From an uncultured bacterium (GTDB lineage Bacteria > Chlamydiota > Chlamydiia > Chlamydiales > SM23-39), in the NCBI GenBank assembly GCA_964466185.1, contig CAYXMS010000001.1, forward strand, positions 2,284 through 66,283: 64,000 nucleotides of DNA, in the 5' to 3' direction. The notes beneath the pieces are model-generated. The model did not search any database, was not told where the DNA came from, and worked only from the letters and a program-made list of their open reading frames with translations. Below, piece after piece: positions 1 to 64,000 of the stretch. Positions within the stretch are counted from its first letter, which is position 1; every line of letters begins with the position of its first letter. A program made the position numbers and the translations under genes.

Positions 1-3000
1 TAAAGTCAAAGCCCCACCCGAATAAATCCGTGTATTAAGAGATGAATTAGATTGATTGTAAATACCGTGGTTTGAAGTTGTGGAGCCGGAAGCTCCGGTT
101 CCCTTAACAATAATCGAGCCAGTTCCCAAAGAACATATCTGAGCCTGATTGGCAAATAATACACCGCAGTTGGTCGTCGTTGAACCATCTCCTACTCCTA
201 TTATACCCAGCATGGAAGAAGAACCGCTTCCAGTATATAATTTAGTGTCAGTAGAAGCATTCCCGTCAAGGCCGACTCCTATATTTGCAAAAGTGCCCTC
301 CCCTCCTATGCCATCCAGATATACAGCGCCGGTAGAAGAATATAAGGATGCATAGTTATAAATATTAATACCCCGTTGTGAATCTCCGCTGCCCTTGCCT
401 CCTACGCATGTAACATTGAGAGTTCCTGAATCTGTATAAATCTTGGTATTGGCAGAACCGTTTCCACTGTTAAATATGCCATAATTGTCATCAACGCCTT
501 CCCCACCCACGCCATTTAAATAAAGCGAATGAGAGCCGGTAGTATAAATAGAACCCTGGTTGTAATTATACATACCGTAGTTATTCGAGCTTCCCGTACC
601 CCCCATTCCTGTAAGATAGACATCGCCGCCGGAAGAATAAATCTGGGTATTGACAGAAGCATTTCCGTTATTATAAATACCGATATTTAATCCATTGGCG
701 CTAGTGCCGCCGATGCCCTTTAAAGTCACTGTAGATCCGGTAGAATAGATCTTAGACTGATTATAATTGCAAATTCCATCGGCCTCCGCATTTGAACAGA
801 CGCCTCCGGTGCCTGCAATATCAATAGCGTTTGGCCCATATATAGAAGCAGAAGTTGTACACAACATACCATCTGCAAAAGAAGATCCGGATCCTCCGGT
901 GGCTATGATATTAATCGTGCCACTGCCTCCTGTAGCGACATAAGCAGCAGAGTTATTGGAATAATATCCCGTATTTTCTGTTCCGCTGCCCTCCCCTCCG
1001 GTTCCATTTATGTACAAATTGCCATTTGTTACATAAATCTGAGAACTGCTATTGAGCCTGAAGCCCTGCTGACTATTCGTACCGTCAAAAGTAATGGAAA
1101 CGGCATTAACAGACACATCGCCCGAGCCCGTAGAGTGCAAATCCGCGCTTGAATAAAGTTCAAAGGCCGTATTATATACTCCTGTACTCTCACCGCTGAC
1201 AGCTGAAATTTCTATATCTCCATCCGTTGAACTAATAATTCCGCTAGAACCATAGCTATACCCGCCAAAAGTATTTCTTGACCCTTCTCCTGCATAGCCA
1301 TTTAAGGAAAGCTTACCGGTAGTAACAGAAATTGTACTTTCATGATTACGAAATCCCATATTACTAGTACCTGTTCCCACTCCTCCTATGCCTGTCATTA
1401 TTACATTACCAGAACCTGTAGCCTTAATCTCTGCTGAATTTGTATTCATGAAACCCATATTGTTCTCTACTCCCGGCCCTCCCATGCCATAAATATCTAT
1501 ATTTCCTATGTCCGTAGTAGAAATGGTCCCACCATTGTTATAAACCCCATAATTAGTATTATGCGAATTCCCTCCTTGCCCCCTGATAATAATATTGCCA
1601 TCTACGGCTGTAATGGTACCTTCGTTTTTTACTCCTTGGTAATTTCCAGAAGCCAGCCCTTCTGCTATAATTTCTATAGCATCGAAATTTGTATTGCCAT
1701 TGTTAGTATTTTCAATAGTAATGCCGGAACTGATAGCGACTTTATTTTCTGCAAACAGAGTAAGCTTGGTAGCAGCTGACCAGCTGATATCATTGCTAAC
1801 GGTAATATTGCCATCTTCTGAACCGTCCATATTAACAGTGCTGATAATGACATTGGCAGTTCCTAAATTAGTTTCCAGAGTAGTGCAGTTAACAATAGCC
1901 CCGGTAGCATTAGGATCGGCTGTATTAGGAGTACCTCCATCCCAGTCAATATTGGCCTCGCTGGAATCGCTGACAGTAATATTATAAGGATCCAAAAGAA
2001 AAGAGCCGATTTTTCCATTAACAGCTGCAGTTGAAGCGGTGCCCTTGGGGCAGAAAAAACCATGCGAAGAGACTTCTACAAATCCGCCGTCGCCTTTGCT
2101 CTTGCCGCCCTGTGCTGAAATATGGCCCCTAAAGTCTGTGCCCTTATCTGACCAGAGAATAACTTTGCCGCCGTTTCCATTTTCCAAGGCGTCGGCATGT
2201 ACTATACTATCTTTATCAAGGTAGACGTAACTGGCATTTTTAAAAGAGGGATTTTTACCCTGATAGTCGCCGCCGATTAGCACTTCTCCGCCGCCTGCTT
2301 GACCGGAGACATCTATCTTAGCTTTTTGCAGTTTGACAGTTTTGCCGAACAGGTGGACTTTGCCTCCTGTTTCATATGTGTTGTGAGCAAAAGTTTTATT
2401 TTTAGCCGATATTTTTCCTGTAGCATCAATGCAGCCGTCATCAGATGTTAAAAGTATTTTGCCTTCTTTTTCCCGAATGCCCACAGCATCGATCAAACCG
2501 CCTGCTTCGATTGCCAAAGAATAAGCAGAGCCTCCTGCGGCCTTGAGCTCTGCTTCTACAGCTTTTATCTGTCCGCTATTTTTTATTTGCCCTTCTTTTT
2601 TCAAGCGTACAGCAGTTTTCATCTGATCTGTCGGAATCAAATAAAGCTCGAAGCCTGCATGCAAAGAGACTTTACCTTTTTCAGCTATTAGTTTCCCCTG
2701 ATTATCGATTTCTTTGGAGATCAAGATAATATCGCCTGAAGCAGAATTAATAGTACCTTGATTTACAATATTTTGAGAATTTCCAAAATCAGCGATCTGA
2801 TCGGTTGCTTTATTTTTTTTTCCCGACAAATAATCTTTGTCTGTCAGATCGTAAGTAGAGCCGATAAAAGCGGCAGTATCGATGGTACCTGTCGGCCCTA
2901 CTACTATGCCGCTGGTATTGACAAGATACAAAGAGCCATTACTTTTTAAGCTGCCGTGGATTTCTGAAATATCCCCGCCGACAACACGGTTTAAAGTAGA

Positions 3001-3222
3001 GGCTTGATCCGATGGCAGGACAAACTCTGTTTTTTCTCCCTGTTGAATCGAAAAATTCTGCCAGTTGATAATAGCCTTGTCTGATGCCTGTGTAATAAGA
3101 CATTCTTTTCCACTATCGGAAAAAACCGCTGCACCATTTTTCACTTCTCCTTTTTCAGGATTGGTAAAAAGCAAAACCGGCAAAAGCAAAAACAGAAAAT
3201 TTTTAAATTTCAAAAACACCAT
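1..3222 (-). CDS. TpsA-type giant exoprotein (filamentous-haemagglutinin-like), paralog 2; 3' end runs off the window
   Basis: Not in the ORF track because it has no stop inside the window. My reverse-complement translation from the ATG at 3222-3220 stays open to base 1 (1074 codons). It starts MVFLKFKNFLFLLLPVLLFTNPEKGEV (signal peptide). AIINWQNFSIQQGEKTEFVLPSDQASTLNRVVGGDISEIHGSLKSNGSLYLVNTSGIVVGPTG follows and matches the TPS/haemagglutination-activity domain. The protein is collinear with the neighbouring 3481-7779 protein and then runs into Gly/Asn-rich repeats. Confidence 0.8.
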   Translation of the reverse strand, partial: MVFLKFKNFLFLLLPVLLFTNPEKGEVKNGAAVFSDSGKECLITQASDKAIINWQNFSIQQGEKTEFVLPSDQASTLNRVVGGDISEIHGSLKSNGSLYLVNTSGIVVGPTGTIDTAAFIGSTYDLTDKDYLSGKKNKATDQIADFGNSQNIVNQGTINSASGDIILISKEIDNQGKLIAEKGKVSLHAGFELYLIPTDQMKTAVRLKKEGQIKNSGQIKAVEAELKAAGGSAYSLAIEAGGLIDAVGIREKEGKILLTSDDGCIDATGKISAKNKTFAHNTYETGGKVHLFGKTVKLQKAKIDVSGQAGGGEVLIGGDYQGKNPSFKNASYVYLDKDSIVHADALENGNGGKVILWSDKGTDFRGHISAQGGKSKGDGGFVEVSSHGFFCPKGTASTAAVNGKIGSFLLDPYNITVSDSSEANIDWDGGTPNTADPNATGAIVNCTTLETNLGTANVIISTVNMDGSEDGNITVSNDISWSAATKLTLFAENKVAISSGITIENTNNGNTNFDAIEIIAEGLASGNYQGVKNEGTITAVDGNIIIRGQGGNSHNTNYGVYNNGGTISTTDIGNIDIYGMGGPGVENNMGFMNTNSAEIKATGSGNVIMTGIGGVGTGTSNMGFRNHESTISVTTGKLSLNGYAGEGSRNTFGGYSYGSSGIISSTDGDIEISAVSGESTGVYNTAFELYSSADLHSTGSGDVSVNAVSITFDGTNSQQGFRLNSSSQIYVTNGNLYINGTGGEGSGTENTGYYSNNSAAYVATGGSGTINIIATGGSGSSFADGMLCTTSASIYGPNAIDIAGTGGVCSNAEADGICNYNQSKIYSTGSTVTLKGIGGTSANGLNIGIYNNGNASVNTQIYSSGGDVYLTGMGGTGSSNNYGMYNYNQGSIYTTGSHSLYLNGVGGEGVDDNYGIFNSGNGSANTKIYTDSGTLNVTCVGGKGSGDSQRGINIYNYASLYSSTGAVYLDGIGGEGTFANIGVGLDGNASTDTKLYTGSGSSSMLGIIGVGDGSTTTNCGVLFANQAQICSLGTGSIIVKGTGASGSTTSNHGIYNQSNSSLNTRIYSGGALTL

Positions 3223-3480
3223 AAAAAACCACTTTTAAAAAGCTCCTTTTGAGGTCTTTTTAAAAGTCAGTTATGTAGCGCAAGTTATGCGCATACCTTT
3301 TAAATACTTAATACTGAAAAAACAGTTTTGTTTTCAATAAAAAAGCCCTCAACACTAAATAATCCTTTTTCCGACCAAAAATCTCAATCCCGCCAAAAAG
3401 ACAAGTCAAGCCGCTTTACACTAAAACCTATTTCTGAAGCTTAACCTCAAAACCGGTTTTTTAGGAAAAGGCAACAGCGG

Positions 3481-6400
3481 TTAGCCGTCGATATCAATCT
3501 CGGTAAGAGTGCCGGTGCCTGTTGTTTCGATAACTCCCGAATTTTCATTTAAAATGCCATCGCCTCCAGGACCGCCAATGCCTTTCAAGACAAGATCACC
3601 GTTTTCCGAGGTGATTTTTGTATCAGCAGAACCGGTTCCATCCTGATAAATGCCATGAGAGGTAGCTGAGCCTCTTGTGCTGCCATAGCCGATCAAAGAG
3701 ACTTTAGAAGCAGATCCTGCGGCAACGGTTATCTGACAATACTCACCATAATTAAATATGCCGTAATTTTGAGTTCCTGAGCCTCTGCCGAGGCCGATTA
3801 AAGTCAAATCTCCGGATGTAACATAAATCTGCGTAACTGCAGCATCAGAAACGCTAAATTGAACTATTCCTAGACAAAAATCTTCACCCTTAAAAGATCC
3901 AAAACCTTTTAAGGTTACATTGCCACTGCCTGAAGAGTAAATCTCAGCATGTTCACCAGTTAATATGCCATAATTGCTGTCTCCCGTACCTCCTCCGATA
4001 CCTACGATTGTCAGATCACCATTGTTTGTATAAATTGTGGTTCCTGAACCCTCGTTACTTATTCCATAATTGTGTTCTGTGCACTCATAATCTCCTGCTT
4101 TACCATAAAGAGTGACATTACCGCTGCTGCTGGAATAAATGTCTCCTCCGCCACAATTTCTTATGCCATAATTGCGTGTCGTTCCAGATCCGCCTATTCC
4201 CCGAACGGTTACATTGCCGCTATCAGTAGTGTAAATGCTGGCATTGTTATTAGAAATACCAATATTGTACGAACTTGTTCCACTATTGCTGCCATATCCC
4301 TGCACAAACACATTGCCAGAGCCTGTAGTTTGAATTGCAGCACCACTTACATTATATACTCCCTGATTATAGTCGCCACTTCCCTGGCCATAACCTGTCA
4401 CATACAAATCCGCATTTACTGTATAAATTTCGGAATTGTTATTGTAAACTCCCCGGTTAGAACCAGTACCTCTTCCGGCAGTGCCTATTACATTTACCCT
4501 GTCTCCGTTGGAATAAATCTTGGAAGAATTATTATTGTAAATACCATGATTATTGGTGCCGGTACCTCCGGCCTTTCCTACAAGTTTTACCTTGCCGCCG
4601 CCGGAACAAATATAAGAACTATCATTGTATATGCCATAATCTTTATTGTAGCCATAGCCACCCTCGCCTACGATAACAAGATCGCCGCCGCCGGATAAAT
4701 CACCAATAACAGTAGGATCGCCTGAGCCGGTATAGATCTGAGAGCTGCTATAGTTCATAACCCCTTGATTATTAGTATCTCCACTACTTTGATAGCCTCC
4801 GGCCTTCCCTATTATATATATATTGCCGGTAGCTGTATAAACTTTGCTAGACTCCTGTACTCTTATCCCCCAACACCAATAGGTGCTAGCTTTGTTTTGA
4901 GAGCCGTAGCCTATTAATTTTATATTGCCGGAGCCTGTGGCATATACCTGCGAAGAATTATAAATAAAAATCCCGTCGCAACCGTCAGCATTACCCTCTC
5001 CTCTTCCTATAATGGTGATATTGCCATTTACTGTTTTAACTTCAACATTTTGGCCATCTCCCTGTCTAATATCTACTCCCTTACAGTCATATCCGCCGCT
5101 AACAGAGGCTCTGCCTTTTATGTCAATGGTGCCGTTGTCTTCTGTATAAACATCCCCGCCTTCTATCTTCACTCCCTGATTTATTCGTCCGCTGCCGCCG
5201 CCGTAGCCATTTATTTCAATGCTGCCGGCGTCGGTACCAGAGGTTGAAGTTGCATATACTGAAGCTTGCGAGTAAATCTGAACGCCATAACCATATTCGG
5301 TGCCTGCTGTTGCACCATAGCCTGTCAGCTTTATATTGCCGGTTTCTGTAGTATATATTTTAGCAGCATCCTGCAACAGAATTCCTCTATTATAGGTTGT
5401 AGACCCTCTGCCTATGCCTAGGATAGTAATATCTCCATTTTCTGTATAAATTTCCGGATTGTTGCTGCCATTTATTTGAAGGTTAACCCCCTCATTTTGA
5501 GTTGTGCCTGCAAAAGAAGCTTTTCCTTCCATGGTTATATTTCCACTGCCTGCGGTATAAATTTTTCCCCCATAAATATATATGCCCCGGTTTGAAGATC
5601 CGCTGCCGCCGCCGATGCCTTTGATCTTAATATCTCCGCTGGTGGAGTGAATTGCCGTATGGCCACCAGCTGAGCTATAAAAACTTCGAACGCCGATATT
5701 ATCGTTGCCTGTAGCAGAAGTGCTGCCCTGTCCTTTCAGATAAACAGTTCCGGAATTAGAATAAATCTGGCCGCTGTAGTCATTCCAAATGCCATAATTA
5801 CGGCTGCCGGTGCCACCGCCAGTACCTGTTAATGTAAGAGCTCCACTGGTGGTATAAATTGAAGTATTGGTAGAATTATTACCATAATTTTGTATTCCAT
5901 AATTATCATCGGTGCCAGCTCCTCCCGTGCCTGTTAAAGTAACTGTTCCACTGCCCATTGCATAAATTTTGCCCTGTGAATCATTACGTATACCATAATT
6001 AGTATTGCCGCCAGCTCCACCTGTTCCATTTATTGTAATGTTGCCGCAAGAAGTTGGGGTCATTATCCAAATTGTCGAAATTTCTCCCCCATTATTGTGA
6101 ACACCGTAGTTATTATCAGATGTATCACCGCCAGTGGCGGTAATATTGATATTACCGTAAAATGCCATAATTGAGCCTTGATTTACCACGCCTTTATAAT
6201 TGCCGGATGTACCCCCCGCTGTGATATCAATTGCATCAAAATTACCTGCGGTATAGGAGCTCAATAGTTCACCCGCAGAATCCACTGTCAATGTCCTGGT
6301 AGCTATCAAAGTAAGTTTTTGAGCTGTTGTCCAACCAACCTCAACAGAAACTGTAATATCACCATCGCCCTGGTCTCCATTGGAAGTAGAAATGGTAACA

Positions 6401-7779
6401 TTGGAGCCTCCGTTTAAAGCACCTGTTATATCTGAGGCCTGTACGTTACAGGGATTGGCCTCCGAAGGGCCCGGATTATATGGATTAGTCCAGGCAGGAG
6501 AGGATGCGGAATCAGTAATTGTAATATTAGAAGGATCTAATAAAAGTTCTCCATTTTTGCCGTTTTCAGCTTTGACATCTACTCTGCATTTGGGATTTAA
6601 AAACCCTTTTGAAGAAGCTTCAACAAAACCGCCGTCGCCTGTTTCTTTTCCTCCTTTTGCTGAAATAAAACCTCGCCAGTCTGTTGCTTTTTCCGACCAG
6701 AGAATAACCTTACCGCCGTTTCCGTTTTCCAAGGCGTCTGCAAAAATATCCGCCTCTTTGTCCATATAGACAAAATCGGCATTTTTGATGTTAGGATTTT
6801 TGCCCTGATAGTCGCCGCCTACCAAAACCTCTCCGCCGCCCAGCTCTCCCGAGGCCTCTATGAAAGAGCCTTGTTCTAGCTTAACAGTTTTTCCCAGAAG
6901 ATGAACTGTGCCGCCGACAGATTTTTCTTGCTTTTGCTCTTTTAGATCTATCGCCTGTTTTTTATTGTGAGATGACAGTTTTCCTGTTACATCGATCCAT
7001 CCATCATCCGAGGCCAGAATAATCCTGCCATCTTTTTCTGTGATACCTTGAGCATCTATAATACCGCCGGCATCGATAGCCAGAGCATAGGCAGAACCGC
7101 CGGCTGCCTGAATCTCGGTCTCCACTGTTTTAATACTGCCGGAATTTTTAACCTGTCCTTCTCTTTTTAAACGGACCACTGTTTTCATCTGATCATCGGG
7201 CATCAGGTAAAGCTCTAGTCCTGCATTTAAAGAGGCCTTACCTTTTTCTGCTATCAGCTGCCCATCATTTTCAATTTCTTTGGAGATCAGAACAATATCG
7301 CCATGAGAAGCAGAGATAGTTCCCTGATTAACAATTTTCAAAGAAGAGACAATATCTCTTTCAGAAAAGCCAAGTTCTTTGTTTGACAGATAATCTTTAT
7401 CAGACAGGTCGTAGGTAGAGCCGATAAACCCGGCAGTATCCACTTTTCCCGAAGGCCCTACAACTATACCGTTTTGATTTATGAGATATAAAAGGCCGTT
7501 ACTTTTTAAACTGCCGTTAATTTCAGAAATGTTATCGCCGATAACGCGGTTTAAGGTCGAGGCTTTTTCAGAAGGAAGAACAAAACGGGTTTTTTCTTCC
7601 TGGGCAACAGAAAAGGTTTCCCAGTTAACAATAGCTTTGTCCGACGCCTGCAAAACCGTCATTTGATCGTGCTCAGAGCTGATAGATATATCGCCGCTTT
7701 TTACTTCTAAGCCTTGCGGATTGGCAAAAAATAAAACTGGCAAAAAAAACAAACACAGACTTTTTTTCAACAAATACAT
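3481..7779 (-). CDS. TpsA-type giant exoprotein (filamentous-haemagglutinin-like), paralog 1
   Basis: The 1437-aa track ORF starts at a GTG (7794); the ATG at 7779 gives MYLLKKSLCLFFLPVLFFANPQG, a signal peptide. TPS domain: AIVNWETFSVAQEEKTRFVLPSEKASTLNRVIGDNISEINGSLKSNGLLYLINQNGIVVGPSG. It also has the GGDYQGKN...NGNGGKVILWSE...GDGGFVEASSKG...LLLDPSNITI module typical of FHA-like passengers. About 27 degenerate repeats follow. Confidence 0.9.
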   Translation of the reverse strand: MYLLKKSLCLFFLPVLFFANPQGLEVKSGDISISSEHDQMTVLQASDKAIVNWETFSVAQEEKTRFVLPSEKASTLNRVIGDNISEINGSLKSNGLLYLINQNGIVVGPSGKVDTAGFIGSTYDLSDKDYLSNKELGFSERDIVSSLKIVNQGTISASHGDIVLISKEIENDGQLIAEKGKASLNAGLELYLMPDDQMKTVVRLKREGQVKNSGSIKTVETEIQAAGGSAYALAIDAGGIIDAQGITEKDGRIILASDDGWIDVTGKLSSHNKKQAIDLKEQKQEKSVGGTVHLLGKTVKLEQGSFIEASGELGGGEVLVGGDYQGKNPNIKNADFVYMDKEADIFADALENGNGGKVILWSEKATDWRGFISAKGGKETGDGGFVEASSKGFLNPKCRVDVKAENGKNGELLLDPSNITITDSASSPAWTNPYNPGPSEANPCNVQASDITGALNGGSNVTISTSNGDQGDGDITVSVEVGWTTAQKLTLIATRTLTVDSAGELLSSYTAGNFDAIDITAGGTSGNYKGVVNQGSIMAFYGNINITATGGDTSDNNYGVHNNGGEISTIWIMTPTSCGNITINGTGGAGGNTNYGIRNDSQGKIYAMGSGTVTLTGTGGAGTDDNYGIQNYGNNSTNTSIYTTSGALTLTGTGGGTGSRNYGIWNDYSGQIYSNSGTVYLKGQGSTSATGNDNIGVRSFYSSAGGHTAIHSTSGDIKIKGIGGGSGSSNRGIYIYGGKIYTAGSGNITMEGKASFAGTTQNEGVNLQINGSNNPEIYTENGDITILGIGRGSTTYNRGILLQDAAKIYTTETGNIKLTGYGATAGTEYGYGVQIYSQASVYATSTSGTDAGSIEINGYGGGSGRINQGVKIEGGDVYTEDNGTIDIKGRASVSGGYDCKGVDIRQGDGQNVEVKTVNGNITIIGRGEGNADGCDGIFIYNSSQVYATGSGNIKLIGYGSQNKASTYWCWGIRVQESSKVYTATGNIYIIGKAGGYQSSGDTNNQGVMNYSSSQIYTGSGDPTVIGDLSGGGDLVIVGEGGYGYNKDYGIYNDSSYICSGGGKVKLVGKAGGTGTNNHGIYNNNSSKIYSNGDRVNVIGTAGRGTGSNRGVYNNNSEIYTVNADLYVTGYGQGSGDYNQGVYNVSGAAIQTTGSGNVFVQGYGSNSGTSSYNIGISNNNASIYTTDSGNVTVRGIGGSGTTRNYGIRNCGGGDIYSSSSGNVTLYGKAGDYECTEHNYGISNEGSGTTIYTNNGDLTIVGIGGGTGDSNYGILTGEHAEIYSSGSGNVTLKGFGSFKGEDFCLGIVQFSVSDAAVTQIYVTSGDLTLIGLGRGSGTQNYGIFNYGEYCQITVAAGSASKVSLIGYGSTRGSATSHGIYQDGTGSADTKITSENGDLVLKGIGGPGGDGILNENSGVIETTGTGTLTEIDIDG

Positions 7780-8208
7780 AAAAATTTCCAGCACATATGA
7801 GCGTTATAACAGCTCCTTAAAAAGGAATATAGGTCTTTATTTATTATTTAGACAAATGTTTTTTTTAAAGTTAGGCCTTTTTTTTCGGATTTAAAAGAAT
7901 TGACATGTACAATAAATTATTATTTTTTTTTAATTTTTAATCTTTGTTTTCTTTATTTAAATCTTCCAGATCAAAATCCTTTTCAGGATTAAATTGTTTT
8001 TAGAAGCATCCATTATGGCCAAAGTAATTTTACCACATTATCTTGTGCCCAAAATAGCCCATACTAGAATAACCTTAAAAGCATCATTAATATTTTTAAG
8101 AAATTAAGGTCTTTTCATCATTTTTCTTAAAAATTATCTTTTCTATTACTAATTTTCAGAGAAAATAACTAAATATTAAAAACATAAGTTTTTAATAGAA
8201 CACGCTCT

Positions 8209-9993
8209 TTAAAAAGTTAAAAAAGCTCCCAAATGAATCCGGTTTTTAATATCTTTACCAAAAAGTTTGCCGTGTACGCTTTTCATCTGAAAACCGGCAT
8301 CAAAACGCACATCGACATTCCAATTAATCTTATATATAAAACCAGGTCCAGCAGAAAGCAGAACAGACGTATCGCGAGAGAGAACATTCTGATCGACTTC
8401 ATTTAAAAAGCCAAAATCTATAAAAGCTAAAACTTGAAAAGCATCGTTCCAGGGCTTGATAAAATGCAGCGCCGGTGTTCTTATTTCATTTTTTAAAAGC
8501 AAACCGCGATCGCCCAGGACTTCATTTTCCAAATAACCGCGCACAGTCAAATGGCCTCCAAGTGCAAATTCTTCTGTTGCTAGCAATTTCCCAGTAGACA
8601 TTTGCATGACTGTGCTGACAATCCAGCTCCAGTTTCCTCCTAACAGCTGATAACGGTCTAAATTAAACGTACCATATATATAGTCGCTTTGCGCTCCTCT
8701 TCTCTGTGTATGGAAATAATGGTTGCGGTTGAATGCACTCATTCCTCCGGAGCTTAGATAAACTGAAAGACCAAAAAAAGTCCTGCCCCATTTATCAATT
8801 TCTCTGCCTTCATAGCGAACTAAAAATTGGGAGATATCAGCCTGTGTGGTAGTAACATTATAGCCGTAATATTCTAAAAAATCGTTAGAGCGTTTAAAAT
8901 CATAGCCGAATTGCAAAAGATGAGAATAAAAGCCAAAATCTTTTAAAGGCAGATCATAACGGCCGCCGATCTGCCAAAGCTGTCCTTTAGTTACTGACCC
9001 GGATATAATGTTCAGCTCTTTTGAGGTGGCACGCGAGCGATTATAATTATAAAATAATTTAAGCCGATGCCTCCAAGGAAGCGGAATCAAATAGCTGCCG
9101 GCGGCAGAAAACCAACTTCTAGTCTTTTCTGCTGTAGCGAATTCAAAATTAATCTGATGGTCCAGCCAAAAAAGATGGCCCCAATTAAAACCGGCTTTGT
9201 ATCTGGAAGAGCCTGCACTTTTATATGGATTGTTTTCATATCCGGCATAGGCTTTAAAAGGGAATTGCTCTTTTACATATAAAACAATATCAGTAGTGCC
9301 CAATCTTTCTCCCGGCTCATAAATAATATCTACCGTTCGGAAAGGATCTCCTTCCAGCCAGGCCGCATCGTCAACTAAAAGACTGGGCTTAATTTCCCCT
9401 CCCTCTTGGAGGCTGATTTCTTTTTTTAATTTTTCATCAGAGCTGTATCTGCTGCCTTCAATTCTAATCTGTCCTAGTTTGGAAGGCAAAATAACAACTT
9501 GAATCACCCCTTCCGTCACATCCTGATCTGCCGGCACCAGAACCCTGACCAGAGGAAAATCCCCTTTCCAATAGTAATCTACAACTGTTTTTTTCAGTTC
9601 TAATAAAAATTCAGAATCAATTTGCCTATTTAAAAACTTTTCCATTTGCAGAATGAATTTTTTTTCTTCTGGTATTTTCAAATCTCTAATTTTAATGCCG
9701 GAGCTAACAGCGGCAGGCGGAAGCAAGACTGTATCAGAACTGATAAAAATCAAAGTTTTTAATTTGGGAAGATTTTCTTTTTTAGGCCTGGGTAAAAATT
9801 TCAGTTCTCTAGCCCTTCTATCTTCTTGCGAAATTTTCTGAGAGGGAATTTTTGCAGAAAAATCAATCTGGGATTTTTCGCTCTTGGTTTTTTCCTGTTG
9901 ATTCTCTGCTTTAAAAAAAGCAGCAGCTGTTTTATTCTCTTGAGCAAACAACAAACTACTTAACAAAAAACTGCAAAATACCCAAGTACGCAT
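8209..9993 (-). CDS. TpsB outer-membrane transporter (ShlB/FhaC/HecB family, POTRA + 16-strand barrel)
   Basis: 594 aa with signal peptide MRTWVFCSFLLSSLLFAQE. POTRA-like segment GVIQVVILPSKLGQIRIEGSRY...LQEGGEIKPSLLVDDAAWLEGDPF. The C-terminal half is rich in beta strands and ends ...HLGAFLTF (terminal Phe). It lies directly upstream of the two TpsA genes on the same strand, with an AGAGGA SD before the ATG. Confidence 0.85.
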   Translation of the reverse strand: MRTWVFCSFLLSSLLFAQENKTAAAFFKAENQQEKTKSEKSQIDFSAKIPSQKISQEDRRARELKFLPRPKKENLPKLKTLIFISSDTVLLPPAAVSSGIKIRDLKIPEEKKFILQMEKFLNRQIDSEFLLELKKTVVDYYWKGDFPLVRVLVPADQDVTEGVIQVVILPSKLGQIRIEGSRYSSDEKLKKEISLQEGGEIKPSLLVDDAAWLEGDPFRTVDIIYEPGERLGTTDIVLYVKEQFPFKAYAGYENNPYKSAGSSRYKAGFNWGHLFWLDHQINFEFATAEKTRSWFSAAGSYLIPLPWRHRLKLFYNYNRSRATSKELNIISGSVTKGQLWQIGGRYDLPLKDFGFYSHLLQFGYDFKRSNDFLEYYGYNVTTTQADISQFLVRYEGREIDKWGRTFFGLSVYLSSGGMSAFNRNHYFHTQRRGAQSDYIYGTFNLDRYQLLGGNWSWIVSTVMQMSTGKLLATEEFALGGHLTVRGYLENEVLGDRGLLLKNEIRTPALHFIKPWNDAFQVLAFIDFGFLNEVDQNVLSRDTSVLLSAGPGFIYKINWNVDVRFDAGFQMKSVHGKLFGKDIKNRIHLGAFLTF

Positions 9994-10512
9994 AAAAAAT
10001 CCTCTTGTAACACCCTCTCAACAATAAATGACTGAACATCCTAAGATGTAAGAAATTCCTTTAATCCACCAACGACCTTTTTACAGGATTACCTCTTGGT
10101 GTTCTATTAGTATCAGTTTCTAAGGATATGGGTTTTTAATGTTAAACCCTTTCCGTATGCCCTATGGTAATTTAAAAAAACTATTTTAATTGAAGCTTTT
10201 TTTTATTTTTTTTTCAATATATTCTCTTTCATTTCGCTATTGAACCTCTATCACCTAAAGACGAAGGATTCCTGCTTTCCAGTTCCAAGCAACTCCGACA
10301 GCTACCCAAGCTTACCGACGCACTTAATATTCATTCCTGCACTCGGATCTCTATCGCTCCTTAATCCGCATTCATAAACATATTCTCTTTGTCCAAGAGG
10401 TATTTTATTCTTTTTCCCGCATCATAAAAATAATTATAACTTTGCTTTTACTTACTTTCCAATTGAACGCAAAAGCCTTTTATTATATTTTTTTTAATGG
10501 GAGCATAAAAAA

Positions 10513-11577
10513 ATGACCTTAGCAGCTTCTGTATTAGGTAATCATTTAAATTATTTAGATCATCTGGCGCCAATTGCCTCTTTATTAAAAATTCCACTTA
10601 TTTTAACCGATCAGGAAATTTACCAAGCCGCCAAAAAATTTTATCCCAATTTAAAAATTATTCTATACGAAGACTATGTAACTTTAAATGACTTTCTAAG
10701 AAAAAACTTTCAAGGCCTTATTTGCTGTGATTTTCATCAAAGCCAAAAAGAAAAGATACTTTACATGTTAAAAAAGCCTAAAATTACCTATTTCTGGCTG
10801 CCGCATGGAAATTCCGATAAGGGCATGGAAGAACATTTGTTTTCTCCTTTAAAACATGAAAAAATCGTTTTAGCATATGGCAACAAAATGCTCGACGCCT
10901 TTCGAATGCACGGTGTTTTCCACCAAATCCCCCATAAAATAGAAATCGGCAATTTCAGGGCTTTTTATTTTCAAAAGCACCAACATTTTTACCAGCAAAA
11001 AATAGATGAAATAATTAATTTTCCCGATAAAACCAAAAAAACTCTTTTTTATGCCCCCAGCTGGGGAGATGAAAATACAATTCAACAGATTCTGCAGGTT
11101 TTAAAAATTTTAAACCGAGATTTAGCTTCTCATTTCAATCTGCTCATTAAACCGCATCCTTATATATTAAACCGCATTTTTTATGGATTTTCCAAACTAC
11201 AAAAAAAACAGAAAAACATAATTTTTATTAAAGATTTTCATGCTATTTATCCTTTGCTGTCCCAAGCGGATCTTTATTTGGGAGATTTTTCCTCTATCGG
11301 CTATGATTTCCTGTTTTTCAACCGGCCGATGTTTTTTTTAAACCATAAAAAAAACAGACAAAAAAAGCTTAATACTTTTTTATTCCAGTGCGGCAAGGAA
11401 ATTAAAACTACACAAAAAATAGGCCCAATCATTTTAGAACATATAAAACAGGAAAAGTTTTTGCAGAAAAGAAAAAAAATCTATCACTATGTATTTGGCC
11501 CGACAGCAGATTTTAAAAAGTTAAAAACAACTTTAAACCAGCTTATTTGTCAAAAAAAGCCAGAGGAGGCATTATAA
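10513..11577 (+). CDS. CDP-glycerol glycerophosphotransferase (TagB/TagF)-family-like protein
   Basis: 354 aa. Family-like motifs: FYAPSWGDENT, LLIKPHPY and ADLYLGDFSSIGYDFLFFNRPMFFL. The 3' end overlaps the convergent mreC by 35 nt. Confidence 0.5.
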   Translation: MTLAASVLGNHLNYLDHLAPIASLLKIPLILTDQEIYQAAKKFYPNLKIILYEDYVTLNDFLRKNFQGLICCDFHQSQKEKILYMLKKPKITYFWLPHGNSDKGMEEHLFSPLKHEKIVLAYGNKMLDAFRMHGVFHQIPHKIEIGNFRAFYFQKHQHFYQQKIDEIINFPDKTKKTLFYAPSWGDENTIQQILQVLKILNRDLASHFNLLIKPHPYILNRIFYGFSKLQKKQKNIIFIKDFHAIYPLLSQADLYLGDFSSIGYDFLFFNRPMFFLNHKKNRQKKLNTFLFQCGKEIKTTQKIGPIILEHIKQEKFLQKRKKIYHYVFGPTADFKKLKTTLNQLICQKKPEEAL

Positions 11578-12721
11578 ACACAATATTTAAATCCATTAAA
11601 TCCAAAACAGCAGGCAACGCTTTAAGATCATAACAATAACTGGCGTCTGTCAAATGACCGACTTCGGTTACCAGGCCCATTTTCAAGCCGGCAGGAAAAA
11701 TACCGTCTAAGCCGGTAGTTACTAACAAGTCTCCTTTTTTGATCAAAGGCTGGTTTAAAAAAGCAAATTTTTCATCCAGGACTTTCCCTGTTTTCAAATC
11801 TCTTGCCGGCCCTTCGCTATCAGCAAAGTCATAATTAAATCCCTTGCCTGACAAAGTACGTGAAGAAGTTCTATAAGCAGGAGTCAGACTGCCATGCAAC
11901 TCTCCTTTAGCCAAGTAATAATTTGCTTTTTTTTCTAAAAGCTTCGATCTGATCTCCTGAAGAAGCGTAAAAAAAAGTTCTTTATCTCCTTTTTCCATCA
12001 GATCTTCTCTTTGACTCAAAGCCTCTTTAAAAGTTTTACACTGCAAAGCTAAAGCCCTGTCAGCCTCAGCTCCTCTTACAGCACGAACAGAAACAGACAA
12101 ATTAGCATCAGTAACCAATCTGATACGGGAGAATTTCTGTCCTACATATTCAACAATACCCACTACAGAATCTGCTACAACAACAGGAGAATTTGTGCCA
12201 ATAACTCGATGGCCCAACGTAGCATTCAATTCTTCTCCCACATTAATCCAAAGCTGTGCATTCCAATTAGCAGGATCGCGAAATACTATTTTAGCAGGCA
12301 CTGTCTGCAATTCTATTTCCAAAATTTTTTTCAGCTCTTCCGAGCGTCTTCTGAAAAAATTTTGCCAGTAACTGTAATTCGTCTGTGTTTGTTCTATTTG
12401 CAAGTTTTTTAATCTTTGCATTTGTTCATCTATGCGCTGATCATGCATCAGCCAATCATAAATACCTTTGCTTTGAGCTTTCAGCAGCTCGTTTTCCAAA
12501 AGCAGCTGTTTTTTTTCTATTCCATCATTTTTAGGCCCATTTAAAAGCAAAACCGTTTTTAAAAAAAGATGGCGGAAATCTGACAGGCCCTCATATACAG
12601 GAGCTAAAGAGGAAATAGAAAAAAGACGTAATCTAGTCTGAAAACTTTTTGGCAGGCTCATAAAAAAGAAAAGACTGAAAATCAAAAACAACAAAGGTAA
12701 ATAAGAAAACCGTTTGCTCAT
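11543..12721 (-). CDS. mreC: rod-shape protein MreC
   Basis: N-terminal TM (YLPLLFLIFSLFFFM), a coiled-coil region, and the C-terminal motif LLVTTGLDGIFPAGLKMGLVTEV. Its start forms an ATGA overlap with the upstream aminotransferase stop. Confidence 0.75.
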   Translation of the reverse strand: MSKRFSYLPLLFLIFSLFFFMSLPKSFQTRLRLFSISSLAPVYEGLSDFRHLFLKTVLLLNGPKNDGIEKKQLLLENELLKAQSKGIYDWLMHDQRIDEQMQRLKNLQIEQTQTNYSYWQNFFRRRSEELKKILEIELQTVPAKIVFRDPANWNAQLWINVGEELNATLGHRVIGTNSPVVVADSVVGIVEYVGQKFSRIRLVTDANLSVSVRAVRGAEADRALALQCKTFKEALSQREDLMEKGDKELFFTLLQEIRSKLLEKKANYYLAKGELHGSLTPAYRTSSRTLSGKGFNYDFADSEGPARDLKTGKVLDEKFAFLNQPLIKKGDLLVTTGLDGIFPAGLKMGLVTEVGHLTDASYCYDLKALPAVLDLMDLNIVFIMPPLAFFDK

Positions 12722-13896
12722 TTTTCCAACTCTCCATCTAAAACTTTAGACACATAAGTTAAATTGTGATGATCAACTCCTGCGATATTAATCCGGCTAG
12801 AATTGGGCAAATAAATACCATATTTTTGTTTTAAAAACACAATCTGCTTTTGATTTAGGCCTAAAAGAGAGAAAAGGCCTTGCTGCTGCTTTAAATACCG
12901 GGCTTTCCCATTTAAAGCTAAAGCCAGTTTTTGGCGATAAAGAACAATTCTTTGCCTCATTTGAAAAAGTTCTTTTTCCCATTCTTCTCTTAGCTTAGGA
13001 TCTGATAAAATCTCATATACGATCTGAGCGCCGAAAGCCGGCGGATTAGAATAGTTAGTACGAATAATCGGTTTGATTTGAGAGGCTATCTTTTTTTTGC
13101 TCTCTTGAGCTGTTGAGACAACAAAAAGAGCTCCTGTCCTTTGTTTATACAGCCCAAAATTTTTAGAAGCAGAAAAAGCTACTAAAAATTCCAGTTCCAT
13201 TTCCAAAAACAATCTCACAGCAAAAGCATCTTCTTCTAATCCAGAACCAAAACCAAGATAAGCAAAATCAAAAAAGGCCAGATGTTTTTTAGCCTTAAAT
13301 AAAAAAGCCAGCTGTCTCCACTGCTCTTGCGTTAAATTAGCACCCGTCGGGTTATGACAACAAGGCTGCAATAAAATAACGCTTCTTTCCGGAATGTTTT
13401 CCAAAAATTGCCGCATTTCAGAAAACTCCAAAACATTTTCTACTAAATTATAGTACGGGTAATCATGCAGCTTAAAAAAACAACGGGAAAATATCTGCTT
13501 ATGGTTCGCCCAAGTAGGAGAAGACAAATAAATGTCTTTAGCAAAATGATCAAACAAAAATTCAGCTCCAATACGCAACGCAGAAGTTCCGCCGACTGTT
13601 TGAGCACCAAAGATTAGATGTTCCTTTTTCTCAAAAAGTTTTCCAAAAACCAGTTTTCCCACTTCCTTTATATAAGGAGCAAATCCGTCGATCGGCAAAT
13701 ATTCAGCCGCCAAGTCTTGCCGAACAACTTTAACTGCTGCTTTCTGGACAGCTGATAAAATTTTTTTCTCAGATTTTTCAGTTTGATAAATGCCTAAAGT
13801 CAGAAAAACCTTTTCCTTTCTAGAATCCCGGTCAAATTCATTTTTAATACCGAAAAGAGGATCGGCCGGCGCCAGAGTCAAATCTTTAAAAAACAT
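12718..13896 (-). CDS. aspC: aspartate/aromatic-amino-acid aminotransferase (class I, PLP)
   Basis: 392 aa. Motifs: QPCCHNPTGANLT, the PLP-lysine motif SASKNFGLYKQRTGALFVV, and a C-terminal SRINIAG. Confidence 0.9.
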   Translation of the reverse strand: MFFKDLTLAPADPLFGIKNEFDRDSRKEKVFLTLGIYQTEKSEKKILSAVQKAAVKVVRQDLAAEYLPIDGFAPYIKEVGKLVFGKLFEKKEHLIFGAQTVGGTSALRIGAEFLFDHFAKDIYLSSPTWANHKQIFSRCFFKLHDYPYYNLVENVLEFSEMRQFLENIPERSVILLQPCCHNPTGANLTQEQWRQLAFLFKAKKHLAFFDFAYLGFGSGLEEDAFAVRLFLEMELEFLVAFSASKNFGLYKQRTGALFVVSTAQESKKKIASQIKPIIRTNYSNPPAFGAQIVYEILSDPKLREEWEKELFQMRQRIVLYRQKLALALNGKARYLKQQQGLFSLLGLNQKQIVFLKQKYGIYLPNSSRINIAGVDHHNLTYVSKVLDGELEK

Positions 13897-14103
13897 AGTC
13901 TTTTCCTTAATATTGATATAAAAAACATAGTATACTTGGATACTTAACCAAAAACCAGAGCTAATAAACCTTACTTTTATTTAAAAAAATAACTATTATT
14001 TTTAATAGATATGTTAACAGATTATGTGAAGATAACAAAAGTTAAAATTTTTTTAACTTTTGAAAAATCTCTTTTCCAGCTAAACTTTTAATAAATTTTC
14101 AAT

Positions 14104-14176
14104 GGGGTGTTAGCTCAGTTGGTAGAGCGCAACAATGGCATTGTTGAGGTCATCGGTTCGATCCCGTTACACTCCA
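14104..14176 (+). tRNA. tRNA-Ala (anticodon GGC)
   Basis: Hand-folded cloverleaf: acceptor GGGGTGT/ACACTCC with the G3:U70 Ala identity pair, D arm GCTC-AGTTGGTA-GAGC, anticodon arm CAACA-ATGGCAT-TGTTG, T arm with TTCGATC loop. CCA is not encoded. Confidence 0.9.
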
Positions 14177-14313
14177 TTTCCATCATTTTTTTAAACCAAA
14201 TCAAAAAGAAAAACTAACTATAACTAGGACTTTTTTGAACATACAAACGAGATTTTTAATGATGCCATCATCAATTTACAAGCAAAAAAATCAACTTTCT
14301 ATCTAAAAATATT

Positions 14314-15975
14314 TTAATCAGTTTCTATTAGATCTAAAAAGGCCTGCAATTTCTTGGCTCTAGTAGGATGGCGCAATTTTTTCAAAGCTTTAGCTTCTAT
14401 CTGTCTGACCCTTTCTCTTGTTACGCCAAAACGCACTCCAACTTCTTCCAGAGTTTTTGGCTTGCCGTCTAACAAACCAAACCGTTCAATAATAACCGTT
14501 CTTTCCCGTTCGGTTAAAGTAGATAGAACTTCTCCCATTTTATCTTTTAAAATAGAATAGCCAGTCGCTTCTGCCGGAGATTCAATGGCCGTATCTTCCA
14601 AAAAGTCTCCAAACTGGCTTTCTCCACTGTCGCCGACTTCAGACTGCAAAGAAATCGGATGCTGGGCAATTTTATAGATTTCCCTAACTCTTTCAGGAGT
14701 CAGGCCTAATTCTTTCGACAGCTCTTCAGGAGTAGGCTCTCTGCCAGTCTCCATCATCAGCTTTTTAGCGCCCCTAAGCACTTTGTTAATAGTTTCTATC
14801 ATATGCACAGGAATCCTAATCGTACGGGCCTGATCAGCAATCGCCCGTGTAACCGCCTGACGAATCCACCAAGTAGCATAAGTAGAAAATTTATAACCGC
14901 GACGGTATTCGAATTTCTCTACAGCTTTCATAAGACCCATATTCCCTTCCTGAATCAAGTCCAAAAAAGAAAGCCCGCGGTTGGTATATTTTTTAGCAAT
15001 AGAAATAACCAAACGCAAATTAGATTCGACCATTTCCCGCTTGGCTTCCTGGCTTTTATCCATCCAGCGCTGCAGCATTTTGACATCTTTTTTAAAATCT
15101 TTCAAATTGCGGCCGGCCGCCAGTTCTTTTTTACATAGTTTGCGTTTGGCAGCAAAAAGCTTTAAAGTTACAAACTTGTTTTTTTCAGCACGAGGAGTTA
15201 AATCAAAGATTTCTTTTTCCAACTGCAAAAATCTTTCATAAGAAGCTGAAATTACTTCGCCAAAATCTTCAATAATATTATGCCTAAAATGAAAACGCCT
15301 TAAATAGGCTTGAGAACGAATATGCGATTTTTCTATATCTTCTTGGATTTTGAGTTGTTGATCTTCTTTTAAAACAGAATTATTCATTTTCACTAAAAAG
15401 TCTTTCAAAAACTGGTCTTCCTGCTCCAAAAGCGAACAAAGTTTCGGTATTAATTTTAAATAATGGTTTTTATCTGCAATTTCTTTTTCCGCAATAATTT
15501 TATCGAATCTTTCTTTTCCCGTTAACAAATAGTTGGCGATTGAAATTGCCTCTTTGGTGCAATACCGAAAACGCATAATAATTTTTTCAATTTGAATTTG
15601 TGCCTTTTCAATTCTTTTAGAAATTTCCACCTCTTCTTCCCTAGAAAGCAAAGGCACCGACCCCATTTCTTTTAAGTACATGCGGACAGGGTCATCAGAA
15701 GAACCATCTGTTTTTTTGGGCAAAGCTTCCATTTCTTTGGCTTCTTTGCTTTTTTCTTGCATTCTCTCTACTTCTGTATGGGTCAGAATCTGAATGTCAA
15801 GGCCTGCCAAAAAGATCAGGATCTGATCGATCTGCTCAGGAGCATCAAAACTCATAGGCAGAACTTCATTAATCTCTTCGTAAGTTAAAAATCCCTGCTT
15901 TTTAGCAACAGCAACCAGCTCTTGTATTTTTTGCTGGTGCTGGGGATTGGCTAAATTGTCTAAAGAATCGATCAT
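14314..15975 (-). CDS. rpoD: primary sigma factor RpoD (sigma-70/sigma-66 type)
   Basis: 553 aa. Region 2: [32 protein letters not shown]. Region 4: [30 protein letters not shown]. Confidence 0.97.
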
Positions 15976-16081
15976 ATTTTCCTAAAAGAAAAAAATTAGG
16001 TTTAAGAGTAATTTTGAAGCAAAAGAGAATGGTTTTCAAGAAAAAAAGCTCTAAACAAGCTTTTCTAAAAAAAATAAATGG

Positions 16082-16534
16082 TTACAAATTAAATTTTTGA
16101 AAGCGCCTTTTTAAAATCAAAAAATAAATCAACACCCCAAAAGACACAAAAGTATAAATTAAATTTTTTAAACTGAAGTCTTTTAAAATAGTAACTTTTT
16201 GAGGGGCTTTAGAAGCATAAAAAGCCATATAATCCCTTTTGGCAAACTGCTGCAAGGCATCAAAAGCCGCCGAATAGTTTAAAAACCGACCGTCTAATAC
16301 AGTCTCTGCCTCTTTTTTACCATGGCCGGTATCATACTTATAATGAGCAGCCAAATAATAATAATCTTTTATTTTACGGATCTCCCAAGAAAACACATCT
16401 GCTGCAGTCTTGCGGTCTAAAGCATAATAATCGTTTAAAGAAAAAATACTCCGAATAGCAAAAAAAAGAAAAATTAAACCAGCAAAACAAATGACCGTTA
16501 TGGAAAAATAATCCCATTTAAGAAAAAATTTCAC
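16082..16534 (-). CDS. hypothetical membrane protein (two TM segments)
   Basis: 150 aa with N-terminal and C-terminal hydrophobic helices. It sits between rpoD and rpsT, where Chlamydia has a small hypothetical gene. Confidence 0.5.
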   Translation of the reverse strand: MKFFLKWDYFSITVICFAGLIFLFFAIRSIFSLNDYYALDRKTAADVFSWEIRKIKDYYYLAAHYKYDTGHGKKEAETVLDGRFLNYSAAFDALQQFAKRDYMAFYASKAPQKVTILKDFSLKNLIYTFVSFGVLIYFLILKRRFQKFNL

Positions 16535-16564
16535 AAGCCAACATCCTATTTTTTTTTTGATCTT

Positions 16565-16593
16565 TTGACTATTTATTATTTTCTTCCTATAAT
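16565..16593 (+). promoter_or_regulatory. sigma-70-type promoter of rpsT (TTGACT-17 nt-TATAAT)
   Basis: TTGACT at 16565-16570, a 17-nt spacer, and TATAAT at 16588-16593, about 38 nt upstream of the rpsT ATG. The TTG that the track uses as a start codon is the -35 box. Confidence 0.6.
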
Positions 16594-16630
16594 AGATAAA
16601 CTAAAAAATATAAAAAAAAAAGGATTTACA

Positions 16631-16960
16631 ATGAATCAAGAAAAAAAACCTGAAGAACAAGAAGTTAAAAAACCAAAACCTCAAAAAAAACTGCCTCCCA
16701 AAGTGCTTACTGCTCAAAAAAGAGACAAACAAAATCAAAAACGCCAACAACGTCGCAAAAGCTCTTTTTCAAAAATTAAAACTAATATAAAAAGTTTTTC
16801 TTCTGCTCTGCAAAAACAGGAAAAATCAGTGGCCCAGTCCAAACTTTCTGTTTTATACAACCTTTTAGATAAGGGAGCCAATAAAAAACTGGTTAAGAAA
16901 AATAAAGCCAATCGCTTAAAATCTAAATTAACTGCCCTTTTAAAAGGCAAGGCTTCTTAA
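16631..16960 (+). CDS. rpsT: 30S ribosomal protein S20 with Lys/Pro-rich N-terminal extension
   Basis: ATG at 16631 preceded by AAGGA. AQKRDKQNQKRQQRRKSSFSKIKTNIK...LDKGANKKLVKKNKANRLKSKLTALLK matches the S20 pattern. Confidence 0.85.
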   Translation: MNQEKKPEEQEVKKPKPQKKLPPKVLTAQKRDKQNQKRQQRRKSSFSKIKTNIKSFSSALQKQEKSVAQSKLSVLYNLLDKGANKKLVKKNKANRLKSKLTALLKGKAS

Positions 16961-17003
16961 GTTTTTTTTTGTTTTTCCCCAAGAAAAAAACTATCAAAAA
17001 AAT

Positions 17004-18824
17004 TTAAGCTTGGAAAATTTTATTTAATACGTTTTCAAAAGCAAAAAGAGACGCTTTTTCACGGGCACGAGTAATTGCTGTATATAAAAGCTTAAATCCG
17101 AATTTTTCGCTTTCTTCAGGCAAGACCAATAAAATATCTTTATATTCGCTTCCTTGGCTTTTATGTACAGATAACACATAACCCAGCTCATAAGGAGGAA
17201 GTAAGAATTCAGCTATCCTGACAATCCGGTTATTTTCATCTAGAAAATAACCCGCTTTTTCAAATAAAATTCCTATCTCCCCATTAAACAGGTTTTGCCT
17301 ATAGTCATTTTGAGAAATCACAATTGGCACAGGCATTTTCCGAAACAGCTTTTTCAAGCTAAAATATTCTCTGAACTTTTCCAGGATTTTATGGTTTAAA
17401 ATTCTCGTTCCCAACGGGCCGACTTTAAAAGGGGACAGTAATTGAAAGTTTTTTAAATTTTCCAACATATTCTTGATCGTCAGCTCTTCTATATTCTTTT
17501 TGGACTCTATCTGCTCAACACTAAGATCATTAGACTGCACAGTCAAAACTTTTGCATACGCTTGAAAAGCTATTGCAACAATTTGTTTTTGTACCTGAAA
17601 GGTCTGTTCTTTGTTAAAAATATTCAAATGTTCAACTGCATTTTGAAAACTTTTTAAATCTCTGCTTTTTAAAGAGTCTAATATCCGTGCAAAACTGTCT
17701 TTTTGAAAACGATAATGCTTGTCCAAAAAAACCATGTTTTTAGCAAATGGCCGAAAAAAATCTGTTAAATCTACATTTTCAACCGGCGGCAACTGGTCCA
17801 GGTCTCCTAAAAAAACTAATTTTGAATGATCAGATACAGAACTTAAAAGAGCTGCTAAAAGACGAGCATCAAGCATAGAAGTCTCATCAACTAAAATTAA
17901 ATCGGCTTGCAGACTCTTCCTGTCTTTAAATAATAACTCCTGATAAGGGCTCAACCCTAAAATTGCATGAATAGTAGAGCCTACAACCTCAACAGGTAAA
18001 TTTTGTTTTTGTAGTTTCTTATCTATGTTGTTTTTTAAATGTAAAGCTGCTTTACCAGTAGGGGCTAAAGCCATGATTTTCACAGCCTTTTTATAAGCTT
18101 GAACAAATAAACCGCACATTTGAGCAGCCAAAAAAGTTTTGCCCGTACCAGGACCTCCCCAAATAAAACTTAAATTTTTGCCGCTTGCATTTTTAATTGC
18201 CTGTTTTTGTTTTTCAGAAAGACCTAACCCTTGTATTAAAAGAGTTTGATCTTTTTCTAAAAGATCCAAACCGCTCTTTTGTAAGCTATTTAAACGGAAT
18301 AAATGTTTTTCGATCAGATCCTGATACAAATAGTTTTTTGCTAAAAAAAGTTTTTGAACATCCAAAACTATTGGTCTTTTAATGTTTTCCAAATCATCTT
18401 GAAGCAACCGCTTTTCAATCATATGTTTTTGGATTTTTTCAAAGTCCTGAAAAAATTTAATTCTTAGCTGCTTGATCTGCCAGTTAGTAATTTTCTCTAA
18501 AACAGTCAGCTCAGATATTAAAAAATCTGAGAAATCAGGCTTTAAAAGCTTTTTGTCAGGATCAATCTGTAAAAATAAAGAACCATGCCTAGAAACAAAA
18601 AAAAGATAGGCTAACGCTAAATTATCAGTTTGCAAAATAGCCCGGGAAAATAACCAGTCCACTCTGTTTAAAACAACAGGCGCAGAATCTATCCAAGGCG
18701 GCTTTTGCAATTGTATGCCAGGCCTATCTGCAAAGACTCCGCCAGCTGCCATTTGTAAATCTGACAGATTGAAAACTTCATCTAAAAAATCAGCAAAAGT
18801 TTGTTCCTCTTTCAGCTTAATCAC
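17004..18824 (-). CDS. recD: exodeoxyribonuclease V alpha subunit RecD
   Basis: Walker A WGGPGTGKTF, Walker B LILVDETSMLD, and helicase motif SVHKSQGSEY. Overlaps the recB stop by 4 nt. Confidence 0.9.
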   Translation of the reverse strand: MIKLKEEQTFADFLDEVFNLSDLQMAAGGVFADRPGIQLQKPPWIDSAPVVLNRVDWLFSRAILQTDNLALAYLFFVSRHGSLFLQIDPDKKLLKPDFSDFLISELTVLEKITNWQIKQLRIKFFQDFEKIQKHMIEKRLLQDDLENIKRPIVLDVQKLFLAKNYLYQDLIEKHLFRLNSLQKSGLDLLEKDQTLLIQGLGLSEKQKQAIKNASGKNLSFIWGGPGTGKTFLAAQMCGLFVQAYKKAVKIMALAPTGKAALHLKNNIDKKLQKQNLPVEVVGSTIHAILGLSPYQELLFKDRKSLQADLILVDETSMLDARLLAALLSSVSDHSKLVFLGDLDQLPPVENVDLTDFFRPFAKNMVFLDKHYRFQKDSFARILDSLKSRDLKSFQNAVEHLNIFNKEQTFQVQKQIVAIAFQAYAKVLTVQSNDLSVEQIESKKNIEELTIKNMLENLKNFQLLSPFKVGPLGTRILNHKILEKFREYFSLKKLFRKMPVPIVISQNDYRQNLFNGEIGILFEKAGYFLDENNRIVRIAEFLLPPYELGYVLSVHKSQGSEYKDILLVLPEESEKFGFKLLYTAITRAREKASLFAFENVLNKIFQA

Positions 18825-21800
18825 AGTTTTTCCCTCTTCTTTTCCATAAAACCGGCTTTTTTGATTTTTAAAAAATTCGGAATTTGAGCAAGCTCCGGAT
18901 AAAAATGATAAATGCCGCAGTTTTCTCGATCCAAACTCAATCCTCTTAAAAAAACATAAAAAATACCGCCAAATTTTTGTTTAAAATCTTTTTTTAAAAC
19001 AGCCTTTTTTAAAGCTTCCGTATAAATAGCAGCCTGCAAAAAATAATTTTCCTTTTCTAAAGCTTTTTTCAAATTTTCTGCTTTATAAGCTGAAAAAGAA
19101 TCTCCCAAATAATTGCTTTTCCAATCGATCAAATAAAATTTGTTGCCATGTTGAAAAATCAAGTCCACAAAACCTTTCATTAAATCCTGGCTAGCTGTTT
19201 CGGTTTGATATAAGAACTCGCTTTCTGTTTTTGCTTTTTTAAGATCAATATCTTTAAGGTGCCAATCCTGCAAAGGCAAAGAAATATGTAAAACACGATA
19301 CAGCATTTCAAAAAGAATTTCTTGCTTTTCCCAGAAACCGGTTTTTTTTAACTTTTGCTCCAGAATTTTAACAATCGTATTTTTATTCAAACCGCCAAAA
19401 AAACCCGAAAAAAGATCTTCTAAAAGAGAATGCACTAACAAGCCGAATTCTGTTCCAGGCTCAAGACTGCTTTTGCCAAATATAAAATCTGGCTCCTTTT
19501 CCAAAGCCGAATCCTCTGGAAATTCTTTGTCCTGATTTTCTTTTTCTATTTTTTGCAGCCCGGAAAAAGAATAAATACCGGCTCCCGGCAAAATCTTCGG
19601 CTTTTTTAAAGGCTCCAGCAAACGCTGGTTTTTAGATGTAAAAGCACAGAAATTCAGACTGCTGTCTTGCAACCATTCGCAACTAATCAATTTTTGTTCG
19701 GCTAAAGGCTTTAGTTTTTGCTGAATAAAACTAACATCCGCCAAATAATTTTCATAATCCGCCAATTTTAAAAAAAGCTCCAAAGGAGCGGCTGTGCCCT
19801 TTTTAATCGGCCCTTTTTTCTTTTCAATTAAAAGAGGCAGAAAAATACGAAAAGAGGCTCTCGTCATAGTTACATAAAGCTGCCTTAGTTTTTCAGCTTC
19901 AGCCTCTATTTCAGCAGAAGGCGTTCTTTGAGAAACACCAAAAGCAAAGACTATCGCAAATTCCAATCCTTTGCTCATATGCATGGTCATAATTTGAACA
20001 GCATCATCTCTCGCTCTCGGCTTAAAAAATAGACGGCCGTCATCATGCGGATCCAAACTCGAAAAAGTCCCCAAAAAAAACAAAATGCCAGACAATGAAA
20101 AACCTTCTAAGTCTTCGATTAAAAATTCTATTGACTGCATAAGTTGCTGATAAAAACTAAGATCAGAAGAAACAACCATTTGCGAAAGCACTGTATTGTG
20201 ACTATCGGCAATTTCGGCTTTTAAAAATTCAGCAAAAAAAACCGCCAGTCCTGATTCTTCGCAGATCTTTTTTAAATAAGTAAAAAATTCTATCTGCTTT
20301 TGCAAAAAATTTTCAGTAAAAGCCTGTTTTTCATATTGAAAAAACCGGCCTAAAAGCACTTTTTGTAAACAATTAAGATCTGCAGGATCAACTAATAACT
20401 GAAAAAGCTCTTTCAAAGCTGAAAATGCTTTTGTTTCTTTCAGCGGTTTTTGGCTTTTGTATTGGGCCGGTATTTTGTTATGTTCTAAAAATTTACTGAC
20501 CCTCTCGGCTTGAAAACGGTCTTTCACTAAAACAGCCATTTCATTTAAGGAAAAACTTTTTTTCAAACTTTTAATTTCTTCTGCCATTTGTCGGAAAAAG
20601 ATTTTTTCTTCTAAATCCTTATTTTTCTGCCTCTGCTGCAACCAAAAATGAACCGGCGCTTTTAAATCCCAAAAATCTGTTTTTTTTTCTTTGCCGGCTT
20701 TAATGTTCAAATAACCAAATTCTTGGTTTAACTTGGGAATTTTCAGCCATTTATCAGAGAATTTTTCAGAAAAAAGCTGGTTCAAAGACTGCATCAAGTT
20801 CTTATCCGAACGGTAATTGGTATCTAAAGTACTAAAAGCTTTTTGCCCGAAGCTTTTTTGTGCCTGAAAATAGGTGTAAAGATCAGCATTGCGAAATGAA
20901 TAAATTGACTGTTTAGGATCTCCAACCAAATAAAAAGCTTTTAAATCAGGATGGTTTAAAAAAATGCCTGATAAAATCTGCCACTGCAAAGGATCGGTAT
21001 CCTGAAACTCGTCTACAATAGAAGCTTTGTAAGTAAAGCGCAGTTTGGTCTTAAACTCTACATTTTTTAAAGCTTTTAACATCTGCTCCAAAAGAGAATC
21101 AAAAGTAAACATTTCTTCTTTTTCTAATTTTTTTTGTAAATGCTGATTCAGATCCCAAGCCAAATGGGCAAACAAAAACTTTTCATTCATAGCATCTTTT
21201 AACAGAGGAAAAATTTCCTTTTGTAAAAAAGCCAAAAACCCGAAAAACAGAAACTGTTTTTTTTCTAAAAAAACTTTCTTTTTTAAATTGCTGTTTTGAA
21301 AAAATTTCAAAGATAAAAGATTGGTTTCTAAAAGCAAATCAAGCTCTTTTAAGGAAAGATCTTTTTTCTCTAAAAGGTCTAAAATGAAAAAAACTTCTTT
21401 TTCTACCAGATTTATATCGAAAAAACTCTTTTTATATAGGGGAATCAGATCAGTAAGCTCTTGTTTTATTTTTTCCCTGACAGCGTTATTTGTCTTAAAG
21501 TTTTTAAACCTTGGCTGCAACTCTTGCCATAAATTTTGCAACCTACCTATATAAGCAGACGATACATCATTGGCAGCTTCTTTACGATCTGCAGCAAATA
21601 ATCCAGCGGCCAGCAAATTTTCAATTAACTGTTCCAAGCTACCGGCTTTTTGAATTAAAAGCCCAATCTGAGACGGCGCATAAAATTGTTTTTCTAAATA
21701 ATAATAAAAATATTCAAACGCCTTTTCTTTTAAAAATCGATGCGATTGAGTGTTTTTTTCCCCTAAAAAAACTTGCAGGTTTGAAGCAAAAGAAAATCTT

Positions 21801-22183
21801 TTTAAAGCTGCAAAACAAAAACCGTGAATAGTAAAAATAGCTGCCTGATCAAATAATGCTAAAGCTTCTTTTAAAGCAGATATAGCCAGTTTTTGCTTTG
21901 TCTGAGATTTTACAAAAGGCTGCAAATAAGAAAAAGATAACCCACTTTGTCCTTGCAGTTGTTTAAGCGCTTTTTGAATATTCAAATAGATTCTCTCTTT
22001 CAGCTCACGAGCCGCCGCCTTGGTAAAAGTCACCACCAGAATCTCTTCTACGCCAAGCGGTTTTGCTCCCTCTAAAAGCAGCCTGACTACTAGATGTTCA
22101 ATAGCAAAAGTCTTGCCCGTTCCGGCAGAAGCTTCTAAAAAATGAAGACCAAAAATATTTTCCTGTTCTTTTAAGATCTGCAT
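18821..22183 (-). CDS. recB: exodeoxyribonuclease V beta subunit RecB (UvrD-like helicase + PD-(D/E)XK nuclease)
   Basis: N-terminal EASAGTGKTFAI, DEFQDTDPLQW, and the C-terminal nuclease motif GFVDLIFQHGNKFYLIDWKSNY. Confidence 0.9.
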   Translation of the reverse strand: MQILKEQENIFGLHFLEASAGTGKTFAIEHLVVRLLLEGAKPLGVEEILVVTFTKAAARELKERIYLNIQKALKQLQGQSGLSFSYLQPFVKSQTKQKLAISALKEALALFDQAAIFTIHGFCFAALKRFSFASNLQVFLGEKNTQSHRFLKEKAFEYFYYYLEKQFYAPSQIGLLIQKAGSLEQLIENLLAAGLFAADRKEAANDVSSAYIGRLQNLWQELQPRFKNFKTNNAVREKIKQELTDLIPLYKKSFFDINLVEKEVFFILDLLEKKDLSLKELDLLLETNLLSLKFFQNSNLKKKVFLEKKQFLFFGFLAFLQKEIFPLLKDAMNEKFLFAHLAWDLNQHLQKKLEKEEMFTFDSLLEQMLKALKNVEFKTKLRFTYKASIVDEFQDTDPLQWQILSGIFLNHPDLKAFYLVGDPKQSIYSFRNADLYTYFQAQKSFGQKAFSTLDTNYRSDKNLMQSLNQLFSEKFSDKWLKIPKLNQEFGYLNIKAGKEKKTDFWDLKAPVHFWLQQRQKNKDLEEKIFFRQMAEEIKSLKKSFSLNEMAVLVKDRFQAERVSKFLEHNKIPAQYKSQKPLKETKAFSALKELFQLLVDPADLNCLQKVLLGRFFQYEKQAFTENFLQKQIEFFTYLKKICEESGLAVFFAEFLKAEIADSHNTVLSQMVVSSDLSFYQQLMQSIEFLIEDLEGFSLSGILFFLGTFSSLDPHDDGRLFFKPRARDDAVQIMTMHMSKGLEFAIVFAFGVSQRTPSAEIEAEAEKLRQLYVTMTRASFRIFLPLLIEKKKGPIKKGTAAPLELFLKLADYENYLADVSFIQQKLKPLAEQKLISCEWLQDSSLNFCAFTSKNQRLLEPLKKPKILPGAGIYSFSGLQKIEKENQDKEFPEDSALEKEPDFIFGKSSLEPGTEFGLLVHSLLEDLFSGFFGGLNKNTIVKILEQKLKKTGFWEKQEILFEMLYRVLHISLPLQDWHLKDIDLKKAKTESEFLYQTETASQDLMKGFVDLIFQHGNKFYLIDWKSNYLGDSFSAYKAENLKKALEKENYFLQAAIYTEALKKAVLKKDFKQKFGGIFYVFLRGLSLDRENCGIYHFYPELAQIPNFLKIKKAGFMEKKREKL

Positions 22184-25100
22184 GCGGCCTCAAATTGTTT
22201 GAAAGAATAAAAAATCTCAGCTAAAAAAGAGCTCTTTTCCTGCATCAGTTTTTCTGAAGAAGGCAAAAACGGACCGAAGCTATGATTTTTAAGCCATTCA
22301 AAATACGGGTCTTGGAATTGTTGGCGGCCTTTATTAGCTATTGTCTGATGAAGCGCTTTTTGCAAATTTTTTCCATCTTGCTGTAAAAGCGGCTTGGCTA
22401 AATCCTGATATAAAAAGTGAAAAGACTCCAAAGAACTGAAATAATATTTTATATATGAAACAAGCGCTTTTTCAGCATCTATAATATTCAAGTCCAAAAC
22501 TGTCGGTTTTTTTGTTAAAAATAACTGTTTAGAAACTGTTTCCAAAACTTTTTTCTGCACATTTAAAAAAATTAAAATCTTAGGCCAAGCTTTTAAAAGA
22601 TAAGCAAATTCTTGTTTTCCATGCAAAACCAGACCCAAAGGACAAACACTTTCTAACCTGCCGGTTAAAACAACCCTTTTTTGATCTACTGTCAGTTGAA
22701 TGGGAGCCACCGAATATAGATTGTCCTGCTTTTTCAGGGCTGTTCCCAAAAACCCCTTTTGTAATTCGATTTGAAAAAAATCTTCTTTTTGCAAGCCTAA
22801 TTTTTGCAAATTTTCTAAATAACCCGCCGCTTCTTTCAACAACTTTTTCTGTACAATATCTTTCCATAAAGAGGGCGGAAAAAAACCTTGCCTTTCTTGT
22901 AGATCAAGCAGCTGAAAAATATCTTCTTTCAGCGCTTTTTGGCGAAAAAAGAAAAGATCCAGGTTGTCAACTTTAAAAGGCTCTGTTTTTGTTTCATTTT
23001 CCAAATAAATGCCCAGATTTTTCTGAAGATGAAATTTTAAAGGGTTATTTGCCAAAAGCCATAAATCCTTGATCTCAATTTCCTGAAGCTTCTCTTCTTT
23101 ATATGAGTTTAGCTGGCTTTTTTCATCTGTTGGATTTACAAAAATATTTTTTTCCAGACTAACCGGAGTATAAAAAATCTGCTTTTCCCGACCATAGAAA
23201 TTTTGGGCCGCCTGATAATATTGGTGGGAATACGATCTCTTACCAAGCTCTGAAAAATAGCTTCGATCAAAAGCCAAGGCCGGATGGCTCTGTTTTAAAT
23301 AACCAGAAGGGCTCTTGCCTTGCATATGATAACTATTATCCAAATAAAGCAAAAAATCCTGCAGAACAAGAGACGGCAAAGCTTTTTTTCCATCCTCTTC
23401 AGAAATCCCAACAAAACTTAAAGATAAGGATTTTTCCGCCGAAAATAACGCAGCCAAAAAATTAAACCTGTCCTCATCTGCCTGTAAAGGAATATAAGAG
23501 GGGAAATTAAAAGAATTGCCTTCCGATCTTTTCTTGTGCAAAAGACTGTAGTCAGGAAAATTTTCCTGCCTGGGAAAATTTTCATTCAACCCTAAAATAC
23601 AAATTACCTTTTTGGGCATCGGAGAAAAAGCTAAAGAAGAAAATTGCAGAACTTCAATCTCAGAAAAATTTTGCATCCCTTTTTCATTTTCCAAATCCTT
23701 TTTTAAATCAACTAAAAAATCCTGCAGTAAAAAGGTGCCTTCCACCCGCATAGCTTTGAGTTTGGCAATAAATTTCTCCAATCTGAATAAACAGGCCCTT
23801 TCTTCATTTTTTTCTTTGTTAATTTTAAAAAAGTCAGCCACATAACTTAAAAAATCTGCCCATAAAGCCAAAGAAAGAACTGTCGAATTTTGTAAAAACC
23901 GATAAACTTTTTCCAGTTTGTTGAAAATATGCAAAAACTTTTCTAAACTCTCAGCCTGAGCCATACTCAAACCGGACAAAGGAGGGGGATAATCGGCCAC
24001 AGGCGTTTTTAAAGCAAAAGAAACGGCCAATCTTTGAAGGCCGTAATAAAAACTCTGATAAGGCCATTTTTGAGCTGTTTTCTTTTCCACATCCTTTTCA
24101 TCAATTCCAAAATATAGATTAAGTCTGTCCGCCCAATTTTGCCAAACCAGCAACTCTTCATGATTTATATTCTGCGCTTTTTGAAAAGCAGGATTGTTTA
24201 AAAGCTCAAAAAAATCCGCTTTGGAAAATTCTTTTTCCATCAATTGAAAAAATTTTAAAAGCCCCTGCTTTAAAAAACTCTCTTGCACATCTAAAAAAGA
24301 ACAGGGGATATCTTTTTTAAAGACCATCTTAACGTGGGGCAGATATTTGTCTATCTGCGGAGCAAAAACAGCAATCTCTGAGAGTTTTATTCCCTGATCC
24401 AAGTACCTATAAATTTCATCTTTTAAAATTTCTACTTCCCTAAGCCTGGAAGGCGCTTCATGCACTTGCAAAGAATTTAACTCTTTTTCAATACCGGTTT
24501 TTTTTTCATCTGCTTTCAAACTAATCAGATCCTGTTGAATTGTCTGCAGAAAATTTTCTGGTGATTTTTCAAGCTGCGGATAAGTTTCTATAGTTTCCTT
24601 TTCATAAGGATCCAAATTTTTTAAATTCTCGCGCATCAACTTGCCAAAATTAGCAAGCAAAAAGTTTTGCTGCTTTAAAAAGTTTTCCCAAAACAGGAAT
24701 TTTTCCCGATTTTGATAATTTCTTCTAATCTTCTTTTTGTCTTTCTCAGACAGCTGATCCTCCCAAAAAAATTGACAAGGAGAAAACATAAAATGACAAA
24801 CTTTAAATTTTAAACTCAGCCTTACAAAAAGCTCTCTTAGCAAAGGCTGTAAATAAGAAAGACCAAAAAGATAAAAGGAAATTTTTTCACCTTCCGGAAA
24901 AATAATCTCCTTTCTAAGCTCTTGTAAAAAAGTGCTCCATCCTGTTTTTAAAAAAACCGTTTTTTGCCAGCCGCTTAAATCCTTTTTATCCAAATAAAAT
25001 CCATAATTCCAAAAAAGCATGGCAGCCTCTTCTAAAAAAGCCTCCTTTTTTTTGCCTTCTTTTTGCATTAAAACCCGCACCTGGGGATCATCTGTTTCTT

Positions 25101-25410
25101 GTAAACTTTTGATCAAAGTTAACTTAAGCTCTAGAAAAGAAGGCAGTTTAGCAATGTCTTCCGATCTAAAAAATTTTTTGGCCAGAAAAGAACCCAAAGA
25201 TTTCAGCTCTATAAATTCCAGTCCTAAAACAGCTGTTTTTTCTTGTACGAACTTTTGCAGCAGCCACTGTTTCACCGCAGCATTAGGCACAATAATATAT
25301 TTTTTTTCGAAAAAGTCTTCCGCTAAAAGATCCTGCTTGAGAACAGCACTGCCCAAAAGCTCTGCCAGATGACCTAAACTACTGGAAATAAAGAACTTTT
25401 CTTTGTCCAT
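22171..25410 (-). CDS. recC: exodeoxyribonuclease V gamma subunit RecC (start trimmed)
   Basis: Large ORF overlapping the recB start, in recC-recB-recD order. I place the start at the ATG at 25410 (MDKEKFFISSSLGHLAELL...IIVPNAAVKQWL). The track start at 25788 would overlap the divergent transporter gene by 269 nt. Confidence 0.75.
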   Translation of the reverse strand: MDKEKFFISSSLGHLAELLGSAVLKQDLLAEDFFEKKYIIVPNAAVKQWLLQKFVQEKTAVLGLEFIELKSLGSFLAKKFFRSEDIAKLPSFLELKLTLIKSLQETDDPQVRVLMQKEGKKKEAFLEEAAMLFWNYGFYLDKKDLSGWQKTVFLKTGWSTFLQELRKEIIFPEGEKISFYLFGLSYLQPLLRELFVRLSLKFKVCHFMFSPCQFFWEDQLSEKDKKKIRRNYQNREKFLFWENFLKQQNFLLANFGKLMRENLKNLDPYEKETIETYPQLEKSPENFLQTIQQDLISLKADEKKTGIEKELNSLQVHEAPSRLREVEILKDEIYRYLDQGIKLSEIAVFAPQIDKYLPHVKMVFKKDIPCSFLDVQESFLKQGLLKFFQLMEKEFSKADFFELLNNPAFQKAQNINHEELLVWQNWADRLNLYFGIDEKDVEKKTAQKWPYQSFYYGLQRLAVSFALKTPVADYPPPLSGLSMAQAESLEKFLHIFNKLEKVYRFLQNSTVLSLALWADFLSYVADFFKINKEKNEERACLFRLEKFIAKLKAMRVEGTFLLQDFLVDLKKDLENEKGMQNFSEIEVLQFSSLAFSPMPKKVICILGLNENFPRQENFPDYSLLHKKRSEGNSFNFPSYIPLQADEDRFNFLAALFSAEKSLSLSFVGISEEDGKKALPSLVLQDFLLYLDNSYHMQGKSPSGYLKQSHPALAFDRSYFSELGKRSYSHQYYQAAQNFYGREKQIFYTPVSLEKNIFVNPTDEKSQLNSYKEEKLQEIEIKDLWLLANNPLKFHLQKNLGIYLENETKTEPFKVDNLDLFFFRQKALKEDIFQLLDLQERQGFFPPSLWKDIVQKKLLKEAAGYLENLQKLGLQKEDFFQIELQKGFLGTALKKQDNLYSVAPIQLTVDQKRVVLTGRLESVCPLGLVLHGKQEFAYLLKAWPKILIFLNVQKKVLETVSKQLFLTKKPTVLDLNIIDAEKALVSYIKYYFSSLESFHFLYQDLAKPLLQQDGKNLQKALHQTIANKGRQQFQDPYFEWLKNHSFGPFLPSSEKLMQEKSSFLAEIFYSFKQFEAACRS

Positions 25411-25519
25411 AAAAAAATAATAGTGTTTTTTATCCTTTAAAAGCCTTATCATTAAACTCAACCAAAATAATTTTAGCCAAGTTTGTAAGTCAGCATAAAA
25501 AAAAGTTGTTTTTTCGCCT

Positions 25520-27190
25520 ATGGCTTTATCTTTTAAATTCAAAAAAAAATCTTTTTTATTTTTAAATATCACCCAATTCTTAGGCGCTTTGAATGATAAT
25601 ATGTTCAAGCTTCTCGTAGCTTTTATGCTGATTAATTTAGAGAGCCAGGAAAAACCCAGCTCAATCCTAGCTATCACAGGGGCTATTTTTGTGATTCCCT
25701 TTTTAATTTTCTCTTCTGCCTCCGGAATATTGGCCGATCGCTCCAGCAAACGAAAAATACTAGTTTGGGCAAAAGTTGCCGAAGTCATTATTATGTTGGC
25801 AGCCGTGATTGCCGTATTTTACAAATCCGTTTTTGCAATTTATCTGTTACTCTTCCTGCTTGCAGCGCAAAGCGCTGTGTTCGGCCCTTCCAAATATGGA
25901 ATTATACCGGAAATTGTCGACTCCAAAAAAATCTCTTCAGCCAACGGAATTTTAAATTCTTTTACTTATCTTGCCATCATCTTAGGTACTTTTTTCGCTT
26001 CTTTTGTTGCCGATATTACTAACAGAAATTTTGTTTTGTCTTCTTCCGTCTGTTTTTTAATTGCCATTTTCGGGCTTTTAGCAGTTTTAAAAATCGAAAA
26101 AACCATTCCACAACGCTCCAAAAAAAGATTCAATGTATTTTTCCTTTATGAAGTCTATCAAACTTTAAAGCTGGCCTTTAAACGCAAACATCTGCTGCCC
26201 GCTATTTTTGGCTCCAGTTATTTTTTATTTATAGGAGGATACGTCCAACTAAACACCATTCCCTATGCGCTGCAATCTCTCAATCTGACTGAAATTGGCG
26301 GCGGTTATTTGTTTATTCCCACAGCAATCGGTATCAGCATAGGCTCAATCTTAGTAGGTAAATTTTCTAAAGAAACTGTCGAACTGGGCATTTCCTGCGC
26401 TGCCGGTTTTGTCATTGCTTTTTTATTAATTCTTTTAGGAATTTTCCCTCAAAATTTGTTCCTCTCCATTTTTATTTTGATTATGTTAGGCGTCTTTGGC
26501 GGACTTTTTCTCATTCCTTTCGATGCTTTTATCCAGTTAAAAAGCCCGGAAGCCAGACGCGGACAAATTATTGCATCTGTTAATTTTTTAAGTTTTTGCG
26601 GCGTATTGCTAGCTTCTTTTGTTTTGTGGATAATTAACAGCTGGCTTGGTTTCAAAGCCAAAGACGGTTTTATTATTATCGGTATTATTACTTTAATTTT
26701 TAACCTGATTAATACCGGCCGTCTGTCTGATCTGTTCTTCTCTTATGTTATACGGAAAATTTTAGCCAAGTCCTATTTTTTTGAGATCAACCGACAAATT
26801 CCTTTCGGCTCCGCCATTATTTTAAAAAAAATTTCCTGGATAGATGCGCTTTCCCTGTTTCGCATTAATCCCCATTTAAAAATTATTGTAGAAGGCAGGA
26901 AATACCGGGATTTTCCTTTCTTTGATATTTTAACCGATTCTTTAGCCCTCATCTCCAAAAGAAAAACTGCTCCCCAGGAAATCAAGAAAAAAGCAGACAA
27001 ACTAAAAGATTCTTTTAATAATATCTTCTGCCTGCTAGTAAAACAAGAGCTTAATCCCCAAGAGCTGAAAAGCTTTTTTCCACACGTCTTTTATTTAAAA
27101 ACTTCAAAAGAAATAGTCATTAAAAAGAAACTTTTCCTGCGCAGAAAAAAAACTAAAATTAAGGCTGTTGCTGAAGAATTTCTAGGCTAA
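25520..27190 (+). CDS. MFS transporter, lysophospholipid-transporter (LplT)-like, with about 150-aa C-terminal extension
   Basis: Multiple TM helices, an N-terminal NITQFLGALNDNMFKLL, and MFS motif A GILADRSSKRKIL. Confidence 0.65.
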   Translation: MALSFKFKKKSFLFLNITQFLGALNDNMFKLLVAFMLINLESQEKPSSILAITGAIFVIPFLIFSSASGILADRSSKRKILVWAKVAEVIIMLAAVIAVFYKSVFAIYLLLFLLAAQSAVFGPSKYGIIPEIVDSKKISSANGILNSFTYLAIILGTFFASFVADITNRNFVLSSSVCFLIAIFGLLAVLKIEKTIPQRSKKRFNVFFLYEVYQTLKLAFKRKHLLPAIFGSSYFLFIGGYVQLNTIPYALQSLNLTEIGGGYLFIPTAIGISIGSILVGKFSKETVELGISCAAGFVIAFLLILLGIFPQNLFLSIFILIMLGVFGGLFLIPFDAFIQLKSPEARRGQIIASVNFLSFCGVLLASFVLWIINSWLGFKAKDGFIIIGIITLIFNLINTGRLSDLFFSYVIRKILAKSYFFEINRQIPFGSAIILKKISWIDALSLFRINPHLKIIVEGRKYRDFPFFDILTDSLALISKRKTAPQEIKKKADKLKDSFNNIFCLLVKQELNPQELKSFFPHVFYLKTSKEIVIKKKLFLRRKKTKIKAVAEEFLG

Positions 27191-27196
27191 TTAAAA

Positions 27197-27250
27197 GTCA
27201 ATCACCCCGCTCTAAAGGGAAAGGCTTGAGCCGTAATACACAAAGAAAAC
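27197..27250 (+). mobile_element. 54-nt 5' fragment of the HEARO/omega-RNA-like element (copy 3)
   Basis: GTCAATCACCCCGCTCTAAAGGGAAAGGCTTGAGCCGTAATACACAAAGAAAAC aligns with the minus-strand start of copy 1 (GTCAATCACCCCTCCCTAAAGGGAGAGGCTTGAGCCGTGAGGCACAAGGGAAAAG). It starts 6 nt after the transporter TAA stop. Confidence 0.7.
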
Positions 27251-27278
27251 TTTATGCAGAAGTTAATAAAATTCCAAA

Positions 27279-28529
27279 TTAAAAAGCGTAGATAAATTCA
27301 ATCTCATACTGGAAAAATCTCATCTTAGGCCCGATTTTATTATTCAGGTTGTCCGAGAATTGAATATTATTAAGTAAAGTCAGATTGCCAGTAATAGCAT
27401 ACAAAAGCTCTGCCTGCATTCCCTTGAAATTGCCACCGCCTACACAGGTTTTAGAGGTCGTAGCCGTTCCTGTGCCATATCTGCCTGTAGAATAAAAACC
27501 GATATTGGCAGAGTTTCCTCTTTTAATGCCTCCGGAATCAAAATCAGGCACTGCTTGAGCAGCTACTTGCTGATAATTGACATCCAAAGCCCAGTCTCCG
27601 GTTTTTCTCACCCGGCCAATAGAACAGCCGATATACCAACCGTAATTGGCTTTTTGATCATTGGTCAGATCAATTTTTTTAGCATCATGGTTTAAAAGAC
27701 CGGCCAAATAAAATTTTACCAGTTTATGCCATCCGGGAATGTCTCTTTGATAACCAAACACAAACTGAGAAACTAAAAAGTTAAAGCTGCTATTTTTTAA
27801 TTTGTTAGAATAATGTTTTTTCCAATCAATTAAAGAATATTTAGTATAAATTCCTGTATTGGCAATATCCAAAAGGCCAATTTCACCAACATAACCAAAA
27901 TGATACACATAATCATTAACTAAAAAAGAACCTATATTTAAATAAAAATTGCCAACAGAATCAGAAGATTTAGAAAATTTAAATAAAAGCCCGTCGAAAA
28001 TAGAAGAAAATTCAATTTTGGAATCAAAAACCGTAGATAAATAACGGCGGCCCATTTCAAAATCAAAAGAAACCGTATCCCCATCAATTATTCTACCTCC
28101 CCAAAAGGCTCTTTCTAATGATATCCGGTTAGTGGTTCCGCTCACAATGCCCATATCATTATCATACTCTAATTTTAAAGAAGCCCACGTACGGGGAGAG
28201 CGATAGTCCAGCATTAAATTAACCTCGCAATCAAAAGCAGTCACCGGCCTAGTAGTCGCTCCGCTTCTACCTCTTTGTTGAACGCCGTTTTTCTTTTCTC
28301 CGGCCGCCTGCATTTCCACACGCACTTCTCCGCTCAAAGACAAATCGCCGCCGATTTCTTTAACAGTCACCATCCGTTTTTGCCTGATCCACCTTTTTAA
28401 AGCATCCATATCCGGATCTTCCTGTTTACCTTCATATGGGTTTTCAGTAATGTCTTGGGCTAAAAGAGACGAAAAAGATAAACAAAAGAAAATAACAGCT
28501 GTCAGCCTAGCTAAAAAGTACATGCTCAA
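27279..28529 (-). CDS. putative outer-membrane beta-barrel porin
   Basis: 416 aa with signal peptide (FFCLSFSSLLAQD). The sequence alternates amphipathic strands throughout and ends FIYAF (terminal Phe). Confidence 0.55.
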   Translation of the reverse strand: MSMYFLARLTAVIFFCLSFSSLLAQDITENPYEGKQEDPDMDALKRWIRQKRMVTVKEIGGDLSLSGEVRVEMQAAGEKKNGVQQRGRSGATTRPVTAFDCEVNLMLDYRSPRTWASLKLEYDNDMGIVSGTTNRISLERAFWGGRIIDGDTVSFDFEMGRRYLSTVFDSKIEFSSIFDGLLFKFSKSSDSVGNFYLNIGSFLVNDYVYHFGYVGEIGLLDIANTGIYTKYSLIDWKKHYSNKLKNSSFNFLVSQFVFGYQRDIPGWHKLVKFYLAGLLNHDAKKIDLTNDQKANYGWYIGCSIGRVRKTGDWALDVNYQQVAAQAVPDFDSGGIKRGNSANIGFYSTGRYGTGTATTSKTCVGGGNFKGMQAELLYAITGNLTLLNNIQFSDNLNNKIGPKMRFFQYEIEFIYAF

Positions 28530-28622
28530 TCCTATTTTTATATTTATTTAAAAAATTAGAAAATAAAAAAAAATAATATCCGAGAAAAAGATTTTATGCA
28601 ACGAAAGCAGAAAATTTTATTC

Positions 28623-29402
28623 CTAAAAACGAAACTCTCCAGAAAGAGTAAAGGCTTCTTCATCAAATAGCCTGACCTCTCCATTCAAATGGAAATACTT
28701 GCCATTGGAAAATCCACAGCCTAAAGCTATTCCATAATTATCCCTGTTTTCCATACCAATCTCATCTGTGCCAAAAGAACTGATTGTCAAATCAGGCACT
28801 TGCAATTGCACATCGGCATGCGAATACTTAACTGATATATAGGGAATAATCAAGTCTATTTTATAAGAAATGGCAGCATCTACCTGCCATTCTTCATAAG
28901 AAAAAGAAGAAGCCGGCTTATAAGTATCTGCATCAATTGACATCCAAAGCAAATTAGGATCTGTAGACGAATATCTACCTCCCAAAGCAAAAGTTACATC
29001 GCCCCATTCCAAAAAAATAGCCCTTGCCCCTATATCCCACCGCCAGCGGTAGCTGGTCTCCAGTTCAATCCGGTTAAAATTAGGCGGGTAGGGCTTAATA
29101 ATCCAGTCAGCTTTATATCTTGCCTGTCCCAACACACCATAAACGTCCAGTCTATTTAAAAGGTTCAAAACTAAAAAACCGCTATTGTAATCCTGAGAAA
29201 AATTATCAATGCGATCGGCATCTTTTTGTTTTAAACGGCGATTGCTAACAAAATCTCCTTCATAGCCAAATCTGAAACTGAACCACTTGCCGGAAAAGAT
29301 AAAACCCTTTTCTACCGTGCGGGCAACAGCAGGATTGGTAATAGGAGAGCCGACAAGAGAAAAACAAATACTGCAAAAAACCAGAAAAAAATATTTTTTC
29401 AT
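28623..29402 (-). CDS. short MOMP/PorB-family-like outer-membrane protein
   Basis: 259 aa with a signal peptide. The N-terminus PITNPAVAR...FSFRFGYEGDFVSNRRLKQ resembles the chlamydial MOMP N-terminus (NPA.P...GYYGDFVFDRVLK). The C-terminus GEFRF resembles the MOMP ...QFRF ending. Confidence 0.5.
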   Translation of the reverse strand: MKKYFFLVFCSICFSLVGSPITNPAVARTVEKGFIFSGKWFSFRFGYEGDFVSNRRLKQKDADRIDNFSQDYNSGFLVLNLLNRLDVYGVLGQARYKADWIIKPYPPNFNRIELETSYRWRWDIGARAIFLEWGDVTFALGGRYSSTDPNLLWMSIDADTYKPASSFSYEEWQVDAAISYKIDLIIPYISVKYSHADVQLQVPDLTISSFGTDEIGMENRDNYGIALGCGFSNGKYFHLNGEVRLFDEEAFTLSGEFRF

Positions 29403-29521
29403 CTTTCAAAAATTTAAATTTTATAATCTAAAACTAAAAGCTTAGCTTATTTTCATTTATTTCAGCAAAAAAAATTTAGTAAAAATTTTTCACAAAAAAC
29501 TGCTTTTGCTGTTTAAAATAA

Positions 29522-29549
29522 AATTTACAATTGTGAATTTACAATTGTG
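29522..29549. repeat. tandem 14-bp direct repeat AATTTACAATTGTG x2, each containing the palindrome ACAATTGT
   Basis: Read directly from the sequence. It lies in the divergent gap between the OMP gene (28623-29402) and thrS, about 80 nt upstream of the thrS ATG. Confidence 0.8.
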
Positions 29550-29625
29550 TTTTCTTCTTTTTTATTCTAAAATGATTAATAATTTATCATTTAAAGACCA
29601 ACCTCTTTTAATAAAAAGGTAAAAA

Positions 29626-31551
29626 ATGAAAGTACATGTCGACGGTTCAGAAATACAAATCCAAGAAGGGGCCTCAGCTCTAGAACTGGCTAGAAAATTG
29701 AATTTTTCAGCTCCCGACCAGGCTTTGGCCGCTTATATCAATGGAGAACTCAAAGACCTGACACATGTTCTTTCCGATCAAGACCGGATTAAATTTGTTA
29801 ATTTTGAAGAAAAAGAGGGTAAAAAAATTTTTTGGCATTCTTCCGCCCACGTTTTAGCCCAAGCCATAAAAAGACTGTGGCCAAAAGCAGAGCCGACAAT
29901 TGGTCCTCCCATTGAACAGGGCTTTTATTATGATTTTGCCAACCTGGACATTTCTGAAAAAGATTTCACTTTGATCGAAAAAGAAGTCAAAAAAATTATT
30001 GCTGAAAACTATAAACCAGAAAAAATAATTTTTAAAAATTCCCAGGAAGCCATCCATCATTTTGGAGACAACAAATACAAAACAGAACTAATTGAAGAAT
30101 ACAAAAAAGATGTCCTAACAGCTTATCGGCAAGGGGAATTTACCGATCTTTGCCGGGGACCGCATCTGCCCCAGCTTTCTAAAATCAAAGCTTTTAAAAT
30201 CCTGAAAACCTCCGGAGCATACTGGCGGGGAGATTCTAAAAATGAAATGCTGACCCGCATTTATGCAATCTCTTTCCCAGAAAAACAAAAACTGCAAGAA
30301 TTTTTAAAAATGGTGGAAGAGGCACAAAAAAGAGACCATCGCAAACTAGGGCAAGAACTTGACCTTTTTTCCCTTAAAGAAGAAGCCCCCGGCATGCCCT
30401 TCATTCATCCAAAAGGCATGTTTATTTGGAACGCTCTTTTAAATTTTATGCACGAAAGCATTCAAAAACTGGGATATTTGGAGATCAAAACCCCCATTTT
30501 AATGTCCAAAGAACTATGGGAGCGCTCAGGCCATTGGTATCATTATAAAGAAAATATGTATATTTCCGAGGTCGACGAAAAAGAATATGCCGTCAAACCC
30601 ATGAACTGTCCAGGCTGCATGCTTTTTTATCTTTCCCGCCACCACAGCTACCGCGAGCTGCCTCTGAAAATTTCCGAAATCGGCCTTGTCCACAGACATG
30701 AACTGTCCGGTTCTTTAAACGGCATGTTCCGCGTCCGCTGTTTTTATCAAGACGATGCACATGTATTTATGGAAAAAAAAGATATTAAAGATCAAATCTT
30801 GGAACTGCTGAATCTGGCAGAACACATTTATATGACCTTCGGTCTTTCTTATAAAATTGAACTGTCCACCCGTCCTGAAAAAGAAAAAACCATCGGTACA
30901 GATGAAGATTGGGAAATTGCCACCAAAGGACTCAAAGACGCTTTGGACGAATGGGGACATTCCTATCAAATCAATGCAGGGGACGGCGCTTTTTATGGCC
31001 CCAAAATAGATTTACACATTAAAGATGCCCTTGGCCGTTATTGGCAATGCGGTACGATCCAGCTCGACATGTCTTTGCCGGAAAAGTTTGATTTAGAATA
31101 CACAGCCAGCTCCGGAGAGAAAAAAAGACCGGTTATGCTGCACCGGGCTTTATATGGGTCTGTTGATCGTTTCCTTGGTATTTTAATCGAGCATTTTGCC
31201 GGCAAATTCCCCCTATGGCTCAGTCCACTGCCCATCATGATTGTTCCGGTTGCCGACCGCCATTTTAAATATGCGCAAAAAGTAGCTGAAAAAATTAAAC
31301 AAGAGGGCTTTTTAGTTGAAGTAGACCTGTCGCATGAATCTGTTTCTAAAAAAATCCGCACTGCGCAAATGCAAAAAGCCAATTATATGCTGACCATTGG
31401 AGATGTCGAAGAAAAAAATCAAACTTTAGCCTTGAGAACCAGAGACGGCCATCAGGTAAAAGATCTAAAACTCGAAACCTTTTTGCAAAAAATTAAAACA
31501 GAAAAACAAAACAAAGCTTTAATGTCTTCTTTTTCAACAAAAACAGCTTAG
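29626..31551 (+). CDS. thrS: threonyl-tRNA synthetase
   Basis: 641 aa with an N-terminal TGS-like domain, the editing-domain HSSAHVLAQA, class II core RHELSGSLNGMFRVRCFYQDDAHVF, and a C-terminal anticodon-binding domain. Confidence 0.97.
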   Translation: MKVHVDGSEIQIQEGASALELARKLNFSAPDQALAAYINGELKDLTHVLSDQDRIKFVNFEEKEGKKIFWHSSAHVLAQAIKRLWPKAEPTIGPPIEQGFYYDFANLDISEKDFTLIEKEVKKIIAENYKPEKIIFKNSQEAIHHFGDNKYKTELIEEYKKDVLTAYRQGEFTDLCRGPHLPQLSKIKAFKILKTSGAYWRGDSKNEMLTRIYAISFPEKQKLQEFLKMVEEAQKRDHRKLGQELDLFSLKEEAPGMPFIHPKGMFIWNALLNFMHESIQKLGYLEIKTPILMSKELWERSGHWYHYKENMYISEVDEKEYAVKPMNCPGCMLFYLSRHHSYRELPLKISEIGLVHRHELSGSLNGMFRVRCFYQDDAHVFMEKKDIKDQILELLNLAEHIYMTFGLSYKIELSTRPEKEKTIGTDEDWEIATKGLKDALDEWGHSYQINAGDGAFYGPKIDLHIKDALGRYWQCGTIQLDMSLPEKFDLEYTASSGEKKRPVMLHRALYGSVDRFLGILIEHFAGKFPLWLSPLPIMIVPVADRHFKYAQKVAEKIKQEGFLVEVDLSHESVSKKIRTAQMQKANYMLTIGDVEEKNQTLALRTRDGHQVKDLKLETFLQKIKTEKQNKALMSSFSTKTA

Positions 31552-31680
31552 GAATATTTTTTATTCCAGTTTTATTTTCCAAAAAGTCATTGACAATCCT
31601 TTCCCAGTCAAATTATTCTTAAGCCTAATTAAATAACACCAAACAAAGTAAAGCTGCTTTACATTAGGAGAATTATAGAT

Positions 31681-32430
31681 ATGGGAAGATTTGAATCTCT
31701 TTTAAACTTCAAGTTTAAAAATAAAAAAACACAAAACAATACAGCAGTAATCGAACCGCCTAAAAAAGAAACCGCTGTTTTTTCACCAAACTCTAAAGTT
31801 TTAAATAAAATCCCCCTTTCAGAAAATGAAAAAAACGGTATTTTCGATATTTTAAAAGAGTTTCAATCTTTTGAAGAATACGACACCCAACAAGACTATC
31901 AAGATCTTTTAACTATTACCTCTGAAGTTAAAGCCATTACTAATCAAGCAGTTATGTTGCATGGGGCCAGAATAAAAAAAGCCCAGACCATCTTAAAAAA
32001 TTACAAAGAAGGCGCTTTTTCAGCCTGGTTGATTTCTATTTACGGCAATCGGCAAACTCCCTACAACTTTTTGCAATACTATGAATTTTATACTTCTATC
32101 CCGCAGGATTTGCATCCTGTTTTAGATTCCATGCCCAGACAGGCTGTTTATACCTTGGCTTCTAGGGCGGGGGAATTGGAAAGAAAAGAAAAAATTGTTC
32201 AAAAATACAAAGGGGAAACAAAGCAGGAAATCCTACAAATTATTCGCAAAGAATTTCCCCTGGACCGCGACGATAAACGGCTGCCCAACTTAGCCAACCA
32301 GTCTATAGTTTCCCTAAAAAGACTAGGGGATTTAGTGTCTCACGATCTTTTTGATCCTACAGAAAGCCAACTCAAAATACTTCTACAGCTTCTCAAAGAG
32401 ATTGCAGCAGAAGTAAAAAATCATAGCTGA
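31681..32430 (+). CDS. chlamydial plasmid pGP6-D-related protein (chromosomal paralog)
   Basis: 249 aa. The central block AFSAWLISIYGNRQTPYNFLQYYEFYTSIPQDLHPVLDSMPRQAVYTLASRAGELERKEKIV matches my memory of pGP6-D (FSSWIELVF..SSAYNALAYYELFINLP....IPYKSAYILAARKGDLKTK). The position after thrS matches C. trachomatis synteny. Confidence 0.55.
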   Translation: MGRFESLLNFKFKNKKTQNNTAVIEPPKKETAVFSPNSKVLNKIPLSENEKNGIFDILKEFQSFEEYDTQQDYQDLLTITSEVKAITNQAVMLHGARIKKAQTILKNYKEGAFSAWLISIYGNRQTPYNFLQYYEFYTSIPQDLHPVLDSMPRQAVYTLASRAGELERKEKIVQKYKGETKQEILQIIRKEFPLDRDDKRLPNLANQSIVSLKRLGDLVSHDLFDPTESQLKILLQLLKEIAAEVKNHS

Positions 32431-32522
32431 AAAATTAAAAATCTTTCTTTAAAAAAGTTTTCTGGATTAATATAAAAGAAAAATAAAAAAATATTTTTCT
32501 TTGAAAAAATAAGGAGAAATCA

Positions 32523-32942
32523 ATGAATGCTCCCGCTCTTCCTTCTTTAGAAGAAGTCCAAAATTTTTTAAAAAAATACATAGAAAACCAGAAAAAAATA
32601 TATGAAAATTTTCTTCGAGCAGTAAACAATAAATCTAGAGAAATATTAACAGCTGACGATCCCAAAAAACAGGCAAAACTAGAGAAGCTTTTAAAAAAAT
32701 ACCATAAGTACTTAAAAAAAGGCTGCGACAACCTGAAAAAACAATGCGAAACAGGGGAAAAATTATTTGAAGATTCTCAGAAACTCGAAAAAGAGGCCAG
32801 TTCCCAGACCATTAAAATTTTAAGCCGTTTCCAAGACAAAATTAACTCTTTGAATAAAGAATGGGACAAAATTAAAATAGAAGTCTCTCTTTTAGAAAAT
32901 GAAATTGTAAGCCTGATTCCTCCCCAAATAAAAGCACAGTAA
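32523..32942 (+). CDS. hypothetical coiled-coil protein
   Basis: 139 aa, Lys/Glu-rich heptad-like sequence, with an AAGGAGA SD upstream. No recognisable domain. Confidence 0.45.
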   Translation: MNAPALPSLEEVQNFLKKYIENQKKIYENFLRAVNNKSREILTADDPKKQAKLEKLLKKYHKYLKKGCDNLKKQCETGEKLFEDSQKLEKEASSQTIKILSRFQDKINSLNKEWDKIKIEVSLLENEIVSLIPPQIKAQ

Positions 32943-32959
32943 GTCGAGCTTGTTAAGTT

Positions 32960-33358
32960 TTAAAAGGCCTGTAAATCTTTATCAGCCATTTTTTTTAAAG
33001 TAAGAGCCCAGCTGCGAGCAGAAAAAATAAAAAGTCTGATTGCCTTGTCTAAAGAAATTGCCGTATTTATGCTTGTTTTTTGTATAAGTTTTATACATAT
33101 TTTTTTTTCGTCTATAGACAATTCAAAAGTCTTGTTCGTGTTTGTTTTTAATTGTTGTATAGCATCTTTGATAATCAGGGGAATAAATTCTTTTTCCGAA
33201 AAAACTACCGTATTCAATTCCAAGGTCTCTTGTTGTCGATCTTTGATCAAATAAATCAACATGCCTCTATAGCAAATCTCTTGCACATCATTTTGAGAGC
33301 CCAAAAAATGTCTTAAATCAGAATCGGCAAAAGTAAATTTTCTCATTTTATTAAGCAC
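32960..33358 (-). CDS. hypothetical protein (size and charge compatible with a secretion chaperone, unproven)
   Basis: 132-aa ORF with no recognisable motif. Confidence 0.35.
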   Translation of the reverse strand: MLNKMRKFTFADSDLRHFLGSQNDVQEICYRGMLIYLIKDRQQETLELNTVVFSEKEFIPLIIKDAIQQLKTNTNKTFELSIDEKKICIKLIQKTSINTAISLDKAIRLFIFSARSWALTLKKMADKDLQAF

Positions 33359-33505
33359 CTTGGATTTTACCGCCTCAAAAAAGATTTTTACAACGCGGGT
33401 TTAAATTATTTTTTAAAACAATTAAATATAACTATTATTTAACTATCTGTTTAAAAACTAATATAATTAATAACCTATTATTATAAAGGAAATGATAACA
33501 AAAAA

Positions 33506-33718
33506 CTACTGTTTTATTTTTTGTAAAAGTTCTTTATAGATTTCTACAATCATAGTATGTATTTCCATGATAGAAAAACATGAATCTGTTGTTTTTTGCA
33601 TTTTTTTTGAAAGCTCTTCTAAAAAAAACTTGTCGTCTACCTTTTCCATAATATTTTGATGCTCTGTCAAATATTTTTCTAAAGCATGTTTTAAAGATTT
33701 TTTTTGTTTTTGTTCCAT
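33506..33718 (-). CDS. small helical hypothetical protein
   Basis: 70-aa ORF directly upstream of the MFS gene on the same strand. Confidence 0.3.
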   Translation of the reverse strand: MEQKQKKSLKHALEKYLTEHQNIMEKVDDKFFLEELSKKMQKTTDSCFSIMEIHTMIVEIYKELLQKIKQ

Positions 33719-33723
33719 ATTAT

Positions 33724-34965
33724 TTAAAGATGACTCCTAAAATTAAATTTAACATATAAAACAACCCCGAATAAACTCGAAGCAGCCGCTAAAATGTAGG
33801 GAGTGGCCGAAGAAAGGACATAAATACAGCCCCCTACAATGGAGGACAGTCCCATAGCCAAAGAAAGGATCGACTGGCCTATACCCAAAACCTTTCCCTG
33901 CATATGTTCAGAAAAACGGGAAGATATCAAGCCCGTGCAAATAGGCCAAGAAACACCTCCGATCACGCCGCAAAAGCCTAAAACAATAACTACGGTATAA
34001 ACATTGTGTGAAAACCCAATCAGACAATTTAAACAAGTAAAAATTAACAGAGCCACTTCTAGAATTTTTACAGAATCGAATTTTTTCATTAGAATACGGT
34101 TCAAATAACCAGATCCAAAAGCCCACATAAGCCCCATAAAAGCCGCTAAATCTCCAATATGAGAACGGCTGAAATCAAATCTTTTAATAACCAGAACAGG
34201 AGACAGCTGAAAAACCAAAGTCCAGGCAAACAGGAAAAAAAAGTAAATTAAAAACAGCATTTTAGCTTTTTTGGTTTCCAAAGCTTTAACTATGTTTTCA
34301 ATACTTTCAAAAATCCTGAATTTGACTTTTTGTTTTAAAGGGGAAGTCTCAAAAAAGAAGAAAAACACAAACACAAAATTTATCAAGGATAATACTGTCG
34401 CCAACCAAAGAGGAGAGGCCAGATCAAGCCAAGACCACAAAGTTGAATCAGTTAATTTTCCTCCTAAAAAAGTACCGCCAATAAAAGCCAGCCCTCCCAA
34501 TAAAGACAAATATCCAAAACGTTTGGCCTTGTTCACCTCTTCCAAAGTTAAATCCGCAATGCTGGCCATACAAATCGAGACGTTGCCTGAAAAAAGGCCA
34601 GTTATAAACCTACCCAAAAATAACATGGTCAGCCATCCTGCAGTTATGCTAAAAGCCGTTAAAGCATAACCTGCAAAAGTAAACCCGATAGTAATCAAAA
34701 GCGCTTTTTTTCTGCCGACAAGATCGGCAAAATCCCCAATAATCGGCGAGGCCAAAAACTGCATTAAAGGATAAATAGCTAAAAAAAAGCCAAAAAAAAC
34801 AGTTTTACTGTCAATGCTCAAATGATTCAAAAAACTAAAAGTTTTTTCTTCCAAAAATAAAGGAGCAAATAAAGGAAAAACAATAGACCACCCTAAATAA
34901 TCAAGAAAATAAGTTAAATGAATGGCCGACAAAGACAGCTTTCTTTTATACCCACGCAAACCCAA
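33724..34965 (-). CDS. MFS transporter (drug/H+ antiporter-like)
   Basis: 413 aa with about 12 hydrophobic segments and MFS motif A GDFADLVGRKKALLI. Confidence 0.8.
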   Translation of the reverse strand: MGLRGYKRKLSLSAIHLTYFLDYLGWSIVFPLFAPLFLEEKTFSFLNHLSIDSKTVFFGFFLAIYPLMQFLASPIIGDFADLVGRKKALLITIGFTFAGYALTAFSITAGWLTMLFLGRFITGLFSGNVSICMASIADLTLEEVNKAKRFGYLSLLGGLAFIGGTFLGGKLTDSTLWSWLDLASPLWLATVLSLINFVFVFFFFFETSPLKQKVKFRIFESIENIVKALETKKAKMLFLIYFFFLFAWTLVFQLSPVLVIKRFDFSRSHIGDLAAFMGLMWAFGSGYLNRILMKKFDSVKILEVALLIFTCLNCLIGFSHNVYTVVIVLGFCGVIGGVSWPICTGLISSRFSEHMQGKVLGIGQSILSLAMGLSSIVGGCIYVLSSATPYILAAASSLFGVVLYVKFNFRSHL

Positions 34966-35000
34966 TCCGCTCCTTGAAAAGTTTAAAACTTTTTTACCCT

Positions 35001-35690
35001 CTAAAGGATTTGCCAGTCAATAGGTTTTTTTCCATTTTTAATCAAAAATTGATTTGTCTTGGAAAAATGTTTGCAGCCAAAAAAATTGGCCGCAGAATAA
35101 AACGAAGGATGGGCCGCCTGCAACACCAGATGGGGATGTTCAGAAATTCCAGCAAAAACCCTGAGCACTTTCTCTTTAGCTGATTTTCCCCATAAAAGAA
35201 AAACAACCGGGTCTTTTTTTCGGGCTATGTTTTCCACAATCTTATCAGTAAAAAGTTCCCAACCTTTACCATAATGAGAAAGCGGGGTTTTGGCTCTTAC
35301 GGTTAAAGTGGCATTTAAAAGCAAAACCCCTTGTTTCGCCCAAAAAGTTAAATCCCCAGTTGAAGGTGTTTTGATGCCGATATCAGCTCTTAGCTCTTTA
35401 AAAACATTTCTTAAAGAAGGTGGGAGGGTTATGTTTCGGGGCACGCTAAAGCAAAGACCATGAGACTGACCTGCCCCATGATACGGATCCTGGCCGATAA
35501 TCACCACCTTCACCTCGTCAAAAGGAGTCTGATAAAGAGCATTAAAAATCAAAGGCTCCGGAGGATAGATGGTTTGTTTTTCTTTTTTTTCCTGCAAAAT
35601 AAATTTTTTCAAATCAAGCATATAAGGAGCTGAAAACTCACGTTTTAACACTTTCATCCAGCTTGGGTGAATCAAGATTCTATTTTTCAC
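35001..35690 (-). CDS. ung: uracil-DNA glycosylase (family 1)
   Basis: Motifs: VVIIGQDPYHGAGQSHGLCFSV, GVLLLNATLTV and AAHPSFYSA. I start at the GTG at 35690 (GGGG 7 nt upstream), which gives a typical 229 aa. The track start at 35783 is a TTG. Confidence 0.9.
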   Translation of the reverse strand: MKNRILIHPSWMKVLKREFSAPYMLDLKKFILQEKKEKQTIYPPEPLIFNALYQTPFDEVKVVIIGQDPYHGAGQSHGLCFSVPRNITLPPSLRNVFKELRADIGIKTPSTGDLTFWAKQGVLLLNATLTVRAKTPLSHYGKGWELFTDKIVENIARKKDPVVFLLWGKSAKEKVLRVFAGISEHPHLVLQAAHPSFYSAANFFGCKHFSKTNQFLIKNGKKPIDWQIL

Positions 35691-35928
35691 AGACCAGCCC
35701 CTTTGAACCTCCCCATGCCCAAAGACAGAAAATTCCTGACGTAAGCTTACGCTTGCTCTTGTGGCCCGTTCCGAGCCCGGCAATAAGGGTTGTTCATTTT
35801 TTATAAAAATTAAAATTATAGCAAAAAGTCAAAAAATATCACAAAATATTAAAAGTCTAGAACCAAATAAAAATTGACGCCAAACCTTTTCATCTTTTAA
35901 TATTTCTTCTTCAAATACAGGAGAAAAA

Positions 35929-36204
35929 ATGGAAAACCTAGCTGAAAACAATTTAATTCGTTTTAAAAACATTAGCCGTAAAAAAGATTCAATTTATGCT
36001 AACTTTTCAGTTAAATGCATACGCGCCGGCATCATTTTAACAGCCAATATTTCTGTCGATATCGCTGCTTTGGAAATGCATCCTGGAGATACCCTGGAAA
36101 AAATTATTGAAAATTCTGCTAAAATCGCACTTAGAGAAATTAAAAAAGCAGAGTTTCAATTTGAAGATATGCCAACTAATCTGGGTGTAGCGCAGCTTGG
36201 CTAG
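35929..36204 (+). CDS. small hypothetical protein whose last 8 codons and stop lie inside tRNA-Pro
   Basis: 91 aa with a good SD (CAGGAGAAAAAATG). An upstream TTGACG-18 nt-TAATAT promoter-like pair is present. The coding status is unproven. Confidence 0.4.
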   Translation: MENLAENNLIRFKNISRKKDSIYANFSVKCIRAGIILTANISVDIAALEMHPGDTLEKIIENSAKIALREIKKAEFQFEDMPTNLGVAQLG

Positions 36205-36255
36205 CGTACTTGCATGGGGTGCAAGGGGTCGGAGGTTCGAATCCTCTCACCCAGA
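36181..36255 (+). tRNA. tRNA-Pro (anticodon GGG)
   Basis: Hand-folded cloverleaf: acceptor CTGGGTG/CACCCAG, D arm GCGC-AGCTTGGCTA-GCGT, anticodon arm CTTGC-ATGGGGT-GCAAG, T arm GGAGG-TTCGAAT-CCTCT, followed by a T-run. Confidence 0.9.
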
Positions 36256-36590
36256 TTTTTTTTAAAACAAAAATTAGTCTTTAATATATATTCTCATAAT
36301 TAAAGCCTTTGTCAGAGGCTTGTTAATTCTTCGTCCCAAACAACTCTGCATACAAAGCAGTTTATATTTTTTTTTTCAAAAAATAGCTTAAAAATATTTG
36401 TTCAAAACTTCGTCAACAAACCTTTCAAAACTTGGTTCAAAAGTCTGAAAATGTTTATAACTTAGACTTGTCTTCATTTTACAAACAAGTTATCAACATT
36501 TTTTTTAGCTATGAAGCTTCGCTTAATTTTGAACAAATCCACAGCTTAGAAAGAAGAAGAATATCTTTAATAAGTTTCTTTTTTATTTTT

Positions 36591-36626
36591 GTATAACTTA
36601 AGTTTTGGTAAGTTATACTTGTTTTT
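36591..36626 (+). terminator. hairpin + T-run (GTATAACTTA-AGTTTTGG-TAAGTTATAC-TTGTTTTT)
   Basis: Perfect 10-bp inverted repeat with an 8-nt loop, followed by TTGTTTTT. It lies in the 440-bp non-coding gap between tRNA-Pro and the next gene. Confidence 0.4.
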
Positions 36627-36695
36627 GAAAAAGCAGCTTTCCAAAAAACAACAGGCCTTACAATTAAAAAATCTTAAACGTAAAGGTTTTTATTT

Positions 36696-37454
36696 ATGCA
36701 GGATCTATTAAAAAACTTTTTCGAACTAGAAGATTTTTTACAACAAACACTTTTTGCAGAAAAAAATGCAGAAAAAAAACTTTTTTCAGCCTTAATCAAT
36801 TTACCCGAATTTTTAAAAACCCTGCCTCTTGGCCAAATTAATTCTAAAATTCCCGATGGGACTTTTTTAATTAATCCAGAAACTATTTTTATAGATAAAA
36901 ATGTACAGATAGACAGCGGATGTTTGATTCAGGGGCCATGTTATATTAGTCAAGATTGCGCAATTCGCCACGGAGCTTTTTTAAGAGGACCGGTGTTTTT
37001 GTCCAGAGGATGTGTTGTGGGCCATGCAACAGAAGTTAAAAATGCTGTTTTTTTAAAGCAGGCATCGGCCGCTCATTTTGCCTATGTCGGAGATTCTATT
37101 TTGGGGAAAAGGGTTAATTTGGGAGCGGGTGTGAAATGCGCTAATTTGAAACTGGATAAAACGCCGATTACTGTACACATTGAAAATCGGAAAATTCAAA
37201 CCGGTTTAACAAAATTAGGAGCTATTTTAGGAGATCATGTGCAAGTCGGTTGTAATAGCGTTTTAAACCCAGGGACTTTTGCGGCCAAAGCAGCCTTTAT
37301 TTACCCTAGTTTGAGTGTCGGGGGATACATACCCTCTTGCGCTGTTGTTAAGCCGTCTGCGGGCTTTAAAATTATAATTAGAAAAAATAAACAGAAGCTG
37401 TTTTCAGCAAAAAACAGGCCGGAAAAATTGTTAAAGCTAAAATGCCAAAATTAA
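36696..37454 (+). CDS. left-handed beta-helix (hexapeptide-repeat) transferase, GlmU C-terminal-domain-like
   Basis: Hexapeptide repeats: IDSGCLIQGPCYISQDCAIRHGAFLRGPVFLSRGCVVG...HFAYVGDSILGKRVNLGAGVKCANL...GAILGDHVQVGCNSVLNPG. Confidence 0.65.
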   Translation: MQDLLKNFFELEDFLQQTLFAEKNAEKKLFSALINLPEFLKTLPLGQINSKIPDGTFLINPETIFIDKNVQIDSGCLIQGPCYISQDCAIRHGAFLRGPVFLSRGCVVGHATEVKNAVFLKQASAAHFAYVGDSILGKRVNLGAGVKCANLKLDKTPITVHIENRKIQTGLTKLGAILGDHVQVGCNSVLNPGTFAAKAAFIYPSLSVGGYIPSCAVVKPSAGFKIIIRKNKQKLFSAKNRPEKLLKLKCQN

Positions 37455-38470
37455 AAAACACTTTCACAAAAGAACTTTTCACAAAAGAACTTTTCACAAA
37501 AGAACTTTTCACAAAAGAACTTTTCACAAAAGAACTTTTCGCAAAAGAACTTTTCGCAAAAGAACTTTTCGCAAAAGAACTTTTCGCAAAAGAAATCCAA
37601 AAATACATCCGTTCTTTTAAAGAAAAAAATCAATTGCAAAAAGCGGTTTCATATGCGCTTTTGTCAGGCGGAAAAAGACTGCGTCCTTTAATTGTTTTGT
37701 TAATAGCCGAATCAGTTAACAAAAAAGCTCCCGTTATGCCAAGCGCTTTGGCGGTTGAATTTTTCCATACAGCTTCTTTAATAGCCGATGATCTGCCCTG
37801 TATGGACAACGATGCTAAAAGAAGAAACAAACCCTCTTTACATAAAAAATTTGGAGAAAGCACGGCTATTTTAGCCAGCTATGCTTTAATCTCTGCCGGA
37901 TATAGCATGCTGTTCGAAAATGCTAAATTGCTGTCGCAAAAAAAAATAATAAGCGAAAATCAAGCTCATTTTTTATGCTCCCAAGCTTTAAAACAAGTAT
38001 CGGAAATAGCCGGAATCAATGGCGCCGTGGGCGGTCAGTTTTTAGATCTTTATCCCCCCAGTTTAAAAGAAACAACCGTTTTGAAAATTATCGAAAAAAA
38101 AACAGCTATGCTTTTTGAGCTGTCTTTCGGCCTCGGTTTTTTATTCGGCGGCGGTGATTTGAAGTTTTTAAAAGTAGTTAAAACATGCGGCAGTCACTTG
38201 GGTATGGCTTTTCAGCTGGCAGATGATCTCCATGATTTAAAACAGGATAAGAAAAATAAAACCGCTTCTGAAAAAAAATATACATATAGTCAGCATAAGC
38301 TTAAGGAAAGAAAAGCCAACGATGGCTTAAATGCAGCTTTGATTTTAGGAAAAGAAAAAACCAAGACTAGATTAAAATGGGAAATTAATAAATTTTTGGA
38401 AATAAAAAAGCTGGGACTTTTAACCCCAGCTTTAAATGCGCTTGCTTGTAAAATTAAAGACTTTGCTTAG
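37442..38470 (+). CDS. polyprenyl (farnesyl/geranylgeranyl) diphosphate synthase with repeat-expanded N-terminus
   Basis: [11 protein letters not shown], first Asp-rich motif [22 protein letters not shown], second Asp-rich motif FQLADDLHD. The N-terminus carries (FTKEL)5(FAKEL)3FAKEI. There is no in-frame ATG between the repeat and the catalytic core. Confidence 0.85.
37463..37597 (+). repeat. 15-bp tandem repeat x9 (5x TTCACAAAAGAACTT, 3x TTCGCAAAAGAACTT, then TTCGCAAAAGAAATC)
   Basis: Counted directly. The repeat is in frame with the synthase ORF and starts 9 nt after the stop of the upstream gene. Confidence 0.95.
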
Positions 38471-39522
38471 CTTTTGCCGCTCCCTGCTGTCGCAACATCT
38501 TTGCCTACCTGTTTCAGCCCCTGAAGCTCGCTCTTGGAAAAAATCTCTTTTTCAATTTTTTCCATCAGTTTCTGGTTTTTTTTCAGTTCCAGTTTGGCCG
38601 CCTCTTTGCCCTGACCCAGTTTCTGCTCGTTATAGGCAAACCACGATCCTTTTTTTTCTATGATGTCTAAATTTACACCTAAATCCAAAAGCGATCCCAC
38701 ATAAGAGATGCCCTCAGCAAACATAATGTCAAATTCAGCAATTTTAAAAGGAGGCGCTAATTTGTTTTTCACAACCTTAACTTTAATTCTAGAACCCAGA
38801 TCTTCATTGTTAGAACCCTTAATCGAAGCAATTCTTCTAATGTCCATGCGGATTGAAGAATAAAATTTTAAAGCCCTGCCCCCAGTTGTCGTTTCCGGAT
38901 TGCCAAACATAACTCCGATTTTTTCTCGGATTTGGTTAATAAAAATAGCACAAGTCTTGCTTTTAGAAAGCGTAGAGGTCAGCTTTCTTAGCGCCTGAGA
39001 CATCATTCTGGCTTGCAAACCCATAAAAGAATCGCCAATTTCTCCCTCAATCTCCGCTTTCGGAACCAGAGCCGCTACTGAATCTATAACAATTACATCA
39101 ATAGCATTGGAACGGGCTAGAGTTTCAGCAATATTTAAGGCTTCTTCACCAGAATCAGGCTGGGAAATCATTAAATTGTCTAGGTTAACCCCAATTTTAG
39201 CAGCATAGTTGGGGTCTAAAGCATGTTCAGCATCAATATAAGCAGCTGTCCCGCCATTTTTTTGGGCATTGGCTACTATGTGAACGGCTAATGTTGATTT
39301 GCCCGAAGATTCAGGTCCGTAAATTTCTACGACCCTTCCTCTAGGAACCCCACCAACCCCTAAAGCAATGTCTAGAGTAATAGCTCCGGTTTTAATAATG
39401 TTTAGATTTTCTTTCGAAGAAGGATGCTGTCCCATGGCCATTATAGCACCCTCTCCAAATTGTTTTTGGATATGGGAAATGGCAAGTTCTAGAGCTTTCT
39501 TTTTTTGTTCTGTTTCTTTCAT
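38467..39522 (-). CDS. recA: recombinase RecA
   Basis: 351 aa. Walker [34 protein letters not shown] and [28 protein letters not shown]. Confidence 0.98.
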
Positions 39523-39652
39523 GTTTAAAAATTCCTTTTAAGATGTTTTTCTTTTCAGTTTAAAAGGGATAAGCTTTTTACAAAAGAAAAGAAAAAATCA
39601 CAGCCTTTTTAATTCTGATCAGAACAGGTTTTTATTTTTGCTAAAAAATGAT

Positions 39653-40831
39653 TTAAAAATCCAGCCTTAAGGAAACACTCAAGCCCTGCAGCATTAAATC
39701 TCCAGGCTTGGTTTCTGTATTCCTCAGCTGAAGATCTGTAACTTCCCGCATTTGGTTTTGATCAAAATAATATGAAAACTCATAAAGCGCCTGAAATCCA
39801 AAATGCCATTTATGCTCGTCAAAATAAGAGCCCCAGCCAAAGCCTACGGCAGCTTCAATAATCGGAGTTATCTGACCTATTTTTTCCCGCATGCGATATT
39901 GCAGAGAATAACTGTAATTTTCATCTTGCTGTTTGAAACAAGACTTGATTTTTTGATATGGCAAAGATCCTGCTAAATTCGCTTTTAAATCAAAGCCGTA
40001 TCCCACCAACCAGTTGGTATCCAGACCCACCCTAGGGCCAATCAGCCAGGAATTGCTGTAAGTTTTACTGTAAATGGTAAACGTGCTGGTCAAATAAGTG
40101 CCAATAGTTAAAAACGTCTGGTCGATCCAGCCGCCGGTCATGCCTACATATGGACGCAAAAGCAGACGGGTTCCTGTGTATGACGGACGGGCGAATTCTA
40201 AATTCAACACATCATAGCTCAGCCCCCATTTGGCTTTTAAATGCGACGCTTCATTGGTAATCGTCGAATTGTGGATGAAAAGAGGTGTAATATATCCATT
40301 ATTCGGAGCTGTAAAGTTATTATGAACTCTGCCATGCAATCTAATATATTTAATAACGGCAGTCCAGTTGTCATGCTCAAAATTAGTGCCTAAAGTAACT
40401 TTAAATCCCGATTGAAAATCAAAGCCGAGTTCTGAAAGAGTATAATTTTCATTGGCCACATCGGCAGGTACGATTAAACCATATTCCAAGCCCCGTTCTT
40501 TCATCTGCCAGTAAATATAGGAAGCGTCTATAAAAACATCCCAGGGATCTTTAACGTCTATTCGAGATGGGAAATTATAAGTCAGCAGAACAGCTTCTTC
40601 TGATAGGCCATATCCTTGGTCATAAGCGGGAGTGGATTGTATCTCGGAAAGACCCTGGTCTTCTGGAGGCTTTTCTTTTCGATGGTAAAAAGATAAATGT
40701 TTTCCAGAAGAGGTTTCTTCTTGCTGTGTGTTTGTTAAACTTGTTGGCTCAAAAGATTCGTTTGCTTTTAAATTTAAAAATGAAAATAAAGAGATGAAAA
40801 ATAACCAAGAAGAAACTTTTAAAATGTTCAT
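39653..40831 (-). CDS. MOMP-like beta-barrel porin family, paralog 1
   Basis: 392 aa with a signal peptide. Family motifs: YDQGYGLSEE, YNFPSRIDVKDPWDVFIDASYIYW, NLEFARP and SNSWLIGPR. C-terminus GLSVSLRLDF. Confidence 0.7.
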   Translation of the reverse strand: MNILKVSSWLFFISLFSFLNLKANESFEPTSLTNTQQEETSSGKHLSFYHRKEKPPEDQGLSEIQSTPAYDQGYGLSEEAVLLTYNFPSRIDVKDPWDVFIDASYIYWQMKERGLEYGLIVPADVANENYTLSELGFDFQSGFKVTLGTNFEHDNWTAVIKYIRLHGRVHNNFTAPNNGYITPLFIHNSTITNEASHLKAKWGLSYDVLNLEFARPSYTGTRLLLRPYVGMTGGWIDQTFLTIGTYLTSTFTIYSKTYSNSWLIGPRVGLDTNWLVGYGFDLKANLAGSLPYQKIKSCFKQQDENYSYSLQYRMREKIGQITPIIEAAVGFGWGSYFDEHKWHFGFQALYEFSYYFDQNQMREVTDLQLRNTETKPGDLMLQGLSVSLRLDF

Positions 40832-40881
40832 AACAGATTAATCCTGTCTAGATTTTTTAGGGTTTTAATAAGCTAGCTTTA

Positions 40882-40910
40882 AAAATAAACCTTTGCATAA
40901 ATTTTTTCAA
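40882..40910 (-). promoter_or_regulatory. putative promoter of porin paralog 1 (TTGAAA-17-TATTTT)
   Basis: The minus strand reads GATTGAAAAAATT...TATTTT. The same TTGAAAAAATT -35 block lies upstream of paralogs 2 and 3. Confidence 0.4.
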
Positions 40911-41041
40911 TCTTCTGATTTTATTCATTGCTATTTTTTTTTATATCCATCAAATAAGAAAAAAAATAATTTTTAAAAATTAAAATTAAAAACTTAAAAA
41001 ATCAAACAGAATCAGAAAATTATAATGGTATGAAATTTAAA

Positions 41042-41080
41042 AACAAAAAAAAAGACCGAGTTAATAAACTCGGTCTTTTT
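41042..41080 (-). terminator. rho-independent terminator after porin paralog 2
   Basis: AAAGACCGAG-TTAATAAA-CTCGGTCTTT hairpin followed by a T-run on the minus strand. Confidence 0.75.
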
Positions 41081-41106
41081 AAAACTCTAATTTCAAGTCT
41101 TGTTAC

Positions 41107-42387
41107 TTAAAAATCAAGCCTTGCAGTGATGGTCAAACCATGCATGAAGAAATCTTCAAGATCAGAATTAGATCTGGAATTAACCACTCCTGAAGTTCCT
41201 CTAGCAGAAAGTACCGTGCTGTTTAAAATTTGACTGGAAACTTTTCTCATATAATTCTGCTCAAAATAATAAATAAATTCATAGAGAGCTTTTACAGAGA
41301 AATGCCAGCTATTATCAGCAAAGTAAGTTCCCCATCCAAGACCTAGATTACCCTCTAAAACAGGGGTTATCTGGCTGTAGTCTTTATTGCCTAAACGGCT
41401 ATAATGATCAGAAAATTCAGCAGAGCTTTGCTTATAATCAACTGTAATACTTTGATAAGCTAAAGCACCGGCTACGTCTGCTTCCAAATCAAAACCGGCT
41501 CCCAATATCCATTGGCCGTCTAATCCGGTACGAGGACCCAGCAGCCAAGAATTGCTGTGAGCAATGCCCTTGATGAGTAGAAGAGAATCTTGAATTTTTC
41601 CAACAGTGGTAAAATCAAAATCAATCCAGCCACTAGTTAAACCAAAGAAAGGACGCATGGTTAAACAGGTGCTTTCATATAAAGGACGGGCAAATTCTAA
41701 ATTAAACATGTTGTATTTAGTTTCTAACTTGCCGGTTAAATGCATGAAAGGACCAGAAGTTGCATCTGTCGGAGTGTTGTGTTCTAAACTGGAATCTATC
41801 CATAAAGAAACTAGACGCTCTGGAAAATTGAGCCAAGAATATGTGCTTAAAGAAACAGAAGAACTGTTAGTTCCGGTTAAACGGACATACTCAATCATCA
41901 TTGTCCAATTGTCATGGGCTAAATTGGTGCCCAAAGCTAATTTAAAGCCAGGCTTATAATCGCTTTGGCTTACATTGTGTAGTTTGTATACACGATTTAC
42001 CGGAGGAGATACAGCATTGACATTGGTATTATAATCAGCCGGTCTGGTAATTGCATATTCCATACCCTTTAATTTAGGCAGCCAATAAATAAAGCTTCCT
42101 TTTATAAAAGCATCCCAGCTGTTCGTAACATCAATTCTAGCAGGAGCGTTATAAGCACTCATCATCTGATCTTCTTCGATGCTATAGCCTTGATCGTAAG
42201 GCGGTAGTTTTTCAGTATCAGTACATTCTTCTGTACTGTTATTATAAGAAATTGGCTCTTCGTTTAAACCGATTTCTTCTTGTTGTACAGAATTGGAAAA
42301 AATATCTTCCGAAACTTCATCTGCACTAACGTAAGATGCTGTTATTGCAAAAACAGCTATCAAAGAAAAAAACTTTAAAAGACGCAT
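41107..42387 (-). CDS. MOMP-like beta-barrel porin family, paralog 2
   Basis: 426 aa with the same motifs (PPYDQGYSIEEDQMMSAYNAPARIDV, FNLEFARP, SNSWLLGPR). C-terminus GLTITARLDF. Confidence 0.7.
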   Translation of the reverse strand: MRLLKFFSLIAVFAITASYVSADEVSEDIFSNSVQQEEIGLNEEPISYNNSTEECTDTEKLPPYDQGYSIEEDQMMSAYNAPARIDVTNSWDAFIKGSFIYWLPKLKGMEYAITRPADYNTNVNAVSPPVNRVYKLHNVSQSDYKPGFKLALGTNLAHDNWTMMIEYVRLTGTNSSSVSLSTYSWLNFPERLVSLWIDSSLEHNTPTDATSGPFMHLTGKLETKYNMFNLEFARPLYESTCLTMRPFFGLTSGWIDFDFTTVGKIQDSLLLIKGIAHSNSWLLGPRTGLDGQWILGAGFDLEADVAGALAYQSITVDYKQSSAEFSDHYSRLGNKDYSQITPVLEGNLGLGWGTYFADNSWHFSVKALYEFIYYFEQNYMRKVSSQILNSTVLSARGTSGVVNSRSNSDLEDFFMHGLTITARLDF

Positions 42388-42434
42388 GTGTTTTGATTCT
42401 CCATTTTTAACTTAAATTTTAATTATTAATATCA

Positions 42435-42463
42435 ACCATAAACATTTGCCCTAATTTTTTCAA
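42435..42463 (-). promoter_or_regulatory. putative promoter of porin paralog 2 (TTGAAA-17-TATGGT)
   Basis: The spacing was counted directly. The leader sequence is conserved with paralog 3 (…AAAATGGAGAAT(C/T)AAAACACATG). Confidence 0.45.
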
Positions 42464-42620
42464 CAGAACTTCTAATTTTATTTTTATTTTTTTTAAAATT
42501 AAAAGAAGTTTGGGAAAAATGGCTCTTAAAATTTGGTCGTTTTGAAAAAAATGAAAGCTGAAAACTATTAGGGAAAGTTGTGTTTATCAAATTGAAAAAA
42601 AAGAAAAGTAATAAACGCAG

Positions 42621-42660
42621 AAAAAGAAAAAGGCCAAGTTATTTAGACTTGGCCTTTTTC
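42621..42660 (-). terminator. rho-independent terminator after porin paralog 3
   Basis: AAAGGCCAAGT-TATTTAG-ACTTGGCCTTT hairpin followed by TTTTTCTTTTT on the minus strand. Confidence 0.75.
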
Positions 42661-42683
42661 AAAAAAATTCAAGTTCAAGACTG

Positions 42684-43967
42684 TTAGAAATCAAGTCTTG
42701 CAGTAATTGTTAATCCATGGATGAGTAAGTCCTCAGGCTTGGAATTAGATCTTGAGTTGACTGTACCAGCAGTTCCTACACTAGAAAGCACTGTGCTGTC
42801 CAAAATTTGGCCAGAAACTTTTCTCATGTAGTTTTGGTCAAAGTAGTACAAGAACTCATACAGAGTATGTAAAGAGAAATGCCAGCCGTTGTCAGCAAAG
42901 TAAGTTCCCCAGTTCATACCTATGTTACCTTCTAAAACAGGAGTGATTTGAGTGAATTTCTTGTAGTTAAACAGTCGTGAATAGTGAGTAGTAAAACTAT
43001 CAGAACGCTGCTTATAGTTAACTTTGATGCTTTGATAAGCTAAAGTTCCAGCAATATCACCTTCAATTGCAAAGCCATAGTCTAAAATCCAGTTGCCATC
43101 AACCCCGAAACGTGGGCCGATTAACCAAGAATTGCTATGAGACTTAGCTTGTAAAGTAAAAGTATCAGTTAAAATAGTACCAACTGTTGTAAAGCTTTGC
43201 TTAATCCAGCCGCCAGTTAAACCCATATGGGGACGGAAAGTTAAACAAGTACCTTCATAAAAAGGACGAGCAAATTCCATGTTCAACATGTCATATTTGC
43301 TTTTTAGCTTGCCGGTCAATTTAGTAAATTGTCCTTGGCTGCTAGCTGTATCTAAAGTATTGTGCTCTAAATGGGAATCCATCCATAAAGAAATTAAACG
43401 CTCTGGATAAGTTGTATAATCTCCAGTGCTTTGAACTGTAGATGAATGGTTGTCGCCATGTAAACGCACATACTTGACTAAAGCAGTCCAGTTGTCATGG
43501 GCTAAATTAGTAGCTAGGGCAATTTTAAAACCAGATTTATAGTTCTGATCTACATCATGTAACTTATAAGTATAGTCAATGGCCTCATTAGTAGTATTGA
43601 AATCTGCTGGTCTAGTAATTGCATATTCCATACCTTTTAATTTAGCCAGCCAATAAATGTAACTTGCTCTGATGCTAACATCCCAAGAGCCGGTAACATC
43701 AATTCTAGCAGGAGCGTTATAAGCGCTCATCATCTGGTCTTCTTCAATGCTGTATCCCTGGTCATAGGGAGGCATTTCTTCTGTATTGGTATCAGCACGC
43801 TCGTCGGCGGCACTGTGATAAGTAATTGGCTCATTATTAAGACCAATTTCTTCTTCTTGTAAAGCATTTGAAGGAACAATTTCTGGTTCAGGAGCTTCAT
43901 CTGCTTTTAAATATGTTACTGCTAAAACGCCAACAGCAACTAAGGAAAAAAACTTAAACAAACGCAT
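42684..43967 (-). CDS. MOMP-like beta-barrel porin family, paralog 3 (closest to paralog 2)
   Basis: 427 aa, roughly two-thirds identical to paralog 2 by eye. It contains the identical block PPYDQGYSIEEDQMMSAYNAPARIDV and ends GLTITARLDF. Confidence 0.7.
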   Translation of the reverse strand: MRLFKFFSLVAVGVLAVTYLKADEAPEPEIVPSNALQEEEIGLNNEPITYHSAADERADTNTEEMPPYDQGYSIEEDQMMSAYNAPARIDVTGSWDVSIRASYIYWLAKLKGMEYAITRPADFNTTNEAIDYTYKLHDVDQNYKSGFKIALATNLAHDNWTALVKYVRLHGDNHSSTVQSTGDYTTYPERLISLWMDSHLEHNTLDTASSQGQFTKLTGKLKSKYDMLNMEFARPFYEGTCLTFRPHMGLTGGWIKQSFTTVGTILTDTFTLQAKSHSNSWLIGPRFGVDGNWILDYGFAIEGDIAGTLAYQSIKVNYKQRSDSFTTHYSRLFNYKKFTQITPVLEGNIGMNWGTYFADNGWHFSLHTLYEFLYYFDQNYMRKVSGQILDSTVLSSVGTAGTVNSRSNSKPEDLLIHGLTITARLDF

Positions 43968-44012
43968 GTGTTTTAATTCTCCATTTTGACTTTAATTTTT
44001 CAATTAACATCA

Positions 44013-44041
44013 AACATAACCGTTTACAAGAATTTTTTCAA
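44013..44041 (-). promoter_or_regulatory. putative promoter of porin paralog 3 (TTGAAA-17-TATGTT)
   Basis: The spacing was counted directly, and the block is conserved with the paralog 2 upstream region. Confidence 0.45.
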
Positions 44042-44174
44042 CTACCTTGTTAAAAAAAATGTTTTTTAGAAAAAAAAGAAGAAAAAAACAATAGAGAAAA
44101 TCTAAATATAAAAAAAAAGACAAACAAAAATTATTCTGCTTGTCTTTAGACTTCAAAGAACGGTTTTTTATCAT

Positions 44175-44515
44175 TTACGCACCGTAAAACCCAGTCCTTT
44201 AGGGCTGGGATACAAGGTGCGAGTTAAAAAATGCGGGCTTTAATGCCGTTAAGGCCTCCGCCCGCTAGAGTAATCCACATCGAGATTGTTAGAAGGAGTT
44301 TTTGAACCTGCCACACTGAGAGTTTCCTCTCTGTTTAATGACAGATCACAGTTGCTACGGACTTGTGGAGCATCCGTAGGTGTGTATGTATCTCTTCCAA
44401 CTAACTGCTGCTTAAAGTTTCCTTTAAGCCCTCTAATCAACCAGTTTAAGGCCCACCGGCCTTTTCCCTTGTGCCTCACGGCTCAAGCCTCTCCCTTTAG
44501 GGAGGGGTGATTGAC
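44175..44515 (-). mobile_element. protein-less HEARO/omega-RNA-like element (copy 1; PATE/MITE-like IS200/605-IscB derivative)
   Basis: On the minus strand it starts GTCAATCACCCCTCCCTAAAGGGAGAGG, 6 nt after the porin TAA. About 290 nt are homologous to 54350-54075. Internal hairpins: CTTAAAG-GAAA-CTTTAAG, CTACGGA...TCCGTAG and GAGAG-GAAA-CTCTC. It has a terminator at 44265-44225 and a distal hairpin at 44221-44178 with the same CC(C)TAAAGG apex as the 5' hairpin. Confidence 0.65.
44225..44265 (-). terminator. terminator closing the copy-1 RNA (GCGGGC...GCCCGC + ATTTTTT)
   Basis: A 6-bp GC stem (44265-44260 / 44238-44233) followed by a T-run on the minus strand. Confidence 0.6.
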
Positions 44516-44521
44516 ACTAAA

Positions 44522-45580
44522 TTAAAAATCCAGTCTAAAAGAAAAAGTGAATCCATGCAGCATAAGATCTCCGGCAGAAGGAGCTGATAAGTTAGTAATT
44601 TCTTCTTCTAACGATTTCATCATGTTTTGATTGAAAAAAACTAAAAAATCATAGCCGGCTGAAATGTCTAAGTGCAAACGGTCCTGCCATAAGTAAGAAC
44701 CCCAAGCAAAACCAACTCCTATTTCCCAATCGGAATTAATATATCCTTTATTATATTTGGACAAATTAATCAGATAGGTAGACAAAGGGTCTAAATATTC
44801 TTTGGCGCTGACTTGAAAATCCTGATAAAATAAAGCAGCTGCCAGATTAACGAAAAATCTAAATCCCTCATCCAGCATCCAATTGCTATTTAAACCAATG
44901 CGCGGACCAATCAGCCAGGCAGATTCTTCTTCGTTAATGGCATATTTTGATCCGGAAGAAGTATAAATATCATTATCTGAATTTTGTTTTATCCAGGCGG
45001 CTTTTAATCCAAAGAAAGGAGAGAAAATTAATTGGGTTCCATAGTAAAAAGGACGGGATATAATCAAATCCAGCATATCTAGATTCAATTTCCAGCCGCT
45101 GGACAGTTTGTCTGGATTGACTAAATCTCCAACTGAGGCCATATCATGCAGAGTATAAAAATTAAATGGATCAGTATCAACCTTGGATCGTTCCGAATGC
45201 TGAGAGCGGTGTAAAAATGTATAATCTAGTTGAGCAATCCAATTGTCTATGCCTAAATTAGAACCAAGGATTAGCTTGAAACCAGGTTTGTAATCAAAGT
45301 CCATATGCACAATTTTAGCGGGATTTCCAGCCGGATCAGAGGGAGTAGTATATGCCAGATCCAAACCCTGTTCTATTGCCTGCCATACAATACAAGCCCC
45401 TGTAAAATAAAAGTCCCAGTTTTCTTTTACATCATATCTGGCAGGAGAATTGTAGCTGTTTAAAATTTGATTCGGTTCAATTTCATAGCCCTGATTAAAG
45501 ACTTCTTCATCAAGAGCAAAAAGAGGAAGGCAAAAAATAAGAGGTAAAAGAAAAACTGTTTTTATTTTTGGTTTGAACAT
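44522..45580 (-). CDS. MOMP-like beta-barrel porin family, paralog 4
   Basis: 352 aa. Motifs: NQGYEIEPNQILNSYNSPARYDV, LDLIISRP and AWLIGPR. C-terminus GFTFSFRLDF. Confidence 0.7.
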   Translation of the reverse strand: MFKPKIKTVFLLPLIFCLPLFALDEEVFNQGYEIEPNQILNSYNSPARYDVKENWDFYFTGACIVWQAIEQGLDLAYTTPSDPAGNPAKIVHMDFDYKPGFKLILGSNLGIDNWIAQLDYTFLHRSQHSERSKVDTDPFNFYTLHDMASVGDLVNPDKLSSGWKLNLDMLDLIISRPFYYGTQLIFSPFFGLKAAWIKQNSDNDIYTSSGSKYAINEEESAWLIGPRIGLNSNWMLDEGFRFFVNLAAALFYQDFQVSAKEYLDPLSTYLINLSKYNKGYINSDWEIGVGFAWGSYLWQDRLHLDISAGYDFLVFFNQNMMKSLEEEITNLSAPSAGDLMLHGFTFSFRLDF

Positions 45581-45711
45581 TTTGTTCTCCGTTTTTTTTG
45601 TATATCTTTGGCCAATACTAAAATATTTGATACATATTTAAAAATAAAAAATAGAAGGGAAAAGGAAAATTATCAAGCAAAAAGAAAAAAATAAGATGCA
45701 AATTTTTCGAG

Positions 45712-45750
45712 ATAAAAAAAGCCGGAAGAAAATTTTTTCCTTCCGGCTTA
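45712..45750 (-). terminator. rho-independent terminator after porin paralog 5
   Basis: AGCCGGAAG...CTTCCGGCT hairpin followed by a T-run on the minus strand. Confidence 0.75.
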
Positions 45751-45771
45751 AGAAAAGATCAATTGCTTAAG

Positions 45772-46920
45772 TTAGAAACTAAAAGTTACTTTAAAGTTTC
45801 CACCGTGCAGGTATAAATCAGGTGCTGAAGTGTTTCTCAGCATGTTAAAATATCCTGCTAGCATGTTTTGATTCCAATACACGTTGAATACATAGCTTAG
45901 AGCTAAATCAACATGCCAGTCACGATCAGAGAAATACTTGCCCCAGCTGAAACCGATTTCAGTTTCTAAAGCAGGTCTTAAATAATCTGCCTTATCTCTG
46001 ATATCATATGTGCTGGATCCGTTTAATACGTCTGCTTGATACGTTTTGTTATGCTTATCTAATTTATAGTGCGTATGCAGAACCATAGCGGTTAAATCGC
46101 TAAGCATGCTAAATCCGCATCCCCAGTTCCATTTGCTATTTAAGCTAAACTTAGGGCCAATGCCGAAAGCGTTAGACTTAACTGATATTGGAAGAAGATT
46201 AGAAGAAGTATTAGCATGGTAATATCTCCAATTACCGGATAGTTTTTGCTTTAGCCAAGCAGCTCTTAAACCTATGATAGGCTTTAAGATTAACTTCTCA
46301 CCATTATAAAAGTGGCGAGTTAAGTTTAAATCTACAAAGTCCATGTCAAGTTTCCATTTGCTTTTGATATTTAAACCATAATAAAGGTTAATATCATTAA
46401 TGGAAGAACTGCACAAAGTACTTAAAGATAAGTATTTGTTATTAGCAGGGTCAGCATCGGCTTTTTTGCTGGATGAATCTTTAAAATGGAAATATTCTGA
46501 ATATAAAGACCATTTATCTCTTTCAATATCCCATCCGGCACGGAGTTTAAAGCCGAATTCCCAATCAAACTCATTGGTTACAAGACCAATAGTTCTATAA
46601 TGAGAATTCATAAGCTCTACTCTTTCAGCCAGCTGCATGCCTTCTTGCAGGGGATGTAAATATAACGCATTGCCGCCGACAAAGAATCCCCAGCCGTCAG
46701 CAACATCAATTCTACCAGGAGCATTATAGCCTTTCATCAGCTGATATGGCTCTATACCATAACCCGGACTATAACCTTCCTGTTTTTGGTTTTTTTCCTT
46801 TCTTAGCTGCTGTCTTCCATTATTGCCCTTGACGGTACCTGCAGAAAAGCTGGTACTCAGAGCTAAAGCAGCTAATAAGGTTGATAAAATAAAAAATTTT
46901 GTTTTCATTTTTTTCCTCAT
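45772..46920 (-). CDS. MOMP-like beta-barrel porin family, paralog 5 (divergent)
   Basis: 382 aa. Motifs: SPGYGIEPYQLMKGYNAPGRIDV and FVDLNLTRHFYNG. C-terminus GGNFKVTFSF. Confidence 0.65.
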   Translation of the reverse strand: MRKKMKTKFFILSTLLAALALSTSFSAGTVKGNNGRQQLRKEKNQKQEGYSPGYGIEPYQLMKGYNAPGRIDVADGWGFFVGGNALYLHPLQEGMQLAERVELMNSHYRTIGLVTNEFDWEFGFKLRAGWDIERDKWSLYSEYFHFKDSSSKKADADPANNKYLSLSTLCSSSINDINLYYGLNIKSKWKLDMDFVDLNLTRHFYNGEKLILKPIIGLRAAWLKQKLSGNWRYYHANTSSNLLPISVKSNAFGIGPKFSLNSKWNWGCGFSMLSDLTAMVLHTHYKLDKHNKTYQADVLNGSSTYDIRDKADYLRPALETEIGFSWGKYFSDRDWHVDLALSYVFNVYWNQNMLAGYFNMLRNTSAPDLYLHGGNFKVTFSF

Positions 46921-47280
46921 ACTGTGTTGATAGCTTATACCTTTTATAAGGTTTTTTTCTTTTGGATAACAAAAAAAATTTACTATGGCAACTATTTTTT
47001 TTAAAAAAGAGGGAAAACTTTTTTAAAATGAGACTTTTAAGTTCTTTTTTAGGCTTTTTTTAAGAAGTTGGTCTTTTTAAGTTAATAAAATTGTTTGTTT
47101 GTTTAAGAAGCTTTTATTTAAATGGTTATGTTTTGTATTTAACAAAAGAATAAATTGTTGAAAAATAAAAACCAGCCCTTTTTTGTTTAGTTAAAAAAAA
47201 TAAAAAATATTTTTTATTTGAAGAAATATTTTCAGGAAAATTCTTAAAAATAAGAAATAAAAGAATAGATGCCAGTTTTT

Positions 47281-48339
47281 TTAGAAAACAACGGCCAGCT
47301 TAAAACTTAAGCCATGAAGGGTTAAATCCCCATGTTTTCCATTAGTATTTAATCTGACTAAATCATCTATGCTTCTTAAAACATTTTGCTCCCAAAAACG
47401 CTGCATTTCATAGCCTAGCAGCAGCTCTAAATGCCAACTGCGATTATTGAAATAAGAGCTCCAACCCAGACCCCCTCCAATTTGCATGTTGGGAATTAAA
47501 AAAGAAGGACTATTTTTAAAAGAACTGTTATTGGCCGGGTTATCGCGGTCTGCTATATTATAGGTTACATCATGCTTTTGATAGAATAAAGAAGCCAGGC
47601 TTTCTGCATAAACCTTTAATCCATAAGGAAGTAAAAAATTAAGATGGCAATTGATCTTGGGCCCAATCAACCAGTTGTCGTCTTCTGTTTTCACTGTTAC
47701 TATATTATCATCTATAATGTAGTGTCTGATTTCAATCTCTTGGCTATTCAAAGCTGATCTAAGGCCGAATCCTGCATTTAATGTCAGCTGCATGCCCGAA
47801 TAAAAAGGCCTGGATGCCCATAGATCCAAATAATTTAAATGTAAATACCGGTTGGCTGAAATTTTTTCGTTGTCGGCAGTTGAATCATTGTAAATCCATA
47901 AAGGAGTGGCTAAAACTTCTGTAGAATTAAAAGAGGCTTCATCATCGGCATACAAACGTGTATACTGGAAAGCAATTTTCCAATCATCAAAATCTGAATT
48001 ATAAGTTGCTCCCAGTTTGAATCCGGGAGTATAGTCAGGTTCAAATTTAACCAGATGAGTCCGGTTGCCAGCATCTGCGTAGCTGCCAATATTCAAACCT
48101 TCTTCTAAAGCCTGCCATAGGATAAAAGAACCGGTTACTTCTACATCGAAGGCTTCTTTGACATTATATCTGGCCGGAGTATTATAAATGCCTACCATTT
48201 GACTTTCTTCAATTCCATGCCCTTGTTTAATATAGGAAGTCTCTTGATTGGAAAGTGTGGAATCAGATTCTGTTTGCGAAAAAACAAAAGAGGTAAGACA
48301 AAGGCAAACAGCAAAAATAGATTTAAAAAATTTAGCCAC
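47281..48339 (-). CDS. MOMP-like beta-barrel porin family, paralog 6 (divergent)
   Basis: 352 aa with a GTG start preceded by GGGAG. Motifs: KQGHGIEESQMVGIYNTPARYNV, LDLWASRP and NWLIGPK. C-terminus GLSFKLAVVF. Confidence 0.65.
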   Translation of the reverse strand: MAKFFKSIFAVCLCLTSFVFSQTESDSTLSNQETSYIKQGHGIEESQMVGIYNTPARYNVKEAFDVEVTGSFILWQALEEGLNIGSYADAGNRTHLVKFEPDYTPGFKLGATYNSDFDDWKIAFQYTRLYADDEASFNSTEVLATPLWIYNDSTADNEKISANRYLHLNYLDLWASRPFYSGMQLTLNAGFGLRSALNSQEIEIRHYIIDDNIVTVKTEDDNWLIGPKINCHLNFLLPYGLKVYAESLASLFYQKHDVTYNIADRDNPANNSSFKNSPSFLIPNMQIGGGLGWSSYFNNRSWHLELLLGYEMQRFWEQNVLRSIDDLVRLNTNGKHGDLTLHGLSFKLAVVF

Positions 48340-48775
48340 GGTTTTTTCTCCCGTTATTTTATTTTAACTAATTTAATAAAATAAGATTTTTAAAGATATT
48401 TTTCAATTCGTCTTTTTTGATTAGCCTAAGTCTGTAAAAGAACTACGTTAGAAAGGCCATGATATTTTAGGATGCGCCTTAAGTCTTGCGAAAATTGCGA
48501 GTCCCTTGCCTTGTCGTTAGTGGTTAAAAGTTCTAAAAGATAGGAGCGGTGCTGCTACCTTAAAAAGTCTTTTCAATATTGGCGACAAGGAATTTGCTGG
48601 TTTTTAGGTGCCATGGCGGTTTTATTTTAGCTATCGGAAAACTCTGAGTTTTTTAACTTAAATGGAGGAGCGGAATTTCCTCCTCATGTCTAAAGACAGC
48701 GGTATCCATGCTGTTATTTTTTTGATGAAATATTCTTTGTTTTCAGGCATATAAAAAAAAAGATGGAATAAGGAT

Positions 48776-49276
48776 ATGTCTAAAAATTTAAAAATTTTAA
48801 CTTTTATCTGTTTGCAATTATGTTGCCTTTCGCTTTTCAGCGCTTCTTTATTTTTAATCAATGATTCTAAATGGCAGTTGACGGCTTTAATAGAAGCAGC
48901 AGATGGTACTAAATTGGATACAGTAGTGTTAGAAAAAGGAAAAAAGATCCGCTGGAACACTGAACTATATAATAGTAAGGCAAAAGTGCCGCAAGTCACC
49001 ACTTATTCACTGACGCCTTTTACAGTCACCTGGCTTTGCCCTAATAAGGGAACTTATTCTGTTTGTACGGCAATCTCTTCAGGAGCTACCGTTTCGGCTC
49101 ATAGCGGATTTGGCAATTTTCGCTGCACGACTGAAGAAGAACTTAGAGAACAAAGAGAAAATATTGAAAAAGGACTGGAAGAACAAGAAAAAAGCTTGAA
49201 AAAAGAATTAAAATGTCCGCCCTGTCCTTCTCAAGAGAAGGGGGAAAATGTTGAAAAACAACAATCTAATAATTAA
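48776..49276 (+). CDS. hypothetical secreted protein (signal peptide, several Cys, acidic coiled C-terminus)
   Basis: 166 aa. MSKNLKILTFICLQLCCLSLFSASLF looks like a signal peptide. No recognisable domain. Confidence 0.45.
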   Translation: MSKNLKILTFICLQLCCLSLFSASLFLINDSKWQLTALIEAADGTKLDTVVLEKGKKIRWNTELYNSKAKVPQVTTYSLTPFTVTWLCPNKGTYSVCTAISSGATVSAHSGFGNFRCTTEEELREQRENIEKGLEEQEKSLKKELKCPPCPSQEKGENVEKQQSNN

Positions 49277-49305
49277 TGTTTTTAGCTTTTTGGTATGCAT
49301 AAGAG

Positions 49306-49833
49306 TTAAAAAAATAAAACAGCTTTTAAAGGGACGTCGTGCTTTTCAATAGGTAGAAAATCTTGAGAGAAATTTTCTTTTAAACCTATTCCAATAGTAT
49401 AGGCATGAGAAAGCTCTTTTAAAAAGCGATCATAATAGCCTTTTCCATGGCCGAGTCTATGTCCTCTTTTATCAAAAGCCAGGGCGGGAACTAAAATGAG
49501 TTTAATTTCCGGGAGTTTTAAATCGCAAACAGGTTCTTTAGGCTCCATGATTTTAAATTTGAGATGTTTTTTTAATTGGCTTAAATCTTTAACCAGACAG
49601 GGTTTAAGATTATTTTCGTAAATTTTAGGTAAAACCAGTTTTTCCTGGGCGCATAAAATCTGGTTTAAAGGCCAAAGATCTATCTCATAATTTAAAGCGG
49701 CAAAAGATAGAATTTTGGGATATTTTTTACAAAGCGGCAAAAGCGTATTAAGAGCTTTTTGAGCAGCTTCCTGCTTTCTTTTTTCCGAGATTTTAATATT
49801 TTTAAATTTTTTCCTCAAAACTGTTTTATTCAT
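49306..49833 (-). CDS. 5-formyltetrahydrofolate cyclo-ligase
   Basis: 175 aa with the family motif LILVPALAFDKRGHRLGHGKGYYDRFL. Confidence 0.85.
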   Translation of the reverse strand: MNKTVLRKKFKNIKISEKRKQEAAQKALNTLLPLCKKYPKILSFAALNYEIDLWPLNQILCAQEKLVLPKIYENNLKPCLVKDLSQLKKHLKFKIMEPKEPVCDLKLPEIKLILVPALAFDKRGHRLGHGKGYYDRFLKELSHAYTIGIGLKENFSQDFLPIEKHDVPLKAVLFF

Positions 49834-51088
49834 GAAAATCGGGCCTGCCTTTGGAATAGATGACTTTTTTTAAAAAATTACCGTGTTTGTCAAATAAAGT
49901 AGCAAGACCCTCTCCTTCCTGAATAGAAGAGGTTTCTTTTTTTTCTCCCTTTTTATAATATTTACCCTTTTTTAAAAGGTCATTGTCATATTCTTCTACC
50001 AACATTAAAGAGCCGTCTTCATAGAAAGAAGTGCTAAGGCCATTTTTTTTGTTATGATTTAATTCCGAAGAAGAAGCTAATTGCCCATTTTCATACCACG
50101 TTTTAACCTCTCCTTGTATTTTGTCGTCAGACCATTGTAGGCTGATTTTAGCAACTCCGTTAGGAAAATATTCTATTTCTTCACCTTCTTTTTTGCCGTT
50201 TTTTTGGTGGTATAAATGAATTAAAGATCCTTGGGAATTAAAACGTTTTACAACGCCATAGGCTTGTCCTTCCTGATATTCGATTTGGGTTTTTTCTCCG
50301 TTTTCATGGAAAAGAGTTTTAAAGCCGGTTTGATCTTGTATGAAACTGACAAGTTCTTGTTTTGGGTTAAAATAAACTCCTTCTAAGAGCAGATTGTTTT
50401 GATAGTGTTCTTTAAAAGCCAGTTTGCCATTTTTAAAATAACCAAAGGCTGATCCATTTTTTTGGTTGTGCTGATAATTTGCTTTTTCTTTGAAATTTCC
50501 ATTTTCAAAAAAAGTGATTAGCTGGCCGTGAATCTCATTATGCAAATAAGGAACTATTTTTTTCTTTTTGCCGGAAGAATAATAATAAGCACCTTCTTTT
50601 TCCAGCAGCCCTTGTTCATAAAAAAAACTGCCTAAAATATTCCCTTCTTCATCAAAAGCTAGGCTTTGCTGATCAAAAAGCCACTGTTTTTTATCTTCTA
50701 AAGCAAGCGAAGCAGGGCCTCCAATGACCTTTGCTTGCATAGCTAATTGTCCGTTAGGATAATATTCTAAATATTGACCGCAGGCATTGGAATCTATAGC
50801 TTCTAAATATTGCCAAAGATTGCCATTTTTATAATAAGAAGTAATCTTGGATTTTTTAACAGCCCGGTTATGGGGCTGATAAACCCGGACTACCTGTTTG
50901 TAGGGCTGCGGTTTTGCAAAGTCTGTTTTTTGAAAAGTTTTTAAACGGTCTTGCTGAGAAATGGTTTTTGTCATATCTGTTCTGTCTATTATCTGTAAAC
51001 AGACCAGCTCTTCCGAAGGTTTGGGACCGCAGCTGTTAAATAGCGAAAAAATTAAAAACAGATAAAAATATAAAAAACGTTTATTCAT
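49826..51088 (-). CDS. MORN-variant/YwqK-type repeat lipoprotein-like protein
   Basis: 420 aa with N-terminal LFNSCG (lipobox-like). The sequence repeats a Y(Y/F)xNGxLxxxxxYxxxxxxG unit many times. Confidence 0.7.
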   Translation of the reverse strand: MNKRFLYFYLFLIFSLFNSCGPKPSEELVCLQIIDRTDMTKTISQQDRLKTFQKTDFAKPQPYKQVVRVYQPHNRAVKKSKITSYYKNGNLWQYLEAIDSNACGQYLEYYPNGQLAMQAKVIGGPASLALEDKKQWLFDQQSLAFDEEGNILGSFFYEQGLLEKEGAYYYSSGKKKKIVPYLHNEIHGQLITFFENGNFKEKANYQHNQKNGSAFGYFKNGKLAFKEHYQNNLLLEGVYFNPKQELVSFIQDQTGFKTLFHENGEKTQIEYQEGQAYGVVKRFNSQGSLIHLYHQKNGKKEGEEIEYFPNGVAKISLQWSDDKIQGEVKTWYENGQLASSSELNHNKKNGLSTSFYEDGSLMLVEEYDNDLLKKGKYYKKGEKKETSSIQEGEGLATLFDKHGNFLKKVIYSKGRPDFHE

Positions 51089-51677
51089 TTAAAAACTCTC
51101 TTTTCAACAAATTTAAATTGGTTAAAAAAGTATTGTATGGGGTTTTGCTAAGGCTTATTTTCTTGACTATAAGCTGCGGAGAATTAGAACTTGGTTGATA
51201 AGAACTTATATATTCTTCTTCAATTAAACTTAAAAGCTGCATAATATCAGAGCTTGCTGCTTCAACAGGATAGCTGATTTCTTCACTTTCAATAATTTTA
51301 TTCTTAAAATCTTTTTTGAGATTTTTTTGCTTGAATTTCAAGGGGCGATTTATTTTTTTTAATCTTTTTTGAAAGTCGGGATTATTTTTAAATGCAGATA
51401 TGGCATTTAATTTTTGCATTTGATTTTTTTCGTTTTTCAAAAGTTTAATTTTTTCCAAAGTATTTTGTAGGAAAAAGGGGTCTGCTTGACGGTACCTGGC
51501 AAGCTGTCTTTTCCATTTTTCTTTTTCCAGACTGCGTTTTTGGCCCAGCTGCTGCATATTTTTTAAAGTTTTGCCTAAATTATAAACCAAGTTGATTTTA
51601 TGGAAATATAAGGCTATTAATAGCAGAGGCAGTAAAACAAAAAATGCAAGAATAAGATAGCGGTATTTTAAAAGCAT
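51081..51677 (-). CDS. hypothetical membrane-anchored protein (GspM/PilO-like topology only)
   Basis: 198 aa with a single N-terminal TM (YLILAFFVLLPLLLIALYF) and a Lys-rich soluble part. Overlaps the downstream gene by 8 nt. Confidence 0.4.
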   Translation of the reverse strand: MLLKYRYLILAFFVLLPLLLIALYFHKINLVYNLGKTLKNMQQLGQKRSLEKEKWKRQLARYRQADPFFLQNTLEKIKLLKNEKNQMQKLNAISAFKNNPDFQKRLKKINRPLKFKQKNLKKDFKNKIIESEEISYPVEAASSDIMQLLSLIEEEYISSYQPSSNSPQLIVKKISLSKTPYNTFLTNLNLLKREFLNE

Positions 51678-51693
51678 GTTTTCTTGTCAAAGT

Positions 51694-52120
51694 TGTAAAG
51701 CCAGCAAAATAGCCTGTAAAGCTGGTTCATGTAAAGCCAAGAGGCCATTTTTTTAGGCATATTTTTTAAGTTTGTAAAATTCCTCTTTTTAAGTTTTGCA
51801 CATACAATATGTTGAAACCTGATTAGCATATAATGTTGTCTTGAGGCTTTTTTTTTGTAAAGCCAAAAACACCCTTGTAAAGCCAGTAAAAACTGTCTTT
51901 TTTGCCTGTTTTTGACCCTAAACCCTGATAAAAGGCTGTAAAACAGGCTTGTAAAGCCAAGAAAAAAGTAATTTTTAGACAAATATGTTAATCTTTTTTT
52001 TAGAATTTTTCAAGTAAATCTAAACTACTATATGTAGGATAGGCACAACTACATACTGTATACAGTTTGGAAAAACCTGTAAAGCCAAGAACAGACCTGT
52101 AAAGCCAGCAATGTAAAGCC
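51694..52120 (+). repeat. array of same-orientation TGTAAAGCC motifs, usually followed by A (8 perfect, 2 one-mismatch)
   Basis: Perfect TGTAAAGCC starts at 51694, 51730, 51856, 51876, 51950, 52078, 52098 and 52112. The next base is A in 7 of the 8; at 51730 it is C. Variants are TGTAAAGCT at 51715 and TGTAAAACA at 51937. Two about 65-bp three-motif clusters (52139-52070 and 51757-51690, minus strand) both begin AAAAATGGCC. Confidence 0.9.
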
Positions 52121-52158
52121 AACAGGGCCATTTTTATAATTTGTTTTTTTTCTTTTTT

Positions 52159-53553
52159 CTAAGAATTGCAGTTAATGTGAAAAATAGCTTTATAAAACTC
52201 TTCCGAACCTTCCCAAACCATTTCCGGCTTAGATAAAATTTTAGGATCCTGTTGCAAGGCCGTATGGATTTTCCTGGCTAAAATGGGATTTTGAATTTTA
52301 AAAACCACTTCTATTTTGGCCAGATAAGGGGCTTGTAAATTTCCTATTTTAGGCAAAGATACAAGTTCGTATTGAAAACTAGTAATTTCTACCTGGTTTT
52401 GGGGAATCAGCGGATGAGAAGAGAGCCAATGTAAAACATAGCTGGCCTTGAGAGGTTTTTTGCTGAAAGGATTGGCTTTTTGATGTCTTAATTCAAATAA
52501 ATTATGATTTAGTTCCTCAAGGGTTTTGGGCGGCGGAGAAAAGAGCAAAGCACCATTTTTCAGCAGTTTTTGTTTTTTTTCAAAAAGCAATTTTTCTCCT
52601 TGCCAGACAATTACGCCTGATAGAGTAAGTAAAAAGGCAATGGCGGCAGTTAAAACCTTGTGTTTTTTCTTCCAGATTCTTTCAGGAAAAAATTCCAAGT
52701 CGCGGAACTGCATAAATTTTTTTTCTGTAGTTTCTAAAGCAGCTCCTATTGGAATTGCAAAAATGCTTTTCTCTGTTTCTGTTTCCAGTAAAGAAGAAAT
52801 ATTTTTTTTGTTTTTAGAAGAGATTAACAAATCTATGTGTTTTAACAGGTGCTTGTTGCCGGTTAAAAGCAAAGGCAGTTTTTCTTGCTTTGCAAAAAAA
52901 TCCAGGGTTTGGCTGATTTGTTGGTTTAATTCTTCTAACAGCTGTTTTTTGTCCCGCCCCAGTTTTTCGATGCTTTGTTCTTCTTTTTGACTGATGGCAT
53001 TTATACCTATATGAATGTTATATCCGGCTTTTAAGGTTTTGTCTTTGATCTTTAAACAAACAGTTTCTTCTTCGGCAAAATGCATGATCAATAAATCCGT
53101 GTTTTGAGGAAAGAAAACTCTAGCAAACCGAAACAGCGCTTGCTGGGAAGATACCGCCATATGAGGATCTATTTTTTTTAGAAAAAAACCTAAATGTTTT
53201 TTTTTAATAATCTGAAAAGAAAAAAAAGCTTTTTTGTTAGAGATTTTTTGAATTTTGGCGGCAACTGCAGTTTCGTCTTTAGGTAAAATTGTTACGATTT
53301 CTTTTTGCAAGTTAAGGTTTTTTTGTAAAAAACGTTGGCTAATTTTTTGAGCCTCTACATTTTTAATAAAAACTTGCTGAGGGGGTAAAACCCCGGCTGA
53401 AAAATTTTTTTTACAATACTTGTCAAGCTGCTTTACATCGTTTTTCAAAGTCTTTTTAAGCTTTAAAATCTTACCTTTTTCTGAAATTTCAGCTATTAAA
53501 GCTTTGTCTTTTTCTAGAAAAATACCCAATCTGTTCATGAAAAATGACAGCAT
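52159..53553 (-). CDS. hypothetical bitopic membrane protein, PilM/GspL-like organisation
   Basis: Cytoplasmic N-domain of about 310 aa, one TM (VLTAAIAFLLTLSGVIVW), and a C-terminal domain of about 130 aa. The track start at 53637 is a TTG; in-frame ATGs lie at 53553 and 53538. The function is inferred from topology only. Confidence 0.4.
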   Translation of the reverse strand: MLSFFMNRLGIFLEKDKALIAEISEKGKILKLKKTLKNDVKQLDKYCKKNFSAGVLPPQQVFIKNVEAQKISQRFLQKNLNLQKEIVTILPKDETAVAAKIQKISNKKAFFSFQIIKKKHLGFFLKKIDPHMAVSSQQALFRFARVFFPQNTDLLIMHFAEEETVCLKIKDKTLKAGYNIHIGINAISQKEEQSIEKLGRDKKQLLEELNQQISQTLDFFAKQEKLPLLLTGNKHLLKHIDLLISSKNKKNISSLLETETEKSIFAIPIGAALETTEKKFMQFRDLEFFPERIWKKKHKVLTAAIAFLLTLSGVIVWQGEKLLFEKKQKLLKNGALLFSPPPKTLEELNHNLFELRHQKANPFSKKPLKASYVLHWLSSHPLIPQNQVEITSFQYELVSLPKIGNLQAPYLAKIEVVFKIQNPILARKIHTALQQDPKILSKPEMVWEGSEEFYKAIFHINCNS

Positions 53554-54272
53554 GGCAACCAACTTCTTGCGCTGTTGGAAAAAATGCCGCCCCTCCGTTC
53601 GGTTAAAAATGTTTTTACGGTTTCTAATAAAATACAATCTGCAGCTTTTGCAGAAGCGTGTATTTTTAGATTATTTAATTTTCTAAGATCAAAATAACTA
53701 GTTTTTCTTTTTCCAAAAATAAAGCATTCAATTCCATTAAATAATACTTTATCAAACTTTTGAAAATCGCTAATAAACCGGGAGGCGGTATTTTTGATAT
53801 GAGAAGTTAGTTTATGTTGAATGGATGGAGCAAGCCAACCCTTTTTTTTATTTCCACGCTTTAAGAACCCGTCTTTTCTATACCATGTTTTGCGAGATCT
53901 TCTAGCTCTTCGATATTGTTTTCTTTCTGCCTTTAGTTTAACCATATCAGTTCTTAATTGAAATTCTGAGGTATAGACCTCTCTGGTTTCTGCGATAGCA
54001 GATGCCCCAATATATGAATATCCGCTATTAATACCTAATAATACAGGATAAATAATAGATACAATCGTGTTCTGTTCCGCCTGTCTTGTAGTAGTTAGAG
54101 TCGCATCGGGATTGTTGGAAAAGGTTTTTAAATGAGCCACACCGACTCTTTCTTTCAGGTTTTTAAATGGCTGATCACAGTTAAGCCAATGGCTTTTGCT
54201 AGGAACTTGCGAACAGCCCCTGGCTGAAATATTCGTAGGTGTGTATGTATTTTTTTTAACTAACTTTTGCAT
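53535..54272 (-). CDS. IscB/IsrB-family (RRXRR) protein, internally deleted and catalytically dead (or pseudogene remnant)
   Basis: LLGINSGYSYIGASAI matches RuvC-I with the catalytic Asp replaced by Asn. KAERKQYRRARRSRKTWYRKDGFLKRGNKKKGWLAPSIQHKL matches the bridge helix/RRXRR segment. FDKVLFNGIECFIFGKRKTSYFDLRKLNNLKIHASAKAADCILLETVKTFLTERRGG matches the IscB C-terminal domain. RuvC-II, HNH and RuvC-III are absent. An AAGGAG SD lies 6 nt before the ATG. Confidence 0.65.
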   Translation of the reverse strand: MQKLVKKNTYTPTNISARGCSQVPSKSHWLNCDQPFKNLKERVGVAHLKTFSNNPDATLTTTRQAEQNTIVSIIYPVLLGINSGYSYIGASAIAETREVYTSEFQLRTDMVKLKAERKQYRRARRSRKTWYRKDGFLKRGNKKKGWLAPSIQHKLTSHIKNTASRFISDFQKFDKVLFNGIECFIFGKRKTSYFDLRKLNNLKIHASAKAADCILLETVKTFLTERRGGIFSNSARSWLPCCHFS

Positions 54273-54350
54273 ATAACGCTCCTTATTCAGCCAGTTTAAG
54301 ATCCGCTGGTCTTTTTCTATGGAGGGCCTTCCTTTAGATAGGGGTGATTG
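54075..54350 (-). ncRNA. omega-RNA/HEARO-like scaffold (copy 2), overlapping the 5' part of the IscB-like ORF
   Basis: On the minus strand it starts CAATCACCCCTATCTAAAGGAAGG at 54350. It is homologous to copy 1 over about 275 nt. Shared stem: CTACGAA...TTCCTAG here versus CTACGGA...TCCGTAG in copy 1. Expression is not shown. Confidence 0.5.
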
Positions 54351-54448
54351 TCGGTATTTTAGACCCTATAAAATATAGTTACGCAGCTCAAAAACAGGGG
54401 TATTTTAGATATAAGGGCAATTAGATAAAAGAGTTTGCTTAAAAAAAA

Positions 54449-54498
54449 TCTGGAAATAAGTTAAAATTTAAATTCTGGAAATAAGTTAAAGTTTAAAT
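54449..54498. repeat. 25-bp tandem direct repeat x2 (TCTGGAAATAAGTTAAA(A/G)TTTAAAT)
   Basis: Read directly, with one mismatch between units. It lies between the omega-RNA-like 5' end and the yggT start. Confidence 0.9.
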
Positions 54499-54507
54499 AA
54501 AAATTTT

Positions 54508-54756
54508 ATGTTGCTTAATTTATTAAATTTATTGTTTACCGTTTATACCCTGCTTTTACTAGGCCGTATTATAGGTTCCTGGTTTATGGGCTATAGTAAT
54601 AATCCCGTCTGGATTTTTATTTGTAGGTATACCGATCCTTATTTAAATATTTTTCGGAGGTTTATTCCTCCTTTGGGCAATTTTGATATCAGTCCGCTAG
54701 TAGCTTTTTTTGTTCTCAAATTTCTGCAAAGCTTTTTAATCAATATTTTACGATGA
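54508..54756 (+). CDS. yggT: YggT-family small membrane protein
   Basis: 82 aa. LLLGRIIGSWF...NPVWIFICRYTDPYLNIFRRFIPPLGNFDISPLVAFFVL matches the YGGT pattern. Confidence 0.8.
   Translation: MLLNLLNLLFTVYTLLLLGRIIGSWFMGYSNNPVWIFICRYTDPYLNIFRRFIPPLGNFDISPLVAFFVLKFLQSFLINILR

Positions 54757-64000: not shown

Follow-up and report, generated by a model that had tools for sequence, protein, structure and literature searches.

A probable protein-less, IscB-derived PATE-like element with a full-length HEARO scaffold behind a porin gene of a chlamydia-like bacterium

PATEs related to IscB and TnpB elements are known; they 'often encode omega RNAs' and are acted on in trans (Meers et al. 2023, 10.1101/2023.03.14.532601, Extended Data Fig. 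2e and Discussion), and PATEs were also listed earlier (Kapitonov et al. 2016, PMC4810608). ISC elements start with 5'-GTCA at N|ATGA or ATAA targets, and where elements have common termini, iscB and tnpB are found on opposite strands (Kapitonov et al. 2016, PMC4810608). The IscB guide corresponds to the 5'-adjacent flank outside the right end, its transcription must come from outside, and IscB elements show a bias for the same orientation as the gene upstream of them (Meers et al. 2023, 10.1101/2023.03.14.532601). In this work we examined an element of this kind in a window of 64 kb (the whole stretch of DNA that was analysed) from a chlamydia-like bacterium.

We consider it very probable that positions 44172-44515 form a complete non-autonomous, protein-less element of the IS200/IS605 superfamily, which is PATE-like and derives by deletion from an ISC/IscB transposon. 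The element, its neighbours and a second, decayed copy are as follows.

44172-44515, omega RNA on the minus strand: protein-less IS200/IS605 (ISC-type) element, 344 nt, left end placed to within about 3 nt
44270-44515, minus: omega RNA (HEARO) scaffold, RF02033, 119.1 bits over the full model
44448-44465, minus: window-specific insertion of 18 nt (AAAAGGCCGGTGGGCCTT) forming a small extra hairpin in one scaffold junction, from alignments
44226-44265, minus: 3' terminal hairpin of the omega RNA with an outer GC stem, then ATTTTTT; terminator-like
44172-44221, minus (bottom strand): transposon left end, hairpin 44221-44178 plus terminal TAAATG
44167-44171, minus: transposon-adjacent motif (TAM) ATAAA (top strand TTTAT), from the alignment of left-end flanks
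44516-44531, minus: guide-equivalent flank GGATTTTTAATTTAGT outside the right end, which includes the porin stop codon and the next 6 nt
44522-45580, minus: host gene, a porin paralog of the Legionella_OMP family in the same orientation as the element (Pfam PF05150, E=1.4e-25)
44106-44147, minus: probable native intrinsic terminator of the porin, displaced by the insert; 14-bp stem and T-run, from a terminator scan
53535-54350, minus: decayed HEARO and IscB remnant, HEARO part 54094-54350 at 25.8 bits

The element retains a right end with a full HEARO antisense to it, a terminator-like last hairpin and a left-end hairpin abutting TTTAT. The whole iscB ORF is missing, and only about 10 nt separate the last hairpin of the scaffold from the left-end hairpin. 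No protein-coding gene was found between the ends, and the 344 nt are nearly all RNA scaffold, hairpins and ends. An RNA fold of the 371-nt region gave z=-5.8 against shuffles. All the sequence features listed in the initial annotation were present where it had placed them. Of the limits that it gave, 44175-44515, the right boundary was correct, while on the other side the element runs some 3-6 nt past 44178, to about 44172.

The omega-RNA/HEARO identity proposed there was borne out by a covariance scan. Rfam model RF02033 (HEARO), the model for the scaffold of the IscB omega RNA, matched 44270-44515 on the minus strand with 119.1 bits and E=5e-24 over model positions 1-211 of 211 (cmscan; gathering score 83 bits). 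In the cmscan alignment, the two GAAA-capped hairpins CTTAAAG-GAAA-CTTTAAG and GAGAG-GAAA-CTCTC and the stem CTACGGA/TCCGTAG, all recognized initially, are canonical HEARO helices. Among the short copies described below, this structure is kept with compensatory changes. The 18-nt insertion at 44448-44465 is treated as such by the covariance model and is missing from all the related copies aligned. No IscB-like ORF follows the scaffold, and the left-end hairpin starts about 50 nt past the end of the model. The locus thus carries a HEARO RNA but is not a canonical HEARO RNA-plus-ORF locus.

The Rfam model of HEARO includes no downstream structure (Meers et al. 2023, 10.1101/2023.03.14.532601). 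In the window, the model match is followed by an inner hairpin, GGCC-TTAAC-GGC then ATT, which is conserved and which in the full-length relative L045 immediately precedes the ATG of iscB. This hairpin is accordingly the final one of the omega RNA and falls outside the Rfam model. Around it, short elements have added an outer stem, here GCGGGC (44265-44260) with GCCCGC (44238-44233), and a T-run (ATTTTTT), the GC stem and T-run already pointed out in the initial annotation. The outer stem covaries among copies (GCGGGC/GCCCGC, GCTGGC/GCCAGC, GCTGCC/GGCAGC), and L048 carries at the same place a separate GGGGG-AGCAAT-CCCCC hairpin with a T-run, an independent terminator. The arrangement at 44226-44265 is that of an intrinsic terminator, with a GC-rich stem directly before a U-run on the transcribed strand. 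A simple terminator scanner made no call there because the 21-nt loop holds the inner hairpin. We infer, on sequence grounds, that transcription stops at this hairpin.

On the minus strand the porin TAA (44524-44522) is followed by TTTAGT and then, from 44515, by GTCAATCACCCC, as had been reported for an insert 6 nt after the stop codon. The first 5 nt of the scaffold, GTCAA, are also the terminus of the transposon right end (top strand TTGAC), and the first scaffold hairpin (44507-44488) doubles as the TnpA-type hairpin of this end. In about 45 copies the common sequence begins at GTCAAT, with unrelated flanks upstream. Since similarity starts at GTCAAT in all true copies, the right-end boundary at 44515 is correct.

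The distal hairpin (44221-44178) consists of an outer stem CGCACC/GGTGCG, an inner stem CCCAGCCC/GGACTGGG and a TAAA loop, and is followed by TAAATG. This end is 82% identical by blastn to the tnpA-proximal end of an IS605 on the Xylella fastidiosa plasmid pXF27-J1 (NZ_CP009824), the match extending over about 60 nt of window 44160-44220 and including the ATAAA flank. From the orientation of the match, the plus strand of the window is the transposon top strand. This makes the distal hairpin the left end (LE) and places the omega RNA, in antisense, at the right end (RE). A left-end profile matched the window left end with E=9e-14 (nhmmer). Over 10 loci the left-end stems were 86% paired, with 8 pairs changed on both sides and 0/500 shuffles as good. 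The likeness between LE and RE hairpins suggested in the initial annotation holds as well: the right-end hairpin (44507-44488) and the left-end hairpin (44209-44190) have the CCCTAAAGG apex in common, and the profile built on left ends also matched right-end hairpins. About 50 related copies made up the comparison set for ends and architecture.

Both ends of the pXF27-J1 IS605 likewise carry CCC-TAAAGG-type hairpins. Unlike the window element, this IS605 is autonomous (tnpA and tnpB) and encodes TnpB instead of IscB/HEARO. Its tnpB and the window omega RNA lie on opposite strands relative to the common end, as published for ISC/IS605 pairs. In a search of a plasmid collection, it was the informative match among hits that were all short and partial.

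The left end is bordered by ATAAA. In the alignment of independent left-end flanks, read on the omega-RNA strand, ATAAA or ATGAA occurred in 15 of 16 cases and ATAGA in the remaining one. ATAAA and ATGAA are the reverse complements of TTTAT and TTCAT; in Geobacillus, TTCAT is the TAM of GstIscB and TTTAT that of GstTnpB2 (Meers et al. 2023, 10.1101/2023.03.14.532601). ATAAA/TTTAT is presumed to be both the insertion target of TnpA and the TAM for IscB. Near-identical copies vary by 1-3 nt just before ATAAA (GG, GGT, TG, AAG), which leaves an uncertainty of about 3 nt in the left terminus itself. The flanks of the window element, TTTAGT and ATAAAA, differ, so nothing was duplicated at insertion; terminal inverted repeats are absent too. 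The element thus resembles ISC/IscB transposons in its 5'-GTCA terminus, its ATGA/ATAA-type site without target duplication, and a HEARO that is delimited by the right end, the guide lying beyond it; the element differs from them in having no iscB ORF at all. An insert-free porin 3' region is predicted to join ...TTTAGT directly to ATAAAAAACCG. The pattern CTGGATTTTTAATTTA-N0-10-AAAAAACCGTTCTTTG over this predicted donor joint found no match in JGI metagenome contigs.

At the four loci with an ATGAA TAM (L047:1318-1330, L048:3760-3770, L049 at about 3180 minus and L045 at about 4920 minus), the downstream gene started in every case with the ATG of the TAM itself, so that the element separates the 5' UTR of this gene from its start codon at the exact boundary. 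The downstream genes have signal-peptide-like N-termini (MKFKFTLFF, MKKIILCF, MKNKKYLF, MNLKPKIK).

Related copies were collected by scanning GTDB species-representative genomes with CAATCACCCCTNNCTAAAGG. The 49 loci obtained were mostly in MAGs of Candidatus Anoxychlamydiales (K940_chlam_5, KR126_chlam_4/5/6, K940_chlam_1), and most of them stood at contig ends, as a multi-copy repeat is expected to break assemblies. An ORF-less HEARO at or above the gathering score, with an LE within about 50-200 nt, was present in four other genomes (L007, from KR126_chlam_6, L047, L048 and L041). A metagenome scan with the 3' hairpin specific to short elements added L070a, L070b and L071, as well as the partial copies L053, L059 and L068. 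The ORF-less architecture thus also occurs in marine-sediment metagenome contigs; one of these, L071, is identical to the MAG contig L007. Full-length relatives with the same ends (L049 and L045) encode IscB proteins of 450-458 aa with RRXRR and HNH domains, and their iscB ORF has this left-end hairpin at its 3' end.

L070a and L070b are 99.4% identical over 318 nt, 3 kb apart, with unrelated flanks. The presence of two such copies at different sites indicates that the short element transposes as such. In the related metagenome contigs similarity stops at the element boundaries, L007, L053, L059 and L068 representing further sites. The window copy is 83-84% identical to the L070a/L070b group. 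The initial suggestion of a PATE/MITE-like derivative therefore agrees with the conserved ends, the flanking motif, the recurrent ORF-less architecture and the near-identical copies at different sites.

The contig of one partial copy also carries an IS605 (L059:946-2640; tnpB minus, tnpA plus; 47% and 28% identical to their Xylella counterparts). Each of its ends has a CCC-TAAAG hairpin, and its flanking motif is apparently different (TTCAA-like). This tnpA+tnpB IS605 lies 2 kb from the short HEARO element, so in sediment metagenomes one contig can carry both such a transposase and a short copy.

Other arrangements were observed in the same collection. Very small elements of about 45-60 nt, resembling right-end/left-end fusions, were seen at L043:3553-3610 (+) and L025:1705-1650 (-); they start with TCAATCACC..., contain one hairpin and a left-end tail and are followed by ATAAA or ATGAA, and are possibly minimal PATEs or recombination scars. 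Two HEARO subfamilies were distinguished in the Anoxychlamydiales MAGs, the first in L003, L015-L018, L022-L024, L027, L029, L032, L034, L036, L039, L040, L043, L046 and L049, the second in L005, L007, L009, L013, L026, L028, L030 and L038. Both reach the Rfam threshold; their first 60 nt or so (right end and two hairpins) are nearly identical and the rest differs, which suggests a common transposase-recognition module with exchangeable cargo. A full-length IscB element with a scaffold of the window type (L042:3629-5061, minus) came from a bin labelled Candidatus Woesearchaeota, which could reflect horizontal spread or a binning artefact.

As in known PATEs, the window element is gene-less, has subterminal hairpins related to those of gene-bearing elements and a conserved adjacent target motif, and by analogy would rely on TnpA and a nuclease supplied in trans. 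Unlike TnpB-derived PATEs, it derives from IscB (HEARO); its RNA therefore runs antisense at the right end and depends on transcription from outside. A terminator-like stem added right after the scaffold and a host that appears chlamydia-like further set it apart from known PATEs.

The window contains five tandem, co-oriented Legionella_OMP (PF05150) porin paralogs (41107-48339, minus), and the insert follows the stop codon of the fourth only. An exact-protein look-up of the downstream 427-aa porin returned no record. A stem with a T-run (44147-44116), the probable native terminator of the host porin, begins 20 nt past the left end, and in the neighbouring porin paralog 23 nt separate the stop codon from the terminator. 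The insertion thus falls downstream of the porin stop codon but ahead of what is probably the native terminator. No promoter-like site was found between this stop codon and the right end; a candidate promoter is located upstream of the porin start (45676-45648). Because the insert precedes the porin's own terminator, the guide, which corresponds to the porin 3' end, is obtainable solely by porin read-through. Such read-through had been anticipated in the initial annotation, and it is compatible with both the anatomy of the locus and the published outside-transcription rule.

Among the gathered copies, the nearest upstream ORF was co-oriented in 25 cases and opposed in 12, in a crude count in which several of the 12 are pattern-only matches outside any element. 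This agrees with the published bias. For about 10 co-oriented copies, the distance to a stop codon is less than 30 nt. The L047 copy also directly follows an outer-membrane-protein-like gene, and partial synteny was seen between the window and L047; this synteny and the origin of the nearest element copies point to a chlamydia-like host.

We propose that read-through from the porin would yield an RNA with a 5' guide of about 16 nt (GGATTTTTAATTTAGT) followed by the scaffold and ending at the internal terminator near 44226. If another part of the genome supplied an intact IscB, the protein would be guided by this RNA to the empty site, where a match to the guide is followed by a 3' ATAAA. After excision of the element by a Y1 TnpA acting in trans, an IscB cut at the empty site would restore it, as in the published model. 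Within the window, the sole cognate target of the guide would be the empty site followed by ATAAA. A search of the window with the guide 16-mer, allowing up to 3 mismatches, returned chance-level matches only, none better than 3 mismatches and none at the 3' ends of the other porins, where targets had also been envisaged. Without IscB and TnpA proteins, the element would be an inert passenger in the porin 3' UTR.

The latter situation may already be the actual one. It is a real possibility, although we lean against it, that the element is an inert fossil, right in structure but now immobile and decaying in the porin 3' UTR with no partner nuclease. Neither an IscB nor a TnpA for it was found in the 64-kb window: tblastn with three IscB, one TnpA and one TnpB queries recovered only the decayed remnant (53589-54272). 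In this remnant the IscB-like ORF is destroyed and the HEARO has fallen to 25.8 bits, and the window holds a single intact copy. On the other hand, the window scaffold scores 119 bits, on par with the 117-121 bits of scaffolds adjoining intact iscB genes; its helices are kept by compensatory changes despite about 17% divergence from its closest relatives; and both ends and the TAM are intact. Moreover, the upstream porin was found in one Logan contig only (SRR7048224; L001, corresponding to window 44487-53647), which ends inside the IscB remnant at one side and 29 nt into the element at the other, and this second break hints at other copies in the sample.

A role in the host is, in our opinion, improbable. 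If the element had been domesticated as a 3'-UTR module, its structured RNA together with the terminator would serve the stability or termination of the porin mRNA and no longer a transposon. The position 6 nt after the stop codon, with a terminator-like hairpin upstream of the native one, would suit such a function, as would the many related copies less than 30 nt from a co-oriented stop codon and the L047 copy behind an outer-membrane-protein-like gene. However, the need for outside transcription of the guide already explains a position after co-oriented genes, the other four porin paralogs have no insert, and a 3'-UTR module has no need for intact transposon ends and a TAM.

Hardly any likelihood is left for the idea that the element has a partner in trans in the IscB-like protein whose ORF lies at 53535-54272, 9 kb away. 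The two do lie within one 10-kb stretch and share scaffold homology. The initial annotation had described about 290 nt of homology, reaching into the first 60 codons of the IscB-like gene. The homology is real but restricted to the RNA scaffold, about 245 nt of the window copy aligning with 54094-54350, and the 'first 60 codons' are decayed scaffold and not coding, because the ORF caller chose an ATG (54272) inside the decayed RNA. As for the remainder of this 245-aa ORF, it shows a 37-residue gap at the PLMP region of L042, its RuvC-I reads GINSG (Asp to Asn) where L042 has the catalytic GIDSG, and its match to the RRXRR profile is limited to positions 49-137. No HNH, RuvC-II/III or TAM-interaction/C-terminal domain was detected in it, everything after the bridge helix being lost. 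With PLMP, the catalytic residue, HNH and RuvC-II/III gone, the ORF is a wreck and therefore cannot be the partner, and we rejected it as such. The left-end profile detected no left end for this decayed copy (53535-54350). The copy abuts a 492-aa ORF (52159-53637) without a Pfam match.

Equally remote is a small protein encoded by the 76-aa ORF on the minus strand (44249-44479) or the 74-aa ORF on the plus strand (44286-44510): both ORFs exist and tblastn gave 55% 'identity' to the N-terminus of the L042 ORF, but the similarity falls wholly within the RNA scaffold, the matched part of L042 comes before the PLMP region with which the real IscB begins, and the substitutions are compensatory for RNA helices.

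We thus retain the PATE-like, IscB-derived element as the reading of 44172-44515. Rather speculatively, and with more doubt than conviction on our part, ORF-less omega-RNA elements might constitute a self-propagating 'guide-only' lineage in chlamydia-like bacteria and not sporadic deletion products. They would bring their own terminator, land after the stop codons of expressed genes and borrow their transcription, and parasitise the TnpA and IscB of others; some copies may have been co-opted as mRNA 3'-end modules.

Omega-RNA-bearing PATEs are already described, and the current understanding of OMEGA systems is unchanged by the window element, which is a new, well-resolved example in a chlamydia-like host. 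Our literature search for IscB elements in Anoxychlamydiales found no description. At a practical level, the element explains the false N-terminal extensions or 70-aa ORFs that ORF callers place over HEARO, and the assembly breaks at the HEARO repeat in these genomes. It provides a fully dissected IscB-derived PATE, with both ends, TAM, guide, scaffold, added terminator and host-gene context, and such short elements transpose as units in genomes of the Anoxychlamydiales type. Its site, behind a porin stop codon and ahead of the terminator, is an illustration of how guides of the IscB type would come to be transcribed.

Follow-up and report, generated by a model that had tools for sequence, protein, structure and literature searches.

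The 245-aa ORF located on the minus strand between positions 53535 and 54272 of the window (the whole 64-kb stretch of DNA analyzed), together with its leader, is best explained as an IscB/omega-RNA insertion sequence of the HEARO type (IS200/IS605 superfamily), non-autonomous and decaying in place, a reading to which we assign a probability of about 70%. The remnant is unable to cleave DNA, is most likely unable to assemble an IscB-omega-RNA complex, and most likely represents a genomic fossil rather than a new RNA-guided regulator.

IscB homology of the 245-aa ORF

The ORF and its segments are as follows (all on the minus strand):

53535..54272: 245-aa ORF, IscB-derived, with a Pfam RRXRR match
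ORF residues 1 to ~70: segment encoded by omega-RNA sequence
ORF residues 76-156: RuvC-I and bridge helix
ORF residues 157-227: C-terminal domain
ORF residues 228-245: read-through tail
54027..54029: AAT codon (Asn82) where the family alignment has the catalytic RuvC-I Asp

The protein matched Pfam RRXRR (PF14239) over residues 74-162 (E 1.7e-22), indicating homology to the RuvC-I segment and the Arg-rich bridge helix, and matched part of the NCBIfam guided_IscB profile (NF040563; positions 43-139 of 314) with a score of 79 bits, below the curated equivalog cut-off of 175 bits. These matches bear out the relationship to IscB proposed in the original prediction. The replacement of the RuvC-I Asp by Asn, also predicted, was confirmed: the Asn of LLGINSG aligned both with a column in which 99% of 103 full-length homologues have Asp and with the LGIDPG Asp of OgeuIscB, and the codon at this position began with G in all nine outgroup sequences (9/9). 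The C-terminal IscB domain was likewise recognized correctly, its 70 residues being 89% identical to the C-termini of full-length IscB proteins.

The absence of RuvC-II, HNH and RuvC-III was also as predicted. The profile search gave no match to the HNH family PF01844, and tblastn detected this region in none of the six frames. The tblastn HSPs at the locus all shared a single frame and skipped approximately residues 196-320 of the IscB queries; the middle of IscB is therefore truly gone, with no part of it hidden in another frame. The RuvC active site is incomplete, through the Asp to Asn change and the deletion of the RuvC-II and RuvC-III segments. One loss had been overlooked, that of the N-terminal PLMP domain, amounting to 47 codons with respect to L066 and all full-length homologues. 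We considered the possibility that the N-terminal 70 residues were a spurious extension introduced by the ORF caller, and withdrew it because, in 40 of 57 relatives, some of which have in-frame loop insertions, an open frame likewise runs from this ATG into IscB.

The AlphaFold2 (AF2) model of the protein had a pTM of 0.34, with pLDDT values below 50 at residues 1-67, predicted to be disordered, and 227-244, and above 90 in the C-terminal beta domain. Of the RuvC fold, just three strands are left. A Foldseek search with this model returned no significant global match. The best match in the PDB was to an IsrB, DtIsrB (8dmb; E 0.011), with a TM-score of only 0.18. IsrB is a natural nickase without HNH, and the locus resembles it in this respect and in this best, though weak, structural match. 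However, the RuvC fold of IsrB is complete and its omega-RNA functional, whereas the locus lacks RuvC-II and RuvC-III, and its junctions indicate a recent loss from an HNH-containing IscB.

Deletion junctions

The junctions were defined by comparison with L066, a full-length relative of 408 aa, to which the two retained blocks are 86.6% and 88.5% identical at the nucleotide level (both on the minus strand):

54045..54050: junction of deletion 1, between TAT and CCT; 141 nt (47 codons, PLMP domain) gone with respect to L066
53791..53801: junction of deletion 2, CATATCAAAAA; 603 nt (201 codons, RuvC-II, HNH and RuvC-III) gone with respect to L066

Deletion 2 is flanked by imperfect 11-nt direct repeats, CCATAT(C/T)AAAA, both copies of which are visible in L066, and the blastn blocks of L066 and the locus overlap by 10 nt at this junction. 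Because SHIK (Ser-His-Ile-Lys) is encoded by both repeats in one and the same frame, the 603-nt deletion necessarily preserves the reading frame. The remnant contains four indels (the two deletions and two 15-nt insertions), each a multiple of three, and its frame stays open. The intact frame had been read as a sign of purposeful retention; a microhomology deletion between in-frame SHIK repeats explains it instead. If the indels were independent and random, an open frame across two deletions and two 15-nt insertions would be expected about once in 80 cases, which is a counterpoint to decay. These odds are weakened by the large deletion being in frame by mechanism and by the occurrence of in-frame loop insertions in intact relatives as well. 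We infer that the open frame reflects recent decay and the microhomology mechanism rather than selection.

A stretch of 17 nt at the deletion junction (53787-53803) resembles a segment upstream of the guide (54399-54415). The resemblance raised the possibility of a self-target but was set aside as probably due to chance, about 0.6 such 15-of-17 pairs being expected, by manual estimate, in 1.2 kb of AT-rich sequence.

The omega-RNA leader and the guide position

The leader contains the following features (all on the minus strand):

54094..54352: degenerate scaffold of the omega-RNA (HEARO), containing two 15-nt insertions (Rfam HEARO and family alignment)
54270..54284: AAGGAG (54284-54279) and ATG (54272-54270), a conserved omega-RNA block that also opens the ORF
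54353..54368: flank directly 5' of the scaffold, TAGGGTCTAAAATACC, at the guide position of intact family members

A HEARO-like leader had been proposed for this locus, and such a segment is present, but in a degraded form. The Rfam HEARO model (RF02033) matched positions 54094-54350 of the minus strand with 25.8 bits (local E 0.0056), below the gathering threshold of 83 bits; scores of 93-125 bits were obtained in nine relatives and of 119 bits for a neighbouring solo copy in the window, at 44270-44515. The locus omega-RNA keeps 34 of the 46 conserved pairs of the clade consensus structure, the lowest number among 35 sequences; nearly all the copies linked to IscB keep at least 40 of 46, and two diverged copies keep 37-38. 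Three of the seven pairs in the helix adjoining the guide are broken. The family alignment places the start of the scaffold (GTCAAT in the family, GACAAT here) at 54352. The AAGGAG motif and ATG had been taken for a strong Shine-Dalgarno (SD) sequence and start codon, and for a sign of retention. They are omega-RNA scaffold sequence conserved across the family, the consensus around this block being GACAAGGAGGCAUAA..AUGCAGAAGUUAG.

The sequence at the guide position is the flank of the insertion site, as in every mobile copy. The putative guide had been put forward as a means of finding targets, but the 18-mer at this position had no match other than itself in the 64-kb window with up to three mismatches.

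These results bear directly on the second reading offered in the original prediction, according to which the locus would encode a domesticated nuclease-dead RNA-guided DNA binder, an IscB analogue of TldR directed by the omega-RNA-like leader. The ORF is intact, its catalytic Asp is replaced by Asn, the bridge helix and the C-terminal domain on the side of the target-adjacent motif (TAM) are kept, and the niche is open, since TldR appears in a 2026 review of OMEGA systems without any counterpart derived from IscB. Like TldRs, the locus derives from a transposon RNA-guided nuclease, with a mutated catalytic residue, truncation and an adjoining host gene. However, TldRs show no apparent degradation of the remaining TnpB fold or of the RNA-binding interface, keep their guide-RNA scaffold, form conserved clades and have guides matching host promoters (TldR preprint). 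At the locus, three RuvC strands are left, PLMP is gone, 12 of the 46 conserved omega-RNA pairs are missing, no second match to the guide position occurs within the 64-kb window, the protein belongs to no clade and is missing from the roughly 30 syntenic Chlamydiota loci described below, and constraint against nonsynonymous change is loosened even at invariant positions. We therefore consider a TldR-like function extremely unlikely.

Other copies in the window

Two further HEARO matches were found in the window, at 44270-44515 (minus strand, 119 bits) and 48376-48597 (plus strand, 59.7 bits). These two short elements, each consisting of an omega-RNA and an end and both eroded, lie within 10 kb of the locus. 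The original prediction of a segment shared with two other loci was correct as to these matches, but the three copies in the window are not copies of each other, their similarity being limited to 69-71% over two short blocks. No full-length IscB was detected within the 64 kb by tblastn, and the ORF lists contained no tnpA candidate near the locus. The lack of tnpA had been predicted, together with the immobility of the unit; the first stands for the surroundings of the locus, but has little bearing on the second, because most IscB elements have no adjacent tnpA (Meers et al., preprint).

The locus might alternatively be a still-mobilizable PATE-like miniature, moved in trans by TnpA/IscB encoded elsewhere in the genome. 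Both its ends are recognizable, its TAM is intact, the two short omega-RNA-plus-end elements lie nearby, and PATEs derived from IscB/TnpB elements have been described (Meers et al., preprint). However, the mutual dissimilarity of the window copies, the end hairpin and omega-RNA of the locus, which are the most degraded of the set, the lack of a full-length IscB or tnpA candidate noted above, and the lack of a second copy of this architecture in the databases searched make mobility of this kind very improbable. PATEs and other internally deleted IS200/IS605 derivatives, like the IS pseudogenes of host-restricted bacteria, resemble the locus in their internal deletions, the conservation of both ends and the presence of several eroded copies in the region. 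PATEs, however, carry no protein-coding gene (Meers et al., preprint), whereas the locus has an open frame of 245 codons.

The element end and the host gene

The features at the iscB-distal end of the element are as follows (all on the minus strand):

53568..53570: GCA codon replacing the ancestral TAA stop (alignment with L066/L001)
53545..53590: weakened terminal hairpin at the iscB-distal end; L066, L073 and L094 have a homologous nested hairpin
53534..53538: ATGAA, the TAM at the element end and native start of the host gene; homology to L066 stops here
52159..53538: host gene, encoding a 459-aa membrane protein with no Pfam family, conserved in Chlamydiota and divergent from yggT-dus

The claim that there is no right-end hairpin was inaccurate. 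The inner stems of the homologous hairpin covary among L066, L073 and L094; part of the stem has been lost at the locus, where the DNA fold z-score is +0.19, versus -2.56 in L066. Following the change from TAA to GCA, the ORF runs for a further 11 codons, to a TGA (53537-53535) at the element end that overlaps the host ATG (53538-53536), so that the predicted ATGA overlap at 53538-53535 is indeed present. It is not a sign of domestication, as had been suggested, because the TAM of these elements, ATGAA, sits at host start codons throughout the family: family-wide, the elements are bordered on the right by ATGA(A) and then a host ORF, and the IscB stop overlaps the host ATG in 32 of 75 family elements. 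The TAM of GstIscB is TTCAT (Meers et al., preprint), of which ATGAA is the reverse complement.

The N-terminus of the host protein (MNRLGIFLEKD) aligns with the MEFIGIQKES of its orthologues. Synteny of the membrane-protein gene with yggT was found by tblastn at about 30 Chlamydiota loci, none of which had an IscB sequence between the two genes; the comparison of orthologous loci revealed no retained ORF. The gap between the two genes was 50-95 bp in seven of the eight relatives in which it could be measured and about 450 bp in L045. As the orthologous intergenic region is short and the element abuts the host ATG, the native promoter and SD sequence have been displaced by about 0.8 kb. The 15 nt preceding the ATG at 53538 contained no SD-like motif, and consensus scans for promoters and terminators gave counts at or near shuffle expectation. 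Exact-sequence look-ups of the 245-aa ORF and the downstream gene returned no match, a Dus scan of genome contigs returned just distant Chlamydiota (no more than 50% amino-acid identity), and the sole return for yggT was a 100% identical contig from the same strain, beginning inside the remnant.

Relaxed constraint and the open frame

No other sequence shares the architecture of the 245-aa protein among 5.8 billion proteins, in which it forms a singleton cluster, and no homologues with the same deletion junctions were found in the databases searched. Polarized substitutions numbered 18 nonsynonymous to 3 synonymous on the locus branch, versus 5 to 6 on the L066 branch (Fisher p = 0.035), and, in columns at least 90% conserved, six deviations were unique to the locus copy and one to L066. 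The pairwise dN/dS of the ORF with respect to L066 was 0.16-0.26, implying that most of the divergence from L066 accrued under purifying selection. This ratio is a counterpoint to decay, as is the C-terminal (TAM-side) domain, in which 67 of 71 residues are identical to those of L066 (4/71 changed). Such decay is frequent in the family, in which frameshifted or deleted copies account for about 10 of 80 loci.

The remnant might be decaying with its reading frame, rather than its protein, under selection, the host gene being transcribed through it and its translation coupled at the ATGA. Only in-frame erosion would then be tolerated, because nonsense or frameshift mutations would be polar on the membrane-protein gene. 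Several observations are consistent with this possibility: the element abuts the host ATG, which is not preceded by an SD-like motif and from which the native upstream signals would have been separated; four of four indels are multiples of three; the mutation of the native stop made the ORF end in an ATGA that overlaps the host start exactly, and could be adaptive; missense change is relaxed, yet the ORF contains no stops, which 5.6% of random substitutions would create; the stop overlap recurs in 32 of 75 family elements; and in L065, another eroded copy, three deletions are in frame and an ATGA again overlaps a host ORF. However, with no more than 20 neutral substitutions the frame would remain open by chance about one third of the time, the mechanism of the large deletion itself keeps it in frame, the frameshifted copies L102, L111 and L127 also lie upstream of host ORFs, and the IscB stop of the closest intact relative lies 35 nt before the host ATG, indicating that coupling is not obligatory. 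On balance, selection on the frame appears unlikely.

Discussion

The decay of an IS200/605-IscB element, the first of the two readings originally offered, is upheld by the deletion junctions, the state of the omega-RNA, the stop codon and the hairpin, the excess of nonsynonymous changes, the singleton status of the protein and the insert-free synteny of the relatives. We propose that the element, now 814 bp long, inserted, in this lineage alone, at an ATGAA motif with which a membrane-protein gene conserved in Chlamydiota begins, within the short intergenic region separating that gene from the divergent yggT-dus. Slippage or illegitimate recombination between the 11-nt direct repeats would then account for the loss of the 603 nt encoding RuvC-II, HNH and RuvC-III. 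The 141 nt encoding the PLMP domain have also been lost, the RuvC-I Asp has turned to Asn, and the native start and stop codons have disappeared. In the omega-RNA, a quarter of the conserved pairs are broken and two 15-nt insertions have been gained, and the stem of the terminal hairpin is partly lost. The homology, the junctions, the degradation of the RNA and hairpin, the relaxed constraint and the presence in this lineage alone have been demonstrated; the product of the ORF is probably without function.

The closest known systems are the IscB/omega-RNA insertion sequences of the ISGst5 type (Geobacillus stearothermophilus). The locus shares with them the RRXRR/RuvC-I segment, bridge helix and C-terminal domain, an omega-RNA upstream of the ORF and overlapping its 5' end, a variable flank at the guide position, a recognizable though weakened terminal hairpin, an end abutting ATGAA and the lack of an adjacent tnpA. 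It differs from them in lacking PLMP, RuvC-II, HNH and RuvC-III, in having Asn for Asp, in the degradation of its omega-RNA and hairpin, and in the loss of its native start and stop.

An IscB-derived nuclease-dead RNA-guided regulator would, if real, be the first of its kind; the evidence presented here argues against it and removes a false lead. The locus provides instead a well-resolved case of IscB erosion, in which the microhomology deletion, the decay of the omega-RNA and the decay of the end are all visible. With ATGAA as its TAM, this IscB clade habitually sits precisely at the start codons of host genes. It is conceivable, but rather unlikely, that the host gene now depends on transcription and translation through the remnant, a form of "expression addiction" imposed by IscB elements with a start-codon TAM (ATGAA). 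Insertions at start codons raise the question of whether host genes are made dependent on read-through from the element.

Homology of the short ORF

The original prediction described the locus correctly in substance. Residues 74-162 of the ORF correspond to positions 49-137 of the 174 in the Pfam RRXRR profile (PF14239; E 1.7e-22), the Asn of its LLGINSG motif falls on the catalytic Asp of OgeuIscB LGIDPG, and an Rfam HEARO match lies at the leader. The match to the NCBIfam IscB equivalog was partial (79 bits; cut-off, 175). In a comparison with solved structures, residues 75-131 and 133-160 aligned with OgeuIscB residues 53-111 and 148-175, respectively. The middle of the protein (RuvC-II, HNH and RuvC-III), already reported as absent, was not detected in any frame by tblastn with nine IscB queries. 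The usual internal start region of the IscB family, NMSVSAVYVLN, reads NTIVSIIY in the window copy.

ORF and HEARO matches in the window (Rfam HEARO gathering score, 83)
53535..54272, minus strand: ORF of 245 aa, confirmed
54094-54350, minus strand: leader of the ORF, 25.8 bits
44270-44515, minus strand: solo omega-RNA, 119 bits
48376-48597, plus strand: third element, 59.7 bits

Deletions and erosion of the element

The metagenome contig L066 (same locus as the relative L001) encodes a full-length IscB of 408 aa, with 86.6% and 88.5% nucleotide identity to the first and second blocks retained in the window. At the junction of the large deletion, the two L066-matching blocks share a 10-nt overlap: L066 carries CCATATCAAAA (…HKLD-SHIK-IIE…) and CCATATTAAAA (…GIR-SHIK-NTA…), separated by 603 nt, and a single hybrid repeat copy, TCTCATATCAAAAATACC, replaces this pair in the window. 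Deletion between these direct repeats, both of which are in frame, takes out the 201 codons of RuvC-II, HNH and RuvC-III and necessarily preserves the frame. The PLMP domain was lost through another deletion, of 141 nt.

The native TAA stop has become GCA, and the frame extends 11 codons to a TGA at the element end. The nested terminal hairpin, which displays covariation among L066 and the related loci L073 and L094, is still homologous in the window copy, with its inner stem partly lost (z of the DNA fold, +0.19 versus -2.56 in L066). At columns conserved in at least 90% of 103 full-length homologues, six deviations (D>N, R>G, N>K, R>K twice and G>S) were unique to the window copy, versus one for L066. 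With substitutions polarised by nine outgroups, the nonsynonymous:synonymous ratio was 18:3 on the window branch and 5:6 on that of L066 (Fisher p = 0.035). Pairwise dN/dS was 0.16-0.26; these values and the branch counts fit a lengthy period of function and then a recent relaxation of constraint.

The predicted HEARO-like leader was recovered by Rfam, but below the gathering score, whereas nine relatives scored 93-125 bits. In an alignment of 33 IscB-linked family members and two similar window copies (RNAalifold consensus, 46 pairs), the leader kept 34 pairs, the lowest number in the alignment; nearly all IscB-linked omega-RNAs keep at least 40, and two diverged copies 37-38. Three of the seven pairs of its guide-adjacent scaffold-closing helix are broken, and it carries two 15-nt insertions.

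Other omega-RNA elements in the window

The solo omega-RNA at 44.3 kb (44175-44515, minus strand) lacks iscB and is near-intact in structure (44/46 clade pairs). It is followed by a nested hairpin, the core of which weakly matches the sequence right after the IscB stop in the relatives L073 and L120 (E 0.03 and 0.48), and then by ATGAT. It resembles a PATE-like mini-element and is flanked on both sides by Legionella_OMP/MOMP-like porin genes. The third element (48376-48740, plus strand) contains no IscB coding remnant, and its end segment (GGAGGAGCGGAATTTCCTCC…CTAAAG…CCATGCTGTTATTTTTTTGATGAAAT) is a clear homologue of the terminal hairpin and ATGAA of L066 and the ORF's element. At least five paralogous porin-like genes are clustered on the minus strand at 41107-48339 (the three scanned all match Pfam Legionella_OMP), and their intergenic regions hold two eroded omega-RNA elements. 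Between two porin genes, 45710-45846 gave weak matches below the Rfam thresholds, to a group II intron domain-5-like sequence (Plastid-petD, 29.5 bits, E 0.041) and SraC/RyeA (27.3 bits, E 0.39).

Locus history and the open frame

The order of the divergent membrane-protein gene and yggT-dus is conserved in about 30 Chlamydiota loci, none of which contained IscB sequence at this position. The flanking Dus was at most 50% identical to homologues from Simkaniaceae and other Chlamydiota MAGs, and retrieved no close sister genome from the collection searched. The divergent intergenic region measures 50-95 bp in seven of eight measurable relatives, about 450 bp in the eighth (L045) and about 970 bp in the window, where the element occupies 814 bp (54352-53539). 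The host protein N-terminus, MNRLGIFLEKD, aligns with MEFIGIQKES of the orthologues, so ATG 53538, which directly adjoins the element, is the native start. Outside the element, the intergenic region immediately upstream of yggT contains a tandem pair of 25-nt direct repeats with 92% identity (54445-54494). A separately assembled contig of this strain (Logan SRR7048224_12565) is 100% identical to 54223-58756 over 4534 nt; it ends within the omega-RNA-derived part of the ORF, a break that we suspect is due to this sequence being repeated in the genome.

The locus holds a decaying IscB/omega-RNA insertion sequence, a degenerate member of a known element type. This was the first of two readings originally offered (an IS200/605-IscB element in decay), and the deletions, omega-RNA degradation, stop loss, hairpin erosion and relaxed constraint support it. 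The two deletions and two 15-nt insertions have left the frame open, although a stop would result from 5.6% of random substitutions. This may reflect recent decay, as the probability of no stop is about 0.3 for 20 neutral substitutions; it may also follow from the large deletion being in frame by mechanism, and in-frame loop insertions are seen in intact relatives too. An open frame would also be expected if it were under selection, with nonsense or frameshift lesions polar on the downstream host gene, which the insertion deprived of its own upstream region and which now begins in an exact ATGA overlap made by loss of the native stop; we consider such selection rather unlikely. The second reading, a domesticated nuclease-dead RNA-guided binder analogous to TldRs, found no evidence at the level of a family: within a collection of 5.8 billion sequences it forms a cluster of its own, its junctions recur in no homologue, and the syntenic loci are devoid of IscB. 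Other short in-frame IscB derivatives (P0071/L065, P0005, P0055, P0006 and P0003) all differ in deletion end points, and an ORF-independent survey found about 10 of 80 family loci frameshifted, deleted or truncated. Among these derivatives, L065 (3917-4802) encodes an eroded IscB of 267 aa (P0071) that carries three in-frame deletions (PLMP, HNH and RuvC-III), with end points unlike those of the window copy. Its omega-RNA nevertheless reaches a full score (119 bits), and its iscB overlaps a host ORF of 194 codons at an ATGA.

The proposed guide search was unproductive, the guide-position 18-mer having no second match within the 64-kb window; in every mobile copy, this position is plain insertion-site flank. 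Structure prediction did not favour domestication either. In the AlphaFold2 model (85-sequence alignment; pTM 0.34), the bridge helix and three strands of RuvC-I reach moderate confidence, a small beta domain at the C-terminus has pLDDT >90, and residues 1-67 and 227-244 have pLDDT <50; the top PDB match of the model was IsrB, with a TM-score of only 0.18. Three strands cannot build an RNase-H-like RuvC core. TldRs, in contrast to this product and its eroded omega-RNA, show no apparent degradation of the remaining fold or RNA-binding interface, and the guide RNAs that they bind have defined scaffolds (Wiegand et al. preprint). The premise that no IscB equivalent is established was fair, as IscB-derived counterparts of TldR are missing from a 2026 OMEGA review, but the window copy does not fill this gap.

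Family traits and placement at start codons

The features read as purposeful retention are family traits. The strong Shine-Dalgarno sequence and start are present, but AAGGAG…ATG-CAA-AAG-TTA is the window version of a conserved omega-RNA scaffold block, GACAAGGAGGCAUAA…AUGCAGAAGUUAG. From the embedded ATG, an open frame leads into IscB in 40 of 57 relatives, so many database ‘proteins’ start MQKLxERNTYTPTD. In these relatives (L067-L140), the ATG follows AAGGAGG and the frame is open for about 65 codons; the corresponding stretch of the window is 54272-54060. In L071 and L103/L104, the frame stays open despite insertions in an omega-RNA variable loop. This pattern suggests that the N-terminal extension may be translated, or the frame otherwise constrained. 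The stop/start overlap is real but family-wide: 46 of the 75 family loci have a host ORF of substantial length that begins with ATGA, either at the IscB stop or shortly beyond it, and the stop overlaps this ATG in 32 of the 46. The missing tnpA is little indication of immobility, as IscB loci generally lack one (Meers et al., bioRxiv 10.1101/2023.03.14.532601).

Members of this IscB clade (metagenome relatives L065-L144) are placed exactly before host start codons, a position for which we found no published statement in the literature searched, and several omega-RNA-side flanks are Shine-Dalgarno-like by eye (e.g. CAAGGAGG, GGAGATAA and AGGAAATA). The TAM of GstIscB/ISGst5 has been determined experimentally as TTCAT (Meers et al., bioRxiv 10.1101/2023.03.14.532601). 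The constant family flank, ATGAA, is its reverse complement. ATGAA is also a very common beginning of bacterial genes, and elements with an ATGAA TAM would therefore often land at start codons.
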